Assembly: GCA_937912225.1 (NCBI GenBank)
Contig: CALDOJ010000036.1
Location: 31,191 to 95,190 of the forward strand
Length of the DNA stretch: 64,000 bases
Source of the DNA: Candidatus Woesearchaeota archaeon
Lineage (GTDB): Archaea > Nanobdellota > Nanobdellia > Woesearchaeales > GCA-2686295
Reading direction: 5' to 3'
A program made the position numbers and the translations under genes. How positions within the stretch are numbered: the stretch's first letter is position 1; every line of letters begins with the position of its first letter. The notes below the pieces were generated by a model, which had not been told where the DNA came from, made no database searches, and worked only from the letters and a program-made list of their open reading frames with translations. Shown in pieces: positions 1-64,000 of the stretch.

Positions 1-1
1 T

Positions 2-3000
2 GTTTACAATAATGGTAGTGGATTCAAAAATATTTATGATGCTGATTGTAATGTTAATGGAAAAACAAATATTTATTACAATTTAACTTTAGATGCAATA
101 GGTGGAAACCACACCATCAGAGTTGTCATTGCATATTTGGGTACGCCAGGAGTTACTTGTGGAGCTGATTCTTCAACAGCAAAATGGACTGATACTGATG
201 ATATGACTTTTTATGTTAATCCACCACCTGATAATACTGTCCCCAGTGTTTCAAATCCTACGCCTGCAAATGGAACATTATATGAATTTCAAAGCGGATT
301 AGAAATAGATCTTTGCGTTAATATAACTGATAATTATGAACTAGATTCTAAAAGAGTTAATGTTACATGGAGTATTAATAGCCAAATATTTTCGCTTAGC
401 GCGTCTGGAGGAACATCTTATTGTTATGCATTTACAAATACTTCTTCAATAACAACTTATAATGTAACTTTTTTAGTTAATGATAGTTCTAATAACCAGA
501 ATAATTCGATAAATACTACTTTCATTATCCAAAGAACAACTAATATCACTATTGAATATCCTCTTCAAGGAAATGTTTATCCATACGAACCTCTTCAAAT
601 GAACATAACTGTTAGCGAAGGTTATGACGTGGATAAAGCATTTTACTCGTTAAACTCTGGTGCAAATACATCTATAATGAAAGACAGATATAATGCATCA
701 TTTACAACTTCTGATTCAGAAGGTGTGATTGGAGAAAACACTAGTACTTACAATAATCTTTCAATGTCTTTTAGAACAATTGAAAATATGAGTGTTAGAC
801 AAGTCGGATTACAATTAAAAAGAAATGGTTCTGGAAATAATTTTACTCAAATTCAAATAAGAACTGACAATGCAGGTCTTCCTTCATCCACTATTCTTGC
901 TTATGGAAACATTTCAAATAATTCTGTGAGCATTAATTACACCATGGTTAATATTACTTTAAACACCACTTTAAATTTAACAAATAACACTGTTTATTGG
1001 TTATTTTTAACACCTAATAGTTCAATTACAGATTTTTATACTTGGGAATCAAACAATAATAATTCTTATGCAACCGGAAATTATAGTAACAATGCAAGTT
1101 TAGATTTATTATTTTCAGTTTATGACAGATATAAATTTAGAACTATTTTTTCAGCGCTTTCAAAAAGCAACCACCAAATAATTGCTTATGCAAATAGTAG
1201 CTCTGAAGATAGCATTTCATCACCTTCAGTTAATTTCTCGATTGATTCAACAGCACCAATCATTTCAATTATTAATTACACGCCTTCAACAGCATCAAGT
1301 ATTGATCCAAATATAACAATTAATTATACAATAAATGTTACTGACAATATTGAAGTAGACACAGTTATAATTCAATATTTAAAACAAGGTAATTCCGTTT
1401 TTACAAATAGTACAACTGATAATTCAACAGGATTATTCATAGGAAATATTACCCCCACTTCCGAAGGTATTTGGATAGTTAGAGTTAAAGCAATTGACAG
1501 TTCTAACAATTCTAGACTCTCTTCAAATACAACTTTAAATGTAACTTATGAATATAATTGGAATATAACTCCAGGTTCATTTAATGAAACATCTGCGTTT
1601 TTAGATACAAACATCACTGTTGGAAATATTACTTTCAATAACTCTGGAGATTTTCCAATCAGTTTTAATATTTCTAAAACTGATTCAACTATTCCTTTAA
1701 TGTTTTTTAATGGTTCGGAAACATTTTCTTTTGTTGTTAGTCCATCAAGTCTTTCAATAATTTCAGTTATTACGACCGGACAAAATCTTGAAACTGAACA
1801 ACCAATGAGTATTTTTGTAAATGCTATAAATAGCACTTCAGAGCCAAGAAATAAAACTATAAACTTTACATTAATTTCGTATATTTCAGGTCCTTATTTG
1901 ACTGCTGAAATAACTACTTATGATTCAAATGTTAATCAAGGTCAAAATAGAATTGAATTAACTGCAAGAGTTAAAAATGTTGGTAATGAAACTGCTTATA
2001 ATGTTTCTAGTTATTGGGCTATTCCTAGTGATTGGACTGCTAAAACAAATTTAACTCAAAATTATTCAACCTTATCAATTGGAGAGCAAACTTCATTTAC
2101 AAGATATGTTAGTGTTGATTCTGATGCGTCGATTGGTAATAAAACTATTAACATAACAATTGTTTCGTCAGCCACTCAGAACAATTCTGATTCCAGAGTT
2201 GTTTTAGTTAATGGAACTGTTGAAGCAGAAGTTGTTGTTGTTAATAGTGGCGGAGGTGGGGGTGGCACTCGAACAGTTTACATTGCTCCTAGCGAAACTA
2301 AAGTTAATATTAGTTTAGAGGATATAGTTGAAATAAACAGAGGAACAAATGCAACCATCAATGCAACAATAGAAAACGTTGGTGATTTAGATTTACAGAA
2401 TGGTAGTTTTACTTTGGAAAATTTTCCATTAATTCATTATAAAATAACTCCTAATTCATTTGTTGAATTGAATACTAGTTCAAATTTCTCAGTTTCAATT
2501 TTTATTCAAATACCTAATTATTTTAATGGCGGGAAAAAAGAAGTTAGTTTTAATCTTGAAACAACAACCAAAGGAACAGTTAAGGAATTCAATAAAACTT
2601 TTACAATCATTGTTATTACTGAAGATAAAAGTTTAGCATTAGATTGTTTTAAAGAAGCAGAGAATTTGCTTAATATTAGTAAAGAAGAAGGACTTATAAT
2701 TAAAAGTTTAGATAAAAAACTTGTTGATGCAAAAAATAATTATGAAGATAAAAATTTTGTAGATGCAAATAATTTTTGTAAACAAATTCTAAAAGAATTA
2801 CAATTAGTTAAAGATATTAAAGTTAAAATCGACTCAATTCATAGTCGATATCAAGGATTAGAAGCTAATATATTTGAACTTAATGAACTTATAAGCTTAA
2901 TGGAGATGGCTTTTTCTCAGGAAGATTTTGAGCTTGCTAGTAAAAGAGCTGAACAAGCAGAATTATTATTAAATTTAAAAGAAGAAGAACAAAAAAGAAC

Positions 3001-3538
3001 TGTTAAAGAAGTATTTGAACTTGTTAAACTGAACAAAAAAGTTGTTGGTAGCTTATTAGTAATGGTTATTATAATCATTATTTTTGCTAATTCGTCACGA
3101 AAGCTTTTATCTGTTACAAAAAAACTGAATGTTCTTTCTGAACAACAAAACATATCTCATTCGAAAATTGATGATTTGCAAAGAAAATATTTTGTAAATA
3201 AAAGCATTCCAAGAATTTTATATGATAAAGAAAAAGCTTATCATACTAATAATCTTGCTATTCTTGAAAATAAAAAAAGTGAATTGAAATTAAAACGTTT
3301 ACAAATAATAAGTGGTAAAGATTTAGAAGATATTAAAAGAATTCAAAAAGAAGTTGAAGAAAATAAAAAAGAATTTCAAAGAAAATATTATGTTGATAAA
3401 ACTATAAGTAAAAAAACTTTCAAAAGATTAAATACTACTTTTGATAAAATCATGGACGAGTTAAATAAGAAACTTGAAATGAAAACAAAGAAAAAAATTA
3501 ATTTTAAACTTAAAAGATTGTTACGAAAACACAAATGA
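2..3538 (+). CDS. Large surface glycoprotein-type protein (Ig/CARDB-like repeats, C-terminal TM anchor, coiled-coil cytoplasmic tail); 5' end off-window
   Basis: The frame of the called 137..3538 ORF stays open back to base 2, and the TTG-start product lacks a signal peptide, so the true start is upstream of the window. About 65 N-x-S/T sequons by hand count. CARDB-like strings VKNVGNETAYNV and IENVGDLDLQNG. G6 linker. TM VVGSLLVMVIIIIIF. Lys/Glu coiled-coil tail with two LQRKY[FY] motifs. Confidence 0.6.
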   Translation, partial: VYNNGSGFKNIYDADCNVNGKTNIYYNLTLDAIGGNHTIRVVIAYLGTPGVTCGADSSTAKWTDTDDMTFYVNPPPDNTVPSVSNPTPANGTLYEFQSGLEIDLCVNITDNYELDSKRVNVTWSINSQIFSLSASGGTSYCYAFTNTSSITTYNVTFLVNDSSNNQNNSINTTFIIQRTTNITIEYPLQGNVYPYEPLQMNITVSEGYDVDKAFYSLNSGANTSIMKDRYNASFTTSDSEGVIGENTSTYNNLSMSFRTIENMSVRQVGLQLKRNGSGNNFTQIQIRTDNAGLPSSTILAYGNISNNSVSINYTMVNITLNTTLNLTNNTVYWLFLTPNSSITDFYTWESNNNNSYATGNYSNNASLDLLFSVYDRYKFRTIFSALSKSNHQIIAYANSSSEDSISSPSVNFSIDSTAPIISIINYTPSTASSIDPNITINYTINVTDNIEVDTVIIQYLKQGNSVFTNSTTDNSTGLFIGNITPTSEGIWIVRVKAIDSSNNSRLSSNTTLNVTYEYNWNITPGSFNETSAFLDTNITVGNITFNNSGDFPISFNISKTDSTIPLMFFNGSETFSFVVSPSSLSIISVITTGQNLETEQPMSIFVNAINSTSEPRNKTINFTLISYISGPYLTAEITTYDSNVNQGQNRIELTARVKNVGNETAYNVSSYWAIPSDWTAKTNLTQNYSTLSIGEQTSFTRYVSVDSDASIGNKTINITIVSSATQNNSDSRVVLVNGTVEAEVVVVNSGGGGGGTRTVYIAPSETKVNISLEDIVEINRGTNATINATIENVGDLDLQNGSFTLENFPLIHYKITPNSFVELNTSSNFSVSIFIQIPNYFNGGKKEVSFNLETTTKGTVKEFNKTFTIIVITEDKSLALDCFKEAENLLNISKEEGLIIKSLDKKLVDAKNNYEDKNFVDANNFCKQILKELQLVKDIKVKIDSIHSRYQGLEANIFELNELISLMEMAFSQEDFELASKRAEQAELLLNLKEEEQKRTVKEVFELVKLNKKVVGSLLVMVIIIIIFANSSRKLLSVTKKLNVLSEQQNISHSKIDDLQRKYFVNKSIPRILYDKEKAYHTNNLAILENKKSELKLKRLQIISGKDLEDIKRIQKEVEENKKEFQRKYYVDKTISKKTFKRLNTTFDKIMDELNKKLEMKTKKKINFKLKRLLRKHK

Positions 3539-4881
3539 TATTTCAAAAAACTAAACTAATAGGATTAAGTATTATGATTGTTTTATTAATCTGTTCTGTA
3601 GAGGGAGCAACTGAACAAAGCATATTATCCAGTCTTTCTAAAATTGAAGTTTTAAAACAAGAAATGATTGATTCAGGTATAAATGTTCTTTTAATGAATG
3701 ATTTGATTGCAGAAGTTAATATTTATCTTGATGAGAATAGATTCGATGATGCAGAGACGGTTATTCAATCAATTTATCAAATTAAAGATTCTGCTTTTAA
3801 AACTCAAAATGAAATGTCTCGTGTTAATAAACTATACCTCGAATTGTTAGATAAAAATATTAGTTTAGTAACTGTTAGTAATGCTAAACTTGAATCGGAT
3901 CTTGTTTATGCTAAAAGAGAGTTTGAAAATGAAAATTATGCAGAATCATTAACATTATTAACAAAAGTTGAGTCTGTTCTCTTAGAGAATATAGGACTTA
4001 GATTTAATTCATTAAAAGAATTAATTTTGGAGCTAGAATTAAAGGCTGAAGAATTAAATACTCCTTCTTCACGTATTAAAACTTTAAAAGATTTGCTTGA
4101 TGAATCATTAGAGAAAGGTTTAATTGATGAATTGATTATTATTGAAGATGAACTTGATGAAATAAAAAATAGTTTTGAATTTATCAAAGAACTTAGAGCA
4201 GATTTTTTATTATTAGAACAATCCAATCTTTCAACAGAGAGATTATCCGATGGTTTACGTGATGCAGAGATTGACTTAAGTTTTTCTGATTATAAATCTG
4301 CTAATGCCAAGTTTGCTGAACTGAAGCTTTTAAAAGATAAAATTTTGACTGTGAAAAAAAATGTTGAAACTTTAGAAAATCTTTTTTTAGAAGAAGAATA
4401 TGGTGATTTAGAAATTGAAGCTCTTGAATCTAGTTTAAAAAAAGCTAATGAAGAATTATACCTCGGCAATTACGAATTAGCTGAAGAAATAGTTTTGCAG
4501 GTTAAAATTGATTATGAAAATTTGAAAGCAGATTCATTGGTTAAAACAGTTGGTGCAAGAAAAGAGCAACTTAGCTTTCAAGAGTTTATTAAAAAAAATC
4601 TTGGTTTAATAGTAATCATTCTAATTGTTGGTATTTTGGCAATGATTTTAACAAAGAAAACTTGGATGTTTGCTTTAAGGAAAAAATTACTTAGAAATCA
4701 CAATAAAGAACTTGACGTTAATAGGAAAATGGTTGATGACCTTCAAAGAAAATATTACATTAAAAGAACTATTTCTAGAGAAACTTATGATGAAAGTTTT
4801 GAATTGCTTAGTGGAAACATAATGGAATTAGATGATAAGATTTCTTTATTAAACAAAAAGATTAAAAAGGACAAGAAATAA
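3535..4881 (+). CDS. Secreted coiled-coil protein with C-terminal TM anchor and short cytoplasmic LQRKYY-motif tail
   Basis: ATGA overlap with the upstream gene. N-terminal signal-like LIGLSIMIVLLICSVEGA, then a long heptad-rich Leu/Glu/Lys region. TM LGLIVIILIVGILAMILT. Tail DDLQRKYYIKRTISRETYDE matches the tails of the upstream protein. Confidence 0.55.
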   Translation: MIFQKTKLIGLSIMIVLLICSVEGATEQSILSSLSKIEVLKQEMIDSGINVLLMNDLIAEVNIYLDENRFDDAETVIQSIYQIKDSAFKTQNEMSRVNKLYLELLDKNISLVTVSNAKLESDLVYAKREFENENYAESLTLLTKVESVLLENIGLRFNSLKELILELELKAEELNTPSSRIKTLKDLLDESLEKGLIDELIIIEDELDEIKNSFEFIKELRADFLLLEQSNLSTERLSDGLRDAEIDLSFSDYKSANAKFAELKLLKDKILTVKKNVETLENLFLEEEYGDLEIEALESSLKKANEELYLGNYELAEEIVLQVKIDYENLKADSLVKTVGARKEQLSFQEFIKKNLGLIVIILIVGILAMILTKKTWMFALRKKLLRNHNKELDVNRKMVDDLQRKYYIKRTISRETYDESFELLSGNIMELDDKISLLNKKIKKDKK

Positions 4882-4892
4882 GAAGTATAATC

Positions 4893-5420
4893 ATGGATTT
4901 ATATGAAGAAATAAAAAACAAACAAATCGTATTAGTTGTTCTTCCAAAAGCACAGTATATAAATAAGTTAATGGAAGTTGTTAAAGCAATTGATTCTGTT
5001 TCAAAAAAGATTTGTTATGTTGCTTTAAATAAGCCTTATAATAGCATTATGAGCATGCTTCAATCACATGAAATTCTTGTTGAGAAGTATTTTTTTATAG
5101 ATGTTCTTACTAGCTCTGTTAAGATTCCTGAACCTATCGAGTATTGCGAGTTTGTTCAATCTCCAAGTGCTTTAACTGATATAAGCTTGGGTTTTTCTAA
5201 AGCCATGCAAGAGAAAGGTTGTGATAATGCTATTTTTGATACTATTTCAACATTAATGATTTATCAAGACATTGGAGAAATTATTAAATTTACACAAAAC
5301 ATGATGACTAAGGCTCGAGTTAGCAATATGAAATCAGTTTATGTTACTCTAAAAGAAGACAGTGAAGAGTTAATTAAAGATTTGATGATGTTTGTTGATG
5401 GCGTTATTGAGTTAGAATAA
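4893..5420 (+). CDS. KaiC/RecA-fold-like small protein without a recognisable P-loop
   Basis: Layout resembles KaiC/RAD55-type signalling ATPase domains (IVLVVLP... CYVALNKPY ... FIDVLT ... AIFDTISTLM ... SVYVTL). No GxxxxGK[ST] is present. The family call is by eye only. Confidence 0.3.
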   Translation: MDLYEEIKNKQIVLVVLPKAQYINKLMEVVKAIDSVSKKICYVALNKPYNSIMSMLQSHEILVEKYFFIDVLTSSVKIPEPIEYCEFVQSPSALTDISLGFSKAMQEKGCDNAIFDTISTLMIYQDIGEIIKFTQNMMTKARVSNMKSVYVTLKEDSEELIKDLMMFVDGVIELE

Positions 5421-5462
5421 AAAATGAAAAAATTAATAAATGAATAAACAAAGGTGATACTT

Positions 5463-5831
5463 ATGGCTAAGAAAATTTTACTTGTGGATGACGAACCACA
5501 CATTATTGAACTTGAAAAAGCAATTCTTACACTTGAAGGTTTTGAAATTTTAACTGCTGAAGATGGAGCAACTGCTCTTGAAATATTAAAAACAGAAAAG
5601 CCTGACTTAGTTATTCTTGACATGATGATGCCTGGAATGAGTGGCAGGGAGACTTGTGACTCTATTCGAAAGAATCCTAAGACTAAAGATTTGAAGGTTA
5701 TCTTTGTGACTGTTGCTAAGTTTTCTGAGATGGGTCAAAAAAGTCTTGAAGAACTTGGAGTTTCAGATTATTTGACTAAACCATTTGATAATGATGAGTT
5801 AGTTGCAAGAGTTAAGAAAGCTTTAAAATAA
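5463..5831 (+). CDS. Stand-alone response regulator receiver (CheY-like)
   Basis: KILLVDDEP, phospho-acceptor context LVILDMMMPGMSG, FVTVAK, YLTKPF. The ATG at 5463 follows AAGGTGAT, so the GTG at 5454 called by the ORF track lies inside the SD. Confidence 0.9.
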   Translation: MAKKILLVDDEPHIIELEKAILTLEGFEILTAEDGATALEILKTEKPDLVILDMMMPGMSGRETCDSIRKNPKTKDLKVIFVTVAKFSEMGQKSLEELGVSDYLTKPFDNDELVARVKKALK

Positions 5832-5839
5832 ATCTAAAA

Positions 5840-8800
5840 TTAATTATTTTCTTTAAATCTATTAAATACTGTTAGTTCGTGTTCTCCTTCTGCTCTCTTT
5901 GTTGTTGGAAGTGTAAAATAAAATGTTGAACCTTTGTTTAGCTTACTTTCAACCCACATACTTCCGCCTAATACTTCAATTATTCCTTTTGAAATTGCAA
6001 GTCCTAAACCAGTTCCACCAACTTTTCTAGTATATGAAGAATCTGCTTGGTAGAATCGTTCAAAGATTTTCTTTAAGTTTTTCTTTTCAATTCCTGTTCC
6101 TTCATCTTTAACTGCAAATAATAATTCTTTATCTTGTTTTTTAACTGAGATAATTATTTTAGTGTTAGGTTTGTCAGAATATTTGACAGCATTGTTTACC
6201 AAATTTACAATTACTTGTGATAACCTGCTTTTATCAACAATTGCATCTTGGATTTTAGAATCAACATTCATTTCTAATTCGACCTGTTTTTTAGCGGCCA
6301 TCACATACAATTCATTAACAACATCTTTTACTAATTCTGATAAATTAATTTTTTCAAAAAAGAATTTCATTGTTCCAAGGTCCAGTCTTGATAAATCTAA
6401 AATATCATCAATTAATTGTTTTAATCTATCTGCATCTTTCATTACAATGCTTAAATAATAATCTCGTTGTGTTTTATTTTCTAAAATCTTCTTATTTTGT
6501 AAAAGTGTTGCAAACCCGTGAATTGATGCTAATGGAGTTTTTAATTCGTGAGCGGTAACTGAAATAAACTCGCTTTTGTATTTGTCCATTTTCTTCATTT
6601 CTTTATTTGCAGCATTTAGTTCTTTATTGATTCCAACTAATCTTTTTTCAGATATCTCAAGTTCTTCTTTTGAAAGACTAACATCTTCAAGAATGTTAAG
6701 AACTGCAGTTCTTGTTTTTTCAAGTTCTTCGACTTTGTTATTTAACTCTACAGTTTTATTTTCAACTAAAGTTTCTAGTTCTTCTTCATGTAACTGTAAT
6801 TCTTTCCGAGATTCTTCTAATTCTTTAGTTCTTTCTTTAACAGTTATTTCTAAGTTAGTAGTTATTTTTTGAAGTTCGTTTGTTTTTTCATCAACTTCTT
6901 TTCTAAGAGTGTTTGTTAATAAAAAATTAAAAACTATTCCTATTATTAAAATTGCAAACATAATTCCTGCAGTAGAAGTCCAAATACTATTTATAGTCTG
7001 TTCAACAAAAGAAACTACTTCTGCTTCATCCATTTTAGTTACAATTCCAACATCTAATTCGGGTATATAATTGGTTACAGCAATAACAGGTGTGTTTCGA
7101 TAATCATTAAAATCTAAAAACACATCTTGATTATTTAACAAAGCTTGTGTTATTGGAATTTCAGTATTTTCTTTTGGAATGATATCTTGAGCTTCTGCTT
7201 CTGTTTCAAACCTTCTTTTGGAAAAAAATTCTGCATCTCCATTTCTATTCCTAAATGCCACTAAACTTTCTCCAGTTTCTCCCATACCAATTTCGTTATT
7301 AAATTTTTCAACTAAGACTTCTGTGTTTAAATTTGCAACTAACACTCCTTCATTATAAGGTATTGAAATAGAAAAAAATATTTTTTCTTCAGTCTCAGAA
7401 TAATAAACTGATTTAAAATAAGTTTCAATTTTTCCAAATAGGAATGCCTCCTCAGTTGATTTATCTAAACCAATATTTTGTTCGTTTGAAGAAGCAATTA
7501 CTATTCCGTCAGAATTTAAAATAAATAACTCGTTAAATTCATTGATGTTATTAACAAGCTTTTTTTGTTCTTCGATTGAAAGTTCTTCATCAATTGCAAA
7601 AATTTTAAGTCTATATTCTTGCTCTTTAAGATATTCCTGAATAAACTTTGATTGTAAGTTAGCAATTGTAGATAATTGACTTGCTATTGTTAATGATCGT
7701 TCTTCTTTCATAGACTGAGTAACATTATATGTGTTAAAAAGAAATAATCCTAATATTAATAACAATGAAATACTAAGTAAAATTACAACAGTGTTTTTCT
7801 CAAAATGAATTAGTTTTAATTTATATAAAAAAAATACTATTATTAGAATTATGATACCTACACCTATAAACACAAACATTAACTTAGTTAAGGATAATTC
7901 TTCTGATTTAACTTCTTCCTTGAATTGAGATATGTCCTGAATAACAACAACTGTTCCAACTTTATTTCCTCCAGCATCATAAAGTGCAAAACCACCATCT
8001 ACAAACGTCTTTTCGCCTAATGAAAATTCATGAAACATGCTCCCTTCATCAGATGATAATTTAAAGTGATTCTCATTAAATGAAGCTTCATTAAAAAGCA
8101 AGTTTGTTTTATCTGTAGAATCAATCAAAAGAAAGTCGTCCATATCATAATAATTATTTCTCAGCCCTTTAAGTTCTCTTATAAAAGCCCATTCATGTTC
8201 ATCAATGAAATCTTTTTTAACAACTATTCCATAATCAAAACCTGTTTGTTGTTTCATAGCGTTAATGAACTTATCAATTTCTTGACCGAATTCAACATAA
8301 CCAATTAATTCACCATTATAATAATAAGGATGAACTACTCTTAATGCAAAGGCAGTCTTTCCAAGTTCTATTCCAGCACCCCAAGAATTTGATAATTTAG
8401 ATTGTTCAAATGTGATTCTTGTTATTTCATCACCAAAAATATCTTTATTATGAACTCGTAAAAGATTAGTTCCGTTTAAATTATAAAAATAAAAATGTGT
8501 TATATCATATACTTCCTTGTTTTTATTAAACATTTCAACAACTGAATTATACAATTTATCTCTATCTCCTTCTAAAAAGATTTTTTTATATTCTTCTTGT
8601 TCCATAAAATTAGTCATTAAATTTTTCAAAGTAGTTACATCTTTTTCATTTAAAACATCAAAAACTATTTTTGCGTCTTGAATATTTTTTAAAACTAATT
8701 TTTCAAGAGAGATTTCAGATAATAATTCTTCCTTAGAAGTAAGTGTGATTCCTGATTCATATTCATCCAAGTAAGTAGTTGCTGCAACATGTAATCCAAC

Positions 8801-9310
8801 ACCATCAGCTGTTTTAGCATTAACAAGAACTATATGCATATATTTCTGTTTAATACTTCCATCTGCTTCTTCCCAATCATAAATACCTTCAGCTTCAACC
8901 CCGCCTTCTGTTTTTGACATAATATTCCAAAAACCAGGAAGTTTATCTGCAAGATTATGAAGGTCTAAATTAACTATGCTTGGATTAACGTGAAATCTTG
9001 CAATTAAAGAATTGTAATCAGTTACTGCTGTATAACCAGATTTACCAACTTGTTGAACTGCAATTTCTTGAAAGTAAGAATCATTTTGAAGATCTAAAAC
9101 TGTTTTATCAGGATTTAATGTAATATAAATCTCGATTTGTTTTGCAACATCAATTGCTTTTTGTTTAATAAACAATTCCGCTTGTTTTAAGAATTCGTTA
9201 GTTGAAGAAGATTCATAATCTGCTACTGATGTAACAGTATTACTTTCAGCAACAACTAAAGTTGAAACTAATAAAAACAATACAAAAATTAATTTAAACA
9301 ATTTATTCAT
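5840..9310 (-). CDS. Membrane sensor histidine kinase with two extracytoplasmic sensor regions
   Basis: Signal/TM at the N-terminus, a TM pair near residue 480-530 and a third TM near 790. Long coiled coil with ELEKTRTAVLNILEDV. H-box SVTAHELKTPL, N-box LVNNAVKY, G-boxes VKDEGTGIE and GGTGLGLAISK. Confidence 0.9.
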   Translation of the reverse strand: MNKLFKLIFVLFLLVSTLVVAESNTVTSVADYESSSTNEFLKQAELFIKQKAIDVAKQIEIYITLNPDKTVLDLQNDSYFQEIAVQQVGKSGYTAVTDYNSLIARFHVNPSIVNLDLHNLADKLPGFWNIMSKTEGGVEAEGIYDWEEADGSIKQKYMHIVLVNAKTADGVGLHVAATTYLDEYESGITLTSKEELLSEISLEKLVLKNIQDAKIVFDVLNEKDVTTLKNLMTNFMEQEEYKKIFLEGDRDKLYNSVVEMFNKNKEVYDITHFYFYNLNGTNLLRVHNKDIFGDEITRITFEQSKLSNSWGAGIELGKTAFALRVVHPYYYNGELIGYVEFGQEIDKFINAMKQQTGFDYGIVVKKDFIDEHEWAFIRELKGLRNNYYDMDDFLLIDSTDKTNLLFNEASFNENHFKLSSDEGSMFHEFSLGEKTFVDGGFALYDAGGNKVGTVVVIQDISQFKEEVKSEELSLTKLMFVFIGVGIIILIIVFFLYKLKLIHFEKNTVVILLSISLLLILGLFLFNTYNVTQSMKEERSLTIASQLSTIANLQSKFIQEYLKEQEYRLKIFAIDEELSIEEQKKLVNNINEFNELFILNSDGIVIASSNEQNIGLDKSTEEAFLFGKIETYFKSVYYSETEEKIFFSISIPYNEGVLVANLNTEVLVEKFNNEIGMGETGESLVAFRNRNGDAEFFSKRRFETEAEAQDIIPKENTEIPITQALLNNQDVFLDFNDYRNTPVIAVTNYIPELDVGIVTKMDEAEVVSFVEQTINSIWTSTAGIMFAILIIGIVFNFLLTNTLRKEVDEKTNELQKITTNLEITVKERTKELEESRKELQLHEEELETLVENKTVELNNKVEELEKTRTAVLNILEDVSLSKEELEISEKRLVGINKELNAANKEMKKMDKYKSEFISVTAHELKTPLASIHGFATLLQNKKILENKTQRDYYLSIVMKDADRLKQLIDDILDLSRLDLGTMKFFFEKINLSELVKDVVNELYVMAAKKQVELEMNVDSKIQDAIVDKSRLSQVIVNLVNNAVKYSDKPNTKIIISVKKQDKELLFAVKDEGTGIEKKNLKKIFERFYQADSSYTRKVGGTGLGLAISKGIIEVLGGSMWVESKLNKGSTFYFTLPTTKRAEGEHELTVFNRFKENN

Positions 9311-10584
9311 TTTTTCTTTTCTAATTTTAATTCTAATTCTTTAACTTGTTTTTTTAATTCAACCATTTTCATTTCTCGTCCAACTGTTAAATTACTAAAT
9401 TTTTCTAGTTGTTCAATTTTTATTTTAAGCTCTTTTGTTCGGCTTTCTACTTCTGATTCTAATTCTTTCTCGTGATTTTTAATTTTATTATTTGATGTTT
9501 TTAACTCATCAGACATTTTATTAAATGCGACTGATAATTCTCCAAGTTCGTCTTTTGACTTGACTTGAATTTTATAATTAAGATTTTCTTTTGCGAATTC
9601 TTCAGTTCCTTTAACTATTTCTCCTAAAGGCGAAGTTATTGTTTTTGAAAAAAGGAATGCGAAAATACTTGCAAAAATTGTAATTAATAAACTAACAAAA
9701 ACTGTTGCTTTCATCAAATCATTTACTGGCTGTAATGCTTCTTCTGTATCTATGGCTGCTAACAGACAAATTTCTCGTTCTGGAATCCAAATATGATAAT
9801 CTATCACTTCAATATTTCTATAACCAATATATTTCAAAGAACTTTCTTTTCCGTCTAAGCAATCTTCAACACCTGAATTATAAATTGCGCCTTTAAGAGC
9901 CATGTCGTCTTTAAATCTTGATTCTGTTAACATATAATTAAATTTGTTCACTAAGTATGTTTCTCCTGTGTCACCCATACCAGAACGTTCAGTCAATATT
10001 GAACTAATAACTTTTAGATTAACTCTGCCAACCAATACTCCTTTAACTATTCCATTTTCATCTTTTATTGGTGTTGAAACAGTCATAGAAGGTAAATTTA
10101 ATGATAAATCATAATAAAAAGGTTGAATATAAGATTCTGTTAAACCACGCTTAAAATAAATTTCATTTGATTTAATCTTGCCTTCTTGTTTTTTATCAGT
10201 TGACATATGGGCTATGCCTTTTTCATTTAAGATAAATAATTCAAAAAAATTTTGACTTGGAGAATTTAAAGTTTTTATTAAATAATCTTGAAGTTTATGA
10301 TGAGCAATCATATCATTAGAATTTGAAACTTCATGAAAATTATTCATAGCATAAAATAAATTCAGAAGAGTCTCATCTTGAGATAATTCTTCTAAATGAT
10401 ATTTTTCTTCAATAATAAAACTTTCAACTTGATTGGCTTTTAATACTGCTATACTTTCTAATTGAGATCGGACTCTATCTTCAATAGAAGATTTACCTAT
10501 TATAAAAAAAATTAAACTACTTACAAGTATAATTATTAGAGCTAAACTAATAAACACGCTTATTAATTTTATACTTAGTTTCAA
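9307..10584 (-). CDS. Membrane sensor protein (Cache-like ectodomain + HAMP + coiled coil) with no kinase or other output domain
   Basis: Two TM helices flank a ~270-aa ectodomain. HAMP-like ITSPLGEIVKGTEEFAKENLNYKIQVKSKDELGELSVAFNKMSDEL. Ends in a coiled coil. ATGA overlap with the kinase gene. TTG start after AGAGGT. Confidence 0.7.
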   Translation of the reverse strand: MKLSIKLISVFISLALIIILVSSLIFFIIGKSSIEDRVRSQLESIAVLKANQVESFIIEEKYHLEELSQDETLLNLFYAMNNFHEVSNSNDMIAHHKLQDYLIKTLNSPSQNFFELFILNEKGIAHMSTDKKQEGKIKSNEIYFKRGLTESYIQPFYYDLSLNLPSMTVSTPIKDENGIVKGVLVGRVNLKVISSILTERSGMGDTGETYLVNKFNYMLTESRFKDDMALKGAIYNSGVEDCLDGKESSLKYIGYRNIEVIDYHIWIPEREICLLAAIDTEEALQPVNDLMKATVFVSLLITIFASIFAFLFSKTITSPLGEIVKGTEEFAKENLNYKIQVKSKDELGELSVAFNKMSDELKTSNNKIKNHEKELESEVESRTKELKIKIEQLEKFSNLTVGREMKMVELKKQVKELELKLEKKK

Positions 10585-10643
10585 ATTTTAAGTTCTAACC
10601 TCTTTTTTTAATAGTTCAATACATTCCAATATTTAAATCCGGT

Positions 10644-12548
10644 TCATTCTAAAAACTCAGTTGTAAAAACAGTTTCAATATCAAAAGAGTTTTCAAGTTC
10701 TCCAACAGAATCTAAATCTTCATATAGTTTCTGCCATTTTTCTTTAGTCATAAAACCTATTTTTTGTGATGAATCTGCTTTAAAATATTGAATTGAAGAT
10801 TGAAGCATGTTTTTTTGATGTACAGGGTCTAATCTTGCATCATATTCAAAAACAAATCCTGTTGAATCCTCAGGGTTTTCATAAACATACTCCCATCCTT
10901 TCAAAGTAGCTGATAAAAACTTTCTAACTAATTCCGGATTAGTTTTTATAAGCTCATCAGTTGTAAAGATAACATTATAATAACTATCAAATCCAAAATC
11001 TGAAGGGTACAAAACATTGACTTCATAATTCTCTTCTAAAGCTTCTTGTAATTCATTTATAGAAACTCCAGCAACTAAATCAACATTTTCATCAAATAAA
11101 GATTGCAAACCATATTGTTTAGATACAAAATTAATATTTGAAGAATCAACACCATTATTTTCTAAAAGAATCTTTTTGATGATTGCTTGTGAACCAATAC
11201 TTGCAATAGTTGTTCCTTCTAAATCTTTAAGAGATAAAATATTTTTTTCTTTTAAAGACAAAAACACTGTTGGATTCTTATAATAAACTGCCGCAATCGC
11301 CTTTAGTTTTGCACCAGAACTAATCTTCTTCAATAAATCAATTGGAATAGTAACTCCAAATTGATCATCTCCATTTATAACTCTATCTTCAATTGACGCA
11401 TCATAACCTGCTGAATGCAAATCAACTTTTAATCCTTCAGCACCATAATATCCTAGTTGGTCTGCAGCATAGAAACCTACGAATTGATTTTGATGCAACC
11501 AAGATAATTTTACATTTACTTCTTCTTCTTCTTCTTCTTCAGAATAAATTTTCTCTAAAAATTTAGTTGTATAAACTAATTCAGAACCAATTGGTCTACT
11601 TAATATTCCTTGTTCAAATAAAATTCTTTGAGTACCTTCCCATTCTTTAGATTCCATCCACCCAAGTGGACTGTCACCAGTATGAATTAAAGGAATACTC
11701 TGACTTAACATGTAAGTTTCATGTTCTCTTGTGCTATCAACAGCGTATTTTAAAACAGTTGTAACTGTTTCTTCTTCATTCTCAATAGCGTATTGCCAGC
11801 CTTTCAAAGTAGCTCTTAGAAAATCTTCTACTAATTCAGGATTATTATTAATCATATCATCAGTTGTAAACAATACATCTGCATAAATATTAGCTCCATA
11901 ATCGGCCATTAAAATCGTGTTTACTTCATGACCTGCTTGCATTGCTAAATGTGGTTCGTTAATAATATAACCAGTTGATACATCAGTATCACCAGCTAAT
12001 AATTCAGTCGCATCATAACCAATAGTTACTTCATTAATTTGACTACGATCAATCTTAAGCCTATTCATCATAGATGCATACAAAATTCCGACATTAATAT
12101 CAGTTCCATCACTAGCTCTTTCAATACCAACAGTTTTACCAACAAAATCTTGAGGACTAGTAATTCCGCTAGTTCCTAAAGAGTAAGCAACAACTGGATT
12201 AATTTTATATATTACTGCAATAGCTTTTAGTGGTAGACCTTGTTCTCGAGCTAAAATTAATTCATCAGCACCAGTTATTCCAAATTCGACATCACCTTTA
12301 GCAACAGCAGATATGGTTGGTTCTTCAAATGAAAAAGGCTCTATATTAACATTTAATCCTTCATCAGAATAAAAACTGTTTTCTTTAGCAACATAATTAC
12401 CTGCGAATTGAGATTGATGAAGCCATTTAAGTTTTAAAGTTACATCAGTTAGTTCTTTTTCTTTAAATAAGAAAAAACTAGATAACACTAAAATAGCAAC
12501 TAAAACAATAGCTGAGTTAATTAAAAAGGTTTTTTTTGTATGTTTCAT
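10644..12548 (-). CDS. Tandem-duplicated NMT1/THI5-like (NitT/TauT-type) solute-binding protein, membrane/signal anchored
   Basis: Two homologous halves (LKLKWLHQSQFAGNYVA... and VKLSWLHQNQFVGFYAA...) joined by an E7 linker. N-terminal hydrophobic anchor. Confidence 0.65.
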   Translation of the reverse strand: MKHTKKTFLINSAIVLVAILVLSSFFLFKEKELTDVTLKLKWLHQSQFAGNYVAKENSFYSDEGLNVNIEPFSFEEPTISAVAKGDVEFGITGADELILAREQGLPLKAIAVIYKINPVVAYSLGTSGITSPQDFVGKTVGIERASDGTDINVGILYASMMNRLKIDRSQINEVTIGYDATELLAGDTDVSTGYIINEPHLAMQAGHEVNTILMADYGANIYADVLFTTDDMINNNPELVEDFLRATLKGWQYAIENEEETVTTVLKYAVDSTREHETYMLSQSIPLIHTGDSPLGWMESKEWEGTQRILFEQGILSRPIGSELVYTTKFLEKIYSEEEEEEEVNVKLSWLHQNQFVGFYAADQLGYYGAEGLKVDLHSAGYDASIEDRVINGDDQFGVTIPIDLLKKISSGAKLKAIAAVYYKNPTVFLSLKEKNILSLKDLEGTTIASIGSQAIIKKILLENNGVDSSNINFVSKQYGLQSLFDENVDLVAGVSINELQEALEENYEVNVLYPSDFGFDSYYNVIFTTDELIKTNPELVRKFLSATLKGWEYVYENPEDSTGFVFEYDARLDPVHQKNMLQSSIQYFKADSSQKIGFMTKEKWQKLYEDLDSVGELENSFDIETVFTTEFLE

Positions 12549-12566
12549 TTATTAGCCTCCAGCTCT

Positions 12567-13355
12567 TTAAATCCATTTATTAGTTATTTCTTCTATTTGT
12601 TTTCCCCAAATCATCGTACCTAATACTTGATTAACTTCATTCATCAAAAGATTATTTTCTTTCATTGAAGCTAAGCCATAAAATTCTTGAGTAAAAGGAG
12701 TACCTACTACTTTTAATGAAGGATTATTTTTAACCAATTCTAAACCTGCAATGTAATCTATAATGATTGCACTTAAGTTATCATTCAATAATGCAACTGT
12801 TGCAAGATCATAATCTTCATAAGATAATACTAAAGATTCACCAGCATATTTTACTGCTTCATCATAACTAGTTGTATCCATTTGAACACCAACTTTTTTA
12901 CCAAGTAAATCTTCAGGAGTTAAAACTGATTCATCTTCAGCACTCACAACAATTACTTGACCGGCATTAAAATAAGGGATGGAAAATAACATTTCTTGAG
13001 ATCTTTCATCAGTAATAGTTATTGAAGAAATTGCAAAATCAACTTCTCCAGCTTTCACAGCAACGAATAATTCATCCCAACCATAATTAACAAATTCAAT
13101 TTCTAAATTTAAACGCAAAGCTATTTCTCTTGCAACATCAACGTCTATTCCTGCAAATTCACCATTTTCATCTAAGAACTCCATTGGTTCATAAGGAATA
13201 TTTGTACCAACAATTAACTTTCCTCGTTCTTGTACTTTTGAAAACGAATCATCACTTAATTGTTCATTTAACAATTCATCATTAGTTGATGTACAACTAA
13301 TAGTCATCAAAGACAATATTACTAGTACTAAAAAAAACGCTTGTTTATATTTCAT
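12567..13355 (-). CDS. Family-3 (amino-acid type) solute-binding protein, probable lipoprotein
   Basis: LIVGTNIPYEPMEFLDENGEFAGIDVDVAREIA...VDFAISSITITDERS...FSIPYFNAGQ. Signal ends in MTISCTS. Confidence 0.75.
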   Translation of the reverse strand: MKYKQAFFLVLVILSLMTISCTSTNDELLNEQLSDDSFSKVQERGKLIVGTNIPYEPMEFLDENGEFAGIDVDVAREIALRLNLEIEFVNYGWDELFVAVKAGEVDFAISSITITDERSQEMLFSIPYFNAGQVIVVSAEDESVLTPEDLLGKKVGVQMDTTSYDEAVKYAGESLVLSYEDYDLATVALLNDNLSAIIIDYIAGLELVKNNPSLKVVGTPFTQEFYGLASMKENNLLMNEVNQVLGTMIWGKQIEEITNKWI

Positions 13356-13368
13356 ATTTATTTCACCT

Positions 13369-16300
13369 TCATTGTTTTTTCTTTAATCGTTTAATTTCTT
13401 CTTTTAGTTTGATCATTTGTAATTCTCTATTAATTGCATACGTATGAAATTTTTCAAGTTCTTCAGTTCTTCTCTTCAATGCTTCATCAGATTTTTTTCT
13501 ATGAGTAACATCTCTAAGAGCTCCTGCTATTCCAATAATCTTCCCAGAAGAATTTTTAATAGGTGCTTCATCAATCTCAGCCCAAAATATTTCTCCATTT
13601 TTCTTCTTGAATTCTAAAATATAAGGTTTTTGAATTACTCCTGTCTTTAAAGCTTTCACAGTTAGTTTTAAACCTTCATCATTAATAGGGTTTTTTGTTG
13701 TTAAAGTAGTCCATTTAACCATCATCTCTTCTGGTGTGTAACCAAATACTCTTTTAGAAAGAGGATTCACATATGATAATTTATGATTTGTATCATGAAT
13801 GTAGAACATGTCATCACTATGTTCAATAATAGTTTTATATTTTTTCTCACTAGCTTCTAACAAGTTCTCTGCTTCTTTTTGATCAGTTATATCTCTAAAT
13901 ATTTCCATAATAACTTTTTTACCTTTAAGATTCATACCAACATGATTAATTTCATAAGTTCTATTCCCAGCAACCCCTGTTGTAATAATACTTCTTCGCT
14001 CACCTAATTTAATAGGTTTCTTCAATGGACAATCACCACATTGTTTTTTATTATCCTTATAAAGATTATAACATTTCTTTCCAATTGCTTTTTTTCCAAA
14101 AATGTTTAAGAAAAATTCATTCATGTAAAGAATATTTAAGTTTTCATCAACAATATCCATTCCTTCAGGTAAAGCCTTAAGAATATTTTCTGAAAACTCT
14201 TTTTCTTTTCGAAGTTCTCCTTCCGCAGTCTTTATATTTGTGATATCTGAAAGAACTCCCTCATAACCTTTCGCCACACCATTTTTATTATATACAATTC
14301 TAACACTATCTCGCACCCATTTTATATCTCCAGTCTTAGTTTTAAGTTTATACTCACTAAAAAAGTATTTATCTTTTTTCTTAAGAGCTTTATTTAAAAC
14401 AGGAGTTATACGCGTTACATCATCCTCAAACATTAGACTAACATACGATCTAACTTTGTTATTAATAACATCACTAACAGGAAAACCTGTAACTTCTTTA
14501 AATGCAAAACTTGCAAAAGAAAAAGTCCAATTCATATCACATTTGTAAACAACACCAGGAACAGTGTCTATCATATTTCTAAATTGTTCCTCGCTTTCTT
14601 TTAATTTTTCTTCTGCAAGTTTTTTATCTGTAATATCTTGAGTTGTTCCTATTAATTTAACTACAACTCCTTTCTCTTTTTTAGTTTTGCATCTTGCATT
14701 TACCCACACAATGTTCCCAGAAGGTTGAACTAAACGTATTTCTATATTATATCCAACACCTGTTTTAGTAGTATTCGCAACAGAATCATTAAATAAATTC
14801 CAATCCTTTGGATGAATATATTTCTTATGCTCTTTATAATTAAGTTCTCCTTTTTTTGGATCAATACCAAATATTTTAAATAATTGTTCAGACCAAATAG
14901 GTTGTGCAGTTTTAACATCAAAACTCCAACTTCCAATACTGGCTACTTCTTGTGCTTCCATTAATTGTTCTTCACTTACTATTAATTCTTCTTCTGCTTG
15001 TTTTCTTTCAGTAATATCTCTAATAACACCAACTACTTTAACTGGTTTATTATTCTCATAAATTAATTGTCCAGATTCTTCAGCAAAAATATATTTTCCA
15101 TTCTTAAGTTTAAGTCTGAATTCTGTTGTCGTAACTTTTCCCGTCTTCCAGAGCATTTCAAAATCTTTCATAACAGATTTCAAATCATCAGGATGAACAA
15201 AATTAGACAAAGGTTTTCCAAGAACTTCTTTTACTCTATAACCATATTTACCAATATTATCTGAAACAAAAATAATATTTCCATTAATATCATAACTATA
15301 AATTATGTCTGAGACTTTATTAACAAGAGTTTTGAATTTTTCTTCACTTTCTTTTAACTTTTTCTTTGAAAGTTCTCTGGAAGTAATATCTTGAAAAATA
15401 CAATGTGTTCTTTGAAACACACCATTTTCATCATATTCTGCAGTTCCATTATATTCAACAAGGATATGTTCGCCATTTTTTTGTTTCATAGAAAAGAGAA
15501 TATCACAAGCAGTACCTGTTTTTTTAAAATTAGAAAAATTTGATTTAAAATCATTTAATTTATCAGATGAAACAAACTCTGAAAAATTCTTACCAATAAC
15601 ATCTTGTTTTTTATATCCAAGAATGTTTAACCAAGCAGGATTAACGTCTAATAAATCCCCGTTTGAATCTAAAGATTGATATGGAACTGGAATTTTTTGG
15701 TAAACTGTTCTAAATTTATTCTCGCTTTCTATTAACTTAGTTTCAAAAAGCTTTTTTTCAGTTATGTCTTGAGTTATTCCAATTGCATTTATTGCTTTAC
15801 CTTTTTTATCAAATAATATCTTTGCTTTTTCTTTTACCCACTTTACTTTTCCTTTTACTATAATACGATGTTCAAGATTATAAACTCCAGACTTTAAACC
15901 TTCAGTCCACTTTTTAGCAACATATTCTTTGTCATCAGGATGAATGGTTGCTAAAAAACTTGATAAATTTAGAGAAGCTCCTTGTTTAACTCCAAATATC
16001 TTATAATTTTGTTCAGTCCATTCTAAAATGTCATTAACAATATCTAACTTCCAAGTTCCAATCAAACCAATTTCTTGCGATTTTAATAATTTTGATTCAC
16101 TTTCTTTTAAAGCTTCTTCTGAAAGTTTTTTTTCAGTAATATCAACTGCAGCAGCATAAATATATTTACCGGCATGCGTTGTTTGCCATTCTAAAGTTCT
16201 ATAAGAACCATTCTTATGTTTATATCGATTAACAAAATTAATTATAGAGTCTCCTTTTAGTTGTTTTTCTTTAAGCTCAACAGCTATTCTTTTTAAATCA

Positions 16301-17742
16301 TCAGGATGAGAAAGTTTAGTCCAACCAAGATCTAAAAATTCTTTTTTAGTATAACCCAACATAGATTTACAAGAATTATTAACATTAATTATAGTCCCAT
16401 CAACTTTTGAAATAGTCATTAAAACAGGCGCAGATTCAAAAATATCTTTTAATTTTTCTTCACTTTCTCTCAAATCTTCTTCTGCTTTCTTACGTTCTGT
16501 TGTTATAGTAAAATAAACTGATATGCCTTCTTTAGAAGGGTAAACTCTAACATCATACCAATTAATATAAGGTTTCTTTCCAAAAAAGATTTCAAAAGTA
16601 ACTAATTTATTATTTTTTAAAGCATAAGTATATTTTTCTTCAAATATACTTCCCTTAGCTTCTTTAAACACTTCATTAAATATTTGTTTGCCTAAAATAT
16701 CTTTGCTCTTTTTATTTAAAAGTTCTTCAGATTTTTTATTAAAATAAGTAAATCTAAGGTCTTGATTTAGTGTGAAAAATGCATCACTAATGCTTTCCAC
16801 AGTTGTTCTAAGTTTCTCTTCACTTTCAATTAATTTTTTTCCTATTCTATTTTTTCTCAGAAAATTGTTGAAAAGACCACTTATTGTTGAAATTTCGTCC
16901 TTAACTTTTTTATCTATTTTCGTCTCAGATTCAACAATATCCAAACCTATAAATCCTTTTAATTCATTGTTCTCTGTTAAAGGTATGGTGATTAAAGATT
17001 TGATTTTTTGTAATTGAAAATGTTTTTTTTCTAATTTTGCTTCAGAAGGTAATTTTGCTACACTTTCAACAACAAAAGGTTTTAGTTTTAGTATTTGTTT
17101 ATTAAACCAAGGTAATTCTTTTTTTAAATTAATATTTTTTAAATTATTTATTTCTGGCTTCACTCCTTTTCTACACCATTCATGAGTATTTGACATAAAC
17201 TTTCCTGAAACAGAAAAAATATAACTTCTATCTGCATGAAAATAATTTCCAATAGTTTCTAAAGCTTTATTTATAACATCATCAACTAATTCTTTATCAT
17301 AATCAATAAAAGACATAGAAAGTTCATTTAAGATATTCTCAAACAACAATTTTTGCTTTAAAAGTTTTTCTGCGTTTTTTTGTTCAGTAATATCTCTAAG
17401 AATTGTTTGTAAAGCAATTACTTTACCATTTTTCTTTATTGGTCGACTTTTATACTCCATAAAAAAGTTTCCTTTCGGAGCAATTATTTCAACAGAACCA
17501 TGAGTTGGTTTACCTTTAGCTAAGTCAAGCATTTCTTTTGTAAGCTGAAGAACATGTTTTTTTACAACCAATTTATACGTGGACTCACCAATTAAATCTG
17601 ATTCTTTAAAGCCATATTTATTAACTGCTTTATTTGCATAAAGAACTCTACCTTTTAGATCTATAAATAGAATTATATCTGTAAAGTTATCAAACAGGTC
17701 TGATTTAAAATTACTAGTACTAATCTCTGGTTTTTTACCCAT
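13369..17742 (-). CDS. Giant cytoplasmic multi-PAS/PAC (+GAF-like) sensor protein without output domain
   Basis: Ten recurring PAC-end linkers D[IV]T-x-[KR]K-x-EE-L-x-SE counted by eye. A GAF-like segment near residues 150-290. One PAS carries C-x10-C-x2-C. The protein ends in a short coiled coil. Confidence 0.8.
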   Translation of the reverse strand: MGKKPEISTSNFKSDLFDNFTDIILFIDLKGRVLYANKAVNKYGFKESDLIGESTYKLVVKKHVLQLTKEMLDLAKGKPTHGSVEIIAPKGNFFMEYKSRPIKKNGKVIALQTILRDITEQKNAEKLLKQKLLFENILNELSMSFIDYDKELVDDVINKALETIGNYFHADRSYIFSVSGKFMSNTHEWCRKGVKPEINNLKNINLKKELPWFNKQILKLKPFVVESVAKLPSEAKLEKKHFQLQKIKSLITIPLTENNELKGFIGLDIVESETKIDKKVKDEISTISGLFNNFLRKNRIGKKLIESEEKLRTTVESISDAFFTLNQDLRFTYFNKKSEELLNKKSKDILGKQIFNEVFKEAKGSIFEEKYTYALKNNKLVTFEIFFGKKPYINWYDVRVYPSKEGISVYFTITTERKKAEEDLRESEEKLKDIFESAPVLMTISKVDGTIINVNNSCKSMLGYTKKEFLDLGWTKLSHPDDLKRIAVELKEKQLKGDSIINFVNRYKHKNGSYRTLEWQTTHAGKYIYAAAVDITEKKLSEEALKESESKLLKSQEIGLIGTWKLDIVNDILEWTEQNYKIFGVKQGASLNLSSFLATIHPDDKEYVAKKWTEGLKSGVYNLEHRIIVKGKVKWVKEKAKILFDKKGKAINAIGITQDITEKKLFETKLIESENKFRTVYQKIPVPYQSLDSNGDLLDVNPAWLNILGYKKQDVIGKNFSEFVSSDKLNDFKSNFSNFKKTGTACDILFSMKQKNGEHILVEYNGTAEYDENGVFQRTHCIFQDITSRELSKKKLKESEEKFKTLVNKVSDIIYSYDINGNIIFVSDNIGKYGYRVKEVLGKPLSNFVHPDDLKSVMKDFEMLWKTGKVTTTEFRLKLKNGKYIFAEESGQLIYENNKPVKVVGVIRDITERKQAEEELIVSEEQLMEAQEVASIGSWSFDVKTAQPIWSEQLFKIFGIDPKKGELNYKEHKKYIHPKDWNLFNDSVANTTKTGVGYNIEIRLVQPSGNIVWVNARCKTKKEKGVVVKLIGTTQDITDKKLAEEKLKESEEQFRNMIDTVPGVVYKCDMNWTFSFASFAFKEVTGFPVSDVINNKVRSYVSLMFEDDVTRITPVLNKALKKKDKYFFSEYKLKTKTGDIKWVRDSVRIVYNKNGVAKGYEGVLSDITNIKTAEGELRKEKEFSENILKALPEGMDIVDENLNILYMNEFFLNIFGKKAIGKKCYNLYKDNKKQCGDCPLKKPIKLGERRSIITTGVAGNRTYEINHVGMNLKGKKVIMEIFRDITDQKEAENLLEASEKKYKTIIEHSDDMFYIHDTNHKLSYVNPLSKRVFGYTPEEMMVKWTTLTTKNPINDEGLKLTVKALKTGVIQKPYILEFKKKNGEIFWAEIDEAPIKNSSGKIIGIAGALRDVTHRKKSDEALKRRTEELEKFHTYAINRELQMIKLKEEIKRLKKKQ

Positions 17743-17788
17743 TTCCTCCCTCTTAATAATTTTCTAGTTTGACAGTATAAATACTTTC

Positions 17789-18925
17789 TTATTCGTCGGA
17801 ACTTTTAAACATATCTTCTGCAGTTGTTGGTTTTGTTTCAGATTCTTGTTCTGTTTGTACAACTGGTTCAGCTTTAGCAGGTGCAGAGTCTATAGATGCA
17901 AGTTCTGCAGGTGCAGTTTGTTTAACAGGTTCTTCTTCAACAGACTTTTCTTCGCTTTCACCTTCAGCTTTTACTTCTTGCTTTTTTCCTCCAAACAAAC
18001 CAAAAAGTTTTTTCTTTTCTTCAGGCTTAGATTCTTCTTCACTGTTTCTTTCTTCAGCTTCTGATTCTTCCAAATTAACCTTATACTTCTTTTGTAATTT
18101 ATCAGTTAATTGTTTAAACATTAATTTTAAATCAGTTTTTGTATGTTTACTTCTTTCGTCTAATAATTTAATAACTGTGCCTGTATGTTTCTCAAAATCA
18201 TTAAATTTGTTAAGCAAATCAACGAATTCTTTTTTCTCAGCTTTCTGATCAGTTTGAACTCTCATTTTATCAAAATCAGCTTGCATTTTTTTGAACTCAC
18301 GATTTATATCTTTAACTTGTGAATCAAATTTATCAAATTCAGAAAACTTTTTCTCAACATCTAAAAAAATCGTTTCAACTCTATCAGCATGTCTTTCAAC
18401 AATTGACTCGACTTTTTTAAGATTAGCCAACTCATTTTTTATTTCTTCATGTAATTTTATTATTTGCTCAGTTCCTTTGTAAACATCCATTTGACCACGC
18501 ATACCTTTCAACTGAGACATGATATCCTTCATCAAAGATTCATTTCCTTCAATGTTGGCCTTAAGAGCTTCAATTTTCCCATCTGTTTTTCGAAGTTCAG
18601 TCATGAATACACTTGGTTGAACTGTTTCTACTTCATCAATGGCTTTTGTGGCTTTTACTTCTACTTTTGAAAAAGCTTGTTCTAAATCATTAAGCATACC
18701 TCTAATCTCACCCATTTGTTCAGTTACAATTCCAAATCTTTCAGTAGTGGATTTTCTTATCTCATTTAAAGAATCAATCTGACCTTTTATTTTAGCCAGT
18801 TCTATTTCTACTTGTCCACCAAGATTAGCACCTCTATTTTTAGGGGATGATTCTTCTATTTCCTGCTCAGCAGGATTCTCATCACCTTCTCCTATAGTAG
18901 GGCCTGATTTATTCCAAAAAGCCAT
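17789..18925 (-). CDS. Coiled-coil protein with acidic N- and C-terminal tails
   Basis: Long heptad-like Lys/Glu/Leu core and acidic low-complexity ends. Overlaps the upstream gene by 17 nt. No family recognised. Confidence 0.45.
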   Translation of the reverse strand: MAFWNKSGPTIGEGDENPAEQEIEESSPKNRGANLGGQVEIELAKIKGQIDSLNEIRKSTTERFGIVTEQMGEIRGMLNDLEQAFSKVEVKATKAIDEVETVQPSVFMTELRKTDGKIEALKANIEGNESLMKDIMSQLKGMRGQMDVYKGTEQIIKLHEEIKNELANLKKVESIVERHADRVETIFLDVEKKFSEFDKFDSQVKDINREFKKMQADFDKMRVQTDQKAEKKEFVDLLNKFNDFEKHTGTVIKLLDERSKHTKTDLKLMFKQLTDKLQKKYKVNLEESEAEERNSEEESKPEEKKKLFGLFGGKKQEVKAEGESEEKSVEEEPVKQTAPAELASIDSAPAKAEPVVQTEQESETKPTTAEDMFKSSDE

Positions 18926-19775
18926 TATCTACCTCTTTTTTTTCTTTTAATATGTTTGACATTATTCTCTTATCCCTTATCCCTTTAATGTTTTTCGCTA
19001 ACTCAGGTTGATGAAAAACAAATTCAATCCACATTGAAAAATCATTATCATAGTTTCGTGTATGAAACTCAAAATCCTCAGGGTTCATAAAACTTAAAGC
19101 AGTTATTAAATCTTGTATTGATGTTAAAAGCTTCCCACTTTTCAAACGAAAGAATTTTTCAGGATCTATTACTAGTTCAAGTTTTGGTTCTGTAACTGTT
19201 TCATCAACTTCACTCTGAGGCTCTACTTCTAGCTTATCAGATTCTGTGGTTGTGACTGTCTCTTCAGAAGTATTTTCTGGCTTAACTGGTTCATTCTGAG
19301 GCTCTACTTCTGGTACATAAGAAGTTTCCTTCTGAACACTAGAACTTTCAGTTCTTTGTGTACTAGTAGCTTCGTTACTATTTTCTTCTTTTATATCTAA
19401 ATCTTCTCTGTTTGAATTATTCTCTTTCATTCCTTCTTCAAAAGCTTGAGCCTTTTCTTCATTTAACTTTTCTTTAATCTTTCTTTCAACTTCTGCTTTA
19501 ATATCTACCAAAGGTAATCTTGATTCTTCAATTAATTCCTCTTCTGAAAATTTTAAAATATTCTTAATAACTTCATAGTCTTCTTGTTTTCGAGTATACT
19601 GAGCCCATCGTAATTTTGAATCAAGACTTCTAAGATGAAAGTCTGCTATTGAAGGATTATGACCTTCTTTTCTTAATTCAGTTATTCTTGACTTTAACTC
19701 TCGAACATGACTTCTCAAATCCTCTGTTAAAATTTCATTTTCTTTATCCGAAACTAATTGTTTATTTTTACTCAT
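18909..19775 (-). CDS. Acidic protein with C-terminal copy of the NDF-x-W[VI] ~70-aa domain
   Basis: C-terminus KFFRLKSGKLLTSIQDLITALSFMNPEDFEFHTRNYDNDFSMWIEFVFHQPELAKNI aligns with the domains in the two upstream genes. ATGA overlap. Confidence 0.5.
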   Translation of the reverse strand: MSKNKQLVSDKENEILTEDLRSHVRELKSRITELRKEGHNPSIADFHLRSLDSKLRWAQYTRKQEDYEVIKNILKFSEEELIEESRLPLVDIKAEVERKIKEKLNEEKAQAFEEGMKENNSNREDLDIKEENSNEATSTQRTESSSVQKETSYVPEVEPQNEPVKPENTSEETVTTTESDKLEVEPQSEVDETVTEPKLELVIDPEKFFRLKSGKLLTSIQDLITALSFMNPEDFEFHTRNYDNDFSMWIEFVFHQPELAKNIKGIRDKRIMSNILKEKKEVDNGFLE

Positions 19776-20602
19776 TTCAATTTCTCATTTACTTCATCAT
19801 TCAAGTCATTTATATCAGAATCAAGTGCTCTTACTTGTCCTTCTACAAAACTTGGTTTTCCAAAAAATAATTTTCCTAAAAATTTATTATTACTAATTTT
19901 TTCTTTTATTTTTTGAAAAAAGTTTTTCTTTGATTTTTCTTTTGAATGAACTGATTCTTTCTTTTTAACTTTCTTTTTCACTTCCTTTTTTACTTCTTCG
20001 TCTTCCTTCTTAATTTCTTCAGCTTCTTTTTCAACTTTTTTCTCAGATTTTTCCTCTCTTGCTTCTTTTGATTCATCAAGTGCTTTTTGAATTTCTACAA
20101 CTTCAGGACTATTGTCTTCTTCAATTGTTTTATTCAAATTAATTTCTGGCAATTTAGAATCAGAATCAACTTCTTTTTCTGGCTCAACCAAGGGTTTAAC
20201 TTCTTGTTCATCAGCTTCTTTATTTGAATCGTCAGAAGTTTCATCTTTGAACATATCATCAATTTTCTTATTAGATTCTTGTTCTGATTCAAAAGGTTCT
20301 TTCTTAACAGGTTCTGATTCTGTTTTCTGATTTTCATCCGGATTCTTAATTAAATCGTGAAAATAATCATCGATTAATTTAATCATAGAATCCTTATCTT
20401 TAGCTTTTTCTAAAACATCCGCCAGTTCATTATTTTTGAAAACACCTTTAACCCAAATAGCAAAATCATTCTTCTCTGAATTAACATGCAAAGCGAATTC
20501 TTCATCAGATCCTTTATCTAAAAAAACTCTAAATTCACCTATAGTTCTCAAAACTTCTCCATTGCCTAAATAAAAATATTCCTCTTGTTTCAAATTCCTC
20601 AC
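19772..20602 (-). CDS. Acidic/Lys-rich protein with N-terminal copy of the NDF-x-W[VI] ~70-aa domain
   Basis: N-terminus EEYFYLGNGEVLRTIGEFRVFLDKGSDEEFALHVNSEKNDFAIWVKGVFKNNELADVL. Start is ambiguous: GTG 20602 lies inside GAGGTGA, and TTG 20593 is an alternative. Confidence 0.5.
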   Translation of the reverse strand: MRNLKQEEYFYLGNGEVLRTIGEFRVFLDKGSDEEFALHVNSEKNDFAIWVKGVFKNNELADVLEKAKDKDSMIKLIDDYFHDLIKNPDENQKTESEPVKKEPFESEQESNKKIDDMFKDETSDDSNKEADEQEVKPLVEPEKEVDSDSKLPEINLNKTIEEDNSPEVVEIQKALDESKEAREEKSEKKVEKEAEEIKKEDEEVKKEVKKKVKKKESVHSKEKSKKNFFQKIKEKISNNKFLGKLFFGKPSFVEGQVRALDSDINDLNDEVNEKLK

Positions 20603-20639
20603 CTCTTATGTGGATTTATTATTATTTGTTGTTTTCTAA

Positions 20640-22829
20640 TTAACCCTCCTGTAAAACATTAATTAATTCATCTTTTGAGTTTGCTGTTTGCATTCTATCG
20701 GCTAATTGGTCGTTGTGAAATACTCCTCGAACCCAACTAGCAAAATCGTTTTTATCATTAGACACATATTGTTTAAAATCATCATCATTAGTTTCTCTTA
20801 AATACTCGACTAATTCAAGTACGGATTTTATTTCTTTACCGCTTTGTAATCTAAAATATTGATCGGATGAAATGTCTTTTTTAACAACAATTTTTTCTAA
20901 ATCAGCATCTAATTCCTCTTCTTCCTTTTTCTTTTCAGTTCGAGATTCAGAATTTTCAACAAGTTTAGTTTCTGTTTCTAAATGTTCTTCTAATTCTTTT
21001 TTATCTGAATTTTCCAATTGAACAGGCTCTTCTGCTTCTTCTTTTACAGCAGTTTCTGGTTTAACTTCTGATTCAGAATCATCATCAGCCATCGCAGCAA
21101 ACGCTTTTTCTTGTTCTGTTATAGGCTCTTTCTTTTCAGGTTCAACAGCTTCTGCAAGTTTTGCCTCCTCTTCCTTTTCCTCTTTTTCTTCTACAGCTTC
21201 AACTGCTTCTTTATCAGATGTTGAGTCAAACCACTTTTCAGATTCTAATAATTTTTTCTCTTCATCAGTTAACTCTGGAAGTTTCTGTTTTTTACTCCTT
21301 AAATCAATCAAATCTAACATTTGTTGTTTATCTGGTTTAACCATCATATGCTGTGCTAATTCTTTATCTCCAACAGCATCTTTAACCCAATCAGCAAACT
21401 CATTCTTTTCTTTATTTACATGCTGATCATAATCACTTTGTTTCATCGCAGATAACTCATCATATAATGCTTTCAAACTAATAACTAACATACCATTTAC
21501 TAAACTTAGAATTTTATCAGGCGACACTTCTTTTCTGAAAAGATCAACTTCAACTGTTTCACCATCAGCGCTGCCACTAGCAGCTTCAACTGCTTCAGCT
21601 TCTTCTCTTGATTGTTTTGCTGCGTTAATAGATGCTTTAAAGTCATCTTCAGATACAAGTTTCTTTTCTTTCTTCTTAGGAACTTTTCCAATTTTTTCCC
21701 AATTTTTCTTAACTCTAGGTCTTAATCCTTCTAAATATACTTCAACCATGTTAAAATTTCCAACTTTTACTTTATCTAAAGATAATTTTAGTTCCAATTT
21801 CATATCAAATACATCAATTTCTAACTCTTCTAATTGTTCAAGTTCATACACTAATTGATCAATTTCATCATTGTATTTGTTATACTTTTCAAGTTCTTCA
21901 TCTGTTAATCTTTGTACTGAATGAAGGATTGGTCTGAATGTTACGAAGTATGGTTGACCTCTATTATATGACGCGTTTTGAACCATTCCACTTCCAACAC
22001 TGGCTTTAACTAATGATTTTAAAACACTATCACCATACTTAGTTTTAATTCTATCTAAGTCTCCTTCATCTCTAGTTCTCATTTGAACTTCTGTGTTAAT
22101 GTTCGCTTTAATCTGACCTACGAAGTCGGCCAAAACCTGAGATACTAACATAATCCCTATTCCCCACTTACGAAACTCTCTACATCCTCTTTCAATCTGT
22201 ACGAATCCATCACCACTACCTCCAAACTTAGGTAGAATTCTGTGAATCTCATCATAAATAATCATGAGTTTTAATGGCTCACTTTCAGTAGGTCTTTCAT
22301 CAAAAATTTGTCTAATAGTATTAGCTACAACTAAATCAATTCCTTTCGGATCCAACTTATTCATAGCATAAATTTGAATTTCGCCAGGTTTTGCATTCTT
22401 CTGAATTTCAATTACTTCTCGAGGATTAGTTATTTGTTTAACATTTCCATTGAATGCTTTTGCATCTTTAGGTTTCATTCCAAATCCAGGATAATACTTC
22501 AACATTCCTTTTTCTTTACATGGACGCAACATTCCGCTCCATTGAGCTGTAGGGTCAAAGGCAATTACCGCTACATCTTTTAACAAACATTCTTCTATTA
22601 TTACTTGAGCTGAAATAGATTTTCCTCCACCAGTTGACCCTGCTACAATTGAATGAATCTTTAACTGGTCTAAATCAAAATAAGTTTTATGGTCTGTTTC
22701 AGCAATTTTTCCCCACCAACCACTTCTAGGTCCTGGTTTTGGTAACTGAGTATAATCAACTTTAAGATGGAACCTTTTATTGGAATCCATTTTTTTCCAG
22801 ATTATAAAAGCTATTAATGCAATTGTCAA
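20640..22829 (-). CDS. Membrane-associated HerA/FtsK/VirB4-clade P-loop ATPase with two C-terminal NDF-x-W[VI] domains
   Basis: Walker A AGSTGGGKS, Walker B LMIIYDEIH and MLVSQ following it. Acidic low-complexity spacer. Two repeat domains, at residues ~431-508 and ~655-729. The called TTG start leaves only a partial TM (see finding on the in-frame TAG). Confidence 0.6.
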   Translation of the reverse strand: MTIALIAFIIWKKMDSNKRFHLKVDYTQLPKPGPRSGWWGKIAETDHKTYFDLDQLKIHSIVAGSTGGGKSISAQVIIEECLLKDVAVIAFDPTAQWSGMLRPCKEKGMLKYYPGFGMKPKDAKAFNGNVKQITNPREVIEIQKNAKPGEIQIYAMNKLDPKGIDLVVANTIRQIFDERPTESEPLKLMIIYDEIHRILPKFGGSGDGFVQIERGCREFRKWGIGIMLVSQVLADFVGQIKANINTEVQMRTRDEGDLDRIKTKYGDSVLKSLVKASVGSGMVQNASYNRGQPYFVTFRPILHSVQRLTDEELEKYNKYNDEIDQLVYELEQLEELEIDVFDMKLELKLSLDKVKVGNFNMVEVYLEGLRPRVKKNWEKIGKVPKKKEKKLVSEDDFKASINAAKQSREEAEAVEAASGSADGETVEVDLFRKEVSPDKILSLVNGMLVISLKALYDELSAMKQSDYDQHVNKEKNEFADWVKDAVGDKELAQHMMVKPDKQQMLDLIDLRSKKQKLPELTDEEKKLLESEKWFDSTSDKEAVEAVEEKEEKEEEAKLAEAVEPEKKEPITEQEKAFAAMADDDSESEVKPETAVKEEAEEPVQLENSDKKELEEHLETETKLVENSESRTEKKKEEEELDADLEKIVVKKDISSDQYFRLQSGKEIKSVLELVEYLRETNDDDFKQYVSNDKNDFASWVRGVFHNDQLADRMQTANSKDELINVLQEG

Positions 22830-22850
22830 TAAAGAACCAATTATTAATCC

Positions 22851-24614
22851 CTATTGCCAGAAAAATAATCCAAAGAAATACAACTGCCAAAATGGTGTTA
22901 CTACTTCAAAAATTTCACTTGTTCCAGCGCTAAATCCCAAATAATTAGCAGTTACTCTAATAATATAAACTCCTCTGGGTGCATCTTTAGGAATCTTAAC
23001 TGTTTTTAATAATGAAAAAGATGTTTTCAATAACACATTAGTACTATAAGTCCATAAAGTTGTGTTACCAGTTTCATCTTGAATAGTATAAAATAATGAA
23101 ACAGGATATTCTTGATCAGATAATAAATTTTTCAAATCTGTTTTGAATTGTAAATCTTCATTTGGATGAACTTGTTTCTTAGAAGAATCTAATTCCATTA
23201 ACAAAGCTTGTACTGGAAGTTGATTTGCAGATATTAATTCAACAGTTAATGGAATAGATGCATTAAAATCTCCTGTTATTTCTATAGTTCCATTATAAGT
23301 TCCTAATTCTCCTCTTCCAAAAATAGTTGGAGTAATACTACCCCTTTCATTTGGAGCAACTAATAATTTATTCTTATCCAACTCAACTAAATTAGCAATA
23401 TCACCTGTTACTTTGAAAAATGCCTGGGTTGTTCCTTCTTTATAACTATAAACAACTATTTCTTCTTGTAAGAAGTTTCCTAATCTAAGTTTTCTATTAA
23501 TAGTATTAAGTGAAATAACTATATCTGTTCCTTCAACTCTTTTTGGTTGTTCTACTTGTGGTACGAGTGGCGCTTCACCAGGACCAACATCATCACCAGG
23601 ACCAACATCTCTACCAGGACCAATACCAGTAAAATCGTTAGGTGTTACTGCTTGAACCAATATGATATTATGAATTGTTGTTTGATTCTTTACAATTGAA
23701 ACATTGTTTGCATATACATCATAACCTGATTTTATTGCAAAAATAGTATATTGTCCTTCAGGAGCTGTAATATTATAAAAACCAAACGTGTCAGATGCAT
23801 CATTATAATTCGAAATATGTATAATTACATCAGATATTGGAACTCCTGCTTCAGTTGTTACAATTCCTGCAATATTTCCTGGATTTGGTAAATCACCTTC
23901 TCCTTCAGCACATATATCATATGGATCTGGAAAGAAATAATATCTTTGCTCTGTAGCATTTGGAATTGGTAATATCATTTGATAATTTAACTGTCTTCCG
24001 TTAAAACCATTAGTCCAATTTCCGAGTTTTGGTGCTACAAATATTAATTCTCCATTACCATCTTGAAGAACACCCAAAGTGAAATTTTCAATACTTCCAT
24101 CCCCTCCATTAAGTGTTGTGGCTGGAATAGTTATTGGAGTATTACCTATTTCAATTGTAATATTATCTTTAAAAGTATTTGTTCCTGATAACTTTGCAGT
24201 GAATGAATCATATTGGTCCATTCCTAAAAAAGTATCTAGCACCGTTAAATTAGCTGGCTGAATATTTACAAAATCTAATAATTGAGGCATAACTGTACTT
24301 GCATACACTTCATGATCAATATCTGTTTCTAAACAATCAAATAATAAATTTGCTTCTAAAGTTTCCAATCCTTCTAAATCATAAAATGCTTCATTTTGAA
24401 ATCCTGGAACTCTTACTGCATAACCATATACTCCTGACCATAAAAAAGCAGGTAAACTCATATCAATATTTACTTCATAAATTACTCCTCCTTTCCCTGA
24501 AAAAGTATTAGTTGCCCAACCAATAAACTTGCTTGCAAAAACCAATCCGAATATAGCAAGAGCTACTAATAAAACTAATAATACTGTTTGTGCAGCTTTC
24601 TCTACATGTTTCAT
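22851..24614 (-). CDS. Secreted/anchored beta-rich envelope protein (carboxypeptidase-regulatory-like + Ig-like modules)
   Basis: N-terminal TM/signal TVLLVLLVALAIFGLVFA. GIVTTEAGVPISDVIIHISN...GQYTIFAIKSGYD. GPGRDVGPGDDVGPGEAP linker. Short hydrophobic C-terminus ends at TAG. Confidence 0.55.
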   Translation of the reverse strand: MKHVEKAAQTVLLVLLVALAIFGLVFASKFIGWATNTFSGKGGVIYEVNIDMSLPAFLWSGVYGYAVRVPGFQNEAFYDLEGLETLEANLLFDCLETDIDHEVYASTVMPQLLDFVNIQPANLTVLDTFLGMDQYDSFTAKLSGTNTFKDNITIEIGNTPITIPATTLNGGDGSIENFTLGVLQDGNGELIFVAPKLGNWTNGFNGRQLNYQMILPIPNATEQRYYFFPDPYDICAEGEGDLPNPGNIAGIVTTEAGVPISDVIIHISNYNDASDTFGFYNITAPEGQYTIFAIKSGYDVYANNVSIVKNQTTIHNIILVQAVTPNDFTGIGPGRDVGPGDDVGPGEAPLVPQVEQPKRVEGTDIVISLNTINRKLRLGNFLQEEIVVYSYKEGTTQAFFKVTGDIANLVELDKNKLLVAPNERGSITPTIFGRGELGTYNGTIEITGDFNASIPLTVELISANQLPVQALLMELDSSKKQVHPNEDLQFKTDLKNLLSDQEYPVSLFYTIQDETGNTTLWTYSTNVLLKTSFSLLKTVKIPKDAPRGVYIIRVTANYLGFSAGTSEIFEVVTPFWQLYFFGLFFWQ

Positions 24615-27553
24615 GATGCAATCCTCATTTGTAAAGTTTTTATTTTTTCAAACAACTCGGTTTTATAATCTTCATCTAATCTCTTATACACTTCTTCTAG
24701 CTGATGATAATAGTATCTTGCTTTTCCAATATTATCAGCTTTTATATTATTCTCAATATCTGAAACTAATTTCTGTGAATAACCATGATCCAACTTAGTA
24801 CATAAATTCCTAATTTTTTGATAAACTTCATTTTTTGAAGGAGTAGATAATTTTTCATAATACAATTTAATCTCTCTATAAATAAAATGAGCTTTATCAA
24901 GGTCATGAACTTCTAAATTATCAAGAGCATCATTTATCAATAAGTTAATAGTATGAATTTTCTTATCGCCAAATAAAACATAGTAAAAGAATCTCATCTT
25001 ATCTATTCTAATATGACTATGCCCTGCATATACTAATACTAAAACCATTATTAAAACTATCAAATAACCTTTTTTATCCATATTAACATTAAAGTCAAAT
25101 ATGGAATTTCCAGTTATAGAAGTTACCGCTTTAGTATATGAATCTTCAAACAAGACTGTTTGTGCTTTATCAATGTTCTCCAAATCTATTTGTTCATCAA
25201 AATAATAAATTATTTTTTGAGGGTTATCAAATTCAATTAATGGATCTTTCTCCAAAATTTTATGATTTGTTATTATTGTTAAATCATCGGTTGTCTCTGC
25301 TAATTCTTTTGGTATAGATTCTACAACTCTTAATTTATATGTGCTATTCACATATTTTAATTCTTTAACCACTAAAGTAATAGTTTTCTTTGTTCCATCA
25401 AAGTATTCTAATTCAACATTTCTGGCAGTTGTTGATATAGTTGCTTTTGATTGAGTTAATTTACTTGCTTCAAAAAATTTCTCTTTATCTAAATATTTTT
25501 TTATAGTTGAATATTTATCAGATACTTCTTTTAATTCAGGATCTCGAATATATTTAATAAACGCTTTATTTTCTAACACATTCACATTAACAATTATAGA
25601 ATTATAAGTATCAGATATTTTAGTTTCTAATGTTTGTATTTTATCTTCTTTTTCTTTTTCAGATAAAACATTATTGTAAGTTGCATCATTTATATCTCTA
25701 TAAGCTCTTTGTATTGTTACAATTGCACTTTTGATATTTTTCTCTATATCTAATACATCTATTACCCGTCGTTCATGAAGTCCTTTAGTTGATAAAGTAT
25801 CAATTATTGCGTATAATTCATCAGTAAATTCTGTTTCTGAAAAAGTTGTTTTTACGTCTATTACTTCATCAATTATTTTAAAAGTTCTTTCTTCTGTTGC
25901 TTTTGAATTCTTATCCGAATCTTCACATTCAATTTTCCATTTATAATCTTTATAATCTAATCCTGTCAATGAAAATATTTGTTCTGTGTTATCTGAAACT
26001 ATTTTTGTTCCTTTCTTTGTATACCAACTTTCATCCTTCTCTGCAGTATACAACACACAAGTTGTATCTCCTTGATCAGATACTTTAAATTTAACATCTA
26101 TACTTTTCGAATTAAATTCTTGTTTATCTGCAGGTGAAATAAGTTCAATACTTGGCGCAGTTACATCTTTTCCTTCTATTTCTGCAAGGTAAGTAATATT
26201 TTCCCTTAACCAGATTTCATCATAGAGAACTTCATAATTAGATTTTAAAACCGTTAATCTGTAAGTGCCTCTTGAAATATAAAATGTGTATTGACCTTTA
26301 CTATTTGTTATTCCTTCTCTATTTGCTAGTTCGATTCTTGCTCCAGATATAACACTTCCAGAATTTATATCTTTAACAGTTACAGCCAATTCCAATACAT
26401 TCTTAACAGTTATTGTTGTATTAAGAGACTTAGAATTTCCTTCTTCGTCAGTAACTGTTAACTTTTCAATGTATGAACCAGAATTTTCATAAGACATATT
26501 TATAGTATCATTAGTTTTAGTTGTTCCATCGCTTAAAGTCCAAAGATAAGTATATTCACCAATTCCGCCATTTACATAAGCTTCTAGTTCTGTTGGTTCA
26601 TCAACATCAACAGATTTATCTCCAACAACAGAAATTGTTATACTATTTTCAACTTCAAAACTTATTACATCAGTTAAAGTTGTATTTTGATATTCTAACT
26701 CTGTATTTGCAGCATAAGTTCCTACTTCTGTTGTGTAAGTCATTGATTCTGTTCTTGGAAATGTTCCATTTGTTATGGTTATTGTTTCTCCTAATGTGAA
26801 CCATCCTCCGCTTGAAGTTCCTATTTCAATTGTCATATTTGAACCATTTAATGCATTTATTGTGAAAGTTCCTGCTTCTCCTAAGCTGTAAGTTTCTTTA
26901 TTCAAACTAATGTTCAAGAATGGTGTTTCAATTTCTTCTTCAACGGTTTCATTCTCTATTGTAAATATTCTATTGCCACTAATATTTGCATTCCCAACAC
27001 TATCTTGACAACTTATATTCCAGTAATGCATTCCACTATCTGCAGAAATATTAACTATTTTTGAAGTTCCATTAATTGCAGTTATTGCTTGTATTGCATC
27101 ATCTAAAGTTAATATACAATTCATGCTTGTTGCAAAGTTATCTGTTGCTACGAAGGTTACATTCGTTAAATTAGTTAAGTTTGCATTATTGATTGGATTC
27201 TCTAAAACAATAATTGGTGCTGAGAGATCAATATTTATTGTTCGCTCAATAATACTTTCGCTGTTGTTCTCATCTGAGCAGTTAATATACCATTCATGAA
27301 CTCCTTCGGTCAAGGTTTCAGTAAATGTATTACTGCTTTCTGCTGATTTACTTTGTTCTTCTATTTGGTCTATAAATAAACTACAAGTGGTAGAATTAGT
27401 GTAATTAGTGAGTGTGAATGTAAAGTTAACATTTGAAGTATTATACACTGCATTATCTACAGGTACAATATCAGACATTGTTGAAGAAATTATTTGAAGA
27501 CTTAAAACTAACATGACCATCAACATAATTAATTTTGCTGATTTACTTCTCAT
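24611..27553 (-). CDS. Large surface protein (repeated Ig-like modules, PKD-like, carboxypeptidase-regulatory-like), TM anchor and helical cytoplasmic tail
   Basis: Signal peptide KLIMLMVMLVLSLQIISS. Repeats with a C...W[YN]I.C.D pattern. PKD-like EYTYLWTLSDGTTK...LTVTDEEGNS. TM GYLIVLIMVLVLVYAG. ~130-aa helical tail. Confidence 0.6.
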   Translation of the reverse strand: MRSKSAKLIMLMVMLVLSLQIISSTMSDIVPVDNAVYNTSNVNFTFTLTNYTNSTTCSLFIDQIEEQSKSAESSNTFTETLTEGVHEWYINCSDENNSESIIERTINIDLSAPIIVLENPINNANLTNLTNVTFVATDNFATSMNCILTLDDAIQAITAINGTSKIVNISADSGMHYWNISCQDSVGNANISGNRIFTIENETVEEEIETPFLNISLNKETYSLGEAGTFTINALNGSNMTIEIGTSSGGWFTLGETITITNGTFPRTESMTYTTEVGTYAANTELEYQNTTLTDVISFEVENSITISVVGDKSVDVDEPTELEAYVNGGIGEYTYLWTLSDGTTKTNDTINMSYENSGSYIEKLTVTDEEGNSKSLNTTITVKNVLELAVTVKDINSGSVISGARIELANREGITNSKGQYTFYISRGTYRLTVLKSNYEVLYDEIWLRENITYLAEIEGKDVTAPSIELISPADKQEFNSKSIDVKFKVSDQGDTTCVLYTAEKDESWYTKKGTKIVSDNTEQIFSLTGLDYKDYKWKIECEDSDKNSKATEERTFKIIDEVIDVKTTFSETEFTDELYAIIDTLSTKGLHERRVIDVLDIEKNIKSAIVTIQRAYRDINDATYNNVLSEKEKEDKIQTLETKISDTYNSIIVNVNVLENKAFIKYIRDPELKEVSDKYSTIKKYLDKEKFFEASKLTQSKATISTTARNVELEYFDGTKKTITLVVKELKYVNSTYKLRVVESIPKELAETTDDLTIITNHKILEKDPLIEFDNPQKIIYYFDEQIDLENIDKAQTVLFEDSYTKAVTSITGNSIFDFNVNMDKKGYLIVLIMVLVLVYAGHSHIRIDKMRFFYYVLFGDKKIHTINLLINDALDNLEVHDLDKAHFIYREIKLYYEKLSTPSKNEVYQKIRNLCTKLDHGYSQKLVSDIENNIKADNIGKARYYYHQLEEVYKRLDEDYKTELFEKIKTLQMRIAS

Positions 27554-27785
27554 TTTCTAGTCTCCCAATTAGCTTTTTTAATTCTTCTATCATCTGTTGA
27601 TTAGTTTGTTCTTGCTTTAATTTTGCAATTTTAGAAGTAACTGGTTCAGTAAAACTGAAGCATTTTGATCTAACAACAGAACGTATTTCTTCACTTAAAT
27701 CCATATAGTGATTTTTATCTGCTAGAATTCTTAGTTCTCTAACTAGTGTTGAGGGCATTCGTACGCTTACAACTGTATCTGTCAT
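27543..27785 (-). CDS. Ribbon-helix-helix DNA-binding protein with coiled-coil tail
   Basis: VVSVRMPSTLVRELRILADKNHYMDLSEEIRSVVR fits strand-helix-helix. Overlaps the next gene by 11 nt. Confidence 0.6.
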   Translation of the reverse strand: MTDTVVSVRMPSTLVRELRILADKNHYMDLSEEIRSVVRSKCFSFTEPVTSKIAKLKQEQTNQQMIEELKKLIGRLENEK

Positions 27786-27790
27786 CGTTG

Positions 27791-27946
27791 TTATTTGTTC
27801 TCTAGCACATACTGTCTTGAAAATTCTCTTATAGCCTCAGATCTAGAACTAAACACATTTTTTTTTACAAGGGTATCTAGAATTACAATAGTGTCGTCTG
27901 GTAATCTCACGTTTACTACTTCTATGTTTTTCTGAGGTTTCTGCAT
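27791..27946 (-). CDS. Small ribbon-helix-helix (CopG-like) protein, not in the supplied ORF track
   Basis: My own translation: MQKPQKNIEVVNVRLPDDTIVILDTLVKKNVFSSRSEAIREFSRQYVLENK. ATG at 27944-27946, TAA at 27791-27793. Ends 5 nt before the next RHH gene. Confidence 0.65.
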   Translation of the reverse strand: MQKPQKNIEVVNVRLPDDTIVILDTLVKKNVFSSRSEAIREFSRQYVLENK

Positions 27947-27952
27947 GGTCAC

Positions 27953-28019
27953 GTATGTTACTTGTAGTTTATTTGTATGTTATCTGTAAGTGTCTCTGTA
28001 GACCGAAATGACACTTGTA
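27953..28019. promoter_or_regulatory. Candidate RHH operator: direct repeats over the divergent promoter region
   Basis: GTATGTTACTTGTAG (27953-27967) and GTATGTTATCTGTAA (27975-27989) lie 22 bp apart. Extra YTGTA copies at 27996-28000 and 28015-28019. They flank a weak minus-strand TATA-like CAAATAAA about 24 nt from the ATG at 27946. Confidence 0.35.
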
Positions 28020-28111
28020 TGACAATTAACTGACATTAGTAGTATATAAATCTTTTGATTTCGTCTTTTGAAAGGAGAAACTATAAAAAACCAACAATAT
28101 TTCAAACAAAA

Positions 28112-28561
28112 ATGAAAGAATACGAAGTCCTAAGAAAAAAATATTCGCTGCCAAACCTAAAAGAATTAGAACAAGACTTTGGCTTTGAAGAAATAGAAGA
28201 ACAAAAATATTTATTACGAGCAATTGTTAAGAAAATAATAGATACAATTGAAACACACGCTAAATTGTTAGAAGAAATAATTAATCCAGAAGCAAGCATT
28301 AGTAATATGAACGAAGCAAGCTCTTTTAATGAAGAAGAAAAACCATTAATTCTTAAAAATTATAAAAAATTATTATTTTATCATCGAAGTCATATGCAAA
28401 TAAATTTAAATTATGATGAAAAAAGTTTTGCAGATTTTTTGAATACATTTTATGAAGATTGGCACAAAATAAAAGTTGATTTGAACACAATCATTGGCAA
28501 GATGAAAAACTCTTGGAAAAAAGACGTGAAAACAAAAATAGAATTAGGATATTTTGGATAA
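28112..28561 (+). CDS. Hypothetical helical protein
   Basis: First ATG in the ORF; the TTG at 28055 is upstream of the predicted TATA-to-TSS distance (TATATAAA at ~28044). No family recognised. Confidence 0.4.
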   Translation: MKEYEVLRKKYSLPNLKELEQDFGFEEIEEQKYLLRAIVKKIIDTIETHAKLLEEIINPEASISNMNEASSFNEEEKPLILKNYKKLLFYHRSHMQINLNYDEKSFADFLNTFYEDWHKIKVDLNTIIGKMKNSWKKDVKTKIELGYFG

Positions 28562-28588
28562 AAAAATAAACATGAGGGTAATGAAAAA

Positions 28589-29215
28589 ATGAATTTATTG
28601 ATATTAGGACCACAAGCTTCCGGAAAAGGAACACAAGCAAAAAGAATTGCTAAAGAACTAGGCATACCACACATCTCAACAGGAGATATTTTTAGAGACA
28701 ATATTGAAAGAGGAACAGATTTAGGGAAGAAAGTTCTTATGATTCAAGGCGGAGAACTAGTTCCGGATGAATTAACAAATAGCATCGTTAAAAATAGACT
28801 AAAACAAGAAGATTGTGCAAATGGATACATATTGGACGGGTATCCAAGAAATCTTGTACAAGCAGAATACTTAAACAGTATTAGCCAAATAGATGCAGTT
28901 ATTGATTTAGAAGTTCCAACAAAAGTAATAATGGAAAGAATTACTAGCAGAAGAGCTTGTGGAGATTGTAAAGCAGATTATAATATAATTTATATGAAAC
29001 CAAAACAAGAAGGTATCTGTGATAAATGTGAAGGAGAATTAATTCAACGAAAAGACGATACTCCAGGACCAATTAAAAAAAGATTAGATATTTATTATTC
29101 CCAAACACAACCATTAATTAGCTTCTATAAAGAACAAGGAGTCTCTCTTAAAGAAATTGATGGAGTAGGAACACCTGGCGAGATTCTTGATAGAATAATG
29201 AATGTTTTGCGTTAA
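28589..29215 (+). CDS. adk: Adenylate kinase, long bacterial-type with Cys4 zinc lid
   Basis: P-loop GPQASGKGTQ, LVPDELT, GYILDGYPRN. Lid CGDC...CDKC. Confidence 0.9.
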   Translation: MNLLILGPQASGKGTQAKRIAKELGIPHISTGDIFRDNIERGTDLGKKVLMIQGGELVPDELTNSIVKNRLKQEDCANGYILDGYPRNLVQAEYLNSISQIDAVIDLEVPTKVIMERITSRRACGDCKADYNIIYMKPKQEGICDKCEGELIQRKDDTPGPIKKRLDIYYSQTQPLISFYKEQGVSLKEIDGVGTPGEILDRIMNVLR

Positions 29216-29736
29216 AGCATACGATTATACAATTGTTCTTTTACTTTTTTTATTTCTTGTTTTCCAGTATGAATACTATTAGTAAATAATCCTAAAACCA
29301 TGCCAAGACTAAAACCTGCACCAATAATCATGCTTGAAGCGTGATAAATTTCACCAAACATTTCTTCAAACCTATAACCAGAAAAAGCAACTGCTGCAAC
29401 CCCGAATATGGTTGTCGCCATTAAACCATTACCAATGGGTTCAGGCATTTTCCAAATAGGACCTGTTTGAAAATAACCAAATTCATCTTGAACATTTCTT
29501 AAATTAGAAATCTGAGAATTATATTCGTTCCTTTTCTTTTTATTAAACCACAAAGAATAATTAAAATTTGTTTCAATTTCATCAAAAACACCATCTATTA
29601 TTTGTTTATCTGCAGGATCTTTTTCTGTACGATTATAATTATAAGTATTGATTAAATTTTGGACAGCCGATTCTAAATCAGGAAAGAAACTTTTCTCGTA
29701 TTTTTTTTGTTTACTCACGAAACTGCTCCCAAACAC
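29212..29736 (-). CDS. Hypothetical membrane protein (two C-terminal TM helices)
   Basis: Hydrophobic segments GLMATTIFGVAAVAFSG and SSMIIGAGFSLGMVLGLF. Stop overlaps the adk stop at a TTAA. Confidence 0.4.
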   Translation of the reverse strand: MFGSSFVSKQKKYEKSFFPDLESAVQNLINTYNYNRTEKDPADKQIIDGVFDEIETNFNYSLWFNKKKRNEYNSQISNLRNVQDEFGYFQTGPIWKMPEPIGNGLMATTIFGVAAVAFSGYRFEEMFGEIYHASSMIIGAGFSLGMVLGLFTNSIHTGKQEIKKVKEQLYNRML

Positions 29737-29768
29737 CTCTTATGGATTAATTTCAGATTTATTATTAT

Positions 29769-30743
29769 TTAAAGTTTTCTAGTTAATAATTCTTTAATAA
29801 CATAAGTTGCATAACTTCCTTTAGGTAAGTTAAAAGAAACATTTACTTTGAACATGCCTTTGTTTAAGTCATCTTCGACCATCGTTCCTACTTTTAAATC
29901 TTTTAATTCAATAAATAAATCTCGATCATTACCTTCGCAACTTAAATCAGGTAAACTAGGAATTATAAAATCTCTTTCAGAAATATTTTCTTCTTCTAAA
30001 ATTTCTTGAACTATTTGTTCAATTTTATCATTTGTATAATCAGTTCCAAAACCAACTATTGGAATTTTCTCGTTGTCCATTATATTAAGTTCTAAATATT
30101 TTGTAATTGTTTTATTAAAAATAAAACTTTGATATGCGTGAATAAATAATAACAAAATTTTTTTAGGTATTTTTCTTAAAGCTCCAACATAATCATTCAT
30201 ATTTTTTTTCAGATGTTCTTTTGTTTTTTGTTCATAATCGCCATTATTCAAAAGAATTTCGCTAACAGCTTTTTTGAAATCTTTTTTGAGAATACACCGT
30301 CCAATATTCACATTGTTATTTGAAAAACGTTGCTGATCAAAACAATTTGGAATTAAATCTAAATGTTTAATAGAAGTATTTTTTTCTAAGTTTCTTATTA
30401 CAATTTCAAAATAATTACCTTTCAAATGACCTAAAGAAAGAGGTTCTTTTGAAAAACCCATAAAAGTTAATTTCAAATCTTTAAGTTCATAATCATCAAG
30501 TTTATGTTTAAGTCTTTCAATTGAAATATACTGTTCAGTTACTGCATGTTTATCTTTATTACCAGCATAAGCAATTTTTGTTCTTCGAATATTTAAGTTA
30601 TTACAAATTGCTTGAATTGCTCTTTCAGTCGTATAATTCTTTTTCTCGAGCAAAAAAATTGAATAATCTCCTTCTTCTGACAGTTCATATCCAGGAATTT
30701 CTCTTACAAAAAAGTCTTCGGGAATTTGTTTTAACTTATACAT
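29769..30743 (-). CDS. truD: tRNA pseudouridine synthase TruD/Pus7 family
   Basis: IPEDFFVREI and AGNKDKHAVTEQ motifs. Start moved to the internal ATG (MYKLKQ) because the called extension runs toward the tRNA gene. Confidence 0.75.
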   Translation of the reverse strand: MYKLKQIPEDFFVREIPGYELSEEGDYSIFLLEKKNYTTERAIQAICNNLNIRRTKIAYAGNKDKHAVTEQYISIERLKHKLDDYELKDLKLTFMGFSKEPLSLGHLKGNYFEIVIRNLEKNTSIKHLDLIPNCFDQQRFSNNNVNIGRCILKKDFKKAVSEILLNNGDYEQKTKEHLKKNMNDYVGALRKIPKKILLLFIHAYQSFIFNKTITKYLELNIMDNEKIPIVGFGTDYTNDKIEQIVQEILEEENISERDFIIPSLPDLSCEGNDRDLFIELKDLKVGTMVEDDLNKGMFKVNVSFNLPKGSYATYVIKELLTRKL

Positions 30744-30803
30744 ATAAAACAAGAAATGAAAAAGATTTAAAAAACTTCCACTTATTCTCAACACTAAACA
30801 AAT

Positions 30804-30878
30804 GGACCTGTGGCGCAGTCTGGATAGCGCGATAGCCTCCTAAGCTATAGGTCGGGGGTTCAAATCCTCCCTGGTCCG
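30804..30878 (+). tRNA. tRNA-Arg (anticodon CCU)
   Basis: Hand-folded cloverleaf. Acceptor GGACCTG/CTGGTCC with one U-U at 6:67. D stem GCGC/GCGC with a GG loop. Anticodon stem ATAGC/GCTAT, loop CTCCTAA. T arm GGGGG-TTCAAAT-CCTCC. Discriminator G, no encoded CCA. GC-rich against an AT-rich background. Confidence 0.85.
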
Positions 30879-30925
30879 TCTATGTTTTCTAAAAATTTAT
30901 ATACTATTATTTTCTATCAAGTGTA

Positions 30926-31921
30926 ATGGGAAAGAAAATTTTGATTTCAGTGTCTGCAGTGACTGGAATCATCGCATTATACTTAATTTTCAAAGTTATT
31001 CCATTCAATGAAGTTCTTAACACATTTAAATCTGCCAATCCACTAACCTTATTAGGTTTTTTATGTGTTTCTTTTGGTTTAATGGCAGTTCTTTCTTGGA
31101 AATGGAAAGTTGTACTAAGAAGCCAAAATGTGATTATTCCATTCAAACATTTATTTGCATACAGATTAATTGGTTATGGTGTAAGCTATTTAACTCCTTC
31201 AGCAAAACTTGGCGGAGAACCTGTTAGAGCAGCTTTATTAACCAGACATGATATGAAATTCTCAGAAGCATTATCTTCAGTAGTTATTGATAAAACCATA
31301 GAAGTTGCTTCATCAGCAATCTTTTTTTTTATTGGTGTAATGATAGTATTCTTTAGATTCGCACTACCAGGTCAAATTGAAGTTACTATGATTTTATTTG
31401 CAATTATATTCTTAGCATTAATGGTTTTTATGTACCAAAGAATGTCGTCAGGAAAAGGATTCATCGCAAGTTTTTGTAAATTATTACGTCTTCATAAAGT
31501 TAAAAAATGGGCTTTATCTGAAAAGAAATTAGAAGAATTTGAAAGTAGAATAATAAAGTTTTTCCAAGAAGATAAAAAAGATTTCTTACTTGCATTTTTT
31601 GCTTGTTTTATGTCATGGGTTTTTATGTTCTTTGAATATAAGTTTGCAGCACTAATACTAGGTTATAATCTTTCTTTTGTTGCAATATTCTTAATTATTA
31701 GTTTTGTTGGAGCAGCGTTTATCGTTCCAGTTCCAATGGCCATTGGTTCGTTAGAAGCCAGTCAAGTAGCTGTTTTTACAATGTTGGGTTTAAAGTCAGC
31801 TGCAGGTGTTGCGCTTGCGTTCATTATTAGAATCAGAGATTTATTATGGAGTATTACAGGATTATTACTTCTTAGTTATTATGGACTTAAAATAAGTCAA
31901 ACTTTAAAGAAAAAATTTTGA
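30926..31921 (+). CDS. Flippase-like / LPG-synthase-TM-like polytopic membrane protein
   Basis: About 8 TM segments. LIGYGVSYLTPSAKLGGEPVRAALL resembles the UPF0104/flippase-like family signature. Confidence 0.5.
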   Translation: MGKKILISVSAVTGIIALYLIFKVIPFNEVLNTFKSANPLTLLGFLCVSFGLMAVLSWKWKVVLRSQNVIIPFKHLFAYRLIGYGVSYLTPSAKLGGEPVRAALLTRHDMKFSEALSSVVIDKTIEVASSAIFFFIGVMIVFFRFALPGQIEVTMILFAIIFLALMVFMYQRMSSGKGFIASFCKLLRLHKVKKWALSEKKLEEFESRIIKFFQEDKKDFLLAFFACFMSWVFMFFEYKFAALILGYNLSFVAIFLIISFVGAAFIVPVPMAIGSLEASQVAVFTMLGLKSAAGVALAFIIRIRDLLWSITGLLLLSYYGLKISQTLKKKF

Positions 31922-31925
31922 AAAA

Positions 31926-33032
31926 ATGAAACCTATTTTTATTGGAGAAGGTCTTCGAATGTTCAAACGTAGACGAAAGTATGAACAAGAAGGATTTAAG
32001 CCATATGAAGGTAATGCAAAGAATATTTGTGAACAAATTGTAAGAAATTGTTATAATAAAAAAGAAAACTATTTCATGACTAGCTTAGGGCATTTCTGCG
32101 AGTATTGGAGTCGAGATTTTGGACTTTGTGTTGAGTCTTTAAAAAAACTTGGTTATGAAAAAGAAATTAAAAGCACTCTTAATTATGCACTTAACATATT
32201 TCAAAAAAAAGGAAAAATAACTACGACCATTAATCCTAAAGGCAAACCATTCGACTTTCCAACATACGCACCTGACAGTCTTGGATTCACATTACATTCT
32301 TTAGTTACTTTAAATGATAAAGAACTAGTTGAAAAACATAAATCCTTTTTAGAAAAAGAAGTAAAAAGATATTATAAAAAAGTCATAAATAAAAAAACTG
32401 GCTTAGTGAAAAAAAAACATTTTAGTTCAATGAAGGATTTAGCTAAAAGAAAATCTTCTTGCTATGATAATATTATGAGCGGTTGGATTTCTAAAAACCT
32501 TGACTTGCTTGGCCTAAATAATCCTTTAAAAAAATATGACTTCAAAAAATTAATTTTAGATAATTTTTGGACCGGAACACATTTTATTGATGACCTTTCA
32601 GGAAGCAAAATTTTATCAGGTGATGCTAATACTTACTCATTCTGGACAAAATTATTCGAGGAAGAAGATTTAATTTCTTCTGCCATTAGTAAAGTTCAAA
32701 AGAAAGGATTAGATAAACCTTTTCCAATTAAATATAGTATTGAAAAGCCTAAAACTGTTTGGTACGACTTATTAAGTTCAGGTTATGAATTTCAAAGTAT
32801 TTGGGCAATGACAGGTATTCCCTTCATAAAAGTCGTTTTGAAAGTTGATGAAGAACTTGCTAAAAAATACTTTGATAAATATACTGCTTTAATTGAAGAG
32901 CATAAAACTTTTTTAGAAGTTTATGAAAAAGATGGCTCTATTTTCAAGAGATATAATTATGTCTCTGATGAAGCAATGCTTTGGGCTTCAATGTATTTAG
33001 AACTAGATTTTATTCTTAACAAAAATAGTTAA
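31926..33032 (+). CDS. Six-hairpin (alpha/alpha)6 glycosidase-like protein (glycogen-debranching C-terminal-like)
   Basis: CEYWSRDFG, SSMKDLAKRKSSCYDN, EVYEKDG...EAMLWAS resemble amylo-alpha-1,6-glucosidase-type barrels. By eye only. Confidence 0.35.
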   Translation: MKPIFIGEGLRMFKRRRKYEQEGFKPYEGNAKNICEQIVRNCYNKKENYFMTSLGHFCEYWSRDFGLCVESLKKLGYEKEIKSTLNYALNIFQKKGKITTTINPKGKPFDFPTYAPDSLGFTLHSLVTLNDKELVEKHKSFLEKEVKRYYKKVINKKTGLVKKKHFSSMKDLAKRKSSCYDNIMSGWISKNLDLLGLNNPLKKYDFKKLILDNFWTGTHFIDDLSGSKILSGDANTYSFWTKLFEEEDLISSAISKVQKKGLDKPFPIKYSIEKPKTVWYDLLSSGYEFQSIWAMTGIPFIKVVLKVDEELAKKYFDKYTALIEEHKTFLEVYEKDGSIFKRYNYVSDEAMLWASMYLELDFILNKNS

Positions 33033-33776
33033 CTCAGAAACAAGTTTTGCAGCTAAAGTTGATTCTTGTCCAACAATGTAATTTTTCTTTTTTCTAATAG
33101 AATCTAAAAACGAATGAATATCTCGTCCTTCACTACAAGTAACTGCATTTCCAAGCCATTCAAGACGATGACCATCACTTCCAGCAGTCAATCCTTTGTT
33201 TTCAGCCAAAGCCCATCCAAGAGATGAAAGATTAGCTCGTTTTTTCATAGCTGCATTTAAAACTTCTACAGCCACAAATTCACTCAGTAATTCTTTTCTT
33301 TTTTTACTGTTCAAAAAGTAGAAACTTTTTTTTGGTTGAACTGTAAAAGGATGTGCTACTGAAGAAACAGCATTTAAATCATGTGCTGCATCAATAATTT
33401 CTTGAATGGAAAGAGATGTTTTGTTAAATCGAAAACGTTTATGATACTTCAAGTTTTTTTTAACATATTTTTGATAAAAATTTACTAAATCTCCTTCTGA
33501 ATAAAAATAAAGCAAAATATCCTTATCATTCTTTGAAGTAACTTCAATACCTGGAATTACAAATAAATCCTTTTGTTCTAAAGCTAAAAGACTTCCTCGA
33601 ATATCATTATGATCTGTGACTGCAACTCCAATTCCAAGTGATTTAGCATGAGATAATACATCTTGTAATTTAGTTTTACAATCATGAGAATATTCTGTAT
33701 GAAAATGCATATCTACAACAGAATACTTTTTACCTAATTCGGCAAAATTAGGCAAAGCATAAGTAAATTGATTCAT
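33003..33776 (-). CDS. PHP-domain metal-dependent phosphoesterase
   Basis: VVDMHFHTEYSHDC, VAVTDHN, VAHPF, GSDGH. Ends with TAG. Confidence 0.7.
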   Translation of the reverse strand: MNQFTYALPNFAELGKKYSVVDMHFHTEYSHDCKTKLQDVLSHAKSLGIGVAVTDHNDIRGSLLALEQKDLFVIPGIEVTSKNDKDILLYFYSEGDLVNFYQKYVKKNLKYHKRFRFNKTSLSIQEIIDAAHDLNAVSSVAHPFTVQPKKSFYFLNSKKRKELLSEFVAVEVLNAAMKKRANLSSLGWALAENKGLTAGSDGHRLEWLGNAVTCSEGRDIHSFLDSIRKKKNYIVGQESTLAAKLVSELTIFVKNKI

Positions 33777-33805
33777 AATAATAATAATTCTAAAATTTAT
33801 AGTAT

Positions 33806-34336
33806 TTAAATCTTATCTTTAGTTATTCCAAGAAGATAGCCTGTATAATGAGTTATTGGAGGAAGTATTAAACTAATAATAACTAAGACTATTAATAAAT
33901 CCCATTCTGGAAAAAATATGAACGAAGTAAATAATAAAGCTCCAACGATGTAATCTAATTGATCAAATGGAATCCAAGGTTTTCCTGAACCAGTCCCTCT
34001 TCTTCTCTTAAAAAAAGATTCGACAGCATCACCAAAAATAGCTCCAAAAGCCATTAAAAAACCCAACCAAATTGTTTGAGTTTGATAATTAAATAAACTA
34101 ATATTCGCAAACCAAGGAAAATTGTAAAGATATTTCTGCAAAAGAAACATGAGTGTTCCAACAATTACTGCAAACACTATACCTCGAATGGTTTTATTAT
34201 CACCAAGAAGTCTTTTTCCTTTGTAAGATTTACCAAAATCTAAAGGTTTGTTAAGAAAAGGTATTTTTGAAACTAAAGGAGGAGTTAAGTTCGAAAAATA
34301 TGCTGGTACAAAAAAATATGATGCTTCTAAAATCAT
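33806..34336 (-). CDS. carS: CDP-archaeol synthase
   Basis: GDNKTIRG, GDAVESFFKRRRG, PFDQLDY. Polytopic membrane protein. Confidence 0.8.
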   Translation of the reverse strand: MILEASYFFVPAYFSNLTPPLVSKIPFLNKPLDFGKSYKGKRLLGDNKTIRGIVFAVIVGTLMFLLQKYLYNFPWFANISLFNYQTQTIWLGFLMAFGAIFGDAVESFFKRRRGTGSGKPWIPFDQLDYIVGALLFTSFIFFPEWDLLIVLVIISLILPPITHYTGYLLGITKDKI

Positions 34337-34878
34337 ATTAATACCTTTTTGAATTTTATTTTACTAATCATTAAAGCAATCGATATTACAACAAAAAAAG
34401 TTGTAACATTAATATTAACTTTCAAAAGAATGAGTGCTGGAAAAAGCACACCATTCACAGTTATTGGCATTCCAAGATACCCTTTAACTTGTTGTTTTAA
34501 AGAGTTAAATCTTGCAAGTCTATAAGCACCAGCTAAAACCATTAAAGCAACTAAGATTGCAAGTGCATCATTATTGTAAAAGAGGTAAACCATTATTGCA
34601 GGTGCAACTCCAAATGAAACAAGATCAGCTAGTGAATCAAGTTCTTCGCCAAGTTTTGATTCTGCTTTCAAACAACGAGCAAGTTTTCCATCAAGATAAT
34701 CAAATACAACTGCAACTAATAACGCAATAGCTGAAAAAACAAACAAACCTTTTATTGCTAAAAATATAGAGATTAACCCACACAAAATATTAAGAATGGT
34801 TGCTGTGTTTGGAAATATTTCCTTTTTCAAAACTTTTGAGTTTTGAGACCCAAAAATCTTAGATTTTTGTTGTTTCAT
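34333..34878 (-). CDS. pssA: CDP-alcohol phosphatidyltransferase, probable archaetidylserine synthase
   Basis: DYLDGKLAR-x8-G-x3-D-x3-D motif. Sits between carS and psd with ATGA overlaps on both sides. Confidence 0.7.
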   Translation of the reverse strand: MKQQKSKIFGSQNSKVLKKEIFPNTATILNILCGLISIFLAIKGLFVFSAIALLVAVVFDYLDGKLARCLKAESKLGEELDSLADLVSFGVAPAIMVYLFYNNDALAILVALMVLAGAYRLARFNSLKQQVKGYLGMPITVNGVLFPALILLKVNINVTTFFVVISIALMISKIKFKKVLI

Positions 34879-35489
34879 TTTCTTTCAGCAATAATAGATG
34901 ACCCAGCAGAAACTTTATCTCCTAGCTTAACTTTTAATTTTATCGTGCTGGGCAGGATAAGAGTTACTTGACTTCCCAACTTAATTAAACCTATCCTCTG
35001 ACCTTTAAGAACTTTCTCATTCTCTTTTACTAAAGGCACAATTCTTCTTGCAAGAAAACCTGCAATTTGAATTGATTTAACTTTAAATTTTTTATCTTGA
35101 AAAAGCATTTGAACATTTTCATTTTCAAAAGTTGAAGCAAGCGAACTAGCATTTAAGAATTTTCCATCACTATGCTTAACATATTTGACAGTTCCTGAAA
35201 TCGGTGCTCGATTAATATGAACATCAAATGGACTCATAAAAATTGAAACAATATATCCTTTGTTAGCAACATCTTTAGTAAAAGATTTTACATGACCTAA
35301 GAATTGTTTTTCAATATCAATTTTGTCTTCATCAAATTTCTTGATTAAAGTTATTTTTCCATCTGCAGGACTAATAATATTATTGCCTAAAGGTATTTGT
35401 CTTGCAGGGTCTCGAAGGAAATAAAACTGATGAAAAATTAAGAATGCAACGTAAAGAATTATTAAAATTATAAAAATAGTTCCAATCAT
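34875..35489 (-). CDS. psd: Phosphatidyl(archaetidyl)serine decarboxylase proenzyme
   Basis: SPFDVHINRAPISG and KLGSQV (LGS-type self-cleavage site). N-terminal TM. Confidence 0.75.
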   Translation of the reverse strand: MIGTIFIILIILYVAFLIFHQFYFLRDPARQIPLGNNIISPADGKITLIKKFDEDKIDIEKQFLGHVKSFTKDVANKGYIVSIFMSPFDVHINRAPISGTVKYVKHSDGKFLNASSLASTFENENVQMLFQDKKFKVKSIQIAGFLARRIVPLVKENEKVLKGQRIGLIKLGSQVTLILPSTIKLKVKLGDKVSAGSSIIAERK

Positions 35490-35545
35490 AAAAATAACTA
35501 AACATAAAATAGTTCAAAAAGTTTTCGTTTTTAAAAGAAAAATGC

Positions 35546-35562
35546 TCAGCAATAAAATTGCT
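35546..35562 (-). terminator. Hairpin plus T-run downstream of ppdK
   Basis: CAGCAAT-AAA-ATTGCTG perfect 7-bp inverted repeat, followed on the minus strand by a T-rich tract. Confidence 0.35.
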
Positions 35563-35617
35563 GGCAAGTTTTAAAAAAATTAAAACTTAAAAAAAATATA
35601 AAAAATTATTGTTTTGC

Positions 35618-38242
35618 TTAATCTCTTAGAGTTGCTTGAGCTGCTGCAAGTCTTGCAATTGGAACTCTGAATGGTGAGCAACTAACATAGTTTAATCCTG
35701 CTCTATAACAAAACTCTACGCTTGTAGGTTCTCCACCGTGTTCTCCACAAATTCCTAATTTTAAGTCTTTCTTAACAGATCGTCCTTTTTCTACAGCCAT
35801 TTCTACAAGCTGACCAACACCAGTTTGGTCTAATGATTGGAAAGGATCTCGTTCTAAAATACCTTTTTCAATATATTCAGGAACGAATGATCCAACATCA
35901 TCTCTTGAAAATCCAAGAGTCATTTGTGTTAAATCGTTTGTTCCAAAGCTGAAAAATTCTGCTTCTGCTGCAACTAAATCCGCTGTAAGAGCTGCTCTTG
36001 GTACTTCAATCATAGTTCCAATCATATATTTCACTTTTGAATCGTCACCAAGAACTCTTTTTGCAACTGCTAAAACAATTTCTTTTTGATTTTTAAACTC
36101 TTCAACGTTTCCAATTAATGGAATCATAACTTCAGGGTTTACTTCAATTCCTGATTCTGAAACTTCTTTTGCTGCTTCAAAAATTGCTTCTGCTTGCATT
36201 TGGGTAATTTCCGGGTAAGAAATTCCTAATCTACAGCCTCTATGACCAAGCATTGGATTAACTTCATGAAGTTCTTCGATTTTTTGCTTTAAAATTTCTG
36301 TTGTAGTGTTTAATTCTTCTGCAATACTTTCGATTTCTTTTTCTTCTCTAGGTAAAAATTCGTGTAGAGGCGGATCTAATAATCTTACTGTAATTGGTTT
36401 TCCTGCCATTACTTTGAATAAACCTGTAAAGTCATCTTTTTGGAAAGGTTTTAGTTTTGCTAAAGCTTTTTTTCTACCTTCAAGATCTGCTGATAAAATC
36501 ATTTCTCTAACTGCTCTGATTCTTTCACCTTCAAAAAACATATGCTCAGTTCTACAAAGACCAATTCCTTCTGCTCCAAAGCTAATTGCTTGTTCAGCAT
36601 CTTTTGGAGTGTCTGCATTTGTTCTAATTCCCATTGTTCTGAATTTGTCTGCCATCTCCATTAATTTTCCAAAGTCTCCGCTTAATACAGGATCAGTAGT
36701 TGGGATTTTACCTTCGAATACTTCTCCACTAGTTCCATCAAGAGTTATATAATCTCCTTCTACAAAACTAACACCACCCAATACTAAAGTTCGGTCTTTT
36801 TCACTAATTCTTGCTTCTCCAAGTCCTGAAACACAACATTTACCCATTCCTCTAGCAACAACTGCTGCATGGCTAGTCATACCGCCTTTTGCTGTTAAGA
36901 TTCCTTGAGCAGCATCCATTCCGATTAAGTCTTCTGGGCTTGTATCATTTCTAACTAAAATTACAACATCACCTTTTTTCTTCATTTCAACTGCTGCAAA
37001 GTTATCAAAAGCAATTTTTCCAACTGCTCCACCAGGCGAAGCTGGAAGTCCTTTTCCAATTGCGGTGTGTAATTGTTTTGCAATCGGATCAAGTTGTTTA
37101 TGTAATAATTGATCAAGTTGATTCGGGTCAACTCTTAGAACAGCTGTTTTTTCATCAATTAAACCTTCTTGTACCATTTCTACAGCCATTCTAACTGCTG
37201 CGTGAGCAGTTCTTTTTCCAGACCTTGTTTGCAAAATGTATAATTTTCCTTCTTGAATTGTAAACTCCATATCTTGCATGTCTTTGTAATGATCTTCTAC
37301 TTTATGATAAATTTCAACAAGTTCTTTGTATTGTTCTGGCATTCCTTCTTCCAATTTCGAAATTGGTTTTGGAGTTCTAATTCCAGCTACAACATCTTCT
37401 CCTTGTGCGTCCATTAAGTATTCGCCGTAAAAAATATTTTCTCCTGTTGCAGGGTCTCTTGTAAAGCAAACTCCTGTTCCGCTTGAATCGCCCATATTTC
37501 CAAAAACCATGACTTGTGCGTTAACTGCAGTTCCTTTTAATCCTCTGATATCATTTAATCTTCGATAAGTAATTGCTCTACCATTGTTCCATGAACCAAA
37601 TACTGCTTCAATTGACATTAATAATTGTTCTTTTGCATCTGTTGGAAATTTTCGACCTGATTTTTCTTCGATTAATTCTTTATATTTTTCAACTAAGAAT
37701 TTTAAATCTTTAGCATCTAATTCTGTATCGAATTTTACCCCTTTTGTTTCTTTAACATCGTCTAAAATACCTTCGAAATCATGATGTTCTACACCCATTA
37801 CAACGTCTCCAAACATTTGAAGAAATCGTCTGTATGAATCCCATGCAAATCTTTCATTTCCTGATTTTGTAGCAAGACCTTTTACTGCTGCATCATTCAA
37901 ACCAAGATTTAATACTGTGTCCATCATTCCTGGCATTGAAACAGCTGCTCCACTTCTAACAGATAATAAAAGTGGGTTTTCTGAATCTCCAAACTTTGCA
38001 TCCATTACTTTCTCAAGTTGTTCAAGGTGTTCTTCAATTTCCTTGATTGCTTGTTCAGGCATTTTCTTGCCTACTTCGTAAAATTCTGCACAAGTTTCTG
38101 TTGTTATTGTAAATCCTGGCGGTACTGGAATTCCTAGTGACGCCATCTCTGCTAGGTTAGCACCTTTACCACCTAGTACATCTTTCATATTTTTATTTCC
38201 TTCAGTCTTATCTGACCCAAAGAAGTATACATGTTTTACCAT
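35618..38242 (-). CDS. ppdK: Pyruvate, phosphate dikinase
   Basis: GGKGANLAEM, GGMTSHAAVVARG (phosphohistidine), LCRTEHMF, FFSFGTNDLTQ, full length 874 aa. Confidence 0.95.
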   Translation of the reverse strand: MVKHVYFFGSDKTEGNKNMKDVLGGKGANLAEMASLGIPVPPGFTITTETCAEFYEVGKKMPEQAIKEIEEHLEQLEKVMDAKFGDSENPLLLSVRSGAAVSMPGMMDTVLNLGLNDAAVKGLATKSGNERFAWDSYRRFLQMFGDVVMGVEHHDFEGILDDVKETKGVKFDTELDAKDLKFLVEKYKELIEEKSGRKFPTDAKEQLLMSIEAVFGSWNNGRAITYRRLNDIRGLKGTAVNAQVMVFGNMGDSSGTGVCFTRDPATGENIFYGEYLMDAQGEDVVAGIRTPKPISKLEEGMPEQYKELVEIYHKVEDHYKDMQDMEFTIQEGKLYILQTRSGKRTAHAAVRMAVEMVQEGLIDEKTAVLRVDPNQLDQLLHKQLDPIAKQLHTAIGKGLPASPGGAVGKIAFDNFAAVEMKKKGDVVILVRNDTSPEDLIGMDAAQGILTAKGGMTSHAAVVARGMGKCCVSGLGEARISEKDRTLVLGGVSFVEGDYITLDGTSGEVFEGKIPTTDPVLSGDFGKLMEMADKFRTMGIRTNADTPKDAEQAISFGAEGIGLCRTEHMFFEGERIRAVREMILSADLEGRKKALAKLKPFQKDDFTGLFKVMAGKPITVRLLDPPLHEFLPREEKEIESIAEELNTTTEILKQKIEELHEVNPMLGHRGCRLGISYPEITQMQAEAIFEAAKEVSESGIEVNPEVMIPLIGNVEEFKNQKEIVLAVAKRVLGDDSKVKYMIGTMIEVPRAALTADLVAAEAEFFSFGTNDLTQMTLGFSRDDVGSFVPEYIEKGILERDPFQSLDQTGVGQLVEMAVEKGRSVKKDLKLGICGEHGGEPTSVEFCYRAGLNYVSCSPFRVPIARLAAAQATLRD

Positions 38243-38424
38243 TTTTTATTTCACCTATAATATTTTTATAGACCCAAAAATTAATAATGATTTTTGATGC
38301 CTATATATCTCTATTTCCTATTTTATCTTACGTTTTTATTGATTCTCTAAGAACCTCAACTGACAGTAAAAAAAACCTCTTTTTAAAGATAGTTATGATA
38401 TAGAATATATGTTAGAAATCAGAG

Positions 38425-39210
38425 TTACTTTTTCAAAAGAATTCCAACAGGACAATGGTCACTTCCCATTACTTCTTGCAAGATAAATGCATCTTTTAAT
38501 TTCTTCTCTAAAACCTTTGAAACAAGAAAATAATCTATCCTCCAACCGACATTATTTGCTCGAGCATTAAACATGTAACTCCACCAAGAATATTCATGCT
38601 CTTTATTAGGGTAAAAATATCTGAATGTGTCAATTAAACCTGCTTCTAAATGTTTTGTCATGCCAAGTCTTTCAGTATCTGAGAATCCTGCATTTCCAGG
38701 TTTTGTTGCGGTTGTCATATTTGACTTAGGATTCTTCAAATCAATTTCTTTATGAGCAACATTTAAATCACCACAAATAATAACTGGTTTCTTATTTTCT
38801 AAACCTTTGACAAATTTTCTAAAATCATCATCCCATTTTTTTCGATAAGAAAGTCTTAAAAGTTCTCGCTTAGAATTTGGTGTATAAACATTCACTAAAA
38901 AGAACTCATCATATTCTAAAGTTAGAACTCGACCTTCAGCATCATGTTCTTCAATCGCCATTCCATACATTACTGATGACGGCTTGACTTTTGAAAATAC
39001 TGCAGTTCCAGAATAACCTTTTTTCTCTGCAGAGTTCCAGAAATGATGAGGATATTTATCTAACACCAAATCAACTTGATCAGGATGAGCTTTTGTTTCT
39101 TGAATACACAAAACATCAGGATCTTCCTTTTTTACAAAGTCTAAGAATCCTTTTTTTAAGGCTGCTCGAATTCCATTTACATTCCAAGAAATAAGTTTCA
39201 TATTTGTCAT
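38425..39210 (-). CDS. xth: Exodeoxyribonuclease III (AP endonuclease)
   Basis: SWNVNGIRA, LCIQETK, GDLNVAH, GSDHCPV. Confidence 0.9.
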   Translation of the reverse strand: MTNMKLISWNVNGIRAALKKGFLDFVKKEDPDVLCIQETKAHPDQVDLVLDKYPHHFWNSAEKKGYSGTAVFSKVKPSSVMYGMAIEEHDAEGRVLTLEYDEFFLVNVYTPNSKRELLRLSYRKKWDDDFRKFVKGLENKKPVIICGDLNVAHKEIDLKNPKSNMTTATKPGNAGFSDTERLGMTKHLEAGLIDTFRYFYPNKEHEYSWWSYMFNARANNVGWRIDYFLVSKVLEKKLKDAFILQEVMGSDHCPVGILLKK

Positions 39211-39252
39211 AAATAAAAGAAATTAAAAAAAGTTATATAAAGTTTTTTATTA

Positions 39253-39540
39253 TTACTTTCTAACATTAGAAAGATATTTTGCAATTGGAGAAAAAACACT
39301 CCACTTAGCATATAATTCAACTTCTTGTCGATATTCAGCTATTAAATGTTGAAACCCAATATTATTAAGTCCGTTTTTAATTTTATTTGAAACAGAAGTT
39401 AAAACTTTATTTGGCTTAATATTCAAAGGTTCAATATTTCTAATCATATCATCTAATGTTCCTGAACTACATTGAAGTGTTGTACATGCTAATTCATACC
39501 TTCCAATTTGATCCATTGCTTTTTGATATTTATCTCTCAT
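39253..39540 (-). CDS. Hypothetical small protein
   Basis: 95-codon ORF in a gene-sized gap. No family recognised. Confidence 0.35.
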   Translation of the reverse strand: MRDKYQKAMDQIGRYELACTTLQCSSGTLDDMIRNIEPLNIKPNKVLTSVSNKIKNGLNNIGFQHLIAEYRQEVELYAKWSVFSPIAKYLSNVRK

Positions 39541-39572
39541 AAAACTTAGAATTAAAAAGAATTATTTAAACC

Positions 39573-40991
39573 TTACTCTTTATGATGCTTTTTTAGAAGG
39601 TCCATGGCAGTCTTTCCATCAACTTTGCCTTGAAATTTACCCATAACCATACCCATTAAAGCTCCAATTGAAGCGCCAGAATTTTTATCAACTATTGCTT
39701 TAATCTCTTTTTCTAAATCACCTGTTGAAGCAACTTTGAATTTATTAAAATTAAGCTTTTTAGTTTTACTAAAATCTGCTAATAAATCAATTATTGAACC
39801 TTTAGGCAAATCTCCTACAACAACTTTTTTTAAAACTTCATCAGCAATCTTCTTAGTATCAACATCAATAGAATATCGTTTTTTCAAATCTTTTGGAATA
39901 TTTGTAAAGAAATCAACTACTAATTTGAAATCTTTATATTTCTTAAAGTAAGACTCAATATCAAACTTTTCTTTATCTGCAAAGCTTACTGCAAGTTTTG
40001 CATAATCATCATTTAAACCAAATATTTTTTTGAATCTTTTAATTTTATCGTCAATAGTTTCTAATTTTTGAAATTTACCAAATGCAGGTATAATTGTAGG
40101 AACATCAGTTTCTGGATACATTCTAGAAGCTCCAGGCATTGGTCTTAAAAAAGAAGTTGTAAAATCAGGTTCAGCCTTTCTTACTTCTTTTTCTATCTTT
40201 TTCTTTTTCTTAAGTAAATCAAGATGCCTTTGAATTTCATTGTCAACTACTTTTGGAATACTCTTTAAGTCTTGAAAACCTTTTATTTCAACTCTTTCTC
40301 CACCTTTAATTGAAATATTTACGTCTTGACGAATACTTCCAATTCCTCGTTTACAAGCACCAGTACTTCTAAGAATCATACCTATTTTTGCAGCTGTATC
40401 TTTACATTCAAGAGGATTAGCAATGTCTGGTTCAGTCGCAATTTCAATAAGTGGAATTCCTAATCTTGAAATATTATAAGTATCATGGTCTTTTGTTCTG
40501 TTCATTACTTGACAAGCTTCTTCTTCTAAACAAACAGATGAAATTCTTATTTTTTTACCGTTTATGTCAATATGACCATTCATACCAACTAATGCAGTTC
40601 TTTGAAAACCAGAAGTATTACTTCCATCAACAACTGTTTTTCTCATGACTTGAATTTTATCAACGATTCGACAGTTAAGAATTTGTGCTATTTGCAAACA
40701 AGTTTTAAGTGCATCCTTGTTAATCGGACCTGGTGGTTCTTCATCCATTTCAACTAAACAAGTAATATCATCATAACCCCAGTAAGTGAATAATTTTCCT
40801 TTTAATTGTTCGTATGCTGCAGCAATATCAACTTTTCCTGATTCTCCTGCACTTGCTCGAAGTTTTCGATCAAATGTAAAATCAGGTTTGTCTTTTCGAA
40901 TCTCAGTTGGACAATTACAAAAAAGCTTTTTACCTTCAAGCTGTTGATGAATTTCTATTCCAGATTTAAAACCAAGTTTTTTGTAGTCCAT
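39573..40991 (-). CDS. gatE: Glu-tRNA(Gln) amidotransferase subunit E (short form)
   Basis: MDYKKLGFKSGIEIHQQLEGKKLFCNCP, RPMPGASRMYPETD, YqeY-like tail GALMGMVMGKFQGKVDG. ATG 40991 follows AGGTGT; the GTG at 41003 is an alternative. Confidence 0.85.
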   Translation of the reverse strand: MDYKKLGFKSGIEIHQQLEGKKLFCNCPTEIRKDKPDFTFDRKLRASAGESGKVDIAAAYEQLKGKLFTYWGYDDITCLVEMDEEPPGPINKDALKTCLQIAQILNCRIVDKIQVMRKTVVDGSNTSGFQRTALVGMNGHIDINGKKIRISSVCLEEEACQVMNRTKDHDTYNISRLGIPLIEIATEPDIANPLECKDTAAKIGMILRSTGACKRGIGSIRQDVNISIKGGERVEIKGFQDLKSIPKVVDNEIQRHLDLLKKKKKIEKEVRKAEPDFTTSFLRPMPGASRMYPETDVPTIIPAFGKFQKLETIDDKIKRFKKIFGLNDDYAKLAVSFADKEKFDIESYFKKYKDFKLVVDFFTNIPKDLKKRYSIDVDTKKIADEVLKKVVVGDLPKGSIIDLLADFSKTKKLNFNKFKVASTGDLEKEIKAIVDKNSGASIGALMGMVMGKFQGKVDGKTAMDLLKKHHKE

Positions 40992-41003
40992 ATAATCATA
41001 CAC

Positions 41004-42293
41004 CTATATTAAGAATTCTTCTCGCTCACTTCTTTCAGAAAGTTCTCCTCTTAAATTCTTTTCAAATAATTCTTTGACGTCTTTTTTATGATTCGATAAT
41101 AACCATGCAAGCTTGATAAATGCTGTTTCTGGAGTCATGTCTGAATAATTTCCAATCACTCCTGCTTTAATTAAATCTCTTCCAGGAGAATAAACATTCA
41201 TGTCAATTCTTCCATAAATTGTTTGAGGCGCAACTACTACAGGCATTTTTTTAGCTAAGCTTTGAACTGCTTTCAAAATTTTCTCATTTTCACCAGTGAA
41301 TTCATCAACTTTCATACTCGGAATATGGCCTATTCCTAAAAGTTCAATAACTAATCCATCAAAGTTTTTGAAAGCTTCAAATTCAGAAGCATACATGTGA
41401 ACATGAGGTTTAATTAAACCAATTTTTAATTTTTCATCAAATAATTTAAGAGTTAATTTTTTCTTTAAATCTTTCTTTTCATAAGTTGTTGCAAAAGTCA
41501 CAGTTTCTTTTTCATAATTAATTCTTGCAATTGGACCTGCATTAATTGGTCTAAAAGCATCTCTTCTTGAAGTATGCATTTTTCGAACTTTAGTTCCAGG
41601 CAAAATCCAACAAATTTTATCATTAGTATTTTCATGCATACAAACTCCAACTCCAGAAAAATCCGTCTTAGTAATAAACAATGCAGCTGATAAAAGATTC
41701 ATTGCTGAATCAGTACTTCCTCGGTCAGAACTTCGTTGACTTCCAACAATTATAACTGGAATTCCAAGTCCTTCAAAAGCAAATGAAAGAGCAGCTGAAG
41801 TATAATGAATAGTATCTGTTCCTTGAGTCAAAATAATTCCATCAACTCCTTTTTTTACTTCTTCAGCAACCGCTTTAGCTAAAATATTATAATGAGGAAA
41901 ACGCATCATTTCTGATTGCATATTTCTTACAAGTTTACTTTTAATATTTGCTAAACCTTTAATTTCAGGAAACAAATTTAGTAAATCATCCTCTGTAAAC
42001 TTTGCAATTACAGCGCCTGTTGAATAATCAACTTTTGAAGCAATAGTTCCACCAGTATGAAGTATAGAAATGGTTTTTAAACCTTTTTTCATTACAGGTT
42101 TTGAACTTTTCTCAGAAATTTCTTTATATTTTTTTAAGACTTCAATCTTTTTAATTTCAGATTTTTTCAAACCAACATTATATCCGCTAACTAATTTTAA
42201 GAAAATAATGTTTGAATCTTCTTCAGGCATTAAAACACCTTCTAAAACATCATTTTTACAGAATACTTTTACCTTATCACCTACGTTAGCCAT
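41004..42293 (-). CDS. gatD: Glu-tRNA(Gln) amidotransferase subunit D (asparaginase-like)
   Basis: ILHTGGTIASKVDYSTGAV, LTQGTDTIHYT. Ends with TAG directly abutting gatE. Confidence 0.9.
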   Translation of the reverse strand: MANVGDKVKVFCKNDVLEGVLMPEEDSNIIFLKLVSGYNVGLKKSEIKKIEVLKKYKEISEKSSKPVMKKGLKTISILHTGGTIASKVDYSTGAVIAKFTEDDLLNLFPEIKGLANIKSKLVRNMQSEMMRFPHYNILAKAVAEEVKKGVDGIILTQGTDTIHYTSAALSFAFEGLGIPVIIVGSQRSSDRGSTDSAMNLLSAALFITKTDFSGVGVCMHENTNDKICWILPGTKVRKMHTSRRDAFRPINAGPIARINYEKETVTFATTYEKKDLKKKLTLKLFDEKLKIGLIKPHVHMYASEFEAFKNFDGLVIELLGIGHIPSMKVDEFTGENEKILKAVQSLAKKMPVVVAPQTIYGRIDMNVYSPGRDLIKAGVIGNYSDMTPETAFIKLAWLLSNHKKDVKELFEKNLRGELSERSEREEFLI

Positions 42294-42400
42294 ATAAGAA
42301 AATAAAAGAAAGAAGTATTTAAAAGTTTGGAATTATGAATAAATTCCGAACTTCAAAAAGTTTAATTTTTGTAATTATTGTTTAAAGTTTAAATATTATT

Positions 42401-42512
42401 TAACCATAATAACTTGATTTATCAGTTCCAACCCTTATCAGCGTTGACGGAACTAGCTCTCTGCTAGGTCGCGATGCAAAAAAAGCATCTAACCATAATA
42501 ACTTGGTTTATC
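42401..42512. repeat. 23-bp direct repeat duplicating the cdc48 3' end, bracketing a GC-rich hairpin element
   Basis: TAACCATAATAACTTGATTTATC (42401-42423) versus TAACCATAATAACTTGGTTTATC (42490-42512), 1 mismatch. The 66-nt interior is about 54% GC and contains AGTTCC...GGAACT, CTAGC-TCTCT-GCTAG and GATGC-A7-GCATC. Confidence 0.6.
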
Positions 42513-44765
42513 TTCTTGCATGCTTTTTGCATGAGCGCTTGTGAAATGATCTTTAAGTTTTTCATAAGCCTCGGCAATATCTTTAGTGGCACTTGGTCTA
42601 ACTTTTTTCAATGCTTCTTCAAAGAAAGCCATTTTTACAGTTTTAGCTTTCATATCATCTCTTAAAGCCATGATTGCTGCTTCTCTACAAACAGCTTCAA
42701 GATCTGCACCTACATATCCTTCGGTTTTATCGACTAACTTTTTCAAATCAAAATCTTTTGCTAATGGCATTCCTTTAGTATGAACTTTAAAGATTGCATT
42801 TCTGCTTCCTTTATCAGGAACAGGTGCTAAAACAATTCTATCAAATCTTCCTGGACGAAGAAGAGCAGTATCAAGCATGTCAGGTCTATTCGTTGCAGCA
42901 ATTATTACAACATCATTTAAATCTTGTAAACCATCCATTTCAGTTAAAAGTTGATTAACAACTCTTTCATTAACTTTTGAGTCAGCACTATCACTTCTTT
43001 TATGAGCCATAGAATCAATTTCATCAAAGAAAATTATTGTTGGAGATGTTTGTCTTGCTTTTTCAAAGATTTTTCTAACAGCTTTTTCACTTTCACCAAC
43101 CCACTTACTTAAAAGTTCAGGTCCTTTAACAAGAATAAAGTTTGCTTCACTTTCAGTTGCAACAGCTTTTGCAAGCAAAGTTTTACCAGTACCTGGTGCT
43201 CCATAAAGAAGAACTCCTCGAGGAGGTGTAATTCCCAATCTTGAAAAAGCTTCTTTTTTCTTCAAAGGCCATTCAACAGCTTCAATAAGTTCTTGTTTAA
43301 CTTCTTCTAAACCGCCAATATCAGTCCATTTAATATTTGGAATTTCAATTAATACTTCTCTCATAGCACTAGGTCTTACGACTTTTAATGATTCTTTAAA
43401 ATCATCTTGAGATAACTTTAATTTTTCAAGAACTTCTTGAGGAATTGTTTTCTCATCTTCAAGTTCTAGATCAGGAAGAACTCGTCTTAAAACAATCATA
43501 GCAGCTTCTCTTGCAAGAGCTGAAAGATCAGCACCTACAAACCCATGAGTTATTTCAGCCATTCGTTTTAAATTAACATTTTTATTAAGAGGCATGTTTC
43601 TAGTATGAATTTGTAAAATTTTATGTCGTCCTTCTTTTTGTGGAACACCAATTTCAATTTCTCGATCAAACCTACCAGGTCTTCGAAGTGCAGGATCAAG
43701 CGAGTTTGGAATGTTTGTTGCTGCAATTACAACTACTTTTCCTCGACTTTTTAACCCATCCATTAAAGCTAATAACTGAGCAACAACTCTTCTCTCTACT
43801 TCGCCTTTGCTTTCTTCTCGCTTAGAAGCAATAGCGTCAATTTCATCAATAAAAATTATTGAAGGACCATTCTTTTCTGCTTCTTCAAACTTCTTTCTAA
43901 GATTCTCTTCACTCTGACCATAATATTTACTCATAATTTCAGGACCATTAATTAAAAGAAAATTAGCATTTGTTTCATTAGCAACAGCTTTTGCTAACAA
44001 AGTTTTACCAGTTCCTGGAGGACCATGAAGCAGTACTCCTTTTGGTGGTTCAATTCCAAGAGTTTCAAAAACTTCAGGATGTTTTAATGGTAATTCAACC
44101 ATTTCTCTAACTTTTTTAATTTCAGATTCAAGTCCACCAACATCTTCATATGAAATATCAAAAACTTTTTCTTCTTGAACTTCAACTGATTCTGTTGAGT
44201 ATTTTACTTCTGTATGTTCTGTGATTAAAACTGCTTGTTTTGGATTTGCATCAGTTACGATGAATTTTAAATCTCCAAGACCAAAGCCCATCATAGTATC
44301 ATCAAGCATTGAAAACATATCATCAAAGAAAGGGTTACTAGACATAGTGTTTCTTCTTCTTTTAGTTCCGCCAAGCGAAACAATGTCTCCTTTCATAACT
44401 GCTCGTCCTAAAAGTCCTTTTTTGAAAATCTCAGGATTTGCTCGTACCATCACACCTTTTCGAGCTGGCGCAATAGTGATTTTTTTAGCTTCTTTAACAT
44501 CAACTTTTTTGACAGTAACCATTTCACCAATAGTTGTTTTAGCATTTCTTCTAATTAAACCGTCCATTCGAATCATGTTTAAACCAATATCTCCTGGTAG
44601 CGCCCTATCAGCTATTGCAACAGTAACTCTAGCACCATTAATTTCAACAATGTTTCCAGGTCTAATATCTAATTCTCGTAAGAAAGAACTATCAACTCTA
44701 ACAATTCCTTTGTTAACATCTTCTTGTATTGCTTCAGCAACTTTAAGTCTAATTTCGTTTGTAAT
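42489..44765 (-). CDS. cdc48: Cdc48/VAT-type tandem AAA+ ATPase
   Basis: Two Walker [16 protein letters not shown] / [15 protein letters not shown] and two DEID Walker B. The N-domain ([21 protein letters not shown]...GLNMIRMDG) is encoded upstream of the first ATG (44576). Proposed ATT start at 44763-44765 after GAGGGG. Ends with TAG. Confidence 0.85.
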
Positions 44766-44785
44766 GGTTATCCCCTCAAATAAAT

Positions 44786-44981
44786 ATTTTTGATGACTTT
44801 AGAGAATAAATAACTCTTTAAATTCTTTTTGGTTTAATGACTCCATTCTTTAAGAAAAATCATTATCCAAAAAAAGAATATTTTTGATTTAATGACTCCA
44901 TTCTTTAAAAAAAGTCATTATCCAAAAAAGAACTTTTTTGGTTTAATAACTGATTTCTTTAAAAAAAACTAAAAGAAATAG
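44786..44981. repeat. About 3.5 tandem copies of a ~55-bp unit upstream of cdc48, each with an internal palindrome
   Basis: Units start near 44786 (partial), 44826, 44881 and 44934. Unit 2 carries TAATGACT (44890-44897)-N15-AGTCATTA (44913-44920). Unit 1 carries TAATGA/TCATTA. Confidence 0.7.
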
Positions 44982-45011
44982 AAGGGGAAAAAATAATCTA
45001 AAAAAAAATGT

Positions 45012-45416
45012 TTATTGTTGTTTAAGCTTTGGTAATGGGATTGGTGCTGGTAGGCCCAGATCTTTACTTAAGATTAAAGCTTGAATATTGCATTTGTTAA
45101 GAACATTGTTCATAACTTGGTTTGTTGCTTCTTTAGGAATAGATTTGTTCTTTTTCCAAGAATCAAGAACTTCTTTAGCTGTTTTTTCATCAGATAACAA
45201 TACTAATTCGCCATTTAATTCTATATTTCCAATTCCAGGTTCATATTTTGAAGTGTATTGAAAAGTAAACTTCATTGCTTTTTGGTCACCACCAATTGCT
45301 AATTTTGCTTCTTTAACATCTTTAATAGTAACATTATTACTAATGCTAACTTTACCTGTAACAGGAAGTTTTTTTTCAATCATCATTTTTGTGAAATTTA
45401 ATCCAACTATTGCCAT
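45012..45416 (-). CDS. Hypothetical protein, possibly SecB-like fold
   Basis: The order of beta-rich N-half and C-terminal helix (VMNNVLNKCNIQALILSKDLGLPAPIPLP) loosely parallels SecB. Weak by-eye call. Confidence 0.25.
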   Translation of the reverse strand: MAIVGLNFTKMMIEKKLPVTGKVSISNNVTIKDVKEAKLAIGGDQKAMKFTFQYTSKYEPGIGNIELNGELVLLSDEKTAKEVLDSWKKNKSIPKEATNQVMNNVLNKCNIQALILSKDLGLPAPIPLPKLKQQ

Positions 45417-45502
45417 TTTTAAAATCCTCCGTGTTTGAATAACACCTTCTTCTCGTTATTAAGTTTTGGTTTATAAAAGTTTTGAATTTACAAGAATAAA
45501 AA

Positions 45503-45787
45503 GAAATATTTATATATAAAACCCGCTATCCTGAAGGTTATGATTACAAAAAGTGATTATGCGTGGCAATAGTAAACCTTTTTTCTTAGATAGTAATATA
45601 ATATTAACTGGTGATTATGCGTGGCATTTACAAATTCATAACTTATTTTAAAACTTCTAATGGCTTCTGGCGTTTGTTCTTCTAATTAAAAATTCTTAGA
45701 TTAAAAAATAAAATGAAATTTCGGAGGCAAACAAAAAATTGTAAGATTTTTGAGTCTCCTAAAATAAAATTTTCGGAGGAATATAAA
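45503..45787 (+). promoter_or_regulatory. trpB promoter plus ~250-nt leader with overlapping Trp-codon mini-ORFs
   Basis: GAAATATTTATATA (45503-45516) is identical to the trpS promoter core, and 23 nt later comes ATG 45540. The perfect 16-nt repeat GTGATTATGCGTGGCA lies at 45553-45568 and 45611-45626. Mini-ORFs are 45540-45572, 45559-45651 and 45617-45685. Confidence 0.4.
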
Positions 45788-46972
45788 ATGAATATAAAAA
45801 ATAATATACCAAATAAAAAAGGATTTTTCGGAGAGTACGGAGGTCAATTTGTACCAGAAGGATTAAAGATTGCAATGAATAATCTTACAAAAGATTATTT
45901 AAAAATAAAAAAAGACAAAACTTTCAAAAAAGAATTTGTTGAATTAATGAATAACTATGTGGGCAGACCATCAGCACTTTATTTTGCTAGAAATCTAAGC
46001 AAAAAATATGGTTGTAAGATCTACTTTAAAAGAGAAGATTTAAACCACACAGGAGCTCATAAAATTAACAACACTATAGGACAAGCTTTGCTTGCAAAAA
46101 GAATTGGCATAAAAAAAATTATTGCTGAAACTGGAGCAGGTCAACATGGAGTTGCAACAGCAACTGCAGCTGCATTGATGGGCTTAGAATGTGAAATTTT
46201 TATGGGAGAAATTGATGCAAAAAAACAGATGATGAATATTTATCGTATGCAATTGCTTGGAGCTAAAGTCAATGTTGTTAAAAAAGGTGGCAGAACCTTA
46301 AAAGATGCAGTTGATGCAGCACTTGAATACTATATGCACCATCCAGAAGTATTTTATCTTCTTGGTTCTGTTGTAGGTCCACACCCTTATCCAATGATGG
46401 TTCGTGATTTTCAATCAATTATTGGAAAAGAAGCAAAGAAACAAATAAAAAAGCAAGAAGGAAGATTACCCGACTACCTTGTTGCTTGTGTTGGTGGCGG
46501 AAGTAATGCAATTGGCTTGTTTTATGACTTTATACCTAACAAACAAGTTAAGTTAATAGGTGTAGAGCCTGCTGGTAAAGGACTAAAAACAGGTAAACAT
46601 GCAGCAACTATGACTCTTGGAAAACCAGGTGTTTTACATGGATTTTATAGTTATCTTTTACAAGATAAAGATGGTAATCCATTGCCTGTTTATTCTATAG
46701 CTTCAGGACTCGATTATCCTGGAGTTGGACCTGAACAAAGCTTTTTGAAAGATATTAAAAGAGCAGAATTTAAACATGTAACTGATGCTGAAGCTTTAGC
46801 AGCGTTTCATGAAACTTCTAGAATTGAAGGAATAATTCCTGCTTTAGAAACAAGCCATGCCCTTGCATATTCTTTCAAACTTGCAAAGAAGCTTAGAAAA
46901 GATCAAATTATTATTGTGAACTTTTCAGGTCGAGGAGACAAAGATGTAGAGTTTGTTGCAAGCCTGCATTAA
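45788..46972 (+). CDS. trpB: Tryptophan synthase beta chain (TrpB1-type), stand-alone
   Basis: [43 protein letters not shown] 45788 follows CGGAGGAAT. The called start at 45713 adds 25 non-conserved residues. Confidence 0.9.
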
Positions 46973-47003
46973 TTTTTTTTTTTTATTTTCAGAGGATAAA
47001 AAA

Positions 47004-47017
47004 GAAATATTTATATA
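47004..47017 (+). promoter_or_regulatory. trpS promoter core (TATA), probably giving a leaderless mRNA
   Basis: GAAATATTTATATA followed by exactly 23 nt and then the trpS ATG at 47041. No SD. Confidence 0.45.
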
Positions 47018-47040
47018 ACTAAAGAAGCAAACAAAATAAG

Positions 47041-48156
47041 ATGGATAAAACAATAATTACTCCTTGGGAAGTTAAAGGTAATGTTGATTATAATAAATTA
47101 ATAAGTGAATTTGGAGTTTCTAAAATTGATGAATCCTTAATGAAACAAATAGAAAAGCATGCAGGTGAAATTCATCATTTTCTTAGAAGAAATATTTTTT
47201 TTGCTCATAGAGATTTAAAGTTCTTTTTTGATGAATACGAGAAAGGTAATGCTTTTATGTACACTGGTTGTGGACCTTCAGGACCAATTCATATGGGACA
47301 TGCAACTGTTTGGATGTTTACTAAATGGCTTCAAGATAAACTAGGACTTGATCTTTGGTTTCAATTCACAGATGATGAAAAATTTCTTTTTAAAGATAAA
47401 TCAATGGATGAAATACAAAAATGGCTTTATGAAAATATGTTAGATGTTATTGCTTTAGGTTTTGATCCAAAAAAAACTCATTTTCTAATTGATACAAAAC
47501 ATGCAGGAATAATGTATCCTGAAGCAATCAAAGTTGCTAAAAAGATTACTTTTTCAACTGTAAAATCTGCATTTGGGTTTACTAACGAAAATAATCTTGG
47601 AACTATATTTTTTACTTCAATGCAAGCAGTTCCAGCATTTTTACCTAATATAATTGCGGGTAAAAAAATGGCTTGTTTAATCCCTCATGCAATAGACCAA
47701 GACCCACATTTTAGAGTTACAAGAGATGTCCTTCCAAAATTAGGACATTACAAACCAGCTTCTATTCAATCAATGTTTCTTCCGGGTTTAGGAGGTATGA
47801 AAGAAGATGGAAAACTTTCTTCTTCTACTGGTGAAGCGATTTATTTAACAGATGATAAAAAAACTGTTCGGAAAAAAATAATGAAATATGCTTTCTCTGG
47901 TGGTCAAGCAACACTTGAAGAACATAGAAAAAAAGGAGGTAACCCTGATATTGATGTTAGTTACCAATGGCTTCGATTCTTCGAAGAAGATGATAATAAA
48001 TTAAAAAAGATTTATGAAGATTATAAATCTGGAAAATTATTATCTGGAGAACTTAAACAAATTCTTGTTGATAAAATAAATGCTTTCTTAAAACAACATC
48101 AGAAGAATCGAGAAAAAGCTAAAGACAAACTCGATCAATTTATCTTTAAACAATAA
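47041..48156 (+). CDS. trpS: Tryptophanyl-tRNA synthetase, archaeal/eukaryal type
   Basis: GCGPSGPIHMGH (HIGH-type), KLSSS (KMSKS-type), overall length 371 aa. Confidence 0.9.
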   Translation: MDKTIITPWEVKGNVDYNKLISEFGVSKIDESLMKQIEKHAGEIHHFLRRNIFFAHRDLKFFFDEYEKGNAFMYTGCGPSGPIHMGHATVWMFTKWLQDKLGLDLWFQFTDDEKFLFKDKSMDEIQKWLYENMLDVIALGFDPKKTHFLIDTKHAGIMYPEAIKVAKKITFSTVKSAFGFTNENNLGTIFFTSMQAVPAFLPNIIAGKKMACLIPHAIDQDPHFRVTRDVLPKLGHYKPASIQSMFLPGLGGMKEDGKLSSSTGEAIYLTDDKKTVRKKIMKYAFSGGQATLEEHRKKGGNPDIDVSYQWLRFFEEDDNKLKKIYEDYKSGKLLSGELKQILVDKINAFLKQHQKNREKAKDKLDQFIFKQ

Positions 48157-48222
48157 TTTAAAGAAAAATATTTAAACATCCTAGCTTATAGTCTATAATA
48201 ATTTCATAAAAGAGGTGAAAAA

Positions 48223-48453
48223 ATGTTTAAAGTTGCTCCTTTACCTAGTAATTTCATGCTTGTTTCAATGCTTGGATTTATTTTTAGTGCTTATTTCTTA
48301 GATAACCCTGGTCTTAAAAGTTGGGCTTTTACTTTTATGTTGGTATTTGCAGTTATGTTTATTGCATCTATGATTAGTATGAGTAAAGCTCCTCTTGAAG
48401 ATGAAGAAATGCTAGAAGAATTAGCTATTCACAGGAAGATTCATAAAAAATAA
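48223..48453 (+). CDS. Small membrane protein
   Basis: Two hydrophobic helices. ATG follows AGAGGTGA. Confidence 0.45.
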   Translation: MFKVAPLPSNFMLVSMLGFIFSAYFLDNPGLKSWAFTFMLVFAVMFIASMISMSKAPLEDEEMLEELAIHRKIHKK

Positions 48454-48459
48454 TTAAAA

Positions 48460-49395
48460 ATGGGATTTTTTGATGCTTATAAAAAGAAAAAATTATTAAG
48501 TGCGCTAAAGAGCGATATAGAAATTACTTTAGGAACGCACATTAAAAGTATTATGACTAAGTACGTAATAAGTGTTCATCCTGATGAGAAGTTAATTGAT
48601 GCGGCAAACATAATTGTTGGAGAAAAAGTTTCTTGTGTGGTTGTAAAAGACGAGGAAGAGCCTATTGCAGTTCTTACTGAACGTGATTTTTTAAAAAAAG
48701 CTCCTTTAAATCAAGATGAATTTGAAACATTATTAGTTAAAGATCTTATGTCTTCGTCATTAATAACTGTTGAATCTAAAACAAATGTTTTTGATGCTGT
48801 AAAAATTCTTTCTAAAAACAATTTTCGTAAATTAGTAATTAAAGATATTAATTTACAAGGAATAGTTACTCAAACAGATTTTATTAAACTAATGGACCAG
48901 TTTTATGATAAGTTAACAATTAAAACTTCTGATTTAACAACTATACAAGATGTTATGACAAAAAATGTTTTGACAATTAATTATGGTGAGAAATTTAAAA
49001 AAGCAAAAGAAATGATGGCCCAAAAAGGTGTTGGTTCAATTGTTGTGATGAAAAATAATGAAGTTGCTGGAATAACTACTGAATATAATGTTGTTGCAGA
49101 ACTCGTTAAAGATGCTGGAAGAATAAACACTTTAAAAGTTGAAGAAACCATGAGTTCTCCAGTTATTGGTATAAAACCAGAAACAAATATTTTTGACGCG
49201 AATAGAATTATGATTAAAGAAAATATTAGAAGATTGCCTGTTATGAATGGTAATAAAATGGTTGGTATTATTACTCAAACAGATTTGTGTCGAGCGATGT
49301 ATTATTTCTTGAGAATGACTTTATGGCATTTAGAAAAAAATAGTTTAGAATTTGAACCTTTAGAAAAACAAACTGAAGAAAGTATAATGGTTTAA
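48460..49395 (+). CDS. CBS-domain protein (four CBS repeats)
   Basis: Four repeats of the I/V-M-T-x-x-V...V-x-E-x-D pattern, e.g. GIVTQTDF and GIITQTDL. Confidence 0.75.
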   Translation: MGFFDAYKKKKLLSALKSDIEITLGTHIKSIMTKYVISVHPDEKLIDAANIIVGEKVSCVVVKDEEEPIAVLTERDFLKKAPLNQDEFETLLVKDLMSSSLITVESKTNVFDAVKILSKNNFRKLVIKDINLQGIVTQTDFIKLMDQFYDKLTIKTSDLTTIQDVMTKNVLTINYGEKFKKAKEMMAQKGVGSIVVMKNNEVAGITTEYNVVAELVKDAGRINTLKVEETMSSPVIGIKPETNIFDANRIMIKENIRRLPVMNGNKMVGIITQTDLCRAMYYFLRMTLWHLEKNSLEFEPLEKQTEESIMV

Positions 49396-49434
49396 TTATT
49401 ATTCTTAATGAATTCAAAAAAAGATTAAAATAAC

Positions 49435-49734
49435 TTATTTGTTTAAAGCATCAAACTTCTCTTTTGCTTTACTTTCTTTCCAGAAAACTTCATGACTCGC
49501 TCTTTTTTCAAATAAAGAAATTGCAGTATTAATTATGTCTGATTGAAAATCTTTAAGGTTTTTATCTGAAAATAATTTCTTTGCATCATCAATACATTCT
49601 TTCATTAAAACAATATTATCTTCTCGACATTTTGATTCTTCTACTCTCTCTTCTTCTTCGCTTAAAAATATTTCTTCCCATTTAGGATAAGAACTTTTAT
49701 CAATTGTTTTTGGAAAAGATTTTGAAAACCCCAT
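49435..49734 (-). CDS. Hypothetical small acidic protein
   Basis: 99-codon ORF. No family recognised. Confidence 0.35.
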   Translation of the reverse strand: MGFSKSFPKTIDKSSYPKWEEIFLSEEEERVEESKCREDNIVLMKECIDDAKKLFSDKNLKDFQSDIINTAISLFEKRASHEVFWKESKAKEKFDALNK

Positions 49735-49757
49735 AATGTTAGAGAAGAGTTGGAGAT

Positions 49758-50954
49758 TTATAAAGTTAACCCGTAATCATCCGAAAGAGCTTCGGAGTGT
49801 GAACCTTTAAAAAATTTAAATGAAACAATTAATCCTAAAAATAGTAATAATCCGTTCACAACAAACAAAACTCCAAATCCATAAATATCAACTATAAGTC
49901 CGCTAAAAATATAGCTTAAAAAACCACCAATTTTTGCTAATGACATGTATGAACAAACAACTTCTGCTTCTTTATTTAACCGTTCACCAATATCTGACAT
50001 TAAAGTCCATGCAGATACATTCCAAATTGAAGACCCTATTCCTAAGAAAAAAAGTATTACTAATAATATTGTATAGTTTGATGCAAATGCTAATAATAGT
50101 AATGAAAAACTATAAATTAAAATTCCTACAAACATAACTTTTGACCTGCCAAATTTATCTGCTAAATGACCAAAATAGAATTGAAATAAATGTGCTATTC
50201 CAATAAAAAATATTGCTACTCCAATAAAACTATAACCTAAATTTAATTTTTCAATAATAAATAATGGTAAAAAAACTTTAATTGCAGGTTGACTTGCATG
50301 TGCAACAAAGCCAAGTATCGCCATTCCTCTTAATGGTCTGATTGATAAAAAATTCTTTAAACTATCTAAGAAATTAAAATCATTTTTGTGAATCTTTTTC
50401 CTTAATTTTGGATTTCTAAAAACAAGTATAAAGCTTAATAGAATTAAAAGAAATGCTGTTAATAAGAATGGTGCTTTAACAAATAATTTATCGGCTAGAA
50501 CTCCGCCAAGAACTGGTGCAATAATTGCACCGATGTATTGTATGCTAAGACTAATTCCAGAATATTTTCCTCTATCTTTATCTGAAAGATGATCTTCAAC
50601 TTTAGCTAATGCAATTAAAGTTACGATAGTTATTGCAAGTGCATCAAGAATTCTTGCAAATGCAATCAAAGACCATGAAGTTCCTGAAAGATAAATTATT
50701 ATTGCAAGAAGCTGTATCATTAAACCAAATATTATTATTCTAAGCTTTCCAATATCATCTGCTAATTTTCCAAAAATTGGTGAAAAGAAAATTATTGCAA
50801 GCGGCATAACTGAGAATATTAATCCTAATTGAAAATTATCAAAACCTAAACTCTTAATATAAGGAGCTAAAACCGGTTCTATAAGAAAAATTGCGAAAGT
50901 AAAAAATACACTTATGCCTGTAGCTTTTATATATTCTCTAAAGTGCAATTTCAA
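49758..50954 (-). CDS. MFS transporter
   Basis: About 12 TM segments. GKLADDIGKLR and GHLADKFGRSK loop motifs are typical of MFS. Confidence 0.75.
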   Translation of the reverse strand: MKLHFREYIKATGISVFFTFAIFLIEPVLAPYIKSLGFDNFQLGLIFSVMPLAIIFFSPIFGKLADDIGKLRIIIFGLMIQLLAIIIYLSGTSWSLIAFARILDALAITIVTLIALAKVEDHLSDKDRGKYSGISLSIQYIGAIIAPVLGGVLADKLFVKAPFLLTAFLLILLSFILVFRNPKLRKKIHKNDFNFLDSLKNFLSIRPLRGMAILGFVAHASQPAIKVFLPLFIIEKLNLGYSFIGVAIFFIGIAHLFQFYFGHLADKFGRSKVMFVGILIYSFSLLLLAFASNYTILLVILFFLGIGSSIWNVSAWTLMSDIGERLNKEAEVVCSYMSLAKIGGFLSYIFSGLIVDIYGFGVLFVVNGLLLFLGLIVSFKFFKGSHSEALSDDYGLTL

Positions 50955-50960
50955 ACCTCT

Positions 50961-52277
50961 TTATTCGAAAATTTTCTCTTTTTTATGTAGAGCAGATGGA
51001 GCTTCTCCTCCATGCCAAGTAAATCTTGGCCTGATTCTTATAGGATACATCTTCTCGTTAGTATCATCAAATATAATTGCAGAACCTTTTTCTCTAGGAA
51101 GATCATTTAATTGAGTTACTAAACCTTCACGCATATAAGACTGCATCAACATACCAAGTGCTTCAGTATCAAGCTTTGCAGTAATTCTATGAGCAATAAC
51201 AGTATCTGACTGAGTCATAACATCAGTATGAATTTTTCCTGGTTGCTGTGTTGCAAGAATTAAAGAAATTCCTGGTTGTCTTCCTTCTCTAAGAATTGTT
51301 ACAAGAGGGTCTGTTGCAGTAGTTTTTCCTTCTAATGGTAAAAATTCATGAGCTTCATCAATAACAAGCCATACAAGAGGAGATTCTTGTTTCTTAATTG
51401 CTTCATCTCCAAAGTAATTTACTGATTTATGAATGTCATGATACTCTTCTGATTTTCTAGCAACCATTCTTTCAATAAAAAGTTTTTGAGCAACTAAACC
51501 AATAACTAAATTCTTTATATTCCAAGAACCAGGCATTGTTGCATAACAAGATACATCTAAAACAGTTACTTGTCCACCTTTTGCTAAGTCACTAAGCGAA
51601 GTTCCTTCTTCATCAAAAACACCCCAATTATTTGCGTTCAAAAATTGATTTTTGGCAGCATTCTTTACTGAAGTATCAGCATCTTTGTTTTGCTTAATTG
51701 CAGAAAGTATATCTTTCATACTAAAGTCATCATTGTTTTCTTTTAAGTCGTGAATAACTGATTCAATTAATACACCAACTGGTTCGTGAGGACTAATTCC
51801 AAACGAGATGTTCCAATCTTCAGCATTTAATTCTGAAGGTTTTATTGAGAAAGGATGATCGGTTGGGATACCTTCATCTTTATATTTTTGATAGTAACCA
51901 ACAGGAGTGTATATTTGAACATCTAAACCTTTACCTTCTAGTTTCCATTCATCCAACAAATCTTTATCTTTCTTATTAGGATATTTCATAGTCCAATAAA
52001 TACCCATGGTATCAAGCATGATAACAGATATATTTTGTTTAATGTCTTTTGGCAAATTAGCCATACCTTCTGCAATAACACCCATAGTGTAAGATTTTCC
52101 GGATCCTCTCTTACCACATACAAAAATAACGTGTGAACGAACCATATCTAAAAAAACTTGATTAGAAAGAGAGGTAGTTCGACCCATCTTAACATAATGT
52201 TTTGCTAACAAAATAGTTCCTTCTGTTCCAAACTTTCTTTTGTCAGATTCACTTCGACCAACAACTATATCATACAT
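50961..52277 (-). CDS. HerA-like (DUF87-type) P-loop ATPase
   Basis: Walker A GKRGSGKSYT, Walker B WLVIDEAHEF, LILATQQP. A promoter-like AAATATTTATATT lies 22 nt upstream of the ATG. Confidence 0.75.
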   Translation of the reverse strand: MYDIVVGRSESDKRKFGTEGTILLAKHYVKMGRTTSLSNQVFLDMVRSHVIFVCGKRGSGKSYTMGVIAEGMANLPKDIKQNISVIMLDTMGIYWTMKYPNKKDKDLLDEWKLEGKGLDVQIYTPVGYYQKYKDEGIPTDHPFSIKPSELNAEDWNISFGISPHEPVGVLIESVIHDLKENNDDFSMKDILSAIKQNKDADTSVKNAAKNQFLNANNWGVFDEEGTSLSDLAKGGQVTVLDVSCYATMPGSWNIKNLVIGLVAQKLFIERMVARKSEEYHDIHKSVNYFGDEAIKKQESPLVWLVIDEAHEFLPLEGKTTATDPLVTILREGRQPGISLILATQQPGKIHTDVMTQSDTVIAHRITAKLDTEALGMLMQSYMREGLVTQLNDLPREKGSAIIFDDTNEKMYPIRIRPRFTWHGGEAPSALHKKEKIFE

Positions 52278-52334
52278 ATAGCTTATTTAGTAGAGAACTA
52301 ATATAAATATTTATTCTAATTGGATAGTAGAGTC

Positions 52335-52796
52335 TTACTCGCCAAGAATATTGATTGCAACATGCCTTTTACTTTTCAAAGGTCTAGGACAAGGACCATC
52401 AAATTCTGCAAAGATAATTCTTTGATATTTTCCAAGGTCAAGTTTTCCTTCATATAAAGAAATTGTTTCACTGTTTCTAGAATAAAGAGCTGCTTTAATA
52501 TGACTATGAGCATTAGGTGGTTCATCTTCAGGACAATTTCTTTTACTAACATCATTATGAAGATAATCCTTATGACTTGGAGCAACTTCATTCAAATAAT
52601 ACTCTAAATCTTTCAAAAGTCTTTCTTCATATTCATTAACCATTATGCCAGTTGTAGTGTGCATTGCTTGAACTAAAACTTGACCATTTTCTTTTCCAGA
52701 CTTTTTAATTTCTTCAAGAACTAAATCAGTAATATCTGTTAATTGTGTGTGATGTTCAGTTTCTAATTTTAAAATTGTTCTATACATATCAAACAT
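52335..52796 (-). CDS. YjbQ/UPF0047 family (secondary thiamine-phosphate synthase-like)
   Basis: HTTTGIMVNEYE, NAHSHIKAAL, GKYQRIIFAEFDG. Confidence 0.7.
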   Translation of the reverse strand: MFDMYRTILKLETEHHTQLTDITDLVLEEIKKSGKENGQVLVQAMHTTTGIMVNEYEERLLKDLEYYLNEVAPSHKDYLHNDVSKRNCPEDEPPNAHSHIKAALYSRNSETISLYEGKLDLGKYQRIIFAEFDGPCPRPLKSKRHVAINILGE

Positions 52797-52820
52797 TTTG
52801 CTTTAAAAAAATAAAAGTTA

Positions 52821-52845
52821 TTTATATAACTTTGTAAAAGCAAAA
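52821..52845. promoter_or_regulatory. Promoter-module repeat copy A
   Basis: TTTATATAACTTTGTAAAAGCAAAA, identical to 53493-53517. Confidence 0.45.
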
Positions 52846-52863
52846 AAATGTTAATTTTGTTGA

Positions 52864-53448
52864 TTATAATTTAATCAAAAATAATATTCCTATTAAAGCA
52901 ATAAATAAACCACAAACTCTAAGTGTTTTATTCAAAGCATTCTTCTTAGTGAACCAATAACCAAAATATAGTCCTGAAAGATGAATTATTATTGTTGTTA
53001 GAATAAATCCAACAACATACAAATAAGGACTTGCAATTTGAGGAACTTCCATTCCATGTGCATAACCGTGAAATATTCCAAAAAATGCAATAAAGAGACT
53101 TGTTATTATTATTGATAATTTTTTTTCTGAAAAAATAGCTATTCCTAAAATGATAACTGAAATTGCAATTCCTAATTCAACTCCAATAAAAGGAATAAAA
53201 TTTAAGCCCATAACTCCTCCAACAATCATAAATAATACAAAAATTAAAGGAACACTCCATAAAGCATAGCCACCTATTTGAGCACTTATTATTCCTACAC
53301 TAAGCATTGCCAACAAATGATCTGATCCGAAAATTGGATGGGTTAAACCTGCAATTAATCCACCCATACCATGACCTTGATGTCCTAAAACAAATTTACT
53401 AAATAAAGGAATATTAAGAAAAAAAATTAATATTTTTTTAAAATTCAT
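52864..53448 (-). CDS. hupE: HupE/UreJ family membrane protein
   Basis: GHQGHGMGGLIAGLTHPIFGSDHLLAMLSVG. Six hydrophobic segments. Confidence 0.75.
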   Translation of the reverse strand: MNFKKILIFFLNIPLFSKFVLGHQGHGMGGLIAGLTHPIFGSDHLLAMLSVGIISAQIGGYALWSVPLIFVLFMIVGGVMGLNFIPFIGVELGIAISVIILGIAIFSEKKLSIIITSLFIAFFGIFHGYAHGMEVPQIASPYLYVVGFILTTIIIHLSGLYFGYWFTKKNALNKTLRVCGLFIALIGILFLIKL

Positions 53449-53492
53449 ATTTAATCACAATAATAAGTTTTTAGCAGAAAAATAAAAATTTC

Positions 53493-53517
53493 TTTATATA
53501 ACTTTGTAAAAGCAAAA
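53493..53517. promoter_or_regulatory. Promoter-module repeat copy B
   Basis: TTTATATAACTTTGTAAAAGCAAAA. Lies about 65-90 nt upstream of the foldase gene. Confidence 0.45.
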
Positions 53518-53583
53518 CTTTAAATAAATAATTTCACTCATCATGACAAAAAGGGTGTGAAGAAATTATACTAGGTGATAATA

Positions 53584-55053
53584 GTGGCCAAAAAAAGAAT
53601 TAAGAAGACTACCCAAAAGACTTCTAAAAAATCATTAAAAGTTCCAAAACCTAAAAAAAGTTATACATGGATGATGCCTGTTTTAGGTGTAATAATAATC
53701 GCAGCAGTTTTATTTTTCAACAGAGGACACTTTGATGAAAAAGTAATAACTGGAGAAGGAAAAATTGTTGGTTATTTGAACAACAACGCAATATATCAAT
53801 CAGAAGTTCAAGCACAGTTTGAATTACTTCCACCAGAATTAAGTGGTTTAATGGATGAGAAAACTTTGTTAAGTCAAATGATTGATGAAAAAATCTTACT
53901 ATCTAAATCTGAAGAACTTGGATTAACTGCTAGCTCAGAAGAAGTTGAAGCTGAAATTAATAATATCTTAGCTCAAAACGGATTAACTGCTGAGCAATTA
54001 GATCAAAACTTACAAGCTCAAGGAGTTTCATTAAAAATATTAAAAGAAATGTTTGGAAAACAAATCTCAATTAATAAATTATTAACTCAAGAAGCATTTT
54101 CAAGAATTAAAATTAGTGAAGCAGACCTTCAAATGTTCTACGCTGCAAATCTTGACCAGTTTCAAACTGGAGAACAAGTTAAAGCAAGACATATTCTAGT
54201 TCAATATGGTGATATGAGCGAAGAAGAAACTTTATTGGCTATGAATGCGATTGAAAAATTATTAACAGAAGATGATTCAAACTTTTGTGAATTAGTAACT
54301 GAATATTCTGAAGATCCTGGAAGTATTTCTACATGCGGAGAATACACTTTCCCTAGAGGAATGATGGTCAAAGAATTTGAAGAAGCAGCATTTACTCAGG
54401 AAGTTGGTGAAAAAACAGTTGTTAAGACTCAATTTGGATATCATTTAGTTCAAACTTTAGAAAAACTTTCTGCAGAAACAGTTCCATTAGAAGCTGCTTC
54501 AGAACAAATAAGAGAAATCTTAGTAGTTCAAGAACAACAAACTGTTTTCGCATTATATGTTGAAGAATTAAAAGCAGAAAATGAAATCGTAAACTGTTAT
54601 GCAACTCCTGAAGTAGACTTGTGTATTGAAGAAGAAACTCAAGTTGAAGACTTGGATGAAGTTGAAGAAGAAGTAGAAGAAGATGAAACTATTGTTAATG
54701 AAATCGAGTTAGAAGATGAAACTATTGAAGTTGAAACAACTATTGAAATTTCAGGAGAAACAAAAACAGATTCAACTATGGATTTATTTGCCAAATGTTT
54801 AACTGAGAAAAATACTAAATTATACGGAACTTTCTGGAGTAGTCAAAGCACAACTCAGAAAGAAATGTTTGGAGATTCACTTCAATATTTAAATTATGTC
54901 GAATGTTCAATCGAAGGTAATACTAGAGATCAAACTGATACTTGTAGAGATGCAAATATTTCCGGTTATCCTACTTGGGAGATTAATGGTAGAAAATATC
55001 CAGGACCTCAAACATTAGAAAAAATTGCTCAATTAAGTGGATGCACGCTATAA
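53584..55053 (+). CDS. Membrane-anchored SurA/PrsA-like parvulin PPIase fused to a thioredoxin-like domain lacking CxxC
   Basis: TM YTWMMPVLGVIIIAAVLFF. Parvulin VKARHILV...FGYHLVQ. Acidic linker. C-terminal LYGTFWSSQSTTQKEMFG...YVEC...GYPTWEINGRKY...LSGC. GTG 53584 follows AGGTGAT. Confidence 0.7.
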   Translation: MAKKRIKKTTQKTSKKSLKVPKPKKSYTWMMPVLGVIIIAAVLFFNRGHFDEKVITGEGKIVGYLNNNAIYQSEVQAQFELLPPELSGLMDEKTLLSQMIDEKILLSKSEELGLTASSEEVEAEINNILAQNGLTAEQLDQNLQAQGVSLKILKEMFGKQISINKLLTQEAFSRIKISEADLQMFYAANLDQFQTGEQVKARHILVQYGDMSEEETLLAMNAIEKLLTEDDSNFCELVTEYSEDPGSISTCGEYTFPRGMMVKEFEEAAFTQEVGEKTVVKTQFGYHLVQTLEKLSAETVPLEAASEQIREILVVQEQQTVFALYVEELKAENEIVNCYATPEVDLCIEEETQVEDLDEVEEEVEEDETIVNEIELEDETIEVETTIEISGETKTDSTMDLFAKCLTEKNTKLYGTFWSSQSTTQKEMFGDSLQYLNYVECSIEGNTRDQTDTCRDANISGYPTWEINGRKYPGPQTLEKIAQLSGCTL

Positions 55054-55105
55054 GCGATATGTTTATAAAGTATATAACATTCACAATAGTTACTTTATGT
55101 GAAAT

Positions 55106-55262
55106 GGTCCTTTTTTGAGGGAAGCATTATGCTTTGCTATGAGATCAAGACACTCTTACATAAACCAGCCCGACACAGAGAGTAACTTAACGGAGCACGA
55201 CATTAGTCAAGCAATGAGTTTGAGCGTTGGTGCCTCGGGCAACATAACTTTTCAAGTTATGA
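55106..55262. ncRNA. Candidate structured RNA of unknown class (GC-rich island in a 460-nt gap)
   Basis: 55161-55240 is 41/80 GC by hand count against a ~30% background. Long-range complement GCCCGA (55168-55173)/TCGGGC (55235-55240). Local hairpin GAAGC-ATTAT-GCTTT. No convincing ORF. Confidence 0.3.
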
Positions 55263-55514
55263 AAAAAAACAATAATGTTCATTAATCATAGAACAAGTTC
55301 ACTATCATTCATTTATCACACAGTACCAAAGTATTTTGAATAGTAAAAAACTTGTTCTAAGAAAAAGTATAACTTATCATAATTATTTCATTTAAAATTA
55401 GTAAATAATCAGAGATTACCAATAGAGATAACAAAGACGATAAAACAACAAAAAGTTGTACTTTTTCTAAAAAAAAGCTTAGTGAATTATAAATTTAAAA
55501 GGAGGTCATTAAAA

Positions 55515-56765
55515 ATGGCAAAAATAGCACAAGTTGCAGCAAAATATATTGTTCATGCAAACATAAATATAGAAGGAGTCGTAGATAAACCAGATGTAAT
55601 AGGCGCAATCTTCGGACAAACAGAAGGATTATTAGGAGCTGATTTAGAATTAAGAGAGCTTCAAAGATCAGGAAGAATTGGTAGAATTGAAGTAAACGTT
55701 GAAACTAAAGGCGGTAAAACAACAGGAGAAATAATAATTCCTAGTTCATTAGACAAAGCTGAAACAGCAATTGTTGGAGCAGCTTTAGAAATTATTCAAA
55801 GAATTGGTCCTTGTAACGCAAAGATCAAAGTTGAAGGCATTGAAGATATTAGAATTTCAAAGAGACAATTCGTTATCGAGAGAGCAAAAGAACTTTTAAA
55901 AAACTTAATGGATGGAGTATTACCAGATTCACAAGAATTAGCTGATGAAGTAGCTTATTCAGTAAGAATTATGGAAATACAAGAATATGGTAAAGAAAGA
56001 TTACCTGCAGGACCAGGCATTGAAGATAGCGAAGAAATAATTCTTGTTGAAGGAAGAGCAGATGTTTTAACTCTTTTAAAACACGGTTTTAAAAACGCGA
56101 TTGCTATGAACGGAACAAGTGTTCCACAAACAATTATAGAACTTTGTAAAACAAAAGAAATAACTGTTTTCGTTGATGGAGATAGAGGGGGAGATCTTAT
56201 TATAAAAGAACTTTTCAACGTAGCGGAAGTTGACTTTGTTACAAAAGCTCCTGACGGAAAAGAAGTAGAAGAATTAACACAAAAAGAAATCCATAAAGCT
56301 TTAAGAAGTAAAGTTGCAGCAGAACAAGCTAAACTAGAAACAAAAGTAGCTCCTTCTCAAACTAGAGAAAAACCTGCACCTGCAAAACCATTTGAAAGAC
56401 GAAATGAAAAATTTTCAAGACCAGTTGCAAGAACTGAAGAAAGTAAACCCGCAGCTAAAGTTGAGAAGAAAAAACTTTCTTCTAAAGAAAAAGAGTCTTT
56501 TAATGGAATGTTAGAAGACCTTATTGGAACAAGAGGCGCTTATGTTTTAGATGAGAGTCTTAATATTTTAGGAAAAGTTCCTGTTTCAGAACTTCAAAGT
56601 ACAATTAGAAGTTTAAGATCTGGAATTTATGCCGTTATCTTAGATGGAACAATTGAAAAAGACCTTGTAAGCATTGCTGAAAGAGCAAATGTTAATATTT
56701 TAGTAGCAATGGATTGCAAAGTTAAATCTACAAGAGTTCAAATATTTACAGGCGACGACTTGTAA
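55515..56765 (+). CDS. dnaG: Archaeal DnaG (Toprim) primase-like/exosome-associated protein
   Basis: AKYIVHANI..GVVDKPDVIGAIFGQTEGLLG, ILVEGRADV, VFVDGDRGGDLI. ATG 55515 follows GGAGGTCAT. Confidence 0.9.
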   Translation: MAKIAQVAAKYIVHANINIEGVVDKPDVIGAIFGQTEGLLGADLELRELQRSGRIGRIEVNVETKGGKTTGEIIIPSSLDKAETAIVGAALEIIQRIGPCNAKIKVEGIEDIRISKRQFVIERAKELLKNLMDGVLPDSQELADEVAYSVRIMEIQEYGKERLPAGPGIEDSEEIILVEGRADVLTLLKHGFKNAIAMNGTSVPQTIIELCKTKEITVFVDGDRGGDLIIKELFNVAEVDFVTKAPDGKEVEELTQKEIHKALRSKVAAEQAKLETKVAPSQTREKPAPAKPFERRNEKFSRPVARTEESKPAAKVEKKKLSSKEKESFNGMLEDLIGTRGAYVLDESLNILGKVPVSELQSTIRSLRSGIYAVILDGTIEKDLVSIAERANVNILVAMDCKVKSTRVQIFTGDDL

Positions 56766-56800
56766 ATGTTATTTTTTTCTTTTTATTTTAATATTCTATA

Positions 56801-57490
56801 ATGACTCAAACCAAAGAAGAATGGAAAGTTTTTAAAAACGTTTTCTCAGAATTTTCTTTAAGGAGCTTATTTAAACTTCAGACAGAAGGTCATTTTGAAG
56901 AATTGGTAAGCCCTATTATGATTGGTAAGGAAGCTAATGTTTTTTCTGCAATAACTAAGGAAGGCGACACCATCATTGTAAAAATTTATCGACTTGAAAA
57001 TTGTAATTTTAATAAGATGTATCAGTATATTAGAGCAGACCCTAGATTTGCAAAATTAAAAAGACAAAAACGTGATATTGTATTTGCTTGGACTCAAAGA
57101 GAATACAAAAATTTAATGGTCGCACGAGAAGCCATAAATGTTCCAACACCTATAACTTTTAAGAATAATATTTTAGTTATGGAAATGATTGGCGATCCAG
57201 CTCCAATGTTAAAAGATTGTAGACCTGATGATGCAGAAGATTTCTTAAAACAAGTTCTTGAAACTGTACAACTATTAAAAGAAAAAGGGTTAGTTCATGG
57301 AGACTTATCTGAATTTAACATCTTAAACGAAAATGAAAAACCAGTATTCATAGATTTCTCACAATCAACTCTTACAAAGACGCCTAATGCTAAGGATTTG
57401 TATGATCGAGACTTAGAAAACTTAAAAAGATTCTTTTCTAAACTAATTAAAAAGGACAGAATTGAAGAAATATTTAAAGAATTTTTTTAA
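56801..57490 (+). CDS. rio1: RIO-type serine protein kinase
   Basis: GKEANVF, IIVKIYR, LVHGDLSEFNIL, IDFSQS. Confidence 0.8.
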   Translation: MTQTKEEWKVFKNVFSEFSLRSLFKLQTEGHFEELVSPIMIGKEANVFSAITKEGDTIIVKIYRLENCNFNKMYQYIRADPRFAKLKRQKRDIVFAWTQREYKNLMVAREAINVPTPITFKNNILVMEMIGDPAPMLKDCRPDDAEDFLKQVLETVQLLKEKGLVHGDLSEFNILNENEKPVFIDFSQSTLTKTPNAKDLYDRDLENLKRFFSKLIKKDRIEEIFKEFF

Positions 57491-57525
57491 TAACATTTTT
57501 ATAGGAAGTTTTTTTCTAAACTTGT

Positions 57526-58068
57526 ATGGACGAGTATATTCATGAGATAAAAATTCCAAAGGCAAGAATCGCAGTACTTATAGGTACAAAAGGCGAAACT
57601 AAGAACGAATTAGAAGAATATACTAGAACTAGCATAGATGTTGATTCTAAAGAAGGAGAAGTTAAAATTAGTGGAACTGATCCTATTAAACTTTACGCTG
57701 TTAAAGAGATGATTCTTGCAATTAGTAGAGGGTTTAATCCTGATATTGCTAAATTATTATTAAAAGCAGATTATGTTATTGAAATTGTTTCATTAGCAGA
57801 GTTTTCTGACAAAAAAAATCAATTAGATAGAGTTCGTGGACGAGTAATTGGTAAAAAAGGAAAATCCAGAGCTACAATCGAAAACTTAACCGATACTTAT
57901 GTTTCTGTTTACGGGAAAACTATTTCTATTATTGGTGAATCTCATAAAGTAACTCTTGCAAGAAAAGCTGTTGAAAATTTATTAAAAGGCAGTACACATT
58001 CAGCAGTTTACAAATGGCTTGAAAAGAATCGTCAAAAAATGAAACAAGAAGAAATAACTGGTTTCTAA
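57526..58068 (+). CDS. KH-domain RNA-binding protein (Dim2/Pno1-like)
   Basis: Two KH-like GxxG segments (IGTKGETK, IGKKGKSR). Adjacent to the RIO kinase, as is typical in archaea. Confidence 0.7.
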   Translation: MDEYIHEIKIPKARIAVLIGTKGETKNELEEYTRTSIDVDSKEGEVKISGTDPIKLYAVKEMILAISRGFNPDIAKLLLKADYVIEIVSLAEFSDKKNQLDRVRGRVIGKKGKSRATIENLTDTYVSVYGKTISIIGESHKVTLARKAVENLLKGSTHSAVYKWLEKNRQKMKQEEITGF

Positions 58069-58550
58069 GCACTTAATAATTGAATATCTTTTGCTCTATA
58101 ACAAAAATCTTTTTCTTGATCATCATTTATTTTATCACATAAAAAATCTTTTTCAAAAAGAGTCACATAACAACCATACTTTTGTTCATCGCCAACAATA
58201 TTTTTACAACCACTTCCAAAAGCCATAGTTGATTCTTGAATTTCAGGTTGAATAACTAGAATATCTTTATTAACTAATTCTCTACTCAAATCTAATTTTG
58301 CAATTGCAAAATACATCATAGAAATAAATACTAATATTAAAAAGAACAATCCAACAACAATTGATATCTCATGTTTAGTTTTTTTTAAAGAACCTTTTTT
58401 TTGTTCTGCAAATATATAATCAACCGCTATATCAAAATCACCTGAAGAAGTTCCTCTTTTGACAAGATAGTCTCTTATTGTTTTTAAATCATAACCTGCC
58501 TTCATCTGATCCTGAATATAAGAAATAAGTTCCGAACTCACCATGTTCAA
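58065..58550 (-). CDS. Hypothetical single-pass membrane protein with Cys-rich ectodomain
   Basis: N-terminal helical module, TM ISIVVGLFFLILVFISMMYFAIA, and five Cys in the C-terminal ~55 residues. Confidence 0.4.
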   Translation of the reverse strand: MNMVSSELISYIQDQMKAGYDLKTIRDYLVKRGTSSGDFDIAVDYIFAEQKKGSLKKTKHEISIVVGLFFLILVFISMMYFAIAKLDLSRELVNKDILVIQPEIQESTMAFGSGCKNIVGDEQKYGCYVTLFEKDFLCDKINDDQEKDFCYRAKDIQLLSA

Positions 58551-58641
58551 TTAATTGCAGTAGTTATATTTAAATCTTTTTAACTAAAATCGAGTAGAAA
58601 GATTTATTAAGGAAAACTAAATTATCAAAATTGAAAAAAAT

Positions 58642-60429
58642 ATGACTGAAATAACACCGAGTCTAGATTCATTCAATAAGACTGAAGAAACACCAACCAA
58701 CGAATCTAGTGAACCAAAAAATAATTCTCCAATACAAAAACCAAAACAAACAACTACTGCTCACGAATTAGCTAAGAAGCAAAGAGATATTTCTATATCA
58801 GAATTTTTTGAAAAAAATAGACATTTACTTGGTTTTGATAATAAAAGAAAAGCACTTCTTACAACTGTTAAAGAAGCCGTAGATAATGCACTTGATGCAT
58901 GTGACGAATCAGGCATCTTACCCGAACTTGAAATTACAATGGTCGATATGGGTAATGACCGATTCAAAATTTCTATTGAAGATAATGGTCCTGGAATTGT
59001 TAAAGCTCAAATTCCTAAAATTTTCGCAAAATTATTGTATGGTTCTAAGTTTCATAGTTTGAAACAAAACCGAGGTCAACAAGGTATTGGTATTTCTGCA
59101 TCTGTTATGTATGGACAACTTACTACTGGTAAAGCTGCAAGAATTATTAGTAAAATTCATCCTAATGAACCAGCCCATTATTACGAATTAACAATTGATA
59201 CTCAAAAGAATAAACCAAAAATTGTCAAAGAAGAAACAAAAGAATGGTATAAAGAACATGGTACTAGAATTGAAATCGATCTTGAAGGTTCTTACCTTAA
59301 AGGCAATCAATCAGTTGATGAATATTTAAAACAAACTGCAATTATTAATCCTCACGCAACTATTACTTATGTTAATCCTAAATCTGAACAAATAATGTTT
59401 CCTAGAGCAACTGACGAGCTTCCAAAGCAATCTGCAGAAATCAAACCTCATCCTTATGGTATTGAACTTGGAATGCTTATTAAAATGTTAGAATGGAGCG
59501 AATGTAAAACTGTTAAAAAATTTTTACAAACAGAATTCTCAAGAGTTAGTAGTAGAAATGCTGATGATATTTTAGAACGGTCAGCTATTATTTCTAATAC
59601 TAAACCTAATAAAGTTAATAGAGAAATGGCTGAGCGAATAATGGAAGCAATTAAAAAAACTAAATTAATGGCTCCACCTACTGACTGTATTAGTCCAATT
59701 GGTTCAAACTTGCTTGAAAAAGGTCTTAGAAAAGAAGTTAATGCTGAATTTTATACTAGTATTACAAGACCACCTTCTGTTTATAGAGGTAATCCTTTTG
59801 TTATTGAAGCAGCTCTTGCTTATGGCGGATTAATTCCTAAAGAAGGTTCAATTCAAGTTTTAAGATATGCAAATAAAGTTCCACTCCTCTATCAACAAGG
59901 TGCTTGTGCAGTTACTCAATCAATTGCAAAAACTTCTTGGAGATCATATGGACTTACTCAATCTGGAAGTAATCTTCCTCAAGGTCCGGTTGTTATCTTA
60001 GTTCATATTGCATCTGTTTGGGTTCCTTTTACTAGCGAGGCTAAAGAAGCTATTGCTCATTATCCTGAAATTATTAAAGAAGTTAAACTTGCATTACAAG
60101 AAATTGGAAGAAATCTTTACAGGTATGTTGCAAAGAAACGAAAAGTTCATGATGAAATGAAAAAAAGAAGTTACATTGAAAGTTATATTCCTCATGTTTC
60201 TAGCGCTCTAAAAGAAATTCTTGAATTTTCAGATATTGAAGAACAAAATATTACTGAATTATTAGAAAAACTGCTTGAAAAGCATCGTGGTGAAATTGAC
60301 GAAATGGAATTTGATAAAAACAAAAATACTGATTATGATGAAGATTTTGCTAAAATTGGTAAAGAAGAGAAAAGTGAAGATGACGAAGATTTAGATAATG
60401 AAGATTCAGACGAGGAACAAGATGAATAA
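58642..60429 (+). CDS. top6B: DNA topoisomerase VI subunit B
   Basis: Bergerat-fold motifs TTVKEAVDNALDA, EDNGPGI, GQQGIGIS. Acidic C-terminal tail. Confidence 0.9.
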   Translation: MTEITPSLDSFNKTEETPTNESSEPKNNSPIQKPKQTTTAHELAKKQRDISISEFFEKNRHLLGFDNKRKALLTTVKEAVDNALDACDESGILPELEITMVDMGNDRFKISIEDNGPGIVKAQIPKIFAKLLYGSKFHSLKQNRGQQGIGISASVMYGQLTTGKAARIISKIHPNEPAHYYELTIDTQKNKPKIVKEETKEWYKEHGTRIEIDLEGSYLKGNQSVDEYLKQTAIINPHATITYVNPKSEQIMFPRATDELPKQSAEIKPHPYGIELGMLIKMLEWSECKTVKKFLQTEFSRVSSRNADDILERSAIISNTKPNKVNREMAERIMEAIKKTKLMAPPTDCISPIGSNLLEKGLRKEVNAEFYTSITRPPSVYRGNPFVIEAALAYGGLIPKEGSIQVLRYANKVPLLYQQGACAVTQSIAKTSWRSYGLTQSGSNLPQGPVVILVHIASVWVPFTSEAKEAIAHYPEIIKEVKLALQEIGRNLYRYVAKKRKVHDEMKKRSYIESYIPHVSSALKEILEFSDIEEQNITELLEKLLEKHRGEIDEMEFDKNKNTDYDEDFAKIGKEEKSEDDEDLDNEDSDEEQDE

Positions 60430-61507
60430 CCCAGTACTACAAAAAATACATGAAGAAGCTAAGAAAATTTTTGAAGCTATCAAAAAGAAAGAAAAACCTT
60501 CATTAGAATCCCCTGTTAGAAGTTTAAGTAATGTTAATTATGATGCCGATATTGGTTATTTTGAATTAAGTGGAAATATGAAAAAAAGAACTCTTGCAGC
60601 GTCAACTGTTAAAACTTTTGCTCAAACTTTAAGAATGATGGGTTTGTCAAAAGAGATCATTGAAAAAAATGATATTGCAACAAAAAGAGAAGCTTATTAT
60701 GTTAGTAAAAATTGGGGTGATTCAAGATTTAAAGAACAACCAGAATCAGATACTGTAATGGATGACATTGAAGCAATGTTTGAAGTTAATCGTGAACAAC
60801 TTGGTTTTATTCCTGAAGAAAAAGGCGGAGATATCGCTGGAAAACTCGTCGTAATTGATAAAGATCCTGATTCTGGTAAAGAAATAAGAATTGATTGTAC
60901 AAAATTCGGAAGTGGTGCTTATTCTATTCCTTCAAGTGTTGAAGAATTAAAATTTGAAACTAATGCTCAGTTTATTTTAGCTATTGAAACAGCCGGTATG
61001 TTTCAAAGGTTAGTAAAACATAATTATTGGAAAAAAGCTAATTGTATTCTTATTAGTATGGGTGGAGTTCCAACTCGTGCTTGTCGTAGATTTATTAGAA
61101 GACTTAGTGATAATGTTAATATTCCTGTATTTGTATTTACTGATGGTGATCCGTATGGATTTTTGAATATTTATCGAACTTTAAAAGTTGGTTCTGGTAA
61201 CGCAGCTCACATTAACAAATATTTTTGTGTTCCAAAAGCAAAATTTATTGGTATTACTCCTCAAGATATTATTGATTATAAATTGCCAAGTCATCCTTTA
61301 AAAGAAGTTGATATTAAAAGAATTAAAGACGGTATTAAAAACGATCCATTTGTTAAATATCATAAATCTTGGCAAAGAGCTTTAAAACAACAAATGCAAA
61401 TGAAGGTAAGAGCCGAGCAGCAAGCACTTGCAAAACACGGTTTAAACTTCGTAATTTCTAATTATTTGCCTGAGAAATTAAAAAATCCTGATTCTTGGCT
61501 TGATTAG
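60422..61507 (+). CDS. top6A: DNA topoisomerase VI subunit A (Spo11-like)
   Basis: REAYYV (catalytic Tyr context), Toprim LAIETAGMF and FTDGDPYG. ATG 60422 overlaps the top6B stop (ATGAATAA). Confidence 0.9.
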   Translation: MNNPVLQKIHEEAKKIFEAIKKKEKPSLESPVRSLSNVNYDADIGYFELSGNMKKRTLAASTVKTFAQTLRMMGLSKEIIEKNDIATKREAYYVSKNWGDSRFKEQPESDTVMDDIEAMFEVNREQLGFIPEEKGGDIAGKLVVIDKDPDSGKEIRIDCTKFGSGAYSIPSSVEELKFETNAQFILAIETAGMFQRLVKHNYWKKANCILISMGGVPTRACRRFIRRLSDNVNIPVFVFTDGDPYGFLNIYRTLKVGSGNAAHINKYFCVPKAKFIGITPQDIIDYKLPSHPLKEVDIKRIKDGIKNDPFVKYHKSWQRALKQQMQMKVRAEQQALAKHGLNFVISNYLPEKLKNPDSWLD

Positions 61508-61714
61508 GAAAACAATCTTCTACAGAGCAATGATTTTTAGTTCTAAAAGGTATTTAATAAGAATCGATTTTAGAAATCAATAGATTTTTAAAAATTATTA
61601 GAGTTTTAATATTAATGTTAATTACAAAAAATAATTTTTTAGAATTGTCAGAAATTAAAAATTTCTGCAATACAAAACTTTTTTTGTTATATCATAATTC
61701 TAAGGAGGAGAATT

Positions 61715-62377
61715 ATGCTTAAAACAGATTTACATTTACATGCAGGTGAAGATATTCATCATAAATTAAAATATTCTTCTAAAAAATTAATTGATTATGC
61801 TGCGAGTAAAGGTTTCAATGTCTTAAGTTTAACATTTCATGAACATGTTTATTTCAATAAAAAAATTGAATCTTATGCTAAGAAAAAAGGCATTCTGCTT
61901 ATTCCTGGTGTTGAGCGTTATATTGAAGATAAAGAAGTTCTTATTTACAATGTTACAAAGAAAGAGTATAAAAATTTGAATACTTTTGATGATTTACGAA
62001 AGTTAAAAAAACGAAAGAATATTTTGATTATTGCTCCTCATCCTTTCTTTCTAAGATCTAATTGTCTTGGCAAAAAACTTGAAGAGAATATCGATTTATT
62101 TGATGGAATTGAATACAGTCATTTTTATCTTTCTTGGTTTAATAGAAATAAAAAAGCTGTAAAAATTGCTATAAAATATAATAAAACTTTAATTGGAACT
62201 AGTGACGCTCATAACTTGCATCAAATGAATAGCACTTTTTCTTTAGTTAATTCAAATCCAACTATTAAAAGTTTTTTTAATGCTGTTAGAAATAATAAAA
62301 CACAACTTATAACAAAACCTATTTCTTTATCTCGTTTCTTGTGGAGATCTATTAAAGTAGTTCTTGACCTTGAATAG
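61715..62377 (+). CDS. PHP-domain phosphoesterase
   Basis: TDLHLHAGEDIHH, IIAPHPF, GTSDAHN. ATG follows AAGGAGGAG. Confidence 0.65.
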   Translation: MLKTDLHLHAGEDIHHKLKYSSKKLIDYAASKGFNVLSLTFHEHVYFNKKIESYAKKKGILLIPGVERYIEDKEVLIYNVTKKEYKNLNTFDDLRKLKKRKNILIIAPHPFFLRSNCLGKKLEENIDLFDGIEYSHFYLSWFNRNKKAVKIAIKYNKTLIGTSDAHNLHQMNSTFSLVNSNPTIKSFFNAVRNNKTQLITKPISLSRFLWRSIKVVLDLE

Positions 62378-62414
62378 CAATATTTAAATAATACTAAAGC
62401 TAATTTTCACTTAT

Positions 62415-63008
62415 ATGTCTATGGAACTATTGCGACCGGGAGATGAAAGAGATATTTTTGCTGCTAAGTATGAGGTTGAAAAGCAAGATGTCTTGAATTT
62501 TAAAAATTTCTACAAGCACATGCATGAATGGTTAGAAGACGAAGGATTTGTTGATCCTGAAGGTATGAAAGATAAATTTGAATCGTTTTATTTTGAAAAA
62601 TTAACAACTAGTGGTTTGAAAGAACATCGTATTTGGTGGAGATGTGTTTTTATTCCTGGAGAAAGTTCTTATGTTCGATACGTATTAAAAATTGATTTTC
62701 AAAACTTAGCCATGAAAGATACTGAAATAATGCATCATGGACAAAAATTTAAAACTAATTCTGTTGATGCAGTTGTTAGGGTTGAAGCTTGGGTTCAATT
62801 GGATTATCAAGATCAATGGCAAAAACATTGGTTTTTGAAACATTTTGATTCTTTTTTTAGAAGAAGAATTTTTCATGAACGATGGGAAGAGCATAAACGA
62901 GAACTTTACAAAAAAGCTTATAATTTTCAGAAACGAATGAAACAATTCTTAGAACAAAAAACTTATGAGCCTATGCCTAAGATTTTCAGACATAAAAGAG
63001 GAGTTTAA
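62415..63008 (+). CDS. Hypothetical Trp/His-rich protein
   Basis: 197-codon ORF. No family recognised. Confidence 0.4.
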   Translation: MSMELLRPGDERDIFAAKYEVEKQDVLNFKNFYKHMHEWLEDEGFVDPEGMKDKFESFYFEKLTTSGLKEHRIWWRCVFIPGESSYVRYVLKIDFQNLAMKDTEIMHHGQKFKTNSVDAVVRVEAWVQLDYQDQWQKHWFLKHFDSFFRRRIFHERWEEHKRELYKKAYNFQKRMKQFLEQKTYEPMPKIFRHKRGV

Positions 63009-63047
63009 GACCAAAAATTTTTATAAGTTTTAATTATCTCTTAATTT

Positions 63048-64000
63048 ATGAAAGAAATTATTAATTTTGTTCTTAAAAATCTCAATAAACAAAGTAATGG
63101 TGAAAATATTCCTGTTTTTAGCAATTCTAAATCAGAAGCAGTTAATATTTCTAGTGATAATTTTTGCGAGTTAAAAGAAAAATCTTCTAGTTTGAAAATC
63201 GGATTTGTTGATGGTGGTAACTCTGAATTAATTTGTGCTAATAATTTATCTTTACATTTTATTAGAATTGCAGGCGTTATTTATCAAAATAAAAAAAAGA
63301 TTTTAATTAAGAAAAAAGAATTTTATTGTTTATCTACATATGACAATAATAAATTTAAAACTAAAATTTTTCCAAATGAAACATTTAAAGAATTAACATT
63401 TGATAGTTTTGATTCTAGCATTAGAGAAGGTAAATCTAGAATTGATATTTCTAAAATTGGACAATTAGTTCGAAGACTTGCCGAATTAGAAATGAGTGCT
63501 AATTTAATTAAAGAATCTGATGCATTAGTAATTGATGGTTCTTTAGAGGAGAAATTTACTTTCGAAGAAGATTTCTTGAAAACTTTATTTTCCAAAGCTA
63601 AAGATAAAACTATTATTGGTTTTAATAAAACAAATTCGATTTTAACAACTAATGGTAGTTCAGTTAGTGCTATTCTTTCTAATATGAAAGAAGGTAGTTG
63701 GTTTTATCATCCTATTATAAAAAATCCTTCTAATTATGATTTATACTTTGTTAAATTAAATAATCATTCAAAACATTCATTTCGAATTGATGCTTATAAT
63801 AATCCTGTAAGTTTATTTTCTGAATTATCTAATATGAGCAAAGACCCTATTTTTGTTGGTTATCCTTATGGTTTAATTGAAGTTGATAGACTTGCAAGAA
63901 TTAGTAATAAAGAAGCTGAACTTTTAAAAACAAGATTGGCTGTTGAATTTAGTTCTGATTGGAAAGAAGTCAAGAAGTATTTAACGAGTAAGAATGCTCA
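63048..64000 (+). CDS. NurA-like nuclease (3' end off-window); absent from the supplied ORF track
   Basis: My own translation from ATG 63048 is open to the window end: IGFVDGGNSEL, LVIDGSLE, GYPYGLIEVDRLARISNKE resemble NurA catalytic and C-terminal motifs. The 63323..63595 minus ORF is its shadow. Confidence 0.55.
   Translation, partial: MKEIINFVLKNLNKQSNGENIPVFSNSKSEAVNISSDNFCELKEKSSSLKIGFVDGGNSELICANNLSLHFIRIAGVIYQNKKKILIKKKEFYCLSTYDNNKFKTKIFPNETFKELTFDSFDSSIREGKSRIDISKIGQLVRRLAELEMSANLIKESDALVIDGSLEEKFTFEEDFLKTLFSKAKDKTIIGFNKTNSILTTNGSSVSAILSNMKEGSWFYHPIIKNPSNYDLYFVKLNNHSKHSFRIDAYNNPVSLFSELSNMSKDPIFVGYPYGLIEVDRLARISNKEAELLKTRLAVEFSSDWKEVKKYLTSKNA

Follow-up and report, generated by a model that had tools for sequence, protein, structure and literature searches.

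What is encoded by the GC-rich island upstream of dnaG? The island lies in a 64-kb stretch of Woesearchaeota DNA (hereafter the window). An earlier note, based on the letters of this DNA, had described an island of 41/80 GC at 55161–55240 in a gap with no credible ORF. It had read the island as a structured non-coding RNA, preferably an RNase P RNA, with an H/ACA-like RNA as an alternative. The GC profile of the 64 kb confirms the island. GC content across the window is 29.5%, and at least 40/80 GC is reached at three sites only: 23539–23645, which is within an ORF, a tRNA (~30777–30895), and the island upstream of dnaG.

The island is a real, conserved gene for a two-hairpin small RNA of the H/ACA type. 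This is not a new kind of RNA; the class is already known. The element is ~160 nt long (about 55092–55252), on the + strand, 5' of dnaG. Very probably it is the gene for an archaeal box H/ACA RNA of ~155–160 nt on the dnaG strand, driven by a TATA promoter of its own, with helix 69 of the large ribosomal RNA as the proposed target of its 3' hairpin. The features are collected in Table 1.

Table 1. Positions of the features of the H/ACA-type element and its surroundings in the window
Feature	Position or sequence	Strand	Remark
TATA box TTTATAAA	55062–55069	+	34 nt ahead of first stem nucleotide
5' hairpin	55096–55162	+	covariation, GA/GA conservation
5' hairpin, lower stem	55096–55101 / 55157–55162	+	6/6 pairs with compensatory change
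5' hairpin, internal-loop strands	AAAUGG 55102–55107; CACUCU 55151–55156	+	
5' hairpin, upper stem	55108–55116 / 55143–55150	+	
5' hairpin, K-turn	GA 55117–55118; 3-nt bulge 55138–55140; GA 55141–55142	+	
5' hairpin, apical hairpin	55119–55137	+	8/8 pairs with compensatory change
Hinge	55163–55167	+	5 nt, AACCA
3' hairpin, helix-69 guide (predicted)	55168–55240	+	76/76 loci with enough upstream sequence
3' hairpin, lower stem, 9 bp	GCCCGACAC 55168–55176 / GUG-(CC bulge)-UCGGGC 55230–55240	+	98% paired
3' hairpin, pocket 5' strand	AGAGAGU 55177–55183	+	GAGAG 36–37/37
3' hairpin, pocket 3' strand	GUUG 55226–55229	+	GUU 37/37, then A 32 / G 5
3' hairpin, upper stem	55184–55192 / 55218–55225	+	
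3' hairpin, K-turn	GA 55193–55194; bulge AAU 55213–55215; GA 55216–55217	+	
3' hairpin, apical part	55195–55212	+	
ACA box	55242–55244	+	single-stranded, 1 nt past lower stem
T-run TTTT	55249–55252	+	after ACA box; possible archaeal termination signal
Separate imperfect hairpin	55286–55362	+	base = inverted repeat (A)GAACAAGTT / AACTTGTTC(T)

A conserved RNA gene upstream of dnaG

The earlier note had suggested a comparison of homologous intergenic regions, and this comparison gives both conservation and compensatory pairs. With an nhmmer profile and the covariance model R1, the element is found as a single copy, upstream of dnaG and on the dnaG strand, in 76/80 related Woesearchaeota and Nanoarchaeota loci. 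DnaG identity among the 80 loci is only 63–78%. The other four loci, in which the element is missed, contain too little upstream sequence, less than 230 nt each. The window has one copy, which scores 128 bits.

On a structure-blind MAFFT alignment of 37 double-hairpin sequences, 90.0% of cells are paired, versus 31–43% when the partners are slid. Compensatory change on both sides is seen in 25/41 pairs, and the observed values are matched by 0/500 shuffles. All 76 distinct sequences, in an alignment that is fitted to the model, give 91.6% paired cells and both-side change in 32/41 pairs. Lower stem, internal loop and upper stem are thereby recovered as real pairing, and the earlier reading as a structured non-coding RNA is borne out. 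Single-sequence folding of both strands is not significant alone (z -0.97, -0.85, -1.68). Therefore, a structured RNA is argued from conservation and covariation; GC content and folding energy do not carry the case.

Could the island instead encode a small protein, or be what is left of a decayed coding sequence? The candidate is a 56-aa ORF with a TTG start at 55115–55285, and many homologs have stop-free stretches of 45–54 codons, which exist because the island is GC-rich. Column identity is 0.78/0.76/0.76 by codon position, so that variation shows no periodicity and no third-position excess. Across homologs, 174/175 pairwise indel runs are out of frame, and the variation in the stems is compensatory. 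Codon periodicity and indel phase thus agree with the earlier statement that the gap has no credible ORF, and the probability of a coding origin is close to nil.

The preference of the earlier note for RNase P came from a likeness of short strings and from GC richness, nothing more. The strings themselves were quoted at the right coordinates: GCCCGA at 55168–55173, ACAGAGAGTAAC at 55175–55186, CGGAGCA at 55191–55197, UCGGGC at 55235–55240 followed by A-ACA at 55241–55244, GGGAAG at 55119–55124, and CTTTTC at 55248–55253. Their interpretation has changed. The string ACAGAGAGUAAC, which had been likened to CR-II/III, is actually the 5' strand of the guide pocket, and CGGAGCA holds a GA of a K-turn. 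The P4-like pairing GGGAAG/CUUUUC is contradicted by the covariation: one arm is inside a covarying hairpin, and the other is in an unconserved T-rich tail past the ACA box. Rfam 15, including RNase P, SRP, C/D and H/ACA models, gives nothing relevant, whether the window is scanned at gathering thresholds or the gap at E ≤ 10. The matches in the gap are at chance level (E 1–4), and none is over the conserved core 55120–55250. This covariance-model scan had been proposed in the earlier note, and its outcome is no family match, neither RNase P nor SRP. The N. equitans homolog described below is annotated as H/ACA, and its host is reported to be without RNase P (PMC3491384). The island does not encode an RNase P RNA. 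The probability is negligible for a miniaturised RNase P RNA, and likewise for a catalytic or scaffold RNA that would form a new class.

Other parts of the earlier description belong to the H/ACA-type structure. The long-range pairing of GCCCGA with UCGGGC, with ACA after it, is real, and corresponds to a covarying lower stem and the ACA box. The small hairpin GAAGC-ATTAT-GCTTT, at 55121–55135 and not at 55122–55136, is real as well and forms the apical stem, which covaries, of the 5' hairpin. The evidence favours the H/ACA-like reading, which the earlier note had given as an alternative.

The transcription start is predicted at ~55090–55094. An 8/8 match to TTTWWAWA is present within 70 nt upstream in 55/70 loci, versus 6.6% when positions in these loci are drawn at random, and the distances from the TATA box to the element cluster at 29–42 nt. 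At the loci with a single hairpin, the TATA box fronts the 3' hairpin instead. At the other end, T3 or longer is seen within 20 nt of the box in 53/76 loci versus 36% at random. T4 near the box is only weakly enriched, 26% versus 19% at random, and the T-run is merely suggestive of a termination signal. Together with the expressed homolog of N. equitans (PMC3491384), the TATA distance and the modest T-run enrichment let us predict that the element accumulates as a discrete small RNA.

In place of a free small RNA, the element could be a structured leader that acts in cis in the dnaG mRNA, such as a K-turn element bound by L7Ae that regulates dnaG. It is upstream of dnaG and on the dnaG strand in every locus, the terminators after the ACA box are weak, and more conserved + strand hairpins lie between the element and dnaG, so that read-through is possible. 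On the other side, the N. equitans homolog is a discrete 159-nt RNA away from dnaG, between NEQ389 (tyrS) and NEQ392. A leader would have no use for invariant pocket strands or an ACA box, and the gap to the dnaG ATG varies from about 140 to 560 nt. We consider the leader very improbable in comparison with a free H/ACA RNA.

One of the hairpins between the element and dnaG is formed by the inverted repeat that the earlier note had listed, with right coordinates, at 55291–55299 and 55349–55357. Its 26-nt arms are 77% complementary, and 7-mer arms, GAACAAG...CUUGUUC, occur in order in at least 38/76 loci. The pair just inside this core covaries, and the wobble pairs fit the + strand only. This downstream hairpin is not part of the H/ACA RNA.

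Architecture of the two hairpins

Each hairpin consists of a lower stem, an internal loop, an upper stem of 9–10 layers and a K-turn signature. This is the architecture of archaeal box H/ACA guides. The GA/GA dinucleotides of the K-turns are conserved in 34–37/37 sequences in both hairpins. The 3-nt bulge ends in U in 36/37 sequences in the 3' hairpin and in 34/37 in the 5' hairpin, and the C-stem covaries. In the lower stem of the 3' hairpin, the pair 55173/55235 shows five pair types among relatives. On its own, RNAalifold pairs one invariant pocket strand with the other and misses the K-turn stems. In our structure model, CAC/GUG is kept within the lower stem, and the remaining strands are taken as the pocket.

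The published spacing rules for H/ACA guides are a GA stem of ~10 layers (8–11), a 3' guide of 5–6 nt, a lower stem of 7–9 bp, a productive 10/5/9 fold, and an ACA box 14–16 nt away from the pair that closes the pocket (PMC4652768, PMC7075261). Both hairpins conform to such rules. Layers number 10 in both, or 9 in the window copy of the 3' hairpin. The 3' hairpin combines a guide of 4–5 nt with a lower stem of 9 bp, and ACA follows its pocket at 14 nt, or at 16 nt if the 2-nt bulge is counted. In the 5' hairpin the strand is of 6 nt, and a stem of 6 bp with a spacer of 2 nt brings the distance to 14 nt.

Two observations count against the H/ACA guide reading. CAC/GUG, a part of the 3' "pocket", is taken up by pairs of the lower stem, which leaves a rather small pocket. 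In the window copy, the upper stem closes with an A–C mismatch.

Directly 3' of the lower stem is the box. Its sequence across the 76 loci is ACA (63), UCA (6), CCA (4), GCA (1), UUA (1) or AUA (1), and in the double-hairpin set (n = 37) the three positions are A in 35, C in 36 and A in 37. NCA and CCA variants of the box are documented in Pyrobaculum (PMC4652768).

As a separate observation, position 1 of the box is not A in 12/76 loci, counted as UCA, CCA or GCA, and one further locus has UUA, which is also without C. This variation speaks against the H/ACA reading.

The 5' hairpin is found in about 45/76 loci; about 30 Woesearchaeota loci have the 3' hairpin alone. For the lower part of its upper stem, two alternative pairings are indistinguishable because the columns hardly vary. 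The hinge in relatives is mostly A-U-ACA. Its CA is invariant, and the base before CA is A (19), U (12) or C (5) among 37 sequences. Having the same architecture as the 3' hairpin, the 5' hairpin may act as a second guide or have a structural role. Surrogate scans show no complementarity to the Psi2605 site, which is guided by SL1 of sR-h45.

The best target candidate for the 5' hairpin on surrogate rRNA was Halomicrobium 23S position 651, AGAGUG(UG)CCUGUU, with 6 + 6 pairs and 0/300 shuffles as good. It was dropped: the 3' arm and the target U are within a variable helix of the archaeal consensus, and eukaryotic LSUs show no match.

Helix 69 as the proposed target of the 3' hairpin

The most likely function of the island RNA is to guide the formation of pseudouridine in LSU rRNA helix 69. 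The pocket strands, GAGAGU and GUUA or GUUG, are exactly complementary to the LSU helix 69 of a DPANN relative, N. equitans, in the form UAAC-UNUN-ACUCUC. The helix 69 of N. equitans, put together from two strings given as C/D targets in the supplement of PMC3491384, reads GGGAGUAAC-UGUA-ACUCUC-UUA and offers a full 4 + 6 Watson–Crick site with UNUN unpaired. The 3' strand of the guide varies only from A to G, by which pairing with U is preserved.

The comparison is made on surrogate rRNAs, namely a haloarchaeal operon from a PLSDB plasmid, Rfam consensus lines and N. equitans 23S fragments, and in the last of these the pocket shows bipartite complementarity around an unpaired target U. No rRNA is present in the 64-kb window or the 80 dnaG loci (Rfam, motif search). 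A metagenome scan with the helix 69 pattern gives 120 loci, and all flanks examined carry a eukaryote-type LSU signature; one of them (L085) is a eukaryotic LSU by Rfam. A scan of viral contigs for rRNA of this lineage gives 0 matches. The Rfam archaeal LSU consensus at helix 69 is ACCCuC, with one A–C mismatch to GAGAGU. ACUCUC in Woesearchaeota is therefore a prediction, and the helix 69 sequence of the source organism is inferred.

In a 3.5-kb eukaryote-type LSU, helix 69 is the sole full Watson–Crick site for the pocket. Any full Watson–Crick site in this LSU is found by 2/720 permuted and 16/5000 random pockets (~0.3%). If G–U pairs are allowed, the helix 69 score is equalled by about 25% of shuffled pockets. 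The complementarity is significant only by Watson–Crick scoring, in combination with prior knowledge of helix 69 as an H/ACA target.

An H/ACA-type RNA with another target could also be considered, either for a different uridine or as a non-modifying chaperone of rRNA folding. In its favour, the complementarity rests on surrogate rRNAs, the scans that tolerate G–U give equal-scoring sites elsewhere, and the archaeal helix 69 consensus is off by one base. Furthermore, RNAsnoop lists 23S U614 and 16S U796 as targets of stem 2 in N. equitans (PMC3491384). Against it stand the perfect match in N. equitans and the uniqueness of the match in the surrogate LSU. The pocket strands are also invariant over the 76 loci, as expected with a universally conserved target, and SL2 of sR-h45 is a functional precedent (PMC7075261). 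Another target appears improbable, less so than an mRNA leader, and helix 69 is the preferred target.

The mechanism that we propose for helix 69 follows the known mechanism of the H/ACA family. L7Ae would bind the K-turn of each hairpin, and Cbf5–Nop10–Gar1 would sit on the lower stem and the ACA box. Base pairs with 23S helix 69 would form in the internal loop of the 3' hairpin, GUU(A/G) with UAAC and GAGAGU with ACUCUC. The U-N-U-N of the helix 69 loop would be left unpaired, and its two uridines that are conserved universally (E. coli 1915 and 1917) would become pseudouridine. By analogy with this family, both the protein binding and the pseudouridylation are presumed for the island RNA. 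Genes for Cbf5, Nop10 and Gar1, and TruB or Nop10 motifs, are absent from the 64-kb window and from the 686 kb of dnaG loci, which represent only a fraction of each genome, so that this absence is uninformative.

Relation to known H/ACA RNAs

The closest known RNA is the H/ACA sRNA of Nanoarchaeum equitans (159 nt). It was found by RNA-seq at 10,900x coverage, with a box A promoter and a T-stretch (Randau 2012, PMC3491384). Its 3' hairpin is a sequence homolog of the island 3' hairpin, with a profile score of 45.4 bits across the whole hairpin. The island element is thus homologous to an experimentally detected H/ACA member. The two RNAs have ACAGCCCGnCACGAGAGU ... GUUAGUG ... CGGGCAACA in common, and GCCCGnCACGAGAGU is identical. 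Both are from DPANN archaea and are ~160 nt long, with two extended hairpins, each with a K-turn, a hinge of only ~ACA, an own TATA (box A) promoter, and a 9-bp bulged lower stem in the 3' hairpin. The N. equitans RNA differs in the sequence and loop strands of its 5' hairpin, in its neighbouring genes, and in its published target prediction, which is not helix 69. The similarity suggests that the target assigned to this single N. equitans H/ACA RNA merits re-examination.

The 76 members constitute a family of DPANN H/ACA guide RNAs that is ready for a covariance model. Rfam is blind to the element, and therefore annotation leaves these loci blank. Pseudouridylation of helix 69 is conserved in all domains of life. 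The prediction here is that it is RNA-guided in ultra-small archaea, by the UNUN mode, an unusual one that acts on two uridines and is known from Haloferax.

It can be speculated further, although we rather doubt the scheme as a whole, that this is a DPANN-wide "minimal" H/ACA RNA. Its helix 69 hairpin would be near-unchanged from Nanoarchaeota to Woesearchaeota, and might direct the sole RNA-guided pseudouridylation in these reduced genomes. The N. equitans target would then have to be corrected to helix 69, modified at both sites in the UNUN manner. In the 5' hairpin the "pocket" strands are able to pair mutually, and this hairpin would be a non-guide scaffold or a lineage-specific guide. 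The synteny with dnaG would be via the conserved + strand leader with the GAACAAG...CUUGUUC hairpin, possibly coupling both.

The functional parallel is sR-h45 of Haloferax volcanii. Its SL2 and the island 3' hairpin both form the 3' stem-loop in an H/ACA RNA with two stem-loops, the pairing with helix 69 being predicted for the island RNA. SL2 pairs with both sides of the helix 69 loop and leaves UNUN unpaired, and the formation of both pseudouridines has been shown experimentally (PMC7075261). Its sites, Hv 1940 and 1942, correspond to E. coli 1915 and 1917, and the GA pairs and the ACA box are needed (Blaby 2011; Majumder 2020, PMC7075261). GA pairs and the ACA box are common to sR-h45 and the island RNA. 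sR-h45 differs in having a 56-nt linker with an H box and a 5' stem-loop that guides Psi2605, and no sequence homology is shown between the two RNAs.

The Pab RNAs of Pyrococcus and sR201/202 of Pyrobaculum (10/5/9 and 10/6/9 folds; PMC4652768) resemble the island RNA in their motifs. Their GA stem has ~10 stacked layers with one bulged nucleotide, the 3' guide is 4–6 nt, the 9-bp lower stem is bulged, and the ANA box is at 14–16 nt. They differ from it in guide sequences and targets, and the Rfam models give no match to any of these families. In eukaryotes, yeast snR191 and human U19 snoRNAs guide the same two pseudouridines of helix 69 (PMC7075261). They differ from the island RNA in using two separate hairpins for the two sites, without a K-turn, and in having H and ACA boxes and Nhp2 in place of L7Ae.

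A conserved two-hairpin element upstream of dnaG

The gap between the PpiC/SurA-like ORF and dnaG contains an element of about 160 nt. In blastn and nhmmer comparisons with 80 dnaG loci of relatives, ~55093-55253 is kept at 70-80% DNA identity, and the remainder of the gap is not. DnaG relatives with 63-78% amino-acid identity come without exception from MAGs labelled Woesearchaeota, Nanoarchaeota or another DPANN group. Searches with an iterated profile, and then with a covariance model (R1), found exactly one copy in 76 of the 80 loci, always upstream of dnaG and on its strand; in the four loci without a match, the sequence upstream of dnaG is shorter than 230 nt.

The full two-hairpin form is present in about 45 loci. 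About 30 loci lack the 5' hairpin and carry the 3' hairpin alone: L012-L015, L018, L028 and about 25 more, such as L064:3715-3798 and L027:3639-3722. Some single-hairpin loci have a short unrelated hairpin ahead of the 3' hairpin; in L065, L075, L079, L022 and L050 such a hairpin, without a K-turn, replaces the 5' hairpin. The 3' hairpin of L054, L005 and L002 is extended apically by an insertion of 20-50 nt.

Features around the gap upstream of dnaG
Feature	Position	Strand	Remark
PpiC/SurA-like ORF	53575-55053	+	left border of gap
Gap	55054-55514		between PpiC/SurA-like ORF and archaeal DnaG
TATA box	55062-55069		TTTATAAA, TTTWWAWA match
Element	55091-55252	+	single copy in the window, 128 bits
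First hairpin after the element	55286-55311 / 55337-55362		core arms 55290-55299 / 55349-55358
Second long inverted repeat	55348-55375 / 55453-55480		28-nt arms, 82% complementary, directly after first hairpin
Core of second repeat	55359-55368 / 55460-55469		AGAAAAAGTA / TACTTTTTCT
Archaeal DnaG	ATG at 55515	+	right border of gap
RIO kinase, KH-domain protein			downstream of dnaG

Both hairpins are built alike, from a lower and an upper stem with an internal loop between them, topped by a K-turn-like motif and an apical hairpin. This structure was derived from the alignment and then tested on a structure-blind MAFFT alignment of 37 sequences. There, standard pairs occupy 90.0% of cells; shifting the 3' partners by 1-3 columns lowers this to 31-43%. 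Both sides change in 25 of 41 pairs, and not one of the five measures was equalled in 500 shuffles. For 76 distinct sequences, whose alignment is model-fitted, 91.6% of cells are paired and 32 of 41 pairs show both-sided change.

The earlier note had picked out this GC-rich island and preferred an RNase P-like RNA. The island core (55161-55240) is 41/80 GC in a window of 29.5% GC, and 50% GC over 80 nt is reached at just two further places in the 64 kb. One is a tRNA; the other, 23539-23645, lies inside a long ORF (22851-24614, - strand). Folding the island as a single sequence gives no significant result (z from -0.85 to -1.68), and therefore GC content and folding energy by themselves prove nothing. 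The strings quoted in the earlier note are accurate in letters and coordinates, except that its small hairpin, correct in sequence, was placed one base off; it forms the apical stem within the 5' hairpin. The long-range pair GCCCGA/UCGGGC forms the outer portion of the lower stem in the 3' hairpin, and its innermost pair is UA, AU, GU, CG or GC among homologs. The RNase P identity is not supported: Rfam finds only the tRNA in the whole window, and the gap gives no meaningful match even at E<=10.

A 56-aa ORF was rejected as coding. Column identity in 37 homologs is equal across codon positions (0.78/0.76/0.76), and of 175 pairwise indel runs, 174 have lengths not divisible by three.

In the upstream ORF, Pfam recognizes rotamase and SurA_N domains only. 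Its C-terminal ~85 residues (about 54790-55053) contain ...YGTFWSSQSTTQKEMFGDS...GYPTWEINGRKY..., which resembles a VKOR-fused type of thioredoxin-like domain in which SSQS stands in place of CxxC.

Promoter and downstream hairpins

Of 70 loci, 55 have a perfect TTTWWAWA no more than 70 nt before their first stem, compared with a rate of 6.6% for random positions; the distance to the stem peaks at 29-42 nt. At single-hairpin loci, the TATA box is moved directly ahead of the 3' hairpin. T3 follows the ACA box within 20 nt in 70% of cases versus 36% by chance; the T4 signal is weak.

The inverted repeat described in the earlier note turns out to lie at the base of an imperfect hairpin with longer arms. 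Its arms, (A)GAACAAG and CTTGTTC(T), occur in this order in at least 38 of the 76 dnaG loci, with loops of 40-125 nt rich in UCAU/UCAC; because a regular expression was used to choose the arms, these counts favour pairing. Covariation is seen at the pair adjoining the core on its inner side (CG 12, UA 11, UG 7, AU 3 of 38). Wobbles are nearly all G-U or U-G (27, against about 8 A-C or C-A), which are allowed on the + strand only. This hairpin probably serves as a leader structure of dnaG or represents another small RNA. The second inverted repeat ends about 35 nt ahead of the dnaG Shine-Dalgarno sequence and has a counterpart, GAAGTAT...ATACTTC, in the closest relatives. Taken together, the two hairpins resemble a structured leader of dnaG or additional small RNAs.

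Box H/ACA signatures

Both hairpins contain a K-turn with two facing GA dinucleotides across a 3-nt bulge. The GA is conserved in 34-37 of 37 sequences; at the third position of the bulge, U stands in 34/37 for the 5' hairpin and 36/37 for the 3' hairpin. From its sequence, this pattern is the K-turn signature expected to bind L7Ae in archaeal H/ACA and C/D RNAs, and the same features, U included, have been pointed out (PMC7075261). A single-stranded ACA is located one nucleotide past the 3' lower stem in 63 of 76 loci, the others having UCA, CCA, GCA, UUA or AUA. Degenerate NCA and CCA boxes are on record in archaeal H/ACA RNAs (PMC4652768). The hinge between the hairpins is 5 nt with an invariant terminal CA.

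From the pair closing the pocket (the guide strands of the internal loop) to the distal G-A pair, the upper stem of both hairpins has 10 layers and one bulged nucleotide; the 3' hairpin of the window itself has 9 layers and an A-C mismatch. In the 3' hairpin, the 3' guide strand is 4-5 nt and the lower stem 9 bp, with GCCCGN then CAC on its 5' side and a 2-nt bulge on its 3' side. This stem is continuous in the clade L012-L018/L028. The distance from ACA to the pocket is 14 nt, or 16 nt with the bulge. These values agree with the productive "10/5/9" fold of archaeal H/ACA RNAs and with the 14-16 nt rule (PMC4652768, PMC7075261). Judged by the testable criteria, the element belongs among the archaeal box H/ACA guide sRNAs and would work as they do. 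It represents a new Woesearchaeota H/ACA family of 76 members, not in Rfam, with a fixed place upstream of dnaG and with single- and double-hairpin variants.

The 5' hairpin has the same architecture as the 3' hairpin. In its internal loop, the strands AAUGGG and CACUCU (with variation in the latter in about 6/37) can partly pair together, as RNAalifold favours; the columns are near-invariant and do not discriminate between the two pairings. Its best surrogate target is position 651 of Halomicrobium 23S, partly within a variable helix, where the 6+6 pairs are reached by 0/300 shuffles. No match to the site guided by sR-h45 SL1 was seen. The 5' hairpin may be a lineage-specific guide or a structural hairpin.

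Helix 69 as predicted target and known H/ACA sRNAs

The pocket strands of the 3' hairpin are the most conserved single-stranded parts of the element: GAGAG (36-37/37) and U (36/37) on the 5' side, GUU (37/37) and then A (32) or G (5) on the 3' side. Either nucleotide at the variable position pairs with U. The complements, ACUCUC and UAAC, flank the loop of LSU helix 69. Two Nanoarchaeum equitans 23S fragments listed as C/D targets, GGGAGTAACTGTA at 2003 and CTGTAACTCTCTTA at 2010 (PMC3491384 supplement), join as GGGAGUAAC-UGUA-ACUCUC-UUA, to which the pocket has a full Watson-Crick 4+6 match leaving U-G-U-A unpaired. Eukaryotic LSUs have GUAAC-UAUG-ACUCUC. Helix 69 is the only full Watson-Crick site in one 3.5-kb eukaryote-type LSU, and such a site anywhere in a 3.5-kb LSU is found for 2/720 permuted and 16/5000 random pockets; when G-U pairs are also accepted, the pocket's score on helix 69 is not exceptional. 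The Rfam archaeal consensus and a haloarchaeal 23S have ACCCUC, versus the ACUCUC complementary to the pocket. From complementarity to surrogate rRNAs, helix 69 is the predicted target of the 3' hairpin. In archaeal rRNA, few regions are pseudouridylated, and helix 69 is one of them (PMC7991803).

The LSU rRNA of metagenome contig Ga0114939_10016570 (L085) is 36% GC, matches eukaryotic LSU in Rfam (2447 bits) and has a helix 70-71 region of bacterial- or archaeal-looking length. Its source is possibly a divergent protist or microsporidian-like organism.

RNA-seq of N. equitans found one 159-nt H/ACA sRNA with two extended hairpins, identical K-turn bulges and just ACA between them, with its own box A promoter and T-stretch (Randau 2012, PMC3491384). 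The Woesearchaeota profile aligns with this sRNA, taken from the supplement of that paper, at 45.4 bits across the whole 3' hairpin. They share the blocks ACAGCCCGnCACGAGAGU, GAUGAGCU.GGG, GUUAGUG and CGGGCAACA, and the MFE fold of the N. equitans sRNA has the 9-bp bulged lower stem of the element. The alignment therefore places the element in a lineage of H/ACA sRNAs previously observed in DPANN, and by sequence resemblance the N. equitans sRNA is its closest relative. The RNAsnoop targets published for stem 2 are 23S U614 and 16S U796, helix 69 not being among them (PMC3491384); the predicted helix 69 assignment is new and differs from them. The helix 69 fragments in the same table are a perfect complement of the stem 2 pocket, with UGUA unpaired.

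By analogy, the closest functional analogue would be SL2 of Haloferax volcanii sR-h45, a double stem-loop RNA like the element (PMC7075261). The 3' stem-loop of sR-h45 makes both helix 69 pseudouridines and requires its GA pairs and ACA box for this activity (PMC7075261). It leaves "UNUN" unpaired, which is exactly the configuration predicted for the 3' hairpin of the element.
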